Below are positions 1 to 64,000 of a stretch of 64,000 bases of DNA, piece after piece. The stretch is from Patescibacteria group bacterium (GTDB lineage: Bacteria; Patescibacteriota; Patescibacteriia; 2-01-FULL-39-33). Location: NCBI GenBank assembly GCA_041650895.1, contig JBAZKF010000002.1:88425-152424 (forward strand), read 5' to 3'. Each line of letters starts with the position of its first letter. Position 1 is the first letter of the stretch. Below the pieces are notes generated by a model. It searched no databases. It was not told where the DNA came from and saw only the letters and a program-made list of their open reading frames with translations. A program made the position numbers and the translations under genes.

Positions 1-1
1 A

Positions 2-160
2 AATCTGTTGGAGGATTTTTGCAATGAGCAGCTGATTAATCAGGGCGGCAAAATGACAATCAAGCTTTGGCTTAACTATTTGAATAAAATTAATAAACAT
101 TGGGCCGCTGAAGTTGCGACTGAGTACGATAAGAATAAAGAAATAATTAATTCTCTCTGA
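2..160 (+). CDS. 3' end of an upstream CDS (partial), hypothetical protein
   Basis: Open frame from the window edge to TGA at 158-160 with no internal stops. The stop overlaps the next start (ATGA). Confidence 0.4.
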   Translation, partial: NLLEDFCNEQLINQGGKMTIKLWLNYLNKINKHWAAEVATEYDKNKEIINSL

Positions 161-1593
161 TGAAATTATTACTTTGCTACCCGCCGGTTTCCGATCAATA
201 CGAAAAGATAAGGGATTCGGGCTTAGCGCCGCATCTTAGTTTATTGTGTTTGGCGAGCCAGGCCAGATTCAAGTTTAAGGGAATAAAAATAAAAATAATT
301 GATGGGCATCATTTTGATTCGAAAAAAATCAAAGAGCTTATTGACGAGTTCAAGCCGGATTTGGCGGGTTTTAGCGTTGATTTTACCAATTATCAGAGCG
401 CTATCGGCTTAAGCAAATATTGCAAAAGATTCAAAATCAAGGTGCTGCTAGGCAGTAATCATGCTTCGAATCTTTATGAACAGATATTGGCTAATCAGCC
501 ATCGGTTGATGCGATCGTCTGCAATGACGGTGAAGACGGGTTAGTTGGCTATATTAACCATCTATTAGGCAAGATGAGTTTGGGCCAAGTGCCTAATCTG
601 GCCTATCGACAGGATGGCAAGGTAGTCAGAAATGCCTTGAAAACATTCGATCTGAAGTTGATGAAGGAGCCAGCCTACGATCTATGCGATATGGAGGAAT
701 ATTTTAAAAGGCAGCAAAAGGTTTTTGGCAAAAATTTCAGGATGCTGCAGTTCACTAGTCAACGCGGTTGCGTAAATTTTCCGCTTTGTGTCTTTTGCGG
801 CCGTTATCCCGATGGCTATCGCTTGCGGCCGGCCAGGATTGTTGCCCGGGAAGTCCTCAAATACATCAAGAGATATAATCTCAACGAAGTTTGGGATCGC
901 AGCGATAGCTTTATCCAATCCTTGTCTTGGCTGAAAGAATTTCGCGATGAGATTTATTCGCAAAAATATAACCCTTTTAAGGATAAAACCGTAACTTTTA
1001 AGACTTATGCCCGAGGCGATCAACTGCTTAAACCGGAAGTAATTGAATTGCTCAAAGATTTAAATTTTCGTATTGTTTTTATCGGTTATGAGGCCGGGGA
1101 CGATAGGATTTTAAAAAATATCGGCAAGAATAGCAAGGTGGAATCCTACTATCAGGCGACTAAAAATGTTTTGGATGCCGGCATGCAGATTGATGCCAGT
1201 TTTATTGTCGGCCTGCCGGGAGAAAATAAAGCAAGCTTGGCCAATCATATCAAATTTGTCAAAAAATTGGTTAAAATGGGACTGCGGAAGATTAGGGTCA
1301 ATAGATTATTGGTTTTGCCGGGCACGCCGTTATATCGAAAGGTGCTGGAAAAATATCCACAGCTTCGTGATAAAGATATTTATGATATGCAGGAAATCCA
1401 GGAAAAGCTTTTCACAACGGATTATTATAATTTGAAAGATTTTGGCGGGAGCGTTAAGAAATTCAAACTGGCTCTTAATGATACAGCCGAAGAAATGACG
1501 CATTTGGTCACTGTTGCCGGCGGCGGTGCCGAAGGTTATGGCCATGGGAAAAGCAAGATGATTTTAAGCGGTTCGGAATATGAAAAAAAATGA
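160..1593 (+). CDS. B12-binding domain radical SAM protein
   Basis: N-terminal cobalamin-binding-like region (KIKIIDGHHFDSKKIKELIDEFKPDLAGFSV). Cys triad GCVNFPLCVFCG (CX5CX2C). Downstream radical-SAM core motifs IVFIGYEAGDDRILKNIGK ... FIVGLPGEN. Confidence 0.7.
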   Translation: MKLLLCYPPVSDQYEKIRDSGLAPHLSLLCLASQARFKFKGIKIKIIDGHHFDSKKIKELIDEFKPDLAGFSVDFTNYQSAIGLSKYCKRFKIKVLLGSNHASNLYEQILANQPSVDAIVCNDGEDGLVGYINHLLGKMSLGQVPNLAYRQDGKVVRNALKTFDLKLMKEPAYDLCDMEEYFKRQQKVFGKNFRMLQFTSQRGCVNFPLCVFCGRYPDGYRLRPARIVAREVLKYIKRYNLNEVWDRSDSFIQSLSWLKEFRDEIYSQKYNPFKDKTVTFKTYARGDQLLKPEVIELLKDLNFRIVFIGYEAGDDRILKNIGKNSKVESYYQATKNVLDAGMQIDASFIVGLPGENKASLANHIKFVKKLVKMGLRKIRVNRLLVLPGTPLYRKVLEKYPQLRDKDIYDMQEIQEKLFTTDYYNLKDFGGSVKKFKLALNDTAEEMTHLVTVAGGGAEGYGHGKSKMILSGSEYEKK

Positions 1594-2644
1594 AGCTGAC
1601 ATCAGCGTCAATCTGAATAATAAGATTGTCCTAAAAAACCCTTTTATCTTGGGTGCTTTTGAGTTGACCGGAGATTTGACTGGACTCGAGATGGCCCATC
1701 GGTCTTCAGCTGGAAAGTTCGGCGCGATAGTTATTAAAACAACAACGATTAAAAAACGTAGCGGTTACTCGGAGCCGAAGGTAGCTAATTTCGGTGATGG
1801 TTATCTGGTAGCTTCCGGCATGAAAAATCCGGGAATAAAAGCCGTCTGCGGTAATATCAGAATATTCAAAAAATTGCATCCTGAGCAAGTGTTATTTTTA
1901 AGTATTGCCCCGATCAATCCCAAGAGCGTCATAAAAGATTTAGTTTATTTAGCGCGAGCCGCCGCCAAGGCGGGAGTGGATGCAGTGGAGCTGAATTTAT
2001 CCTGCCCGCATAGCGATCAAAAAGAAAAATTTGATACTTGCATTATTGCGCAGAATCCGGCCTTGGTAAGAAGGATTGTTTCCCAATTAAAAGCTCAGCT
2101 GGCTGATTTTCCTCGTTTAGCTTTGATACCGAAATTGAGCGGTTGGAATTGTGATTTAACTGCCGTGGCATTAGCGGCTGAGCAGGGCGGAGCTGATGCT
2201 GTCGTCATTTCTAATATTTTTCCCGGTACTGGTTTTTTTACTGGGATAAATAAAATCAACAACAATCACCATTATCAGATCGGTCAGCATTTAGTGGGTA
2301 ATGAAAAGGGCGGATTTACCGGTAAGGCGTTGCATTCTGCGGTGCTACTGATGGTTGAAGATGTCAAAAGGCAAATTAAAATTCCCATTATTGCTACCGG
2401 CGGATGCGCTACCGACAGTGATTCAATAATACAAACTTTCTTCGCTGGAGCTTCCGCCATTGAAACAGTTACGCCCTTCTATTTTGAATCAGATCATTAC
2501 AAAAGTTTTGATAAAAAGATCTCGGGCTATTTGAAAGATTTGTCGGTTTATATGAAAAAAAACGGGCTTAACGATCTTGATAGTTTTTATCATTTGGCGC
2601 ATAGGAGTTTTTGGCAGGGTTTTAGAATTTGGCGAAAAAAATAA
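1580..2644 (+). CDS. Dihydroorotate dehydrogenase family flavoenzyme (PyrD-like, class 1-like)
   Basis: Motifs GMKNPGIKAV, VELNLSCPHS (active-site Cys loop of class 1 DHODH) and IATGGCATDSDSIIQTFFAGASAIE (FMN-binding C-terminal barrel strand). Overlaps the rSAM gene by 14 nt. Confidence 0.65.
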   Translation: MKKNEADISVNLNNKIVLKNPFILGAFELTGDLTGLEMAHRSSAGKFGAIVIKTTTIKKRSGYSEPKVANFGDGYLVASGMKNPGIKAVCGNIRIFKKLHPEQVLFLSIAPINPKSVIKDLVYLARAAAKAGVDAVELNLSCPHSDQKEKFDTCIIAQNPALVRRIVSQLKAQLADFPRLALIPKLSGWNCDLTAVALAAEQGGADAVVISNIFPGTGFFTGINKINNNHHYQIGQHLVGNEKGGFTGKALHSAVLLMVEDVKRQIKIPIIATGGCATDSDSIIQTFFAGASAIETVTPFYFESDHYKSFDKKISGYLKDLSVYMKKNGLNDLDSFYHLAHRSFWQGFRIWRKK

Positions 2645-2724
2645 ATCAGGGCCGGGGCGAAGGGCAAAAATTCCTCCCCCCCCCAAATCCTCCAGTCATT
2701 TTTGCCCTGATTTCCGCCCCGGCT
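2643..2724 (+). other. Structured GC-rich inverted-repeat element with a poly-C loop, immediately 3' of the DHODH-like gene
   Basis: Nested inverted repeats aaatcagggc/gccctgattt, ccggggcg/cgccccgg and gggcaaaaat/atttttgccc flank the loop tcctcccccccccaaatcctcc. No U-tract follows. Confidence 0.4.
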
Positions 2725-2810
2725 TCAAAAATCGGCATTGGGAAATTTTTGGAAAAAATTTCGTGTTTTCTTAAGGAGGGAGAGCTTTGGACTTGTTTCG
2801 CAAGTTTGTT

Positions 2811-2840
2811 CGCCACCCTCACGGGTGGCGATTTGCGTTT
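2811..2840 (+). terminator. Hairpin cgccaccctcacgggtggcg followed by atttgcgttt, a putative intrinsic terminator
   Basis: 7-bp GC stem with a 4-nt loop, followed by a T-rich tract. Confidence 0.4.
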
Positions 2841-2881
2841 AATAAATAAAAATAATAATATAAAGATATTAATATTTTTAT

Positions 2882-3373
2882 ATGCAAATAATTAATAAAG
2901 CCGTTATAGGAAGTCGTTCCTGCATAATAGAATACAATGATACTGATGATTTTTCGTCATTACCATATGATTTGTGTACTCAGGTTTATGGTGTTTGTTT
3001 TTATGAAGATAAAATTATAGTTGTACATGAAGGTAAAAGAGATATTTGGATGCTGGCGGGTGGAAGTATTGAATCAGGGGAAACATACGAACAGACATTA
3101 AGGCGTGAGGTTCAAGAAGAATCAAATATGGAGATTATAACTTGGACTCCTTTGGGTTGGCAAAAAATAGTCTATAATGATAATGGCGAGGCCGTTATTC
3201 AATTACGGGCAGTTTGTAGAGTCAAGCCATTAGGTGAATTTATTAAAGACCCGGCCGGTACTGTAGATAAAATGGAATTAATTAACCCTGATGATTACAG
3301 GAAATATTTTGATTGGGGTGATATAGGGGAATGGATAATTAATTCAGCTAAACAAAAAGTTAATTTAATATAA
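2882..3373 (+). CDS. NUDIX hydrolase
   Basis: Nudix box GGSIESGETYEQTLRREVQEESNM (GX5EX7REVXEESG). The gene is very AT-rich compared with its neighbours. Confidence 0.75.
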   Translation: MQIINKAVIGSRSCIIEYNDTDDFSSLPYDLCTQVYGVCFYEDKIIVVHEGKRDIWMLAGGSIESGETYEQTLRREVQEESNMEIITWTPLGWQKIVYNDNGEAVIQLRAVCRVKPLGEFIKDPAGTVDKMELINPDDYRKYFDWGDIGEWIINSAKQKVNLI

Positions 3374-3378
3374 AAAAT

Positions 3379-3582
3379 ATGCAAAAAATAGCCACCCAAG
3401 TATTTATTTATGCGTCAATCGTTTTTGGAATTATTGGAATATTAGTAGTCATAACGGCTTCCGGTCCGGATACGCCGGATTCAAGAATCAGTGAAATTCT
3501 TATCAGGCTTATGTTTGCTACGGTTTTTATAATATTGCCTTCATTTGCTTTAAGTGTTGCTGGCAGATATCTAAAAGATTAA
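3379..3582 (+). CDS. Small hydrophobic membrane protein, hypothetical
   Basis: 67 aa with two predicted TM helices. Sits 6 nt after the NUDIX stop. Confidence 0.35.
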   Translation: MQKIATQVFIYASIVFGIIGILVVITASGPDTPDSRISEILIRLMFATVFIILPSFALSVAGRYLKD

Positions 3583-3727
3583 GAGTTATTTTTGTTCTGA
3601 ATTGTTTTTATCTGATTTCATGTAGATCCGGATTGATGCTTTCAAGCCGAATAAGGATAATTATTAATAATAAAAGAGCAGTCGCGATGGCTGCTCTTTA
3701 AATAAATACATAAAGTGCGAATTAGAA

Positions 3728-4702
3728 TTACTTATATGCTGATCGGAAGCAATCAAAGGCGTTGACTGCGGCCGTAAGCAAATCCCGCTTCAGGCAAAGC
3801 TCGTCACAGAGCATCATTTCGCGATAGCCGATATCATACAGCCAAGCCAGCTCCAAAAAATCGGAGCAAGATGGGACTGGTTCGGCGACTACCGAAAGCA
3901 TAATGCGGGAACCGACGCAGGCGCCGGGGTCCTTGGCGATGATCAGTTTTAGCGCCGCCATAATTTCATGGGGCCGATCGATTTCAACATACAAATCGCC
4001 TCGAGCCGCTATGAGTGACGTCTTGTCGCTTCTTTTGAATTCAGTGGCAACGTATTCCAATCCTTTCTTATCCTCAATTTTCAGCTTGACTTCAGCATCT
4101 GGTCCGACTAGTTCTCGGAACTCATCGATATAGCGCTGATTGCTGACATACGAAAGATAATACCTGGTAAAACCCGCCGCTCTGACTTTTTCGATCTTCA
4201 GCTTCTCTTCATCCGTGAACATCTCACCCAGAATCCGTAATTGCGGATGTCTGACATGGAGCGATTCTCCGGCTTTGACTAAATACTCTGGACCGCCATT
4301 AAAAATTAATCTCCGGCCACCGTCTTCCAGACGGATCAGTTCTGCGCCGTCTGCTCCAGCCTTGAATAGCACTGGTATCGGCGTAGGAACACTGATCGGA
4401 TGATTGATGACAATATCCAGAAAATGGGGATTGAAGTTGACCTCAGTAATTCTTAACTGACGGCCCTTGATGTCATACCACAGCGGGACGCCAAATAGCG
4501 ATGATTTGATTTTTTCCAGCTCATGATCCAATTCCGGACAGCTCATCATCGCGCTATTAAGGCGGATGCCGGCAATTCGGTTGTCATTGGCGAACTGATC
4601 AAAATGAGGCATGCTCGGCCAAAGCGTTACATGTAAAAATAAATCATCAAGAATTTTCGGGACCACTAGCTGAGGCCTACCTTTCTTAATCCATTTGAAC
4701 AT
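3728..4702 (-). CDS. Pyruvate kinase-like TIM-barrel enzyme (A/B domains only, no C-terminal regulatory domain)
   Basis: Colinear PK motifs IAGIRLNSA (cf. MNVARLNFSHG), LWYDIKGRQLRIT (cf. LLDTKGPEIRT), LKIEDKKG (cf. KIENQEG), IAARGDLYVEI (cf. MVARGDLGVEI) and MMLCDEL (cf. MLSGETA). Only 324 aa. Confidence 0.65.
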   Translation of the reverse strand: MFKWIKKGRPQLVVPKILDDLFLHVTLWPSMPHFDQFANDNRIAGIRLNSAMMSCPELDHELEKIKSSLFGVPLWYDIKGRQLRITEVNFNPHFLDIVINHPISVPTPIPVLFKAGADGAELIRLEDGGRRLIFNGGPEYLVKAGESLHVRHPQLRILGEMFTDEEKLKIEKVRAAGFTRYYLSYVSNQRYIDEFRELVGPDAEVKLKIEDKKGLEYVATEFKRSDKTSLIAARGDLYVEIDRPHEIMAALKLIIAKDPGACVGSRIMLSVVAEPVPSCSDFLELAWLYDIGYREMMLCDELCLKRDLLTAAVNAFDCFRSAYK

Positions 4703-4714
4703 GGCAAGCCTCCC

Positions 4715-5722
4715 TTAAAGCAGTTTGCTTCCGGGTTTGACGGCAGTTTTCGAACGACGGCGAGTAACAGATCGTCCGGGAGCAGGCAGCATTTCCTGTG
4801 GGTCAGCCGGTTGCGGATCATGGATTGTTTCCAGGGACTTGAAAACAATAGCGATTTTTTTTGGTCCATCATGGTCTTTCAGTTGCCGTTGGGTCACTTC
4901 CTCGCGGAAGTAATCAAACTTGCCGGTTTCTTCGCCCAGGATGCCAAAAATGATATCCACAACGCGGTCGGCATTCGGCAGGGTGGTAATATGATCTTCT
5001 CCGAGCAAATCAGCCCAGGTCTTGTAGATTTTCTTGTTAGTCGAATCCATTGCATTAGCGTTTCCGCAGTCGCCATAGGGACGCCGGATAAGATAGACTG
5101 CCCAATTGTTTTTCAAACTCTCAAAAACGTCTTTGGTCGAAAGCCGGCCTTGGATTTTGATGCCCAACAGATCTTTCGCCTGTTCAGCATTAATGAAAGG
5201 GTAGGGCGCTTCATCGCCGATAAAGATCAGAATGCCTTTGCGGATCGTATTCGGCATTTCGGCCAGTCGATCAAAATAGAGGGCGATCAGTTCATATGTT
5301 TCCATTACTCCGCTACCGCCATTGCCTTCGATAATCAATTCTTTAAGCGCCTTTTTCATATCCAAGCCCTTGGCCGGCGGTCGGATCTGTACCGGGTAGC
5401 TATCGCCATGGGCGTCGCCAGTCGCTCCGAAGCAGATCTCCATATCTTTGCCGAGGTACTCCTGGCCTTCAAGATCCAAGTATCCCAGTTTGGAAAAGAA
5501 TACTTTCGGATCTTTTCCCATTGAACCGGTAACATCGGAAATGATGGCGAGAGGAATCCGTGACTTAAAAACAACTTTGGGAGCAATCAGATCTTTTTTG
5601 CCTTTTCCGGCAGTAACCGCATCCGCATAACTTCTGCCCGCATGGGCATCGTAGGCTTTGCGTGCGCTTTTGAAATCATGGCCTTTCCACGGACCTGGAT
5701 CGAAATCACTGGATTCTGACAT
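4715..5722 (-). CDS. von Willebrand factor A (vWA) domain protein with MIDAS motif
   Basis: MIDAS DxSxS motif in IISDVTGSMG. Predicted vWA alpha/beta fold. 12-nt gap to the PK-like gene and 33-nt gap to the kinase gene. Confidence 0.65.
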   Translation of the reverse strand: MSESSDFDPGPWKGHDFKSARKAYDAHAGRSYADAVTAGKGKKDLIAPKVVFKSRIPLAIISDVTGSMGKDPKVFFSKLGYLDLEGQEYLGKDMEICFGATGDAHGDSYPVQIRPPAKGLDMKKALKELIIEGNGGSGVMETYELIALYFDRLAEMPNTIRKGILIFIGDEAPYPFINAEQAKDLLGIKIQGRLSTKDVFESLKNNWAVYLIRRPYGDCGNANAMDSTNKKIYKTWADLLGEDHITTLPNADRVVDIIFGILGEETGKFDYFREEVTQRQLKDHDGPKKIAIVFKSLETIHDPQPADPQEMLPAPGRSVTRRRSKTAVKPGSKLL

Positions 5723-5755
5723 GATTATTCTCCTTTTCGGTTGTAATTTATTAAA

Positions 5756-6799
5756 TTAATCTAAGCCGGGAATTGGTGCAAGATTTGTTGAACTCTTTCC
5801 AAAGCATTTCAATCTCACTTCTTTAATCTCATCACATAGATCATTACCGCCCGTGCCCCATTTCGGTCGACTATTTACGTCACGCACAATCAGCCGGCGG
5901 ATAAAATTACAGAGTTCATCCGGCACATAATTGGGCACTGATCGATGCTTGACGGCTTGGATGTCTCCGCTCAAGGCGTAAATCATGGTCACGCCAAGGC
6001 TGTAAAGATCTGATTCCGGAACCAAGACTAACCCCTTCAATTGTTCCGGGGGAGACATAAGCGCAGTATATCCTTTGTTATCAGATCGAGCACCTGGCTT
6101 AACCATCGACAGGCCGAAATCAACAATCGAAATCATATGGGTCGGATTTTGGATAATGATATTTTGTGGCTTAATGTCTCCATGGATGACTCCATGGTAA
6201 TGGATGTATTTGAGAGCGTTAAGAACGCGCTCGGCAATCCAGGCGACATGTTCGGCCGGAATTGGACCGATTTTATTGACGACTTGTTCTAACGTCAGGC
6301 CGGGGATATAGCTCATGATAAGTATATATCGTCCGTCATCAAGTTTAATAATGTTTCTGACGGCGGGAATTGAGAAATGGCGTAAATCCCACATAGCGAT
6401 GGTTTCTTGAAGCAATATCTCATTAAATTCCGGATCGACATTATGACAGTGTTTAAGGCAGACTGGTTGTTTGGTTAAGATGTGCTCGCCCAAATAGGTG
6501 GTGCCGAAGCCGCCCTCAGCGATTTCCCTAAGCAATCGATAATCGCCAATAATTTTTCCGGTCAGATTATTCCGCCCCGCATCGTAGGAACGACGCTTAG
6601 CGGTATCAGACAGGATTTCATGCGCTTCATTTAGTTGTCTGGCCATTCGTCCGGCGGTGTCTTTCATATCTGGATGATGTTTTTTCATTAGTGCCAGATA
6701 AGCGGCGTGAATTACCTCTGGCGAAGCCATTGGGTTCACCTGAAGCAAACTGTAATAATCGGGGATTGGTCCGCTGGGATCTCGCGGCTTTTTAAACAT
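5756..6799 (-). CDS. J-domain (DnaJ N-terminal) fused to a Ser/Thr protein kinase
   Basis: Start refined to MFKKPRDP, which has an AAGGAGAC RBS. The ORF-track extension to 6925 lacks an RBS. J-domain YYSLLQVNPMASPEVIHAAYLALMKKHHPD carries the HPD tripeptide. Kinase motifs GGFGTTY...CLK (Gly loop and Lys), HGDIKPQNIII (catalytic loop) and VDFGLS (DFG). Confidence 0.75.
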   Translation of the reverse strand: MFKKPRDPSGPIPDYYSLLQVNPMASPEVIHAAYLALMKKHHPDMKDTAGRMARQLNEAHEILSDTAKRRSYDAGRNNLTGKIIGDYRLLREIAEGGFGTTYLGEHILTKQPVCLKHCHNVDPEFNEILLQETIAMWDLRHFSIPAVRNIIKLDDGRYILIMSYIPGLTLEQVVNKIGPIPAEHVAWIAERVLNALKYIHYHGVIHGDIKPQNIIIQNPTHMISIVDFGLSMVKPGARSDNKGYTALMSPPEQLKGLVLVPESDLYSLGVTMIYALSGDIQAVKHRSVPNYVPDELCNFIRRLIVRDVNSRPKWGTGGNDLCDEIKEVRLKCFGKSSTNLAPIPGLD

Positions 6800-7117
6800 G
6801 GCGCGTCTCCTTATCTTGTTGTATCTCACAAAACTTATTGTAGAATGATTAATTTTTCCGTTTTTTCTCGCCTTTTTTAACAATATTGTGTCTAAATTGT
6901 CAATGTTCATTTGATAGAATAGCATATCATATTATACAAGTATTGTCGAATTTTATGATTTTTCGAATTTTTATATAGGGAAATGGGTCAATTGATAAAC
7001 GGGTGTATTTTGGTAATTTATCTCTGTGCTAACTTAGGGGATATTTATTGGTATTGATTTGTTCTGAAATATACTTTTAAAAACTGTCTATAATTATAAA
7101 TAGGCAGTTTTTTTATT

Positions 7118-7147
7118 TTTGACAAAAAGTTGTTTAAAATTGTATAA
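7118..7147 (+). promoter_or_regulatory. Sigma70-type promoter TTGACA-N18-TGTATAAT (extended -10) for the LysM surface-protein gene
   Basis: TTGACA at 7118-7123. TATAAT at 7142-7147, preceded by TG. Confidence 0.5.
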
Positions 7148-7176
7148 TTTAAGCATTATTTTATTTAAAAGTAGTT

Positions 7177-26356: not shown

Positions 26357-27028
26357 ATGAAAAAGAATCTAATTTTCATTTTAGTGGCGGCCGGGTTGCT
26401 TATAGCCGTTTCGGTTAGCGCTCATCAGCCACGTTTAGCTTACCAGATGACGGCGACTAAGGATGTGCCGATTCTGATCGCGAATGCCGACGTCTCACAG
26501 GCATTTTACGGCCAGCTTAGGGGAGGAATTGATTATTATGATTTGAATCTCACAGCGCCGTTGGATTTTTATTTTCAGATTTTGGTACCCGACATTACTG
26601 ACGCTCGCACCGGTTTAATAGCGCAATTGAATGACGGCGGCGACGGTAAGCCGTTGGTGGTTTTAAACGGCCTAGGTTACCCTTGGCAGAAATTCCATGA
26701 GGATTTTGCCGGCGATGATTATTTGCAAGGCCCGGAAAGGAAAATCAATTTGCCGGCCGGCAATTATCGCATTATGGTTTCCAGCCCCAATAATCTCGGC
26801 AAGTATGTGTTGGTGGTGGGGGAGAAAGAATCATTTCCGCTCGGTGAATCATTAAAAACCTTATGGCTTTTACCCGGATTGAAAGGATATTTTAATAAAC
26901 CGTTTTGGTCGGTCTATGAGGGCCGTATCGGTTCCGGTCTACTGATTGCTACTCTGGTTATTCTGGCGATAGTCCTGATAGTGGCTGGCTTTATTATATT
27001 TGAACGACGCAGGAAGAAAAAAATTTAA
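26357..27028 (+). CDS. Secreted protein with C-terminal TM anchor, hypothetical
   Basis: Signal peptide, a soluble domain of about 170 aa, and a C-terminal hydrophobic helix followed by RRRKKKI. Confidence 0.35.
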   Translation: MKKNLIFILVAAGLLIAVSVSAHQPRLAYQMTATKDVPILIANADVSQAFYGQLRGGIDYYDLNLTAPLDFYFQILVPDITDARTGLIAQLNDGGDGKPLVVLNGLGYPWQKFHEDFAGDDYLQGPERKINLPAGNYRIMVSSPNNLGKYVLVVGEKESFPLGESLKTLWLLPGLKGYFNKPFWSVYEGRIGSGLLIATLVILAIVLIVAGFIIFERRRKKKI

Positions 27029-27137
27029 GCGATAAGGATAAGGGAAATTATGGATTTTAACTCCGGCCGCTAAAGCCGGAGTTTGTTTTAGACGTAATTG
27101 CCAAAATAACGGATTTTTGTTAAACTTCAACCCAGTT

Positions 27138-27857
27138 ATGACTGATCAGAAACTGTCACAATTGCAACGCGATCTGCGGCGTTTGGCCAGCCCGGCCAAG
27201 GCCGCTATTCTGTTGCGGTTCTTTAAGACCGGCAAAGGGCAGTACGGCGAGGGTGATAAGTTTCTTGGCGTAGTGGTGCCGGAGCAGAGGAAATTGGCGC
27301 GTCAGTATGGTCAGCTGACTTTAAGCGATTTGGAAAAATTGTTGCATAGCAAAATTCATGAAGAACGCCTGACCGCGTTGATTATTTTAGATGACCAATT
27401 CAGGCGCGGTGACAGTAAGATTCAAGAGAAAATTTTTAAGTTGTATCTTAGAAACACTCGCTATATTAATAATTGGGATTTGGTAGATTTGAGCGCGCCC
27501 AATATTGTCGGCGCTTGGCTGTATCGGCGCGATCGTAATATTTTGTATCGTTTAGCTGAGTCAAAGTTGTTATGGGATAGGCGCATCGCCATGTTGGCGA
27601 CATTTTATTTCATTTGCCAAGGTGATTGCGCTGATACTATAAAAATCGCTAAAGTTTTTTTAACTGACCAGCATGACCTAATACATAAGGCTGTTGGCTG
27701 GATGTTAAGGGAAGTGGGTAAACGATGCGATGAAAAAGAATTGAAGTCTTTTTTGAATCAGTATTCAGCCAAGATGCCCCGTACAATGTTACGTTATGCC
27801 ATTGAGCGATTATCAACGGGAGAGCGCAAGAAATATTTAGCCAGTAAGGAGGTTTAA
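27138..27857 (+). CDS. DNA alkylation repair protein (AlkC/AlkD-like HEAT-repeat glycosylase family)
   Basis: LLRFFKTGKGQYGEGDKFLGVVVPEQRKLARQY and WMLREVGKRC are typical of the AlkD family. The ORF-track start at 27117 is a TTG, and an ATG at 27138 is preferred. Confidence 0.65.
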   Translation: MTDQKLSQLQRDLRRLASPAKAAILLRFFKTGKGQYGEGDKFLGVVVPEQRKLARQYGQLTLSDLEKLLHSKIHEERLTALIILDDQFRRGDSKIQEKIFKLYLRNTRYINNWDLVDLSAPNIVGAWLYRRDRNILYRLAESKLLWDRRIAMLATFYFICQGDCADTIKIAKVFLTDQHDLIHKAVGWMLREVGKRCDEKELKSFLNQYSAKMPRTMLRYAIERLSTGERKKYLASKEV

Positions 27858-27860
27858 AAT

Positions 27861-28532
27861 ATGAAAGTAAAAGCATCGTTGCATTTGCACACCAAGGAGG
27901 ATGTCCAAGACGGCAAAATAATTGATTACACCGCCCAAGATGTGATTGATCAGGCCGCTGTTTTTGATTTTAAGGTTTTGGCAGTAACTAACCACGATAA
28001 ATTTGTTTGCAGTCCTGATATGGTGGTTTACGCTAAAGCCAAAGGCATCTTGCTTTTACCCGGTGTTGAAGTTCGCATTGGGCGTAAGCACATGTTGATT
28101 TTAAATTGCGGCGCCGCAGCCGATGAGGTGACCGACTTTGACCAGTTGGCCAAATGGCGGCAGGAACATCCGGAGTCTTTCATTATCGTGCCCCATCCTA
28201 ATCATGGCATGGGGGTATCTTTGGGACTGAGAGATCTGCATCGTTATCATGATCTTTTTGACGCGGTGGAGCATAGTTGGTTTTATAGTAAGTGGTTTAA
28301 CCCCAACAGAAAAATTGAACGGGCGTGCAAAGAATTGCATAAGCCGTTTATCGCCACTTCCGATCTGCACACCATGAATTATCTGGCTGGCGATTATGCT
28401 GTTTTGGACGTACTAGAGTTGACTCCGGAAGCAGTTTTTACCGCCATTAGAAATGGTGATTTTTCTAACGTCAGCAAACCCAAAACATTATGGGAGCTTA
28501 TCAGGTTCAGTGTTTGGATGGGCCTCCATTAG
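27861..28532 (+). CDS. PHP-domain metal-dependent phosphoesterase
   Basis: N-terminal LHLHTKED (HxH motif). HP(N)H motif in IIVPHPNHG. Confidence 0.6.
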   Translation: MKVKASLHLHTKEDVQDGKIIDYTAQDVIDQAAVFDFKVLAVTNHDKFVCSPDMVVYAKAKGILLLPGVEVRIGRKHMLILNCGAAADEVTDFDQLAKWRQEHPESFIIVPHPNHGMGVSLGLRDLHRYHDLFDAVEHSWFYSKWFNPNRKIERACKELHKPFIATSDLHTMNYLAGDYAVLDVLELTPEAVFTAIRNGDFSNVSKPKTLWELIRFSVWMGLH

Positions 28533-28755
28533 TTCCTTGACTCGTAACTGTCGCACAACAATATGACTCGCAAAGCGGGTCATTTTTATTTAAATTTAGC
28601 TTATATTGTTGTTTTAGTGGGTTAGTAATTTTTCTGTCTGACTTGACTTTTATTCTTTAGTGTGATATGCTACCAGTCTGTTCTTTGGATAGTTGTGTGG
28701 CTAGCAATCAGGCTAGTAGCAAGAAGAGACCGCAAGGTCAAAGGAGGTGGCGTTA

Positions 28756-29193
28756 ATGCCCGATCGTGAGAAGGTTAATGGAATCCATTTACGGTACTTG
28801 GTAATAGAAGCGATCAATATCACATTGCGCGGCGCTGGAGTTACTGACCGTGAGCTATTATTCAAGATGTATGAGATGGTGGTTGATGAAGATTTCCCGG
28901 CCAGGTTGTGGCTGGCTGAAACCCAAGAAGAGTCTTTCCGGGTAAAAATTGGGAGACTGTTTGAGCTTCAGTTTATAGATGGTAAGAATCGAGTATTGGT
29001 GCATATTGTCAATAATCGACACGATCGAAGCGCCAACGACGATGGCGATTTTTCCGGTCAGATTCGAGCCAGGCCGTTGGTAGAAGTCGCTCGACATTTT
29101 ATCCGATATGCCCATGATATTGATCCGCTAAATCGTAGTGAGAAAGCGGTGCAACAAAATCTTGAGGCATTGGGTATAAAAATCAACAACTAA
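28756..29193 (+). CDS. Hypothetical protein
   Basis: AGGAGG RBS at 28743-28748 with the ATG at 28756. No recognisable motif. Confidence 0.35.
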   Translation: MPDREKVNGIHLRYLVIEAINITLRGAGVTDRELLFKMYEMVVDEDFPARLWLAETQEESFRVKIGRLFELQFIDGKNRVLVHIVNNRHDRSANDDGDFSGQIRARPLVEVARHFIRYAHDIDPLNRSEKAVQQNLEALGIKINN

Positions 29194-29293
29194 TCGCTCT
29201 TTAGCCGTTCGGTAAAGCCGGGCGGTTTTTTTGATTGTCATTATTAGTGAAGATTAAAAAAGGAAGCCGTAATCGGCTTCCGCTGTAAAGTGC

Positions 29294-29836
29294 TTAGAGA
29301 ATTGGCTCGTTGCCCCACCCCTCCATTTCTCGGATAACTTTAGCGTAACTTTTGCCTTCATTATCGTGAGTGAATAGCTCTACCAAGTAAACCGGCTTAC
29401 GTGCCATGAAAGCCATCCCCAAATCAAAGTGCGAGCCGGTTGATCCTGCATCCCAGAAAATATGCACATAAGAACAGGCTTTCATGGCTTCGGCATGAGC
29501 CAGGCAGATATTTATTCCAGTGGGATCATTTTGATCAACATCGCGTGGCGGAAAATGAACTCTCAGGCCTTTTTCTTCTAATTTTCTAACATAGTCATCT
29601 ATGACTTCCTGTTGCTCCGGGGTGATATTACGTACCGGACAAATCAAATAGATGAGGTTTTTATCCGCTGGCGCTGGTTTCTGCTGTCGGTTTTTTTGTC
29701 CGATCCAACGATTGCCCTTCAGGCGCAAATATGACCAGCAAGCTAAAGCCAGGGCGTATAGTAAATGCAAGGGGAAGGCAGAGATATAGCATAGCATGAC
29801 AAAAGCCGCTAGTACGACATAATCGCCGATTTGCAT
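29294..29836 (-). CDS. Membrane-anchored nucleoside 2-deoxyribosyltransferase-like (NDT/SLOG-like fold) protein
   Basis: Two N-terminal TM helices. The C-terminal domain has NDT-family motifs IYLICPVR...VIDDYVRKLEEKGLRV and IFWDAGSTGSHFDLGMAFMARKPVYLV (cf. D.GT.FE.G.A.A.GKPV). Confidence 0.45.
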   Translation of the reverse strand: MQIGDYVVLAAFVMLCYISAFPLHLLYALALACWSYLRLKGNRWIGQKNRQQKPAPADKNLIYLICPVRNITPEQQEVIDDYVRKLEEKGLRVHFPPRDVDQNDPTGINICLAHAEAMKACSYVHIFWDAGSTGSHFDLGMAFMARKPVYLVELFTHDNEGKSYAKVIREMEGWGNEPIL

Positions 29837-30061
29837 AATGGTTGTCTCCTTATTGGGTTGTTCAAAGAGCTTTATAGTACTTTATTCGTATCCAACTTTA
29901 ACATGGAATAGGCAAAAAGGCAAGGTGATATCAAAGACTCGATTAATTGATAATTGACTGCGTAATTACTGCCTGGCCAATCAATAGTTCAGATCGGCGC
30001 CATTTTGACTTAAGCGATTAAAAGTGATAAAATCATTATATAATATAGTGAAATTAATCCA

Positions 30062-31231
30062 ATGAATAAGTCGGTGGCAATAGTCGTCTGCGCCTGGCCG
30101 CCCTTAGGTGGCGGTATTGGCAATAACGCCTATTATCAACTTAAGGAGCTGGCTAGAAACTCCATTACGACCCGCGCTTTTACGCCGGCTTATTTTGGTC
30201 TTGATCAAGACTTATCTTTACCTGTTTCTTATTTGCCGGCGATTTCACCGATTGGTAAGGCCGGCTTTATGCGAGGGTTAAAACGGGAACTGGAACAGTT
30301 TGATATTATTCATTTATACTGGCCATTTTTCGGCGCTGATTTGCAGTTGATTAGGTTTAAGCTCCGACATCCGGAAAAAAAACTTGTTCTACACTATCAG
30401 ATGGATCCGATCGGCCGGGGAGTCAAAGCTTGGGTTTTTAGGCTTTACGTTAAATTATTCTTGGGTCTTATTGTTAAGCTGGCTGACAGGATCTTGGTGT
30501 TGTCTCTTGATCATGCCCAGCATTCCTATTTGTCTCCCTATCTTAAGTTGTATCCGGAAAAATTTTTGGAGTGGCCCAACGGCGTGGATACGGATTTATT
30601 CAAACCATTGAACAACAAGAATGAATTGCGCGCTTTGAACAAGTTTAGTGTTCAGGATGAAATCGTATTGTTTGTCGGCGGTTTGGATAAACAGCATTTC
30701 TTTAAGGGCGTACCGGTGTTGCTTGAGGCGTTTGAGAAAGTAGTTAGGGCCGTACCGCAGGCCAAGTTGTTAATTATCGGCGACGGCAATGAGCGTCTGA
30801 AATTTGAGGGTCAAGCCTTAGATCTGGGACTGAAGGATCAAGTTCGTTTTTTGGGGTGGATGAAGAATGAGAGCTTGCCGGTTTGGTATAATTTGTCCGA
30901 TGTTTTTGTTCTGCCCTCTACCAAGTCTACGGAAAGTTTTGGGATAGTGGCGGCCGAAGCGCAAGCTTGCGGTTTGCCCGCTATCGTCGCCTCATGGCCG
31001 GGTGTCAGGCAGACTGTTAAATTGAATGAAACCGGTTTATGGGTGGAGCCGAACGACGCTAATGACTTGGCTTTGAAGCTGATCAAGCTTTTGACTGATG
31101 AGTCTCTACGCCAGCGTTTTGGCCAAGCCGGCCGGGAACGAGTTGGACGCTTGTATAGCTGGACTAGTTTGATTCTGCGTTTATTAGATATCTATAATTC
31201 GCTTTATGTTCCATCGACAGAAAAAAAATAA
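30062..31231 (+). CDS. Glycosyltransferase family 1 (GT4-like)
   Basis: C-terminal GT-B motif STESFGIVAAEAQACGLPAIV. EX7E-type region. Confidence 0.75.
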   Translation: MNKSVAIVVCAWPPLGGGIGNNAYYQLKELARNSITTRAFTPAYFGLDQDLSLPVSYLPAISPIGKAGFMRGLKRELEQFDIIHLYWPFFGADLQLIRFKLRHPEKKLVLHYQMDPIGRGVKAWVFRLYVKLFLGLIVKLADRILVLSLDHAQHSYLSPYLKLYPEKFLEWPNGVDTDLFKPLNNKNELRALNKFSVQDEIVLFVGGLDKQHFFKGVPVLLEAFEKVVRAVPQAKLLIIGDGNERLKFEGQALDLGLKDQVRFLGWMKNESLPVWYNLSDVFVLPSTKSTESFGIVAAEAQACGLPAIVASWPGVRQTVKLNETGLWVEPNDANDLALKLIKLLTDESLRQRFGQAGRERVGRLYSWTSLILRLLDIYNSLYVPSTEKK

Positions 31232-31610
31232 TTTTCGGGCCGCTTTACTTTGGCTATTGGTCATATCTTGGCTGACTTTTATTTTTTGCTTGTCCGCCCA
31301 ACCCAGTTTTCCGGTTAACTTTACGGTCAATGAATATCAAATAATTTCCTCTTGGGCTCACATTGCTTTGTATGTTATTCTGGCTTTTTTAGTAGTTGAG
31401 GCCGCAGTGGCATCGGGTATCAACCGGCGCCAGGCTTTGGTTGTCGCTTTAGCAGTTTGCGCCATTTACGGCGCTTCCGATGAATGGCATCAATTTTTTG
31501 TGCCGGGTCGGGAGGCGAGTTTAAATGATTGGTTATTGGATACGATAGCCGCCTTGTTGGTTGTTTTTTTCTACGCTTTTATTTATCGCTTTAAACTGGT
31601 TGACTGTTAA
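31206..31610 (+). CDS. VanZ-like membrane protein
   Basis: ASDEWHQFFVPGREASLNDWLLDTIAALL matches the VanZ family core (DE.HQ.F.PGR...L.D...D). Confidence 0.5.
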   Translation: MFHRQKKNNFRAALLWLLVISWLTFIFCLSAQPSFPVNFTVNEYQIISSWAHIALYVILAFLVVEAAVASGINRRQALVVALAVCAIYGASDEWHQFFVPGREASLNDWLLDTIAALLVVFFYAFIYRFKLVDC

Positions 31611-31611
31611 T

Positions 31612-32772
31612 ATGAAGATTGCTGTTATCCATTCCATTTATCAGCCTTACACTCGCGGTGGAGCAGAGGTAATGGTGTCCAATGTTGTCAGCGGGCTTAA
31701 GAGTCGCGGGCATGAAGTTCTTGTTATTACGGTCGGCTATGAAAATAAAATGGAAGTAATTAACGGTATTAAGGTTTATCGCATTAAGCCGTTTAATCTA
31801 TTTAATTTTTTGGATATTAATAACCAGCCGGCTTGGAAACGTTTGTTCTGGCATTTGCTGGATATGTTCAATGACGTGCAGACCTGGCGGATTTATAAAG
31901 TTCTCCTGGCTGAAAAACCGGAGTTAGTCCTAACGCACAATCTCAAGGGCCTAGGTTATCAGGTTCCTCCCTTATTGAAACTATTGAAGATCAGGCATAT
32001 CCATACTGTCCATGATATGCAGTTGATTCATCCTTCTGGACTGATCACTGACGATCCTAAATTCAAGCTTAATCTTTTTGTCCGATTATATACCAGATTC
32101 TGCCGCGAATTATTCAATAATCCTGATGTAGTAGTTTTCCCCTCGGACTATATCCGATTGGTTTATCGCCGTTACAAATTATTCACCAAAGCCAAGATGG
32201 CAATACTGGGCAATCCTTTATTGATTAAACCACGAAAAGTCAAAACCACCGCCAAAAGCAGAATCTTTACCTTGGTGTTTATCGGCCAATTGGAATTGTA
32301 TAAGGGGATCATTGATTTGATTAAGGCCGCTAATCGTTTAACCGGCGATTGGCAGCTGCTTGTTGCCGGTGACGGCAAAGCCGAAAAGGAGGCGCGTCGC
32401 GTAGCCATTGACAGTCCGCGGATTAAATTTCTTGGCCGGTTGAGTCAGGATGAGCTTGAACAAAAAATTTGGTCGGAGGCGGATGTGTTAGTCAATCCTA
32501 GCCGAACGGCAGAAAGTTTCGGCATGGTGGTCATTGAATCTTATGCGCACGGCGTTCCTGTAATCGCTTCTAAGATCGGGGCTTTGCCGGAGTTAGTCAA
32601 GGACGGTTTGACTGGTTGGCTGGTCAAGCCGGGTAATCCCGATGATTTGAAACGGCAATTGGAGTTTATTATTGATAACCGCGATCATTTGACGCCGCTA
32701 ACTGACAAATGCCTGGCTGAAGCAGAAAAGTATACCATTGACAGTTATTTGAATCGTCTTTTAGAACTATGA
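31612..32772 (+). CDS. Glycosyltransferase family 1 (GT4-like)
   Basis: Start at MKIAVIHS. AESFGMVVIESYAHGVPVIAS GT-B C-terminal motif. Confidence 0.75.
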   Translation: MKIAVIHSIYQPYTRGGAEVMVSNVVSGLKSRGHEVLVITVGYENKMEVINGIKVYRIKPFNLFNFLDINNQPAWKRLFWHLLDMFNDVQTWRIYKVLLAEKPELVLTHNLKGLGYQVPPLLKLLKIRHIHTVHDMQLIHPSGLITDDPKFKLNLFVRLYTRFCRELFNNPDVVVFPSDYIRLVYRRYKLFTKAKMAILGNPLLIKPRKVKTTAKSRIFTLVFIGQLELYKGIIDLIKAANRLTGDWQLLVAGDGKAEKEARRVAIDSPRIKFLGRLSQDELEQKIWSEADVLVNPSRTAESFGMVVIESYAHGVPVIASKIGALPELVKDGLTGWLVKPGNPDDLKRQLEFIIDNRDHLTPLTDKCLAEAEKYTIDSYLNRLLEL

Positions 32773-33659
32773 ATCAAATTATGAAAGCTTTAATTATTTT
32801 CAATCCTACTGCCGGAGTTCTGACTAAATCAGATGTTAAGGGTCTAGTAGCGGCGCGACTCCAATCCTTGGGTTATCAGTCGGATGTTTTGATTTTAGAC
32901 TTTAATTTTGAAACTAATATTGAGACTTATAACACTGACGGTTTGCGTTTGATTGTGGCGGTCGGCGGAGACGGAACAGTCAAAGTGGCGGCGCGGGAAA
33001 TTATTCAACGCAAGCTGGACGTACCGCTGGCGATTATTCCTTTTGGTTCGGCCAATGTTTTGGCTTCGACTTTGGGTCTGCCTTTGGATATGGCCGGATC
33101 CTTGGCTTTGCTTCAAGAAATAAAAACTAAAAGAATCGATGTCGGCGTCATTAATCGCCAGATTTATTTTATTGTCGGCTTTTCTTTAGGTTATGTGTCT
33201 TCCATCATTATTCATACTGAAAAAGGACTCAAAAACCGTTTCGGCTACCTGGGGTATTTGTTGAATATTTTATGGAGTAAGATTAGGATTTTCCGCATTA
33301 AGTTCCGGATTGAAACGCAGAATAAAGTCTTTTGGGTTAGGGGCAATAGTTTGATTATTTTTAACGCTTTTAAGTTTTTCGGTCTAGAACCAAAAAAACC
33401 AGTCAGTATAACTGATGGTATTTTGAATCTTTACGTTGTTACCAACAAGACTTTTTTGACCTTGTTGCAAGCGGCCTTGGGGGTGCTGTTTTATGTTAAA
33501 CCGCCGCGCCATATTTTTACTTTGGATAATCGTTATTTTAAGATTAGGATTAAACGTCGCCATTTGAAAACCGCCCAAGTGGACGGCGATCGTATTAAGG
33601 TGCCGAAGGTAATGGAAGTGGAATGCCTGCCTCAAGCACTTGAAGTGGTGGTAAAATAA
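32769..33659 (+). CDS. Diacylglycerol-kinase catalytic domain (DAGK_cat / YegS-like) lipid kinase
   Basis: IIFNPTAGVLTKSD ... LIVAVGGDGTVKVAAREI matches the NAD-kinase-like fold GGDGT motif. Confidence 0.6.
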   Translation: MNQIMKALIIFNPTAGVLTKSDVKGLVAARLQSLGYQSDVLILDFNFETNIETYNTDGLRLIVAVGGDGTVKVAAREIIQRKLDVPLAIIPFGSANVLASTLGLPLDMAGSLALLQEIKTKRIDVGVINRQIYFIVGFSLGYVSSIIIHTEKGLKNRFGYLGYLLNILWSKIRIFRIKFRIETQNKVFWVRGNSLIIFNAFKFFGLEPKKPVSITDGILNLYVVTNKTFLTLLQAALGVLFYVKPPRHIFTLDNRYFKIRIKRRHLKTAQVDGDRIKVPKVMEVECLPQALEVVVK

Positions 33660-33720
33660 AAGAAGTCGCATTTATGTGGCGGCTCCAACAAGGTACGAAT
33701 CAGGGTAGGGATGAGATTTC

Positions 33721-33957
33721 CTACGGTTTATCATCGGAAGCGGCTTCGAGAAGCGGCTGACCGCAAGAAGCACAGACACTAATAGTGCACCTTTCTCCGT
33801 CACCTTCCGGATTTTTTAGTCCCGCACCGCATTTAAGGCAAATGCATCCACTGCCGATAGAGCTGATAGCTGAAAGATCAAAGTATTCGCCATCACAAGT
33901 CCTGAGTTTCAATATTTTTCCGCAAGACGAACAAACAGATCGCTTTTGATTCTCCAT
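33721..33957 (-). CDS. Small Cys-rich zinc-ribbon protein, hypothetical
   Basis: Four CxxC-type pairs: CSSCG, CLKCG, CASCG and CICLKC. Confidence 0.4.
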   Translation of the reverse strand: MENQKRSVCSSCGKILKLRTCDGEYFDLSAISSIGSGCICLKCGAGLKNPEGDGERCTISVCASCGQPLLEAASDDKP

Positions 33958-34140
33958 GTTCGGTCCTCCTGATGTTATCCGTTTTAACGGATTTTTTTGT
34001 TGTTTAAAAATGTACTGTCTTTAAGTATTCTTATCATAAATATGATTATTTGGCAAACTATTGATTTTTTTTAAGTATTATGTTAACATCTGGTCATATT
34101 GGTATATTTTGAACAACACTTAGCTGGAGGAATATTAAGG

Positions 34141-34482
34141 ATGAAAAGAAAATTGCTGGAATGGGGAGTTAAGCCTAGCAATGCCAATGCTTGGATTGGT
34201 AATTTTCAATGCGGGCGCTGTGGTCAGGACTTAATTGATTTGAGTGATTCTTTGGTTGGTTTTTCTCATGCTGTCATGCCTAGCCAAACTGGACAAGAGG
34301 GAGCGATTGGTACTCTCGTTGTTAAGTGTCGTAAATGCTCTCGGTTGTATTGGATGCACGCTTATGAATCAACCATTGATTCCATTTTGCTTAACAAAAA
34401 AGCTTGTTCTAATTGGCCGAAGCCTCGTACCATTAAGAAAAATAAGAGGAGGAAAGTAAGAAGACTTAACCGCTCTAACTAG
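34141..34482 (+). CDS. Small zinc-ribbon protein with basic C-terminal tail, hypothetical
   Basis: GGAGG RBS before the ATG at 34141. CGRCG ... CRKC pairs. Tail KKNKRRKVRRLNRSN. Confidence 0.35.
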   Translation: MKRKLLEWGVKPSNANAWIGNFQCGRCGQDLIDLSDSLVGFSHAVMPSQTGQEGAIGTLVVKCRKCSRLYWMHAYESTIDSILLNKKACSNWPKPRTIKKNKRRKVRRLNRSN

Positions 34483-34500
34483 AGCGGTTTTTAATTTTTT
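34467..34500 (+). terminator. Intrinsic terminator (gctctaactagagc + TTTTTAATTTTTT)
   Basis: Perfect hairpin and T-tract. Confidence 0.6.
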
Positions 34501-34559
34501 AGGGTTTGGCAAACTACCTGATTATGCTATAATGAAATTAAGAATTAATCGCTAAATAA

Positions 34560-35924
34560 ATGGATATTTCCTTTCATGGCGCCGCCGGCGAAGTTACCGG
34601 CTCCTGTATTTTAGTTAAAACTAAAAAGACTAAGTTTTTGGTTGATTGCGGTATGTTCCAAGGCGGTCAGTTTGCCCGGCAAGAGAACTTTGAGTCTTGG
34701 CCGTTTAATCCGGCGGAAATTAATTTTGTTATTCTGACCCATGCCCATATTGATCATTGCGGCCGTTTGCCCAAACTTTATGCCGACGGCTTTAAGGGCA
34801 AGATTTATTGCACTAGCGCCACCAAAGAGCTGACGGAAATTATTTTATCGGATGCCACTAAGGTTATCAAAGAAGAAGTCCGGCGCCATGGCGGGGAAGT
34901 GTTGTATCGTGACAAAGACGTTTACGGGGTTATCCCTCTGTTTTGGTCGTTGGATTATAGTCAAAAGCAAAAACTAAGCACTGATGTTACGGTCTGTTTC
35001 CGCGATGCCGGGCATATTTTGGGTTCGGCTATAGTTGAGGTTTGGGTTAAGGAAGGGATTAAGCCTAAGAAAATAGTTTTTTCCGGCGATTTGGGCAATC
35101 CGCCGGCGCCGATCGTGCGTGATACTGAGTTCATTGCTGGCGCTGATTATGTTGTTGTCGAGTCTACTTATGGCGGCAGGATACATGAGCCGGCGGAAAT
35201 GCGTTCGCAGATCCTACGCCAATCAATTTTGGATTCCATCGGCCGCGGCGGCGTATTAATGATCCCAACTTTCGCTTTGGAGAGGACACAGGAAGTCCTT
35301 TATGAGTTGAATTACCTGCATGAAACTCGGCAGATTCCCAAGGTGCCGGTTTATTTGGACAGTCCTTTGGCAATTGACGCTTTGGATATCTATAAACGTT
35401 ATACAAAACTATTTGATGATGAGGCCAAGGAACGCATTGATTCCGGCGATGCTTTGTTTAGTTTTGAAGGCTTGGAGTTGGCGCGAACCGTGGATCAATC
35501 CAAACGTATTAACCGTGTAGCGGCACCTAAAGTTATTTTAGCCGGCAGTGGCATGGCTAACGGCGGCCGCATTTTGTTCCATTTAAAATTATATCTGCCT
35601 AACAGTAAAAGCCATTTATTGATTATTAGTTATCAGGCGGAAGGGTCCTTGGGTCGATTATTGAAAGATGGCGCCAAGCAGGTTGTCATTGATGGTGAGA
35701 AAGTGGGAGTCAAAGCCAAGATTACCGCTATTGGGAGTTATTCTTCTCATGCCGACCAGCCTAAATTATTACATTGGCTCAAAAGTATTGATTCGCCTAA
35801 GCCCAAAATCGTATTTGTAAATCACGGCGAAGAAAAATCATCTTTGATGTTGGTTGATGGCATCAGGCAAAAACTGGGAGTGGAAACGATTATTCCGAAG
35901 AAGAACCAGCAATTCGTAATTTAG
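34560..35924 (+). CDS. Metallo-beta-lactamase / beta-CASP family RNA-processing nuclease (RNase J / CPSF-like)
   Basis: HAHIDHCGRLPKL (HxHxDH motif). beta-CASP motifs. C-terminal IVFVNHGEE. Confidence 0.7.
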   Translation: MDISFHGAAGEVTGSCILVKTKKTKFLVDCGMFQGGQFARQENFESWPFNPAEINFVILTHAHIDHCGRLPKLYADGFKGKIYCTSATKELTEIILSDATKVIKEEVRRHGGEVLYRDKDVYGVIPLFWSLDYSQKQKLSTDVTVCFRDAGHILGSAIVEVWVKEGIKPKKIVFSGDLGNPPAPIVRDTEFIAGADYVVVESTYGGRIHEPAEMRSQILRQSILDSIGRGGVLMIPTFALERTQEVLYELNYLHETRQIPKVPVYLDSPLAIDALDIYKRYTKLFDDEAKERIDSGDALFSFEGLELARTVDQSKRINRVAAPKVILAGSGMANGGRILFHLKLYLPNSKSHLLIISYQAEGSLGRLLKDGAKQVVIDGEKVGVKAKITAIGSYSSHADQPKLLHWLKSIDSPKPKIVFVNHGEEKSSLMLVDGIRQKLGVETIIPKKNQQFVI

Positions 35925-35949
35925 ATAGACAGAGATAAAGATATGGATT

Positions 35950-36981
35950 ATGCGAGTTAAAAATTCGTCAATGAAAAGAATAACCGGAATAAAAAAAGTA
36001 ATCTCCGGCCGGCAGCTTTTTTTGTTGTCGGCATTTTTTTTGTTTTTGATCCTGGCCGCTTTTAAGATGAACGGCTTGATGGCCAAAACGCAAGCCGTTG
36101 ATTCAAGCAGCGTTGATGGTCAAATCATTGAAACTTATTTGAGGGCAAAATACGATGATGCCGGAGCGGTTTTGGTTTCCGGCGATTCCGGAGCCAAATA
36201 TCAGCCGATTATTCTGGAACAGCCCAAAGCGCCTTGTCCCGATTCTGATTTTTCCGCTTATACTTCCGCCACTGTTGACAAGGCGCCGATTCCCGTTTTA
36301 ATGTATCATCATGTCGCCTTGGCTCCCGAAGGCAGTGCCTTACCGGGATTGTATCATGATCCGGAAGTATTTGAAGACCAATTGCGGACATTAAAGCTTG
36401 ATTGTTATAGCGGAATTTTCGTTGCCGAGATCGGGCAGTATTTGCAAGGCGATTACCGTTTGCCGGCTAAGCCGGTCGCTTTGACTTTTGATGACGGTTA
36501 TGACGATATGTATATCAACGCTTTCCCTTTGCTCAAAAAATACGGCATGAGAGGTACGATGTATATTATTGTAGAGGCTTTGGGACTGCCCGGCTACCTG
36601 ACTAATGATCAAGTTAAAGAAATGTCTGAGAGCGGTTATGTGGAGATAGCTTCACACACCTTGAACCACGCTAATCTTAAAACCGTATCTGATAGTAAAG
36701 CCTGGCAAGAGATTTTTGACAGTAAAGGATCGTTGGAAAAAATTATCGGCCAACCCGTTACTGACCTGGCTTATCCCTTCGGTTATTTTCGTCGGCGTGA
36801 GGAGGCTTATTGTCGTCGGGCCGGCTATTTGACTTGCGTCTCCACTTATCAAGGGGTAATCCAATCGTTGGATCGCCGTTATTCTATTTTCCGTTTGCGT
36901 CCCGGCTACCTTACTGGCGATGACTTGTTGGATTTTATTGATAAATATATTTTTTCCGGACGGGCTCTAGGCGGAAACTGA
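35950..36981 (+). CDS. Polysaccharide deacetylase (NodB-homology domain), membrane-anchored
   Basis: LTFDDGYDDMYINAFPLLKKYGMRGTMYI (TFDDG motif) and IASHTLNH. Confidence 0.7.
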   Translation: MRVKNSSMKRITGIKKVISGRQLFLLSAFFLFLILAAFKMNGLMAKTQAVDSSSVDGQIIETYLRAKYDDAGAVLVSGDSGAKYQPIILEQPKAPCPDSDFSAYTSATVDKAPIPVLMYHHVALAPEGSALPGLYHDPEVFEDQLRTLKLDCYSGIFVAEIGQYLQGDYRLPAKPVALTFDDGYDDMYINAFPLLKKYGMRGTMYIIVEALGLPGYLTNDQVKEMSESGYVEIASHTLNHANLKTVSDSKAWQEIFDSKGSLEKIIGQPVTDLAYPFGYFRRREEAYCRRAGYLTCVSTYQGVIQSLDRRYSIFRLRPGYLTGDDLLDFIDKYIFSGRALGGN

Positions 36982-37039
36982 TTTTATGCAAAAAAAAGAG
37001 CCAGCCGATTGCTCGACTGGATCTTTTAGTAGGCAGTGA

Positions 37040-37339
37040 TTAGTAGCGTCCTTGTCCGCCGGAGAAACCGCCACGGTCTCCCGTGCGTTTTTCCTGAGGA
37101 CGAGCTTCGCTGACTTTGATCTCTCTGCCCATCATGTCTTTTCCGTTTAAGGTTTCAATGGCAGTTTGGGCTTCCTCATCAGAGGACATTTCCACAAAGC
37201 CGAATCCCTTAGACCGTCCGGTTTCCCGATCGGTAATAACAGAGGCTGACACAACGGTACCGGCGGGGGAAAAGAAGTCTTTCAAATCATCATTGGTAGC
37301 GCTATAAGCGATTCCGCCGACATAAAGTTTGCTGGTCAT
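37040..37339 (-). CDS. RRM-type RNA-binding protein with glycine-rich C-terminus
   Basis: RNP2 KLYVGGI and RNP1 KGFGFVEM. Tail RGGFSGGQGRY. Start refined to MTSKLYV. Confidence 0.7.
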   Translation of the reverse strand: MTSKLYVGGIAYSATNDDLKDFFSPAGTVVSASVITDRETGRSKGFGFVEMSSDEEAQTAIETLNGKDMMGREIKVSEARPQEKRTGDRGGFSGGQGRY

Positions 37340-37527
37340 AGTTGTAGCTGTTTTTAATTTTAGTTTATCCGTTGGCCAGACCTTTAGCACTTAAACATGG
37401 TTTAGAGAATGCACTTAAGTAGTTAACCTACGAACACTTTAAGTATATCACAGATTAATTAAAAAGTCAATAGCCAAGAGATTTTAACGTATTTATTGGC
37501 AAATATCATTATTATCATTAAATAGCT

Positions 37528-37959
37528 ATGTCACTTACAATTAAAGTAAAGAAGTTATCACCCGAGGCCAGATTGCCAAAATATGTCCATCCGGGCGATG
37601 CCGGCATGGATGTTTACGCTATTAGCAAGAGCGAAACCGATAAATACGTGGAGTATGGCACGGGTTTGTCATTTGAGTTGCCAGCTGGTCATATGTTGCT
37701 CTTATATCCTAGAAGTAGTGTGACCAACACTGATTTAACGTTGGCTAACTCTGTCGGTGTCTTGGATTCAGGCTATCGGGGCGAGCTTAAGTTAAGATTC
37801 CGCAGGTCTGGCAAGAGCGATTATAATGTCGGCGATCGCATCGGCCAGATCATTATTTTGCCCTTCCCGCAAGTAGAATTTGCTGAAGTGGCGGAGTTGT
37901 CGGTAAGCGAGCGGGGGAGCGGTGCTTTCGGTTCTACTGGAATAAATAACGTTTTATAA
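37528..37959 (+). CDS. dut: dUTP diphosphatase
   Basis: AGMDVYA, YPRSS and ILDSGYRGELK dUTPase motifs. Confidence 0.8.
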   Translation: MSLTIKVKKLSPEARLPKYVHPGDAGMDVYAISKSETDKYVEYGTGLSFELPAGHMLLLYPRSSVTNTDLTLANSVGVLDSGYRGELKLRFRRSGKSDYNVGDRIGQIIILPFPQVEFAEVAELSVSERGSGAFGSTGINNVL

Positions 37960-37963
37960 TAAT

Positions 37964-39910
37964 ATGAAAAAATTTTTCTGCTTGATTTTTTTAATCAGCT
38001 TGGCGACACTCTTCCCTTTTTCTGCCAAAGCTTATGAACGTATTACTGATTTTTCTTCCGACATCGCCGTTAATAAAGACGGGACATTGACAGTTACCGA
38101 AACTATTAAGGCGATAGCCGAACACAAGAAAATCAATCATGGCATTTATCGCGATTTAATCGTTAAATACCAAGGACCGGATAGGGATCATTATTATCAA
38201 GCGGGGATAAAGATTCTGTCGGTTAAGCGTGACGGATTTACCGAGCCGTATCATACGGAAATGTCCGGTTCCAATTTAAGGATTTACATCGGCGACAGCG
38301 AGAAATTAGTACCGTTAGGCGAGCCGACTTATGAGTTAACTTACCAAGTTTCCGGCTTAATACGTTATCTTGAAGAAATGGACGAATTATATTGGAATGT
38401 GACCGGCAATAATTGGGAGTTTCCGATTGAGCGGGCTCGCGCCCAAGTGACTTTGCCTTGGTCTCAGAAGGAATATGATACGGTTTTTTCTTACAGCGGT
38501 CTTTATACCGGTGTCGCCGGTTCTCGCGACCAAAATGGTTATTTTGATGAAATTGGCGGGAAGTTTGTTTATCGAGCCAACTCGGTGCTTTATCCCGGCG
38601 AGGGCTTGACGATTGTTTTAGGCTGGCCGCAGGGGCGTGTTGCCAAGTTATTGCCTGTTTTGCGGGAAGTTAATCCCGTGGTCAAATTTTTGAATTCCTT
38701 GACTCATCAGGACCGTATTAATATTATAAGCGGGTTATCGTTGTTGGTGCTTATTTATTTTTTAGTAATTTGGTTATGGCGCGGCCGAGGCCCACAGCCG
38801 GGCACGATTATCCCGCAGTATGATCCGCCGGCCGGGTTGTCGCCCGGCGATGTTGCTCATATTGCCAGTCTGGGCTCGGGTTTTAATAAAACCCTGGGAG
38901 CGTTAATAATCAGTTTGGCGATTAAGGGTAAACTAAAGATCGCCAAAAACGATGGTTTTTTCAGTGTAGCGAAATGGAAATTAGATCGTCTTAATAAGGG
39001 AACTGAAGACTTAAGCGAGGATGAAAAGCTGTTAGTGACTAACTTATTCAAAAAGAGCGGTAATTTGAAATTGCCTAATTCCGACAGCGGTTTATCAATG
39101 TTCATTCGCTGGACCTTCCGTCCATATTTTACTAAGAAATGGCATAAAGCCGCCTATGTGAATAACTCAATTTGGCTGTTTCTGGGGACAACTTTATCAG
39201 TTATGCTTTTAATGGCTTTTTGGTTTTTGGGCCTAGGGGAGTCGGCGGTAGTTTTTTTACCATTTATCTTCCTAGTCATATTTTTTATTGTTTTTCTTTC
39301 CTCCCTAATGAAAACATTATTCAAGCGCGATTTTAATTTAGTTGCTGTTATTTATTTGATCGCCATAGTTATAGTTTTTATAGTTGCCGGGATTATTTTG
39401 CGTCCGTTTTTTCTTGGGATTGCAGAATTGCCGGGCTCTTTCTGGGCTGATTCATTTTTGGCATATTGGTATCTGTTGCTTCTGTTGGCGGTGTTGGTTG
39501 TTAATTTTTTAGCTTTCAGGCTTCTTCGCCGGCCGACTACTGAAGGTCGAAAGTTACTGGATGAAATTGAAGGTTTTAAACTGTTTTTGGTTACGACCGA
39601 GAAAGATCGTTTGGAATTTTTCCATCCCATCAAGCAGATTCCGGAAGTATTTGAAAAGTATTTTCCTTATGCTATCGCTTTGGGCGTCGCTGATAAATGG
39701 GCGGCCAGATTTGATAATTTATTTAAAGAAACAGACGGTCAGTCCGCCTATGTCCCGATTTGGTATGGCGGATCATTGTCCAGTATCGGAGGGATAAGCG
39801 GAATCTCTTCAATCGGCTCATCCTTGGGCTCGTCTTTAGGATCATCCGGTGCCGGTGGCGGCGGAGGAGCAGGGGGCGGCGGAGGCGGCGGCGGAGGAGG
39901 AGGGTGGTAA
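37964..39910 (+). CDS. DUF2207-like polytopic membrane protein with poly-Gly C-terminus
   Basis: Signal peptide, a large extracytoplasmic domain, TM helices, and a C-terminal SSIGSSLGSSLGSSGAGGGGGAGGGGGGGGGGGW tail. Family recalled from memory. Confidence 0.45.
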   Translation: MKKFFCLIFLISLATLFPFSAKAYERITDFSSDIAVNKDGTLTVTETIKAIAEHKKINHGIYRDLIVKYQGPDRDHYYQAGIKILSVKRDGFTEPYHTEMSGSNLRIYIGDSEKLVPLGEPTYELTYQVSGLIRYLEEMDELYWNVTGNNWEFPIERARAQVTLPWSQKEYDTVFSYSGLYTGVAGSRDQNGYFDEIGGKFVYRANSVLYPGEGLTIVLGWPQGRVAKLLPVLREVNPVVKFLNSLTHQDRINIISGLSLLVLIYFLVIWLWRGRGPQPGTIIPQYDPPAGLSPGDVAHIASLGSGFNKTLGALIISLAIKGKLKIAKNDGFFSVAKWKLDRLNKGTEDLSEDEKLLVTNLFKKSGNLKLPNSDSGLSMFIRWTFRPYFTKKWHKAAYVNNSIWLFLGTTLSVMLLMAFWFLGLGESAVVFLPFIFLVIFFIVFLSSLMKTLFKRDFNLVAVIYLIAIVIVFIVAGIILRPFFLGIAELPGSFWADSFLAYWYLLLLLAVLVVNFLAFRLLRRPTTEGRKLLDEIEGFKLFLVTTEKDRLEFFHPIKQIPEVFEKYFPYAIALGVADKWAARFDNLFKETDGQSAYVPIWYGGSLSSIGGISGISSIGSSLGSSLGSSGAGGGGGAGGGGGGGGGGGW

Positions 39911-40093
39911 GATGAAGACTCGCGCTAAAATCGGCAACAAGCAAGGCAACCCGGCGTACCGCACTGCCGCTACATTCAGGTATAATAAATGTTTTGATAT
40001 TGTCGGAGCAAAAGCAAAAAATCCGGCTGTAAAAAATAAAAACCCGTCCTGGCCAAAAGGCCGAACGGGCGATGCAAAAGAGCTGAAAAATGA

Positions 40094-40510
40094 TTAGATT
40101 TTTTCCGGTTGGGGGTCAAAGAGAATAATGGCGTTTTTGCTGGATAACAGCTTGACGATCTCCTCCCAGCTCTTGCCGATTTTGTCGGCAATAAGACGGC
40201 ATTTTTTTTCTAGCTGTTGAGTCGGCAAACTTACCCACCAAGCGCGGTCGCCTCTGATTTTTCCTTCGGTTTCATACTCCTGAACTGCGGCGATTTCTTG
40301 AGTTTGCTGTATATTGAATTCGGCAAAGGCGATTTTGTGGCTATAGTAGAAACAGAATCCGCCGCATAATATTAACGTTAAACCGATAGTAATACAAGCC
40401 AGTCCCAGTTTTTTTCTTTTAAGAATTAAAAAGTAAGTACCCGATATGATTAGTATCGTAGAGCATTGTATTGATATGAAACAAGCGCTGGCCAAGATAT
40501 CCCGTAGCAT
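40094..40510 (-). CDS. Membrane protein, hypothetical
   Basis: 138 aa with two or three N-terminal TM helices. Confidence 0.3.
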   Translation of the reverse strand: MLRDILASACFISIQCSTILIISGTYFLILKRKKLGLACITIGLTLILCGGFCFYYSHKIAFAEFNIQQTQEIAAVQEYETEGKIRGDRAWWVSLPTQQLEKKCRLIADKIGKSWEEIVKLLSSKNAIILFDPQPEKI

Positions 40511-40620
40511 TTGCTTTCTCCTTTGCCCTTATATGGCGGTTAACTTTTTTAAGGTGCTTTTTAAAGTCAGTTGACAACTTTCAGATTATTATATATGATA
40601 ATGGTTTGTTTGTCAAGAGT

Positions 40621-42462
40621 ATGTCCAAAAAATTATTTCAACTAAAATCCAAGTATTCTCCGGCGGGGGACCAACCGCAGGCGATTGAAAAAATCACTAA
40701 AGGCCTGAAGCAGGGGCAGGATTTTCAAACGCTCATGGGTATAACCGGTTCGGGTAAGACTTTTACTATGGCTAATGTGATTGCCCGGCAGGATAGGCCT
40801 GTTTTGGTTATGGCTCCCAATAAGGCCTTGGCGGCTCAGCTTTATCGCGAGTACAAAAATTACTTTCCGCATAACTCGGTGAATTTTTTCGTGTCTTATT
40901 ACGATTATTATCAGCCGGAGGCGTATTTGCCCAATACTGATACTTATATTGAAAAGGAAGCGATGATTAATCAGGAGATTGATCGGTTGCGCCATCAGGC
41001 TACCTCGGCCTTGCTGTCGCGGCAAGATGTGATTATTGTGGCCTCAGTTTCTTGTATTTATAATTTGGGCGTGCCCGTCAGTTATCTGGAGTCGGCTTTG
41101 CATTTGGCTATCGGTCAGCCCTTAGTGCGCGCTGATTTTATTCGTCAGTTGGTGCGCATGCATTTTGAGCGTAGCTCAGGAGAATTAAAGCGCGGACTGT
41201 TCCGTGTTAGGGGTGAGGTGTTTGAAATTATGGCCGCCTCGGAAAACATTATTTATCGCTTAGAGTTGGGCGATCAACAAGTCAAGGAAATCCATTTAAT
41301 TGATCCTTTAACGCGCAAGATCGTTGAGGAGCTCAAGGATATCGTGATTTTTCCGCCTAAGCATTTCGTGTCTACCGAGCCCCAGATAGACGCGGCTATT
41401 AAGGATATTAAGATAGAACTTAAGGATCGTTTGAAATATTTCAATAAGAAGAATTTATATTTGGAAGCGGAACGATTGGAGCGCCGTACCCGTTACGATA
41501 TGGAGATGTTAAAAACCGTGGGTTATTGCCATGGTATTGAAAATTATTCCCGCCATCTGGCCGGCAAGTTACCGGGTGAACCGCCGGATAGCTTGTTGGC
41601 CTATTTCCCACTTAAGGCTGGCAAACCCGATTACTTGTTAATTATGGATGAATCGCATATCGGTTTGCCTCAGGTTAGGGGAATGTATGCGGGTGATCGA
41701 GCCAGAAAGAATACCTTGGTGGAATTCGGCTGGCGCTTGCCCTCGGCCTTGGATAATCGGCCATTGAAGTTTGACGAGTTTTTGAAGCGTATCGGCCAGA
41801 CGGTGTTTACTTCGGCTACGCCGGGTGATTGGGAAATCAAACATTCTAAGCAATTAATTGAGCAGGTTATTCGTCCAACCGGACTAGTTGATCCGCCGGT
41901 TGAAATCCGACCAGTGTTTGATAAGAATAAAAATTATAGCCAAATTGATGATGTTATTGCTGAGTCAATCAAGATTACAGCTAAGGGCGAGAGAAGCATC
42001 ATCAATACTTTAACTAAGAAACAAGCTGAAGACCTGAACACTTTTCTTGTTCAGCAGGGGATTAAGTCTAATTATTTGCACAGTGATATTAAGACCGTAG
42101 CGCGTACGGAGATTCTGACCGCTTTTCGCCGAGGGGAATTTGACGTTTTAATCGGGGTTAATCTGTTGCGCGAAGGGCTGGATTTGCCGGAAGTGTCTTT
42201 TGTAGCCATTTTGGATGCTGATCGCGAGGGTTTCCTGAGATCGGAAACATCATTAATTCAGACTATGGGGCGTGCCGCCAGGAACGTCTCCGGCAAAGTT
42301 ATTCTCTATGCTGATAACATTACCGGTTCCATCAAACGAGCAGTGAGTGAAGTGGAACGCCGCCGCATCAAGCAACTGGCATACAATAAAAAACACGGTA
42401 TCATTGCTGAAACCGTGCGAAAGGACATTGAGGAGTTTTTGGATTTTAAGTCGGCGGATTAG
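40621..42462 (+). CDS. uvrB: Excinuclease ABC subunit B
   Basis: YSPAGDQPQAIEKI, GITGSGKTFTMANVI, the beta-hairpin region FFVSYYDYYQPEAY and helicase motif VI QTMGRAARN. The ORF-track start at 40606 is a TTG, and the ATG at 40621 is preferred. Confidence 0.9.
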   Translation: MSKKLFQLKSKYSPAGDQPQAIEKITKGLKQGQDFQTLMGITGSGKTFTMANVIARQDRPVLVMAPNKALAAQLYREYKNYFPHNSVNFFVSYYDYYQPEAYLPNTDTYIEKEAMINQEIDRLRHQATSALLSRQDVIIVASVSCIYNLGVPVSYLESALHLAIGQPLVRADFIRQLVRMHFERSSGELKRGLFRVRGEVFEIMAASENIIYRLELGDQQVKEIHLIDPLTRKIVEELKDIVIFPPKHFVSTEPQIDAAIKDIKIELKDRLKYFNKKNLYLEAERLERRTRYDMEMLKTVGYCHGIENYSRHLAGKLPGEPPDSLLAYFPLKAGKPDYLLIMDESHIGLPQVRGMYAGDRARKNTLVEFGWRLPSALDNRPLKFDEFLKRIGQTVFTSATPGDWEIKHSKQLIEQVIRPTGLVDPPVEIRPVFDKNKNYSQIDDVIAESIKITAKGERSIINTLTKKQAEDLNTFLVQQGIKSNYLHSDIKTVARTEILTAFRRGEFDVLIGVNLLREGLDLPEVSFVAILDADREGFLRSETSLIQTMGRAARNVSGKVILYADNITGSIKRAVSEVERRRIKQLAYNKKHGIIAETVRKDIEEFLDFKSAD

Positions 42463-42742
42463 TTCATCAATATTAAGAGTTAGTATTAATTCGGCAACAG
42501 CACTATTGGCTGATGATAGATGACTACGCACTCGGCGCCGCGAGATTTGGGCATACAGACGCTTATTAATTTTTGATGTTCTTCCGTGTAAGATGCATCT
42601 ATTTTTTTTTGAATGCCGCCTGGTTCTAATACGTGTGCGTAGATGATGACAGTTTTTTGAACTACCGCTATTTTATTGCCGTTTTTCCAGCCTTCAGCTA
42701 CCCAAGTCAATAAGAATTGCATTGTTGCTTTCTCCTATTTTG

Positions 42743-43039
42743 TTAAAGGCCTAATCCCATATCCTTTTGCCGTTGCAGTTCACGTTTCTTTTTTTCGGCT
42801 ACCTGCTTTAATTGCTGTTTTTTTATCCGTTCATATAGCCAGAGGCGTACGCTTAAATAAATAGAAATAACAAGCCCGACGCCTAACATTACAAACCACA
42901 AAGGATGATCGTAAAAGGTAAGTATCTTGACCAAGGTGAGGGTGTCGGCAACGGCAAAGAGCAGAAGTAGGCGTTTAAATTTTTTGGCCCGGTCTTTGTC
43001 GTATTCCAGGCGTCGCCTGATTATATCAATTGTCTGCAT
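42743..43039 (-). CDS. Small membrane protein, hypothetical
   Basis: 98 aa with two TM helices and a basic tail. Confidence 0.3.
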   Translation of the reverse strand: MQTIDIIRRRLEYDKDRAKKFKRLLLLFAVADTLTLVKILTFYDHPLWFVMLGVGLVISIYLSVRLWLYERIKKQQLKQVAEKKKRELQRQKDMGLGL

Positions 43040-43118
43040 ATTTACTGCCTCCCGTTGATTAAATTTTTATTTGTTGCTAAAGTGCTTAGTTATTAGTACA
43101 CCCTATCATAAAAATATC

Positions 43119-44108
43119 ATGTTGTCAACTAAAAATAAAAGTAATCTTTGGCAAAAGCTGGCGCGAACAGGCCGGCCGATTTTGGCTTTGGCACCGATGG
43201 CGGGCGTGACTGATTCGGCTTTCCGGCAGATTTGTCGCCAATGCGGGGCAGACGTGGCTTATACAGAAATGGTTTCGGCCGATGGTCTGTATTATGATTC
43301 CAAAAAAACTCTGGCCATGCTTAAATTTTCTAAGCAGGAGAAACCGGTGGTTATACAATTATTCGGCAAATATCCGGAAAGATTTACTAAGGCGGCTCAA
43401 GTAGTCCAAGCCGCCGGTTTTGACGGAATTGATATCAACTTCGGCTGTCCGGCCAAGAAGGTTGCCGGCCATGGCGGCGGGGTGACTTTGATGCGCGACC
43501 TGGATAAATGCCGGCAGATTGTGGAAAATGTTTTGGCTGGTACTACATTGCCCGTGTCGGTAAAGTTAAGGTCGTCTATTAAAAAAGATGGCGGGGAAGT
43601 GACGGCCAGGGACTTTTTGCAAGTCATGAAGGATTTGCCTCTGTCAGCAGTAATGATTCATGGCCGGCCGTATGAGAACCCTTTTGCCGCCGAGATAGAT
43701 TATGAGATGATTAAAGAATGTGTTCAGTTTTTTAAGAGGCAAAATCGCCAAGGCGTCGTTTTGGGTAATGGCGGGATTAATACTCCCCAAGATGCCAAAG
43801 AGATGATAGAGTCAACCGGTGTAGATGGCGTGGGTTTGGCGCGGGGTCTGTACGGCCGACCCTGGCTGTTTAAGCAAATCAAACAATATTTAAAAACAGG
43901 AAAGTATTCGGAGCTTAATATTAAACAGGTTGACAAAATAATATTGCAACACGCTCAGTCGGCTTTTAAAACCAAAGATCGCCAAGGTATTGTAGAGCTA
44001 AGAAAACACTTGGCTTGGTATGTATCCGGACGAGTCGGAGCCAAGGAGTTGCGAGCCAAATTAGTCAGAGTGGAAGATCTAAAACAATTGAAACAAATAT
44101 TAAAGTAA
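43119..44108 (+). CDS. dus: tRNA-dihydrouridine synthase
   Basis: LAPMAGVTDSAFRQICRQCGADVAYTEMVSA and INFGCPAKKV match the Dus family. Confidence 0.8.
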   Translation: MLSTKNKSNLWQKLARTGRPILALAPMAGVTDSAFRQICRQCGADVAYTEMVSADGLYYDSKKTLAMLKFSKQEKPVVIQLFGKYPERFTKAAQVVQAAGFDGIDINFGCPAKKVAGHGGGVTLMRDLDKCRQIVENVLAGTTLPVSVKLRSSIKKDGGEVTARDFLQVMKDLPLSAVMIHGRPYENPFAAEIDYEMIKECVQFFKRQNRQGVVLGNGGINTPQDAKEMIESTGVDGVGLARGLYGRPWLFKQIKQYLKTGKYSELNIKQVDKIILQHAQSAFKTKDRQGIVELRKHLAWYVSGRVGAKELRAKLVRVEDLKQLKQILK

Positions 44109-44204
44109 GCCGTCGGCTAGTAAAATCATCAGGGCTAAATTGCAACTCTAATCTTTGAAAAACACTTAAAATCAAAAGACGCCTCGCTCGGGGCGTCTTA
44201 TTTT

Positions 44205-44543
44205 TTACTTTTTGTTGGCCCTCCTTTGGGGTCGGCTTTTCGAGGCTGTTTTCCTTGGCGCTATTTCTTTGATAGTAACGCCTAAGGTGTCGGCATTTCG
44301 GCGTAAGTAGGTTTCGGGCAGGCCGTTTTTTGTTCCTTTAATGACTAAACATCGTTTTCTTTGCGGGTTGTCCCATTTTGGAATAATCCGTTCAGCTTCG
44401 TAACGGCCGATCGGCAGGGTCACTCGGGAATCGTAAATACCTGATCGATTGCGTCTATGGAAGCTGCTCTCGTAAGCTTCTTGGGAATAGCTTGTAATCA
44501 CGAGTTGTCGGCGACAAATCAACAAAAATCTTTTCTTTGGCAT
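44205..44543 (-). CDS. Basic hypothetical protein
   Basis: 112 aa, Arg/Lys-rich, no motif recognised. Confidence 0.3.
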   Translation of the reverse strand: MPKKRFLLICRRQLVITSYSQEAYESSFHRRNRSGIYDSRVTLPIGRYEAERIIPKWDNPQRKRCLVIKGTKNGLPETYLRRNADTLGVTIKEIAPRKTASKSRPQRRANKK

Positions 44544-44637
44544 GAACTTATCTCCTTGTTTCTATTTGTATTGTTAGAAAGTGCGGTTGTTAATATAAAC
44601 AGGTAATAACCTATTGTAGCAAAGAATTGTTATTTTG

Positions 44638-45579
44638 TCAAATCCAGCGTTTCTTTTTGAAGTAAAAGAAGAGGCAGATAGCCCCGACTATCATGATGAA
44701 AATTATTATCCAAAAACCATTGGGATTATCAACGAAAGGCATGCCGCCAATCGTGTTCATGCCGAAAATCGCCGCTAAGAGAGTCAAAGGAAAGACAATG
44801 ACGGAAAATACTGTCAGGGTACGCATAATATCGTTGAGCTTGAAGGAAATCAAAGAGGAGTTGGTGTCTTCGAGGGCTTCAATCATTTCTTTTTGTTCGC
44901 TCAAGATGTCCCAGATGTTTTTGGTGTGTTCTATCAAGTCGTTGTAAAATGTTTTCATCTCGCTTGAGTCCAAATACCAAACGCTGGATCGGCCCAATTT
45001 CTGAATAACGCCTTTGTGCGCTTCCATAATCTTGCGGAAATTTAAAATATTCCTCTTGGTCAATAAGATTTCCCGTACCATTTCCCGTTCCCGGCCGTCA
45101 AAGATGTTTTTTTCAATACTTTGGATGTCAACGCTCATGTGATCCATAATCGGATAACAATATTCTTGCAGACGGACAATAATCTCGTAAAGAAGCATCA
45201 TGTTATTGCCGGACAAGTATTGCTCGCGGTAGAATTTGTCGCTGAGGCAGAGATTGAATAATTCAACCAGGGGCGGCAAATTGTTTTTGTGGCAAGTGAT
45301 CAGAGAATGATCGCTAATGAAGAAATCCACTTCTTCAGCGTCAACAGTGCGGGTTTTTCTGTTATAAATCGGGAATTGCAGGATGAGGAAACAATAATTG
45401 TTCCGAACGTAAAATTTCGGCCGTTGGGCGAGATTTTTGGAAAAAGAATCGCGCAGATCTAGTTCATTGAACTTGAATTTTTTGCGCAGATAGTTTATTT
45501 CCTCTTTTTGAGCATCGACTATATTGGTCCAATTAAATGTTCCAATATTTGATTTTAGGGTGTTGATGTTTAATGACAT
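44638..45579 (-). CDS. corA: CorA-family Mg2+/Co2+ transporter
   Basis: Two C-terminal TM helices with an IFGMNTIGGMPF (GMN) motif. Confidence 0.7.
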   Translation of the reverse strand: MSLNINTLKSNIGTFNWTNIVDAQKEEINYLRKKFKFNELDLRDSFSKNLAQRPKFYVRNNYCFLILQFPIYNRKTRTVDAEEVDFFISDHSLITCHKNNLPPLVELFNLCLSDKFYREQYLSGNNMMLLYEIIVRLQEYCYPIMDHMSVDIQSIEKNIFDGREREMVREILLTKRNILNFRKIMEAHKGVIQKLGRSSVWYLDSSEMKTFYNDLIEHTKNIWDILSEQKEMIEALEDTNSSLISFKLNDIMRTLTVFSVIVFPLTLLAAIFGMNTIGGMPFVDNPNGFWIIIFIMIVGAICLFFYFKKKRWI

Positions 45580-45736
45580 AGCATGGGTTCAATTTAATTA
45601 TAGCATAGATTTATTAATTAGTGTATAATAGTGGTATAATATAAGAGAAACAGAGGGGCAATAAACAGAGATAAGATCCGATTGAATCGTCACTTCCTAA
45701 TTATTAATTTTTTATTTCTTTCCCCTTCATCATTTT

Positions 45737-46258
45737 ATGCCTTTAGACCAAAAAGAATTGTTAACTCCCGGCCGGGAAAAGCAAGATACTGTTCCGGGCG
45801 CAGTCAAGGAGAGCGGATTGGAATTTGAGCCGGCACCGGAGGCGGCGCCGTCAGAGTTCGGTCAGCCTGATAGAGACAGCCGATTAAGGGAGCAGGGCGA
45901 AATCATCGTCGGCGGAGAGGCGCCTTCCGCACCGGTTGCTACCCCTGCTAATGCTGAGGCCTTGGAAACCTACAAGCAGATTGAGAGCATTCTGGAGGAG
46001 GATTTGGGCGAGCTCTATAATAACTTGTCTCCTCAGGATCAACAGATATTCAAGACTAGGGGCGAGGAAGCGGCTCGTTCTATTTTTAAGGTCGTTTATC
46101 ATCAAACCAAGATTAAGGTTAAAAAGATTATCAGTTTAATTAAGAAGTGGCTGAGAATGGTTCCTGGCATCAATCGTTATTTTTTGGAACAAGAAGCTAA
46201 GATTAAAGCCGATAAGATTGTAGCTTTAGCCAGGAATGACAAAAAGATAGAATTTTAG
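45737..46258 (+). CDS. Hypothetical protein (acidic N-terminus, helical C-terminus)
   Basis: 173 aa. Lies upstream of and co-directional with the VirD4-like gene. Confidence 0.3.
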   Translation: MPLDQKELLTPGREKQDTVPGAVKESGLEFEPAPEAAPSEFGQPDRDSRLREQGEIIVGGEAPSAPVATPANAEALETYKQIESILEEDLGELYNNLSPQDQQIFKTRGEEAARSIFKVVYHQTKIKVKKIISLIKKWLRMVPGINRYFLEQEAKIKADKIVALARNDKKIEF

Positions 46259-46323
46259 ATTAATTTTATAATTTAGGCGTCATTACAAATTTATAAACCA
46301 AAGTTTGTCTATCGTTATTTTTT

Positions 46324-48903
46324 ATGCCCTTAGATGAAGTACAGAATCCTTATCAATTTGATTTGTTTTTGTTATTTTCCAGCATACCCGACGCGGTAAT
46401 TTATGCGATTGTCGGTGTTGTTATTTTTCTGTTGGTTTGTTTTGTCGTCCTATTGATTATGCGTGCCGTTTTTAGATCCCAGAAGCGTTATCCCAAAGTT
46501 TTTCAACAGCATATTTTTTTGGTAACGGTGCCGCAGCGAGTTAAGGAAGAAGGGGAGAATAAAAAGCAGTTGTCGGAAATAATCTCGGAAATTGAAGGGT
46601 TATACGCCAATTTGGGCGGACTTAGGGCATCCAAGGGTTTTAAGGCTTGGCTGTTCGGTCGTTTTGATCACTGGTCGTTGGAAATTGTTTTGGGTCTGGA
46701 CGGCTTGATTTCTTTTTATATCGCTGTTCCCGAATACTTAGTGGAGTATATTAAACAACAGATTTTTTCCAAGTATCCTTACGCGCAGATTGAAGAGACC
46801 GGCGATTATAACATTTTTAATCAGCAGGGTTTTGTCGCCATCGGTTATCTTAAACTGCTTAAGCAGAACATGTTTCCGATTCTGACCTATAAGCAGATGA
46901 ATAATGTTGACCCGCTCGTGTCCATCATCAGTGTTTTATCTAAATTCGGCGATCAGCAGACCGCGGCTATTCAGTTGGTGATGCGTTCGGCTGTCGGCGG
47001 TTGGCGCAATAAGGGCGTTAAGGTGGCTTCAGAAATGCAACAAGGTAAAGATATCAAAAAGGCCTTGGCCGCGGCCAATCCCGGACTTTTTTCCGGTTTG
47101 AGTAATATTTTTGGTGCGCCTTCTGATTGGTTTTTTGCTTCTAAGCCCAAAGATTTGAGCAAGACCTCAGAACAATACCGTTTGTCGCCTATGGAGGAGC
47201 AGGCGGTTAAAGCGATTGAGGAAAAAGCTTCCAAGGCCGGTTTGGATGTCAATATTCGCGTCGTGGCTTTTGCGCCGCTGGAGTCTCAAGCCAATGAAAA
47301 TCTCAGGCGTTTGATTGACTCCTTCGCGCAGTATTCCAGTTATCAATATGCCAACGGCTTTAAAGGAGTGGTTAAAGGCGACGGCAAACAACTGATTCAT
47401 GATTTTATCTATCGCAGTTTTGATGATAAGGCTGGCATGGTATTAAACACCGAAGAAATGACTTCGTTATGGCACCTGCCCCTGCCTAATACCGAGGTGC
47501 CGAGAATTAATTGGTTGATGGCTCGGCGCCTGCCCCCACCTTTGAATATTCCGACCGAAGGCGTAATAGTAGGCGAGAATGTTTATCGTGGCCAAAAAAC
47601 AGTCATTAAAATGAAAGACGCAGATCGCCGTCGCCATATGTATATCATTGGTATGACCGGTACCGGTAAATCCACGACCATGGCCACCATGGCGGTGCAA
47701 GATATCCGTGACGGCAAAGGCGTCTGCGTAATTGATCCGCATGGCGAATTGGTGGAAAACATTCTGAAAGGCATTCCCAAAGAGCGCGTGGAAGACGTGA
47801 TTCTGTTTGATCCTTCTGATATGGAACGGCCGATTGGCCTGAATATGCTGGAGGCCAGCAGTTCTTACGAGATGGATATGGCGGCGCAAGAAATGATCAA
47901 TATCTTTTATAAGTTATTGCCCGATCCGGCGATGGCCGGCCCGATGTTTGAGCATTATATGAGAAACGCGCTGTTAGCCCTGATGGCCGACCGCGAAGAT
48001 CCGGGAACCTTAGTAGAATTGGCCCGTATTTTTACTGACGATACTTTCCGCAAGAAAAAATTAGAGCACGTAACCGACATTTTGGTAAAAGATTTTTGGG
48101 AGCGAGAATACGCCATGTCCCAGAAGGGCTCTACGGGCGCCGATATGCTGTCCTATGTCATTTCCAAAACCGGCCGATTTGTGGAAAATGAGCTGATGCG
48201 CAACATTATCGGCCAGTCTCATTCAGGCATTAATTTTCGCGAAGCCATGGATTCGGGCAAGATCTTATTGTTGAATCTATGCAAAGGCAAGATAGGCGAG
48301 ACTAATAGCAGTTTGCTGGGCCTAATCGCCGTCGCTAAGTTGCAGATGGCGGCTTTGTCCCGCGCCGATATGCCGGAAGATCAGCGCCAGGATTTTTTCT
48401 TGTATATTGATGAATTTCAGAATTTTATTACCGATTCCATTTCCATCATTTTGTCCGAAGCCAGGAAATACAAACTTAATCTTTGTCTGGGCCATCAATT
48501 CATTTCGCAGTTGGTGCAAAACAATGATACGCGCGTGCGTGATGCAGTTTTTGGCAATGTGGGCAATCTATTGGTTTATCGTATCGGCGTGGATGATTCG
48601 GAGATTATCGCCAAACAATTATCGCCGGTGGTCAATGAATATGACGTGATGAATATTGAAAAATACAACGCTTACTTCCGTATTATGATTGATAATACGG
48701 CTATGCCGGCCTTTAATATAAAGTGTTATCAACCATCTGACGTGGTTCAGATCAATCCTGAGATTGTTACACCGCTTAAGGAATTATCCCGCCTCAAATA
48801 CGGTCGCGACCATCAATCGGTGGTGCGGGATATTATGGAGCGCAGTCAGATCGGCCGGCTGGGCGGAGCCAAAAAAGAAAGCCCGGGCGAATTCGGGTTT
48901 TAA
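46324..48903 (+). CDS. Membrane-anchored FtsK/HerA-superfamily ATPase, VirD4/TraG coupling-protein-like
   Basis: N-terminal TM helix. Walker A YIIGMTGTGKST followed by VCVIDPHGEL (cf. the VirD4 vIDPKGE motif). Walker B FFLYIDEFQNF. Confidence 0.5.
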   Translation: MPLDEVQNPYQFDLFLLFSSIPDAVIYAIVGVVIFLLVCFVVLLIMRAVFRSQKRYPKVFQQHIFLVTVPQRVKEEGENKKQLSEIISEIEGLYANLGGLRASKGFKAWLFGRFDHWSLEIVLGLDGLISFYIAVPEYLVEYIKQQIFSKYPYAQIEETGDYNIFNQQGFVAIGYLKLLKQNMFPILTYKQMNNVDPLVSIISVLSKFGDQQTAAIQLVMRSAVGGWRNKGVKVASEMQQGKDIKKALAAANPGLFSGLSNIFGAPSDWFFASKPKDLSKTSEQYRLSPMEEQAVKAIEEKASKAGLDVNIRVVAFAPLESQANENLRRLIDSFAQYSSYQYANGFKGVVKGDGKQLIHDFIYRSFDDKAGMVLNTEEMTSLWHLPLPNTEVPRINWLMARRLPPPLNIPTEGVIVGENVYRGQKTVIKMKDADRRRHMYIIGMTGTGKSTTMATMAVQDIRDGKGVCVIDPHGELVENILKGIPKERVEDVILFDPSDMERPIGLNMLEASSSYEMDMAAQEMINIFYKLLPDPAMAGPMFEHYMRNALLALMADREDPGTLVELARIFTDDTFRKKKLEHVTDILVKDFWEREYAMSQKGSTGADMLSYVISKTGRFVENELMRNIIGQSHSGINFREAMDSGKILLLNLCKGKIGETNSSLLGLIAVAKLQMAALSRADMPEDQRQDFFLYIDEFQNFITDSISIILSEARKYKLNLCLGHQFISQLVQNNDTRVRDAVFGNVGNLLVYRIGVDDSEIIAKQLSPVVNEYDVMNIEKYNAYFRIMIDNTAMPAFNIKCYQPSDVVQINPEIVTPLKELSRLKYGRDHQSVVRDIMERSQIGRLGGAKKESPGEFGF

Positions 48904-49079
48904 ATCAGGAATATGATATATGATGGGCGACATTTAACAGGGGACCAAATTGTTTTTTGTTGTCAGCCGGCTTATTGATAACTGTTTGTTGCGCATTATT
49001 CAAATCAGATACAACAAAATTGACTTTATAGTCATTTTTTTGTTATATTACACCCATAATTAACTAGTAATTATTATAA

Positions 49080-50810
49080 ATGAGCAGCGCTTTATACCGT
49101 AAATACCGACCGCAGACTTTTGCGCAAATGATCGGCCAGAATCATATCAAGATTACCCTTCAACATCAACTGGAAAGGGGAGAATCGGCTCACGCTTATT
49201 TATTTTGCGGTCCGCGCGGTTTGGGTAAAACTACTAGCGCCAGATTATTCGCCAAATCCATCAATTGCGAAAATCGTACGGCCGGTGACAGCGAGCCCTG
49301 CAACACTTGTTCGTCCTGTTTGGATATTATGGCCGGCCGATCGGTGGATATTATTGAGATTGACGCCGCCAGTAATACCGGCGTGGATAATGTGCGGGAG
49401 AATATTATTGAGAATTCCCGTTTTACGCCGGTCAAAAGTAAGTACAAAGTGTTTATTATTGACGAGGCGCACATGTTATCCAACGCCTCGTTCAATGCTC
49501 TGCTTAAGATTATGGAAGAGCCGCCGGCGCATGTGCTGTTTATCCTATGCACTACGGAAATCCATAAGTTACCTCTGACTATTATTTCCCGTTGCCAGCG
49601 TTTTGATTTTAAGAAAGTAACAGCTGAACAGCTCCTAAAACGTTTACAGTTGATCGTTGAGGGTGAGAATAAGAAAGTAGACGATGAAGTACTTAAGCGA
49701 GTGGTAGTGGTTTCTGAAGGATGCGTGCGTGATGCGGAAAGCTTATTGGCTAAGATTTTGTCTTTGGGCGATGATATCACCTTGGAACAAGCGGAAATCG
49801 TCTTGCCACGTAGCGACTTTCAGATTATTTTGGTTTTTGTGGAGTATCTGGCGGAAAAAAACGCCGCCGCCGCCGTAGAGCATATTAATCGTTTAATGGA
49901 GGAAGGGGTTGATTTGTCGGTATTTACGGAAAATTTGTTGGAATTTTTAAGACAAATGATGCTGGTCAAGGTTAACGGTCGTTTAGCTGTTTTTGGCTTG
50001 GAATTCAATGATGATTTGGCGGAAAGCATTAAAGACTTGGCTGATAAGTTTAATTTTGCTGAAATCGTAGAGATGGTAGAAATTTTTTCTGACAAGGCCA
50101 AGGAAATAAAGCAAGCGCCAATAATGCAATTTCCTTTGGAGATCGCTGTTATTAGATTAGTGGAACGCGTTTCCGGCGTTAAGCCTGATAAAACTGTTTT
50201 TGCCGCCGTTTCGGCACCTGTGACCGCAGTCGTTTCTCCGGCTGGCAAGTTGAACGATTCAGTTCCAGTTGCCACCATAAAAAAAGATACACCGATTACT
50301 GATAATAAAATCGAAACAGCAACAGCTCCGGCTGTTAGCCAGCCAGTCGCCAGCCAGCCGACCATTGCCGCTACAGCCAGCCAGCCGACCTTAGATCAAA
50401 ACGTGTCTTTGGCGGATATCGCTGCCAATTGGGGCCAGCTTGTTAATCGTTTAATTAAAACTAATTTTTCCTTGGGCTCTCTTTTGCGGATCAGCCAACC
50501 GTTATCTTGCGACAGGGGAGTATTGCAGGTCGCTGTTACCAGTCTGTTCTATAAGAATCGCCTGGAAACTCAAGATAACCAGAAAATAGTAGAAGATACT
50601 CTGTTGGAAGTAGCGGGAATCAATATCAGAGTCAAGGGAGTGGTGTCGCAAACCGTGGTGCCGTTGGAAGTAGCGATTGATTATGGTGAGGATTTGGCCG
50701 TGCCGCCTAACGATTTTTCACCGCCGCCGGCTGAATCGGTGCCCGGGGTTGTTCCGGTTGTCCCGTCGATCAAGCTTGATCCGACAGAGGATGTCTTGGG
50801 TATGTTGTAA
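49080..50810 (+). CDS. dnaX: DNA polymerase III subunits gamma/tau
   Basis: YRPQTFAQMIGQNHI, GPRGLGKTT and the Zn module CNTCSSC. Low-complexity SQP linker. Confidence 0.9.
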   Translation: MSSALYRKYRPQTFAQMIGQNHIKITLQHQLERGESAHAYLFCGPRGLGKTTSARLFAKSINCENRTAGDSEPCNTCSSCLDIMAGRSVDIIEIDAASNTGVDNVRENIIENSRFTPVKSKYKVFIIDEAHMLSNASFNALLKIMEEPPAHVLFILCTTEIHKLPLTIISRCQRFDFKKVTAEQLLKRLQLIVEGENKKVDDEVLKRVVVVSEGCVRDAESLLAKILSLGDDITLEQAEIVLPRSDFQIILVFVEYLAEKNAAAAVEHINRLMEEGVDLSVFTENLLEFLRQMMLVKVNGRLAVFGLEFNDDLAESIKDLADKFNFAEIVEMVEIFSDKAKEIKQAPIMQFPLEIAVIRLVERVSGVKPDKTVFAAVSAPVTAVVSPAGKLNDSVPVATIKKDTPITDNKIETATAPAVSQPVASQPTIAATASQPTLDQNVSLADIAANWGQLVNRLIKTNFSLGSLLRISQPLSCDRGVLQVAVTSLFYKNRLETQDNQKIVEDTLLEVAGINIRVKGVVSQTVVPLEVAIDYGEDLAVPPNDFSPPPAESVPGVVPVVPSIKLDPTEDVLGML

Positions 50811-50839
50811 AATCCGTTAAGGATAAAATAAATATTAAT

Positions 50840-52243
50840 ATGAAACGATCAGAAATCATTATTTCCGCCGGCTTAGTGCCCATTGATTATTTAATGGTGG
50901 TTTTAGCCGGTATTGCCAGCTATTATTTCCGTTTCTGGGAGCCGATCAGCGCTTATCGCCCGGTAGTTTTTAATTTGCCGTTTTCGTATTTTTTGAGCTG
51001 GCTTTGGTTGATGGCCGTAGTCTGGATTGTCACTTTCGTTTTAGCCGGATTATATAATATGCGTGGCACTTCGCGGGCGGTTGATGAAGTTTCCAAGATT
51101 ATTCTGGCTTCTACGGCGGCCGTAGCCATCTTGATGTTTTTATTTTTCTTTTCCCGCTCCTTGTTTGATTCCCGTTTTATTATTCTGGCTGCTTGGTTCT
51201 TCTCTATTATTTCAGTAATGTTCGGCCGTGGCCTGATGCGTTTCCTTCAGCGTCGCTTGTATGGCTGGGGCGTGGGCATTCATCGGGTGATTATTATCGG
51301 TGAAGGCAATGCGGCTGATGAAGTGGTTCGGGAATTTACGGCTAACCCGCGCGCCGGTTATCGCGTTGCTGACCAATTTAAGAATTTTGATGCGGTTACG
51401 GAAAAAGAACTGCTGGAGTTGAAAGCGGCGGACAAATTTGACGAGATTTTGGTGGCGCGTGCTGATTTATCGACGGAAATCTCGGAGAAGCTCCATGACT
51501 TTTCCTATGTCAATCATGTGGAGCTTAAGTATATTGCGGATATTTTTGATTTTCCCATTAATAATTTTGTCATTGATAATATCGCCGGTCTACCGGTAGT
51601 GGAATTGAAGAAAACCAAGTTGGACGGTTGGGGCCGGATCGGTAAGCGTTTGTTTGATTTGGTTGGTTCGGCTTTGTTGATAATCCTGCTATCGCCGATT
51701 TTGGTTATCATTACTTTAGCGGTCAAATTAAGTTCGGTTGGGCCATTGTTTTTCACTTACAAACGCATCGGTGAGTACGGCAAGCCTTTTACCTATTTCA
51801 AGTTCCGCACCATGATCAAAGACGCGCATAAATTTCGTTTTGATGAGGAATTCATAAAAACGCAAGAAAATGTCCGCGCCGGCACGCCCATGATGAAATT
51901 CAAGAATGACCCGCGCATCACGCCGGTCGGAAAATTTCTGCGGCGTTATTCATTGGATGAGTTGCCGGAGCTATTTATTGTCTTCGCCGGCAAAATGTCT
52001 TTAGTCGGTCCCAGGCCTCATGAAGTTGAGGAAGTGGAAAAATATGAAAGTTATCATAAGCGCGTTTTGTCCATCAAGCCGGGCATGACCGGCATGTCTC
52101 AAGTCGCCGGACGCAGCGATTTGGATTTTGACGAGGAAGTTCGTTTGGATGTGTGGTATATGGAGAACTGGTCCATGAAACTGGATTTAATGGTTATGTT
52201 TAAGACGCCTTTTGCCGTAGTGCGTAAGCGGCAGGCGGAGTAA
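50840..52243 (+). CDS. Polyprenyl-phosphate sugar phosphotransferase (bacterial sugar transferase, WbaP-like)
   Basis: N-terminal TM helices. C-terminal GKPFTYFKFRTM ... DELPELFIVFAGKMSLVGPRP. Confidence 0.8.
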   Translation: MKRSEIIISAGLVPIDYLMVVLAGIASYYFRFWEPISAYRPVVFNLPFSYFLSWLWLMAVVWIVTFVLAGLYNMRGTSRAVDEVSKIILASTAAVAILMFLFFFSRSLFDSRFIILAAWFFSIISVMFGRGLMRFLQRRLYGWGVGIHRVIIIGEGNAADEVVREFTANPRAGYRVADQFKNFDAVTEKELLELKAADKFDEILVARADLSTEISEKLHDFSYVNHVELKYIADIFDFPINNFVIDNIAGLPVVELKKTKLDGWGRIGKRLFDLVGSALLIILLSPILVIITLAVKLSSVGPLFFTYKRIGEYGKPFTYFKFRTMIKDAHKFRFDEEFIKTQENVRAGTPMMKFKNDPRITPVGKFLRRYSLDELPELFIVFAGKMSLVGPRPHEVEEVEKYESYHKRVLSIKPGMTGMSQVAGRSDLDFDEEVRLDVWYMENWSMKLDLMVMFKTPFAVVRKRQAE

Positions 52244-52406
52244 TCTGTTTAGATGTATTGATTTAGCCTAAGCACCTGGTATCATTATAGTATCGTCCCG
52301 AGAGTTGTCTCGGGACTTTTTTATAAGATATGTTTAACAATTTGGGAATAAAAAAGCGCCTCGCCGCAGAGTGCGACGAGGCGTTGAAATTAAACTAACC
52401 CAACGA

Positions 52407-52658
52407 TTAGGGGACAAATGCGACACCGCCCCTCCTGTTGAGAATCGCGAGCTTACCATCGATTCTTATATACCTGAAAGCACAGTAGTCCGCCGAGCAG
52501 CTGCTCAGCATCTCAACTGTTGGCGGGTTCATTTCGAACTTTTCCGCTGGTTGGGGGGTCTTGACGGCGTTGCGGGCGTCAAGACATGAAGCGAAGGCGA
52601 GGGCGGTAATGAATACTACAACTACTATCGCCATCAGGGTCGGATTATAAGAATGCAT
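52407..52658 (-). CDS. Small secreted Cys-containing protein, hypothetical
   Basis: Signal peptide. 83 aa. Confidence 0.3.
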   Translation of the reverse strand: MHSYNPTLMAIVVVVFITALAFASCLDARNAVKTPQPAEKFEMNPPTVEMLSSCSADYCAFRYIRIDGKLAILNRRGGVAFVP

Positions 52659-52687
52659 TTTTCTTCTCCCTTGATTGATGGTTGAAG

Positions 52688-53014
52688 TTACGGTCTATTG
52701 GTTGGAATCACTATGACCGAGTTTAGAATTCCCGATACGTTCATTTCACCCTCAGGTAACGGGTTGGTTAGTCGCATCACGTGTTTTACCAACCAGTAGA
52801 AACTTTTTCCTTCCCAGTAGTACTTTTTACCATTGGCCGTGGTGCTTACCCCGGCCGCTTTCAGCGCCCCGTCGTCAAAGTAAATTATGTCGTCCACGTT
52901 GATCGGTTCTGACCATTCCAGAAATATCGTCCGCTCGAAAGCGACTTCTCTAAATATTACCTCATAAACGTGTTTCATCTCGTTCTCCTTGCGTGGTTTT
53001 TTACTTTTACCCAA
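52688..53014 (-). CDS. Hypothetical protein
   Basis: 108 aa. No motif recognised. Confidence 0.3.
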   Translation of the reverse strand: MGKSKKPRKENEMKHVYEVIFREVAFERTIFLEWSEPINVDDIIYFDDGALKAAGVSTTANGKKYYWEGKSFYWLVKHVMRLTNPLPEGEMNVSGILNSVIVIPTNRP

Positions 53015-53188
53015 GGCGTTACATAAGTTGTTAGCCTAAAAAACATACTTTTAAAAGTGCCAGATATCATTTAATGATAGCATACTTATAATATTTTGTC
53101 AAGTATTTATCCACAATTGAGATATTTTGCCTAATTTTACCTATTTTTATAAGGAAACAGCCCGCTCCATTTTTTATTTACTGAAATT

Positions 53189-55285
53189 TTGCTATTATTA
53201 AAGAAGCTTATGGTCAAATACGTTTTACATACTGCCTCAACAGTTAAGGATTTTAAAATTGATTACGCTAAAGAGCTTAATGAGGAACAACACAAGGTCG
53301 TAACCGAGGGCTACGGGCCTTGTTTAGTTTTGGCCGGCGCCGGTTCGGGTAAAACTCGCACCTTGGTTTATCGCGTAGTTTATCTGTTGGAACAGGGCGT
53401 ACCGGCCGGAAATATCATGCTGGTAACTTTTACCAACAAGGCGGCCAAAGAAATGCTAGAACGCATTGGGGTGTTACTTAAAGGCGAAGCCAAGGGGTTG
53501 TGGGGCGGAACTTTTCATCATTTGGGCAATCGGCTGTTGCGGATGTACGGCGAGCGGATAAATATCGCTAATAACTTTACGATCTTAGATGAGGAGGATT
53601 CTTTGACTTTGCTTAAGAATTGCCTGAGCCGGGCCAATCCGCCGGAGGATAAGTATTTCCCCAAGGCCAAGGTCATTCGTTCCATTATCTCTTTGTCGCA
53701 GAACTTGTGCCAGCCCATCCGCCAGGTCATAGCTGAGCGTTATGATTATTTTAAAGACAATTATTTGCCGTGCATTTTGGAGACGGCTGATTTGTATAAG
53801 GAGCGCAAAGCTCAGATTAATGCTTTGGATTTTGATGACCTCCTAATCAAATGGAATGAATTGCTGGAACAATCACCGGAAATAAAAAAGCGTTTGGGCG
53901 AAAAGTTCGCTTACATTTTGATTGACGAATTCCAAGACACTAACGCTTTGCAGTCCAAGATTATCGCTAATCTGGCCAGCCCTCAGCGCAACATTTTGGC
54001 GGTCGGCGATGACGCCCAAAGCATCTATGGCTTTCGGGGCGCCGATGTTAATCATATTTTGGATTTTCCTCAGCAATTTCCCGATGCCAAGATTCTGCGA
54101 TTAGAAATCAATTATCGCTCTACACCCGAGATTCTGGCGCTGGCCGATACATCAATTAATCGCAATGAAGCTAAGTTTGAGAAACACCTCAAGGCGATCC
54201 GAGCCAAAGGCGCCAAGCCGGCTGTGGCGGCTTTGACTGATAATTATCAGCAAGCTGAGTTTGTTTGTCAAAGGATTTTGGATTTGCAACGTGATGACGG
54301 CCTGGCGCTTAATAATATGGCTGTACTGTTTCGGTCGCATTTCCAATGCTTGGAATTGGAAATGGAACTTAATAAACGAAATATTCCGTATCAGATGCGC
54401 GGAGGCATGAGGTTTTTTGAGCAGGCGCATTTGAAAGACGTTCTGGCTTACTTGAAAATTTTAGCCAATTTTCGCGACGAGGTTTCTTGGTTGCGTCTTC
54501 TTAGTATGCAGGGCGGCATCGGCGAGATGACGGCAGAAAAGATTTGGCGCCAGGCCGCGGTTTTGGGCGATTTGGAAAAGTTGTTGGGTTATAAGCTGGA
54601 ACTTGGCTCTAAAGCCGCTTTCGGCTGGTCCGTCTTAAGGCGCATATTGGAGAAAATCGCGCAATTAGATAAGAATGATTTGCCCGCGTTAGTAACTGTT
54701 ATTATTGATTCCGGTTACGAAAAACATTTGCAAGCCAACTACGAGAATTTTCAGGATCGGCTGGATGATTTGACTCAGTTGATAGAATTCGTCAAATCTT
54801 ACGACAGTTTGGAAAGATTTTTGGCCGATACGGCTTTGTCGGAAAACTTCCAGGGTCAATCGCGCGCTGAGCGACTGGCGAATGATAATGAACAATTAAT
54901 CCTGTCTACCATCCATCAGGCTAAGGGCTTGGAGTGGCCGGCAGTGTTTGTGATCGGCTTGGCGGAAGGCCTGTTTCCGCACGCCAGAGTTTATGATAAG
55001 CCGGCGGAACTGGAAGAGGAGCGGCGGTTGTTTTATGTGGCTTGTACCCGCGCCAAAGACCAATTATATTTGAGTTATCCGTTATTCGGCCGAGACAGTA
55101 TATTGCACCCGTCGCAGTTTATTAGGGAGTTGCCGACGAAGTTATATGATCGCTGGGATGTGGAGGAAGATGAAGATGAGGTGATTTATGTGGATGAAGC
55201 AGGGGAGCGCGCGCTCGGACCGGGCAAACGAAAAGGCATCTTGGATTTTGATCCGGAATTGGAGGTTGAGGAGTCGGATTATTAA
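53189..55285 (+). CDS. UvrD/PcrA/Rep-family ATP-dependent DNA helicase
   Basis: AGAGSGKT, FTNKAAKEM, ILIDEFQDTN and VGDDAQSIYGFRGA motifs. Confidence 0.85.
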   Translation: MLLLKKLMVKYVLHTASTVKDFKIDYAKELNEEQHKVVTEGYGPCLVLAGAGSGKTRTLVYRVVYLLEQGVPAGNIMLVTFTNKAAKEMLERIGVLLKGEAKGLWGGTFHHLGNRLLRMYGERINIANNFTILDEEDSLTLLKNCLSRANPPEDKYFPKAKVIRSIISLSQNLCQPIRQVIAERYDYFKDNYLPCILETADLYKERKAQINALDFDDLLIKWNELLEQSPEIKKRLGEKFAYILIDEFQDTNALQSKIIANLASPQRNILAVGDDAQSIYGFRGADVNHILDFPQQFPDAKILRLEINYRSTPEILALADTSINRNEAKFEKHLKAIRAKGAKPAVAALTDNYQQAEFVCQRILDLQRDDGLALNNMAVLFRSHFQCLELEMELNKRNIPYQMRGGMRFFEQAHLKDVLAYLKILANFRDEVSWLRLLSMQGGIGEMTAEKIWRQAAVLGDLEKLLGYKLELGSKAAFGWSVLRRILEKIAQLDKNDLPALVTVIIDSGYEKHLQANYENFQDRLDDLTQLIEFVKSYDSLERFLADTALSENFQGQSRAERLANDNEQLILSTIHQAKGLEWPAVFVIGLAEGLFPHARVYDKPAELEEERRLFYVACTRAKDQLYLSYPLFGRDSILHPSQFIRELPTKLYDRWDVEEDEDEVIYVDEAGERALGPGKRKGILDFDPELEVEESDY

Positions 55286-55297
55286 TTCGGCCAGCTA

Positions 55298-55326
55298 TTG
55301 ACAAAATACACCATGTTTCTTATTAT
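55298..55326 (+). promoter_or_regulatory. Promoter TTGACA-N17-TATTAT
   Basis: TTGACA at 55298-55303, TATTAT at 55321-55326. Lies upstream of the ORF at 55395. Confidence 0.45.
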
Positions 55327-55394
55327 ATTTGCATGATGCAAATCATATTAAGCGCAACCTTGAAAACTGACAACTAAAATGAAAGGAGGCCATT

Positions 55395-55781
55395 ATGCTT
55401 GTCTCTGAGAATCTTAAGGCTGGTGAAGGCTGTAAGAAAACGGTCAAACGTATTGAGGTGGGTTTTTCCACCGGTCGGGAAATGGGCGATTCAAAATATA
55501 AGATGCGTATTTATGCGGATAAAGGTAGAAACGACGTTCCTTTTTTGAATTTAATCAAACGCGCCGTTGAAAATTTTTATTACGGTCTTTTCTATCAAGG
55601 CTTTAATAATGATCCGATACAGATTGATGCTTCAAAAGCTGAAGTAATCAGAAATATACGCGTTACTCTTTATGCTCGTAATCCGTATAATGGCCATTGT
55701 GATTTTTATCACTTGGTTCTTTGTCTTGATCCCGTAGACGAACATAGCGATAAAGTCATGTTTTGCTATCGTCGAAGATAA
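55395..55781 (+). CDS. Hypothetical protein
   Basis: 128 aa. AAAGGAGG RBS. Confidence 0.35.
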   Translation: MLVSENLKAGEGCKKTVKRIEVGFSTGREMGDSKYKMRIYADKGRNDVPFLNLIKRAVENFYYGLFYQGFNNDPIQIDASKAEVIRNIRVTLYARNPYNGHCDFYHLVLCLDPVDEHSDKVMFCYRRR

Positions 55782-55911
55782 TTTCTGGCGGATCGTCTGC
55801 CGCCAGTTCGTCCAATTCGTTGTTTTGTAACCAATTTAATCCCGTGATGTGACTGGTCACGGGTTTTTTGTTTGCTCAAAAAGGAATAAAATGTTAAAAT
55901 GCAGGCGTATG

Positions 55912-56457
55912 TGGATGCTAATCATTGTCGCTTTTTATTTGCTTTTGCCCGCCTATTTGGCCAATATGGCTCCGCCCGTATTCGGCCGTCTTGGTTTGCT
56001 GAAATTATTGGCCAAGCCCATTGACGGCGGTCGCAAATGGCGCGGGCAATATATCTTTGGAACCGGCAAAACCTGGCGTGGGATTTTGGTTGCTGTAATT
56101 TTCGGCATTTTGGGTGCCGGTTTGCAGGCCTGGCTTTTTAATTACCCTTATTTTGAGGGGATCTCCCTGGTGGATTATCCGAGTGTCTGGCTGATATTCG
56201 GTTTTCTGGCCGGACTGGGCGCAATTCTGGGCGATTTGGCTAAGAGCTTTTTCAAGCGCCGCATTGGCGTTGTTTCCGGCGGCGTCTGGCCCGTATTTGA
56301 TCAGTTGGATTTTGTCGCGGGATTTTTTTTGTTCACCTGGTGTTATGCGGCGCTGTTCTGGCAGGTTGTCGTGGCCGCTTGTTTGCTTACTCTGGTGCTT
56401 CATCCCTTAACTAATATCATCGCTTACTTGCTAAAACTGAAAAAAGTTTGGTGGTAA
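55912..56457 (+). CDS. CDP-archaeol synthase-like (CarS/DUF46 family) membrane protein
   Basis: MWMLIIVAFYLLLPAYLANMAPPVF...PIDGGRKWRGQYIFGTGKTWRGIL matches the CarS signature (LPAY.AN..P...PID.G...G.GKTWRG). Confidence 0.55.
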   Translation, partial: WMLIIVAFYLLLPAYLANMAPPVFGRLGLLKLLAKPIDGGRKWRGQYIFGTGKTWRGILVAVIFGILGAGLQAWLFNYPYFEGISLVDYPSVWLIFGFLAGLGAILGDLAKSFFKRRIGVVSGGVWPVFDQLDFVAGFFLFTWCYAALFWQVVVAACLLTLVLHPLTNIIAYLLKLKKVWW

Positions 56458-56500
56458 TATAATCAATTACAGTTTTTAAATTACGAATTATTAATTTTTT

Positions 56501-64000: not shown

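Follow-up and report, generated by a model that had tools for sequence, protein, structure and literature searches.

A conserved J-domain kinase, vWA and pyruvate-kinase-like gene cassette shared by CPR bacteria, DPANN archaea and huge phages

Several described systems resemble parts of the locus studied here. Models of TerY-P are included in PADLOC, and J-domain proteins are known from phages, Rki of the T4-like phage RB43 being one example. The TerY-P triad (Anantharaman, Iyer & Aravind 2012; Gao et al. 2020; both as reviewed in PMC11090510) consists of a TerY vWA protein, a PP2C phosphatase and a Ser/Thr kinase. TerY-P is defined by pairs of a vWA protein and a Ser/Thr kinase, and an anti-phage function has been proven for TerY-P-like modules (PMC11090510). 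Our locus lies within a 64-kb window (the whole stretch of DNA that was analysed), and the initial annotation had likened it to TerY-P and suggested a stress or defence module acquired horizontally. The domain calls, operon structure and mobility that it proposed are borne out below, as is the conservation that it asked to check, whereas the relation to TerY-P, the link to HpcH-like barrels, the argument from GC content and the defence role are not.

The three genes form a single operon-like unit on the minus strand. An ORF check reproduced their coordinates and tight spacing, with intergenic gaps of exactly 33 and 12 nt, and profile and structure searches agreed with all three domain assignments. 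The features are as follows.

5756..6799, minus strand: gene 1, J-domain plus Hanks-type Ser/Thr kinase, 347 aa (Pfam DnaJ and Pkinase)
6581..6760, minus strand: J domain, residues 14-73 (Pfam PF00226, profile positions 1-63 of 63)
5957..6541, minus strand: Pfam-matched part of the protein kinase catalytic domain, residues 87-281 (Pfam Pkinase)
4715..5722, minus strand: gene 2, divergent vWA/MIDAS protein, 335 aa, phrog_2971 family, without a Pfam model
5522..5536, minus strand: MIDAS motif 1, D63-V-T-G-S67, the site being completed by T142 and D170 (alignment conservation)
3728..4702, minus strand: gene 3, pyruvate-kinase-like (PK-like) enzyme, A (TIM barrel) and B domains only, 324 aa
3668..3704, no strand assigned: hairpin with 14-nt arms and a 9-nt loop, directly 3' of the PK-like stop (inverted repeat)
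6800..7176, minus strand: AT-rich intergenic region 5' of the kinase gene, with an AAGGAGA RBS and a weak -35/-10 candidate

The hairpin is sited between convergent genes and is a probable terminator; it was not among the calls of a consensus terminator scan. The weak -35/-10 at 6949->6921 is a putative promoter in a region where promoter-like matches were no more frequent than in shuffled sequence. A NUDIX gene abuts one side of the cassette, and a LysM/Big protein also flanks it.

The near-invariant motifs of the PK-like family were matched in 63 of 185,579 species genomes, and these 63 are CPR bacteria and DPANN archaea. Alongside the PK-like gene, a vWA-like gene was present in 60 of the 63 and the kinase in 55, mostly in the order J-kinase, vWA, PK-like. 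This co-occurrence is far beyond chance, and it tells decisively against the possibility, raised at the outset, that the homologues never co-occur in other genomes. Nineteen IMG/VR contigs (45-440 kb) also carry the whole trio, as does the 485-kb GenBank huge phage LR745208.1, whose kinase is 46% identical and has an intact HPD motif. Mean pairwise identities of the three proteins are 57%, 50% and 51%, and the three partly co-evolve, with only moderate correlations between their distance matrices (mirror-tree r = 0.41-0.69). The closest relatives (loci L001 and L002, about 80% identity) have other flanks, with the three genes alone in common; around the 63 genome loci no conserved fourth gene (Hsp70, MoxR, FHA) was found. 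An MVP-like gene at 12172-15351 was considered as a member and rejected, having a homologue in 0 of the 63 loci. Literature searches found no published description of this gene combination, in line with the earlier suggestion of an undescribed module, and the three-gene cassette is apparently self-contained and undescribed.

Because it is found in CPR bacteria, DPANN archaea and huge phages with variable flanks, the cassette can be regarded as horizontally mobile, and it is this phyletic pattern, not base composition, that indicates mobility. GC content had been offered as a sign of such an event. The operon is indeed richer in GC (0.46-0.49) than its immediate neighbours, but it is no outlier against the genes of the 64-kb window (mean GC 0.438, sd 0.033; z = 0.6-1.5 for GC and -0.1 to 0.7 for GC3); the outliers are the AT-rich flanking genes, namely the NUDIX gene at 0.339 and those at 7177-11973 at 0.38-0.395. 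GC content was accordingly rejected as an indicator of a recent transfer event. No convincing att-like repeats flank the cassette (only a chance-level 17-nt, 82% pair), and its annotated flanks contain no integrase. The idea that the window is mis-binned phage sequence was also discarded, as it carries UvrB, UvrD, MetK with a SAM riboswitch and glycosyltransferases.

The kinase starts at an ATG 3' of the AAGGAGA, giving 347 aa, with the open frame continuing to 6925; homologues align from residue 1 of this form. Matches to Pfam DnaJ (57.6 bits against a cut-off of 27.8, covering the full length of the profile) and to Pfam Pkinase (PF00069; 112.7 bits) confirm that a J domain, with HPD intact at residues 42-44, is fused to a eukaryotic-type Ser/Thr kinase. 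In an alignment of 65 family members, K116, E132, HGD and DFG are conserved at 95% or more (the F of DFG at 60% or more), and by these motifs the window kinase is predicted to be catalytically competent. Its C-terminal tail of about 65 residues has just two Cys and is without a Pfam domain. Among the kinases of this cassette, which we term type A, HPD is kept in 36 of the 57 with a J-like region and is degenerate in 21 (about 37%), a degeneracy that the initial annotation had missed; the J region is absent from 8 further type A sequences, either through loss or through truncation where the contig stops. As the motif or the whole region is degenerate or missing in many members, Hsp70 recruitment cannot be essential to every one of them.

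Searches of Pfam, NCBIfam and PADLOC at E <= 0.1 gave no match for the vWA protein, which belongs to the phrog_2971 family, whose profile reaches just 1530 cluster representatives and hence does not merge with generic vWA proteins. It has a vWA Rossmann-like fold, and its predicted MIDAS site is complete, as had been proposed: D63-x-T65-x-S67, T142 and D170 are conserved in alignments of 23 and 65 sequences and in phage homologues. In the family alignment D63, G66, S67, E141, D170 and E171 are invariant and T65 is nearly so. An N-terminal acidic peptide and a C-terminal Ser motif are also conserved across the family, the disordered C-terminal tail bearing a G-[KR]-S-V-x-R motif with a nearly invariant Ser318.

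The PK-like protein scores 23.6 bits against PF00224, below the gathering cut-off of 30, and a match to this model is precomputed for many of its homologues. In Foldseek searches of the PDB with the predicted structure (pLDDT 88.7), the top 50 matches were all pyruvate kinases (E 1e-15, TMq up to 0.72, about 15% identity), and the fold is an A-domain TIM barrel with an inserted B domain. Alignment by hhalign placed K208/E210/D236/S265/E301 on K220/E222/D246/T278/E314 of PykF; S265 replaces Thr, and all five residues are invariant in the family alignment. The DIKG, KIED, ARGDLYVEI and MLCDE motifs are present, PF02887 gave no match, and the 324-aa chain has nothing beyond the A domain, so that its description as a pyruvate kinase barrel without a C-domain holds. 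The proposed relation to Ter-associated HpcH-like barrels does not, as the enzyme is of the pyruvate kinase type with a PK-specific B domain. A homologue from one further locus (L039) aligns to PykF residues 1-358, and there are >1000 homologues, with 56-81% identity among the matches listed. The pyruvate kinase fold and the PEP/Mg2+ catalytic residues are thus retained. However, the K+-site serine is shifted (RLNSAM as against RLNFSHG in canonical pyruvate kinase) and the B-domain nucleotide loop also differs in the alignments; hence the substrate may not be ADP/PEP.

A sister cassette, type B, encodes, in this order, a pseudokinase with a probable J-like domain fused to it, a vWA-like protein and a PurA-like adenylosuccinate synthetase. 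This cassette was found in Mycobacterium cluster C phages (gp249/250/252 of phage Catera), in one Saccharimonadaceae and one Acidimicrobiia genome and in metagenomic phage-like contigs. The vWA-PurA pair is present in Rhizobium and Vibrio jumbo phages, and, counted by host genus, PurA-like and vWA-like genes of the phage collection occur together almost 1:1. The type B N-terminus is probably a J-like domain; we say probable because the Pfam DnaJ matches were sub-threshold (E 1.6e-4 to 0.08, in 5 of 5) and an HMM from type A J domains left these N-termini undetected. As the sister cassette pairs the same core with a PurA-like enzyme, what is conserved at the core is the pair of J-(pseudo)kinase and vWA protein, and the nucleotide-phosphoryl-transfer enzyme coupled to it can be swapped. 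This core and its alternative PurA-like partner had gone unnoticed in the initial annotation. NARP3 and other phage NAD+ pathways were considered as the identity of the sister cassette and rejected, their gene content being unrelated.

Our leading, though tentative, reading is that this mobile operon encodes a kinase- and Hsp70-gated vWA adaptor that controls a PEP-dependent supply of NTP. The adaptor would hold a partner through its Mg2+ MIDAS site and may be phosphorylated by the kinase, with Ser318 in the C-terminal tail as the best candidate site. Where HPD is intact, as in the window kinase, the J domain would recruit Hsp70 to remodel the complex. Kinase, vWA protein and Hsp70 together could then stand in for the absent allosteric C domain and gate the formation of ATP or GTP from PEP. 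The cassette would in this case be an auxiliary energy or nucleotide-supply module of huge phages, ultra-small symbiotic CPR bacteria and DPANN archaea and not a TerY-P defence triad. A PP2C gene is directly adjacent in 4 of the 63 loci, which fits a real phospho-switch. Also in favour of this reading, the genes around the phage cassettes are ones for nucleotide and NAD/ADP-ribose metabolism and for translation (CYTH, ADP-ribosylglycohydrolase, EF-G, Thg1, thymidylate synthase). We infer this mechanism, and with it the substrate, reaction direction, physical contacts and phosphosite of the cassette proteins.

A broader version is possible but somewhat unlikely. The J-(pseudo)kinase and vWA pair may be an ancient, hitherto unrecognised, virus-associated and Hsp70-coupled adaptor or activase that docks on a PK-like or PurA-like enzyme, by which huge and jumbo phages and, through transfer, the ultra-small episymbiotic CPR bacteria and DPANN archaea take over or secure purine-NTP from host-derived metabolites.

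It is also conceivable, if improbable, that the cassette serves biosynthesis or salvage, with the PK-like (type A) and PurA-like (type B) enzymes making or recycling a metabolite related to nucleotides or to NAD/ADP-ribose and the vWA protein and J-(pseudo)kinase acting as assembly or regulatory subunits. The Saccharimonadaceae type B cassette (L106) lies inside a PncA-PncB-NadE-NadD-NrtR cluster, and this NAD-salvage context and the PurA-like partner would fit a biosynthetic role equally well. In L108 an NMNAT-like gene separates the vWA-like gene from the PurA-like one, and NMNAT/NUDIX and NADAR genes adjoin the vWA-PurA pair in Rhizobium and Vibrio phages. For type A, the abutting NUDIX gene of the window points the same way, as do the PurA-like genes directly upstream of the cassette at L020, L048 and L052. 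In the huge-phage clade the trio is syntenic with ADP-ribosylglycohydrolase and CYTH, the former lying 51 nt away in L040. However, nucleotide genes are abundant in phage neighbourhoods anyway, no NAD or nucleotide gene is consistently linked to the cassette at type A loci, and the active site of the PK-like enzyme resembles an ordinary PEP/Mg2+ site.

A TerY-P-like defence or stress module is likewise unlikely. Here the vWA protein would sense an invader or metal, the kinase would relay the signal and the PK-like enzyme would drain PEP/ATP in abortive infection, phage-borne copies serving inter-phage competition. The proven anti-phage activity of modules built on vWA and Ser/Thr kinase pairs (PMC11090510), the sporadic and mobile distribution of the cassette and the 4 loci with PP2C argue for this possibility. 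The best PADLOC matches of the kinase are to defence kinases (mad6 at 1.4e-39, PD-T4-6), but these reflect the generic kinase domain, and neither the vWA nor the PK-like protein matches any PADLOC model. The vWA protein is not of TerY type by sequence, the window has no PP2C gene, and the kinase has a J domain followed by the kinase domain, with no C-terminal zinc ribbon or OB fold. Membership in the TerY-P class, as first suggested, is therefore not upheld. Very high conservation and an invariant architecture are unlike arms-race sensors, the flanking genes (ribosomal genes, SerRS/BamA, NUDIX, LysM) do not form defence islands, and the cassette is common in huge phages, inside metabolic and translation gene regions. 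Indeed, the defence role has no specific support.

A reading of the PK-like protein as no more than a reduced form of the organism's own glycolytic pyruvate kinase, with the kinase and vWA protein as local regulators, is very unlikely: homologues of the protein are auto-annotated 'pyruvate kinase' by some sources, it is the only PykF-like match in the 64-kb window, and pyruvate kinase is patchy in DPANN, where 'orphan' pyruvate kinases have been reported (bioRxiv 10.64898/2026.05.13.725050), but the family motifs occur in so few species genomes, neighbour clustering of the 63 loci gave no conserved glycolytic gene, no canonical pyruvate kinase lay within +/-10 kb at any examined locus, identity to canonical enzymes is about 15% with a score below the Pfam cut-off, huge phages carry the gene, and the sister cassette swaps it for a PurA-like enzyme.

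If the adaptor/activase reading is true, the cassette would represent a new class of parasite 'energy-hijack' module spanning viruses and two domains of cellular life. Dependence on host cells is common to CPR bacteria, DPANN archaea and huge phages, and their energy acquisition is poorly understood; a strongly conserved cassette that all three carry, centred on a PK-like, putatively NTP-forming enzyme that would be controlled by a kinase and possibly by a chaperone, gives a concrete, testable handle on it. The cassette may also explain the 'orphan' pyruvate kinases of DPANN where upstream glycolysis is missing. Its vWA-like protein (phrog_2971) defines a protein family without a Pfam model, and in the recurrent fusion of J domain and kinase fold, losses of kinase activity and of the HPD motif appear to alternate. 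As about 200 sequenced, genetically tractable Mycobacterium smegmatis cluster C phages carry the sister cassette, its function is experimentally testable now.

In comparison with known systems, the cassette shares with TerY-P a small, mobile and sporadic operon, the pairing of a Hanks-type kinase with a cytoplasmic vWA protein that has a MIDAS, and an occasionally adjacent PP2C. It differs in that its vWA protein is of a separate family (phrog_2971) without a Pfam VWA or PADLOC match, its kinase has an N-terminal J domain where that of TerY-P has a zinc ribbon or OB fold at the C-terminus, this locus has no PP2C gene, and the third, obligatory member is a metabolic enzyme of PK-like or PurA-like type. 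The ArnA/ArnB-ArnC/ArnD genes of Sulfolobus regulate archaellum expression (PMC6509490, PMC12852372); no FHA/zinc-ribbon partner (ArnA) is a conserved neighbour in the 63 loci, and the J domain and enzyme partner are absent from Arn. Unlike the MoxR AAA+/vWA activases (CbbQ-CbbO, NorQ-NorD, BchI-BchD), the cassette has no MoxR ATPase gene in the 63 loci and does have a kinase domain, and the analogy to these activases, purely inferential, concerns a family in which HPD is lost in many members. Phage J-domain proteins such as Rki likewise bring a virus-borne J domain that engages host DnaK, but they stand alone, whereas the J domain here forms one protein with a kinase fold and has a vWA protein as its partner. 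Finally, the PK-like enzyme has the TIM barrel, inserted B domain and Lys/Glu/Asp/Ser(Thr)/Glu set of canonical pyruvate kinase (PF00224 plus PF02887; E. coli PykF). It departs from it in its low identity, in lacking the C-terminal allosteric and tetramerisation domain, in its altered K+-site motif, in its occurrence in phages and in being encoded, at the loci examined, with a kinase-vWA pair and not beside glycolytic genes.

The trio consists of three minus-strand ORFs within 3728-6799, separated by gaps of 33 nt (kinase/vWA-like) and 12 nt (vWA-like/PK-like). These genes and the neighbouring features relevant to their interpretation are as follows.

2882-3373, plus strand: NUDIX gene, GC 0.339, GC3 0.24
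3668-3704: hairpin with 14-nt arms, after the PK-like stop codon
3728..4702, minus strand: PK-like gene, 324 aa
4715..5722, minus strand: vWA-like gene, 335 aa
4811..5524, plus strand: 237-aa ORF inside the vWA-like gene
5756..6799, minus strand: J-domain kinase gene, 347 aa, its ATG preceded by an AAGGAGA ribosome-binding site
7177-11973, plus strand: three-gene AT-rich block (872-aa LysM/Big protein, 341-aa protein without a Pfam match, YibE/F)
12172-15351, minus strand: MVP-like ORF, 1059 aa, Major Vault Protein shoulder (PF11978, 8.3e-24)

The kinase reading frame is open to 6925, but alignments with homologues begin at residue 1 of the 347-aa product. The plus-strand ORF at 4811..5524 is probably a shadow ORF. 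The window comes from a cellular chromosome, that of a Patescibacteria (CPR) bacterium, as indicated by the 100% identity of the PK-like protein to an NCBI MAG protein on a 315-kb contig and by genes elsewhere in the window such as UvrB, UvrD, glycosyltransferases and a MetK preceded by a SAM riboswitch. The initial annotation had noted the raised GC of the trio and suggested that it may have been acquired horizontally. The trio (GC 0.46-0.49) does exceed its immediate neighbours, but it is not an outlier among the genes of the window (mean 0.438, sd 0.033; z = 0.6-1.5) and its GC3 is unremarkable. The outliers are instead the AT-rich flanks, namely the NUDIX gene and the 7177-11973 block (GC 0.38-0.395, GC3 0.26-0.38), which look more foreign than the triad; composition therefore gives no sign of recent acquisition of the trio.

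Other features of the window deserve mention. The MVP-like ORF also has a Vault_3 repeat, below cut-off, and no other gene in the window reaches its GC of 0.51. It was ruled out as a part of the cassette as none of the 63 triad loci described below has a homologue, and the occurrence of such a protein in a CPR bacterium may merit separate attention. Two SAM synthetases lie no more than 10 kb apart, one of archaeal type (16681-17874, plus strand; PF01941, 9e-75) and one a bacterial MetK with three S-AdoMet_synt domains (24979-26292, plus strand), with a SAM-I riboswitch in front (24979-25082, 66 bits). An 859-aa protein (46324-48903, plus strand) resembles type IV secretion coupling proteins (TrwB/TraG/HerA-like) and may belong to a conjugation or competence system.

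The trio is a real, strongly conserved and mobile three-gene system. With the PK-like alignment as seed, a scan of 185,579 species at one genome each gave 63 PK-like loci. They span many CPR lineages and DPANN archaea (Woesearchaeota, Nanoarchaeia, Pacearchaeota and the complete AR15 chromosome), along with a few bins that have odd labels. Of these loci, 60 have a vWA-like gene directly upstream and 55 have a kinase gene, always in the same order and, for the kinase, in the same direction except in four loci; contig ends account for the majority of missing partners. The three genes are obligately linked, and the condition named initially as refuting the module, that their homologues never co-occur elsewhere, does not hold. 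Clustering of all flanking ORFs of the 63 loci revealed no conserved fourth neighbour, the next-largest cluster being a tRNA synthetase (9 loci). Two relatives with ~80% identity (L001 and L002) have only the trio in common with the window, while the trio lies among ribosomal-protein operons in one Woesearchaeote and near SerRS/BamA, beside an IS481 transposase, in one diderm bacterium. Mean pairwise identities are 57% (PK-like), 50% (vWA-like) and 51% (kinase), and the distance matrices of the three proteins correlate (r = 0.41-0.69). Archaeal copies form a single cluster nested among bacterial copies, which suggests that inter-domain transfers were few.

Some neighbours recur at lower frequency. 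A PP2C phosphatase lies 22-99 nt from the trio in 4 loci, and an ARH lies 51 nt away in one (L040). In five DPANN loci (L034, L030, L027, L049, L045) the trio adjoins, in either orientation (divergent upstream or co-directional downstream), a ~315-aa protein to which an AbrB/SpoVT N-terminus and a PhoU domain were assigned by eye; the gaps are 17-120 nt in four loci and the gene overlaps the triad end in L045. This neighbour hints at a connection of the archaeal trio to phosphate regulation. Directly upstream of the kinase in L001 (Buchananbacteria, 229-1965) are two histidine-phosphatase-like proteins, phosphoglycerate-mutase-like and with an RHG motif recognised by eye, and His_Phos_1 genes also occur near the cassette in L106 and L114. 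One locus labelled Omnitrophota (L014; JBAZER010000121.1, 2522 bp) has a triad with 99-100% protein identity to that of the window; as the isolate names are of the same project style (SO_2017_LW3_130), a binning error is most likely, and other triad-bearing bins labelled Gammaproteobacteria, Methanosarcinales or Spirochaetales may be similarly mislabelled.

The complete trio is also present in 19 IMG/VR contigs of 45-440 kb, viral according to their source label, and at 131.7-134.6 kb of a GenBank 'uncultured phage' (LR745208.1, 485 kb) whose kinase is 46% identical and has DnaJ, HPD and Pkinase. One viral clade has a common synteny (CYTH, ADP-ribosylglycohydrolase, further genes, trio, EF-G), and other viral contigs have Thg1, thymidylate synthase, RNA ligase or a LAGLIDADG insertion. 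The IMG/VR contigs exhibit phage-like runs of small co-directional ORFs, and no capsid or terminase genes were seen within 10 kb either side of the trio. In one 441,904-bp contig (L064, 8107-10023) three additional ORFs, including a LAGLIDADG homing endonuclease (PF03161, 3.9e-23), separate the kinase and vWA genes. A conserved protein of ~430-443 aa with weak Aldolase_II/DFP matches is syntenic with the triad in the viral clade (L074 8677-10008; L101 2481-3746; L080 376-1665; L016 7448-8821); its gene lies inside the triad in L074 and L094 and 12 nt past the kinase in L101, and it may be a facultative fourth component.

The component identities first proposed were right. The PK-like protein scores below threshold against PF00224 (23.6 bits; threshold 30), but its structural model (pLDDT 88.7) retrieves only pyruvate kinases at the top of a PDB search (E 1e-15, TMq 0.72, ~15% identity). 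The enzyme is of pyruvate-kinase type and not of HpcH type, the Ter-linked barrels with which it had been compared. It has the A barrel together with the B domain specific to PK, but lacks the C domain. By hhalign, K208/E210/D236/S265/E301 correspond to K220/E222/D246/T278/E314 of PykF. The vWA-like protein has no matching model in Pfam, NCBIfam or PADLOC and no PDB sequence match. Its AlphaFold model, built from the homologue alignment, has a pLDDT of 78.8, and all residues of a MIDAS site are present and conserved (D63-x-T65-x-S67, T142, D170). The family is marked by an acidic peptide at the N-terminus that does not vary (SESGDYDPGPW), a Gly-rich loop (EGxGGG) and a disordered basic tail, in which Ser318, within G-[KR]-S-V-x-R, is nearly invariant. 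The family, phrog_2971 ('unknown function'), is small and discrete, with 1530 cluster representatives at 50% identity among 1.84 billion. In the kinase, residues 14-73 match Pfam DnaJ (57.6 bits; HPD at 42-44) and residues 87-281, C-terminal to it, match Pkinase (112.7 bits).

Homologues of the vWA-like protein, 25-30% identical, occur in 217 phage records, among them 201 Mycobacterium cluster C, 7 Rhizobium and 6 Vibrio phages. In Catera, a 'kinase' (gp249) precedes the vWA-like gp250, which has the same signature motifs, followed by gp251 and a PurA-like adenylosuccinate synthetase (gp252); the PurA-like gene comes directly after the vWA-like one in two other phages, RHph_TM61 of Rhizobium and TDDLMA of Vibrio. 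PurA-like genes are found in 240 phage records, whose host breakdown is nearly the same. A search with the three phage proteins, with six neighbourhoods read, placed the PurA-like gene 0-2 genes downstream in all six and a kinase-fold gene directly upstream in four. Two of the six are cellular chromosomes: in an Acidimicrobiia genome this sister (type B) cassette adjoins rpsB-tsf, and in a Saccharimonadaceae genome (L106; JBMDUW010000001.1 296831-309886), in the order pseudokinase, vWA-like, PurA-like, it lies inside a PncA-PncB-NadE-NadD-NrtR NAD-salvage cluster (NUDIX/APH, NAPRTase, isochorismatase/PncA-like, His phosphatase, NrtR, NadE, NMNAT-like). The vWA-like protein of the latter is 70% identical to Catera gp250, a likeness of note because Saccharibacteria are parasites of Actinobacteria. 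PurA-like genes also lie directly upstream of the trio in three loci (L020, L048, L052). Comparison of the two cassettes indicates that the conserved core is the J-(pseudo)kinase and vWA-like pair, with a swappable nucleotide-phosphoryl-transfer enzyme as third gene. In a subset of cluster C phages (H58-H66, e.g., NC_054721.1 151851-153419) the vWA-like match is split in two and spans ~1.57 kb versus 0.8 kb; an HNH endonuclease is annotated in the matched stretch, which suggests a mobile intron or intein-like insertion.

The two cassettes appear to differ in which half of the kinase protein is kept. Across 65 kinases of the trio type (type A), Lys, Glu, HGD and DFG of the catalytic site are conserved; a J-like region is present in 57, of which only 36 keep HPD, the other 21 having QPA, MPN, YPD, APD and similar. 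Some of the eight lacking the region reflect contig ends or start-codon calls, while the loss is apparently genuine in L017, L022 and L039. On these motifs, the J domain is predicted to be functional in only some type A members. The opposite pattern is seen in type B: HPD is kept in all five upstream proteins, while HGA for HGD and DWC for DFG, in alignment with the window kinase, make them pseudokinases. Pfam DnaJ is the best match of all five N-termini, below threshold (E 1.6e-4 to 0.08), and an HMM from type A J domains did not match them. This alternation hints at a choice between two outputs, either phosphorylation or the engagement of Hsp70.

The folds and the catalytic competence of the parts are established, as are the two cassette types and their phyletic spread. 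For the mechanism, we tentatively favour a model in which the vWA-like protein would serve either the enzyme or the kinase as a MIDAS adaptor. It would be phosphorylated by the kinase, with Ser318 as candidate site, by analogy with ArnB/ArnC (PMC6509490, PMC12852372), and the J domain would bring in Hsp70 where HPD is intact. The J-kinase and vWA pair may thereby stand in for the lost allosteric C domain, gating PEP-dependent NTP formation in an auxiliary metabolic role. The PurA swap and the NAD/ADP-ribose neighbours would also fit a nucleotide- or NAD-related biosynthetic module, which we consider unlikely. A TerY-P-like defence module, as proposed initially, is improbable, since the phage context and very high sequence conservation favour a metabolic role over an arms-race defence sensor. 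That the PK-like protein is a plain housekeeping pyruvate kinase seems very doubtful. Under the PEP-dependent model, huge phages would share a putative energy/nucleotide module with CPR bacteria and DPANN archaea, and its sister system in mycobacteriophages is experimentally tractable.

A literature search of incomplete coverage found no published description of either cassette, and an earlier mention is possible. TerY-P systems are defined by a TerY vWA protein, a PP2C and a kinase that carries a zinc-ribbon or OB-fold fusion (PMC11090510). As none of these three features is found in the window trio, it is not a member of TerY-P, the family with which it was first grouped, though it may work like one. 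The likeness to MoxR-vWA activases and to ArnAB is one of functional analogy only. The trio is a variation on the pairing of vWA protein and kinase: its vWA family was unrecognised, its kinase is fused to a J domain, and an enzyme joins the pair as partner.
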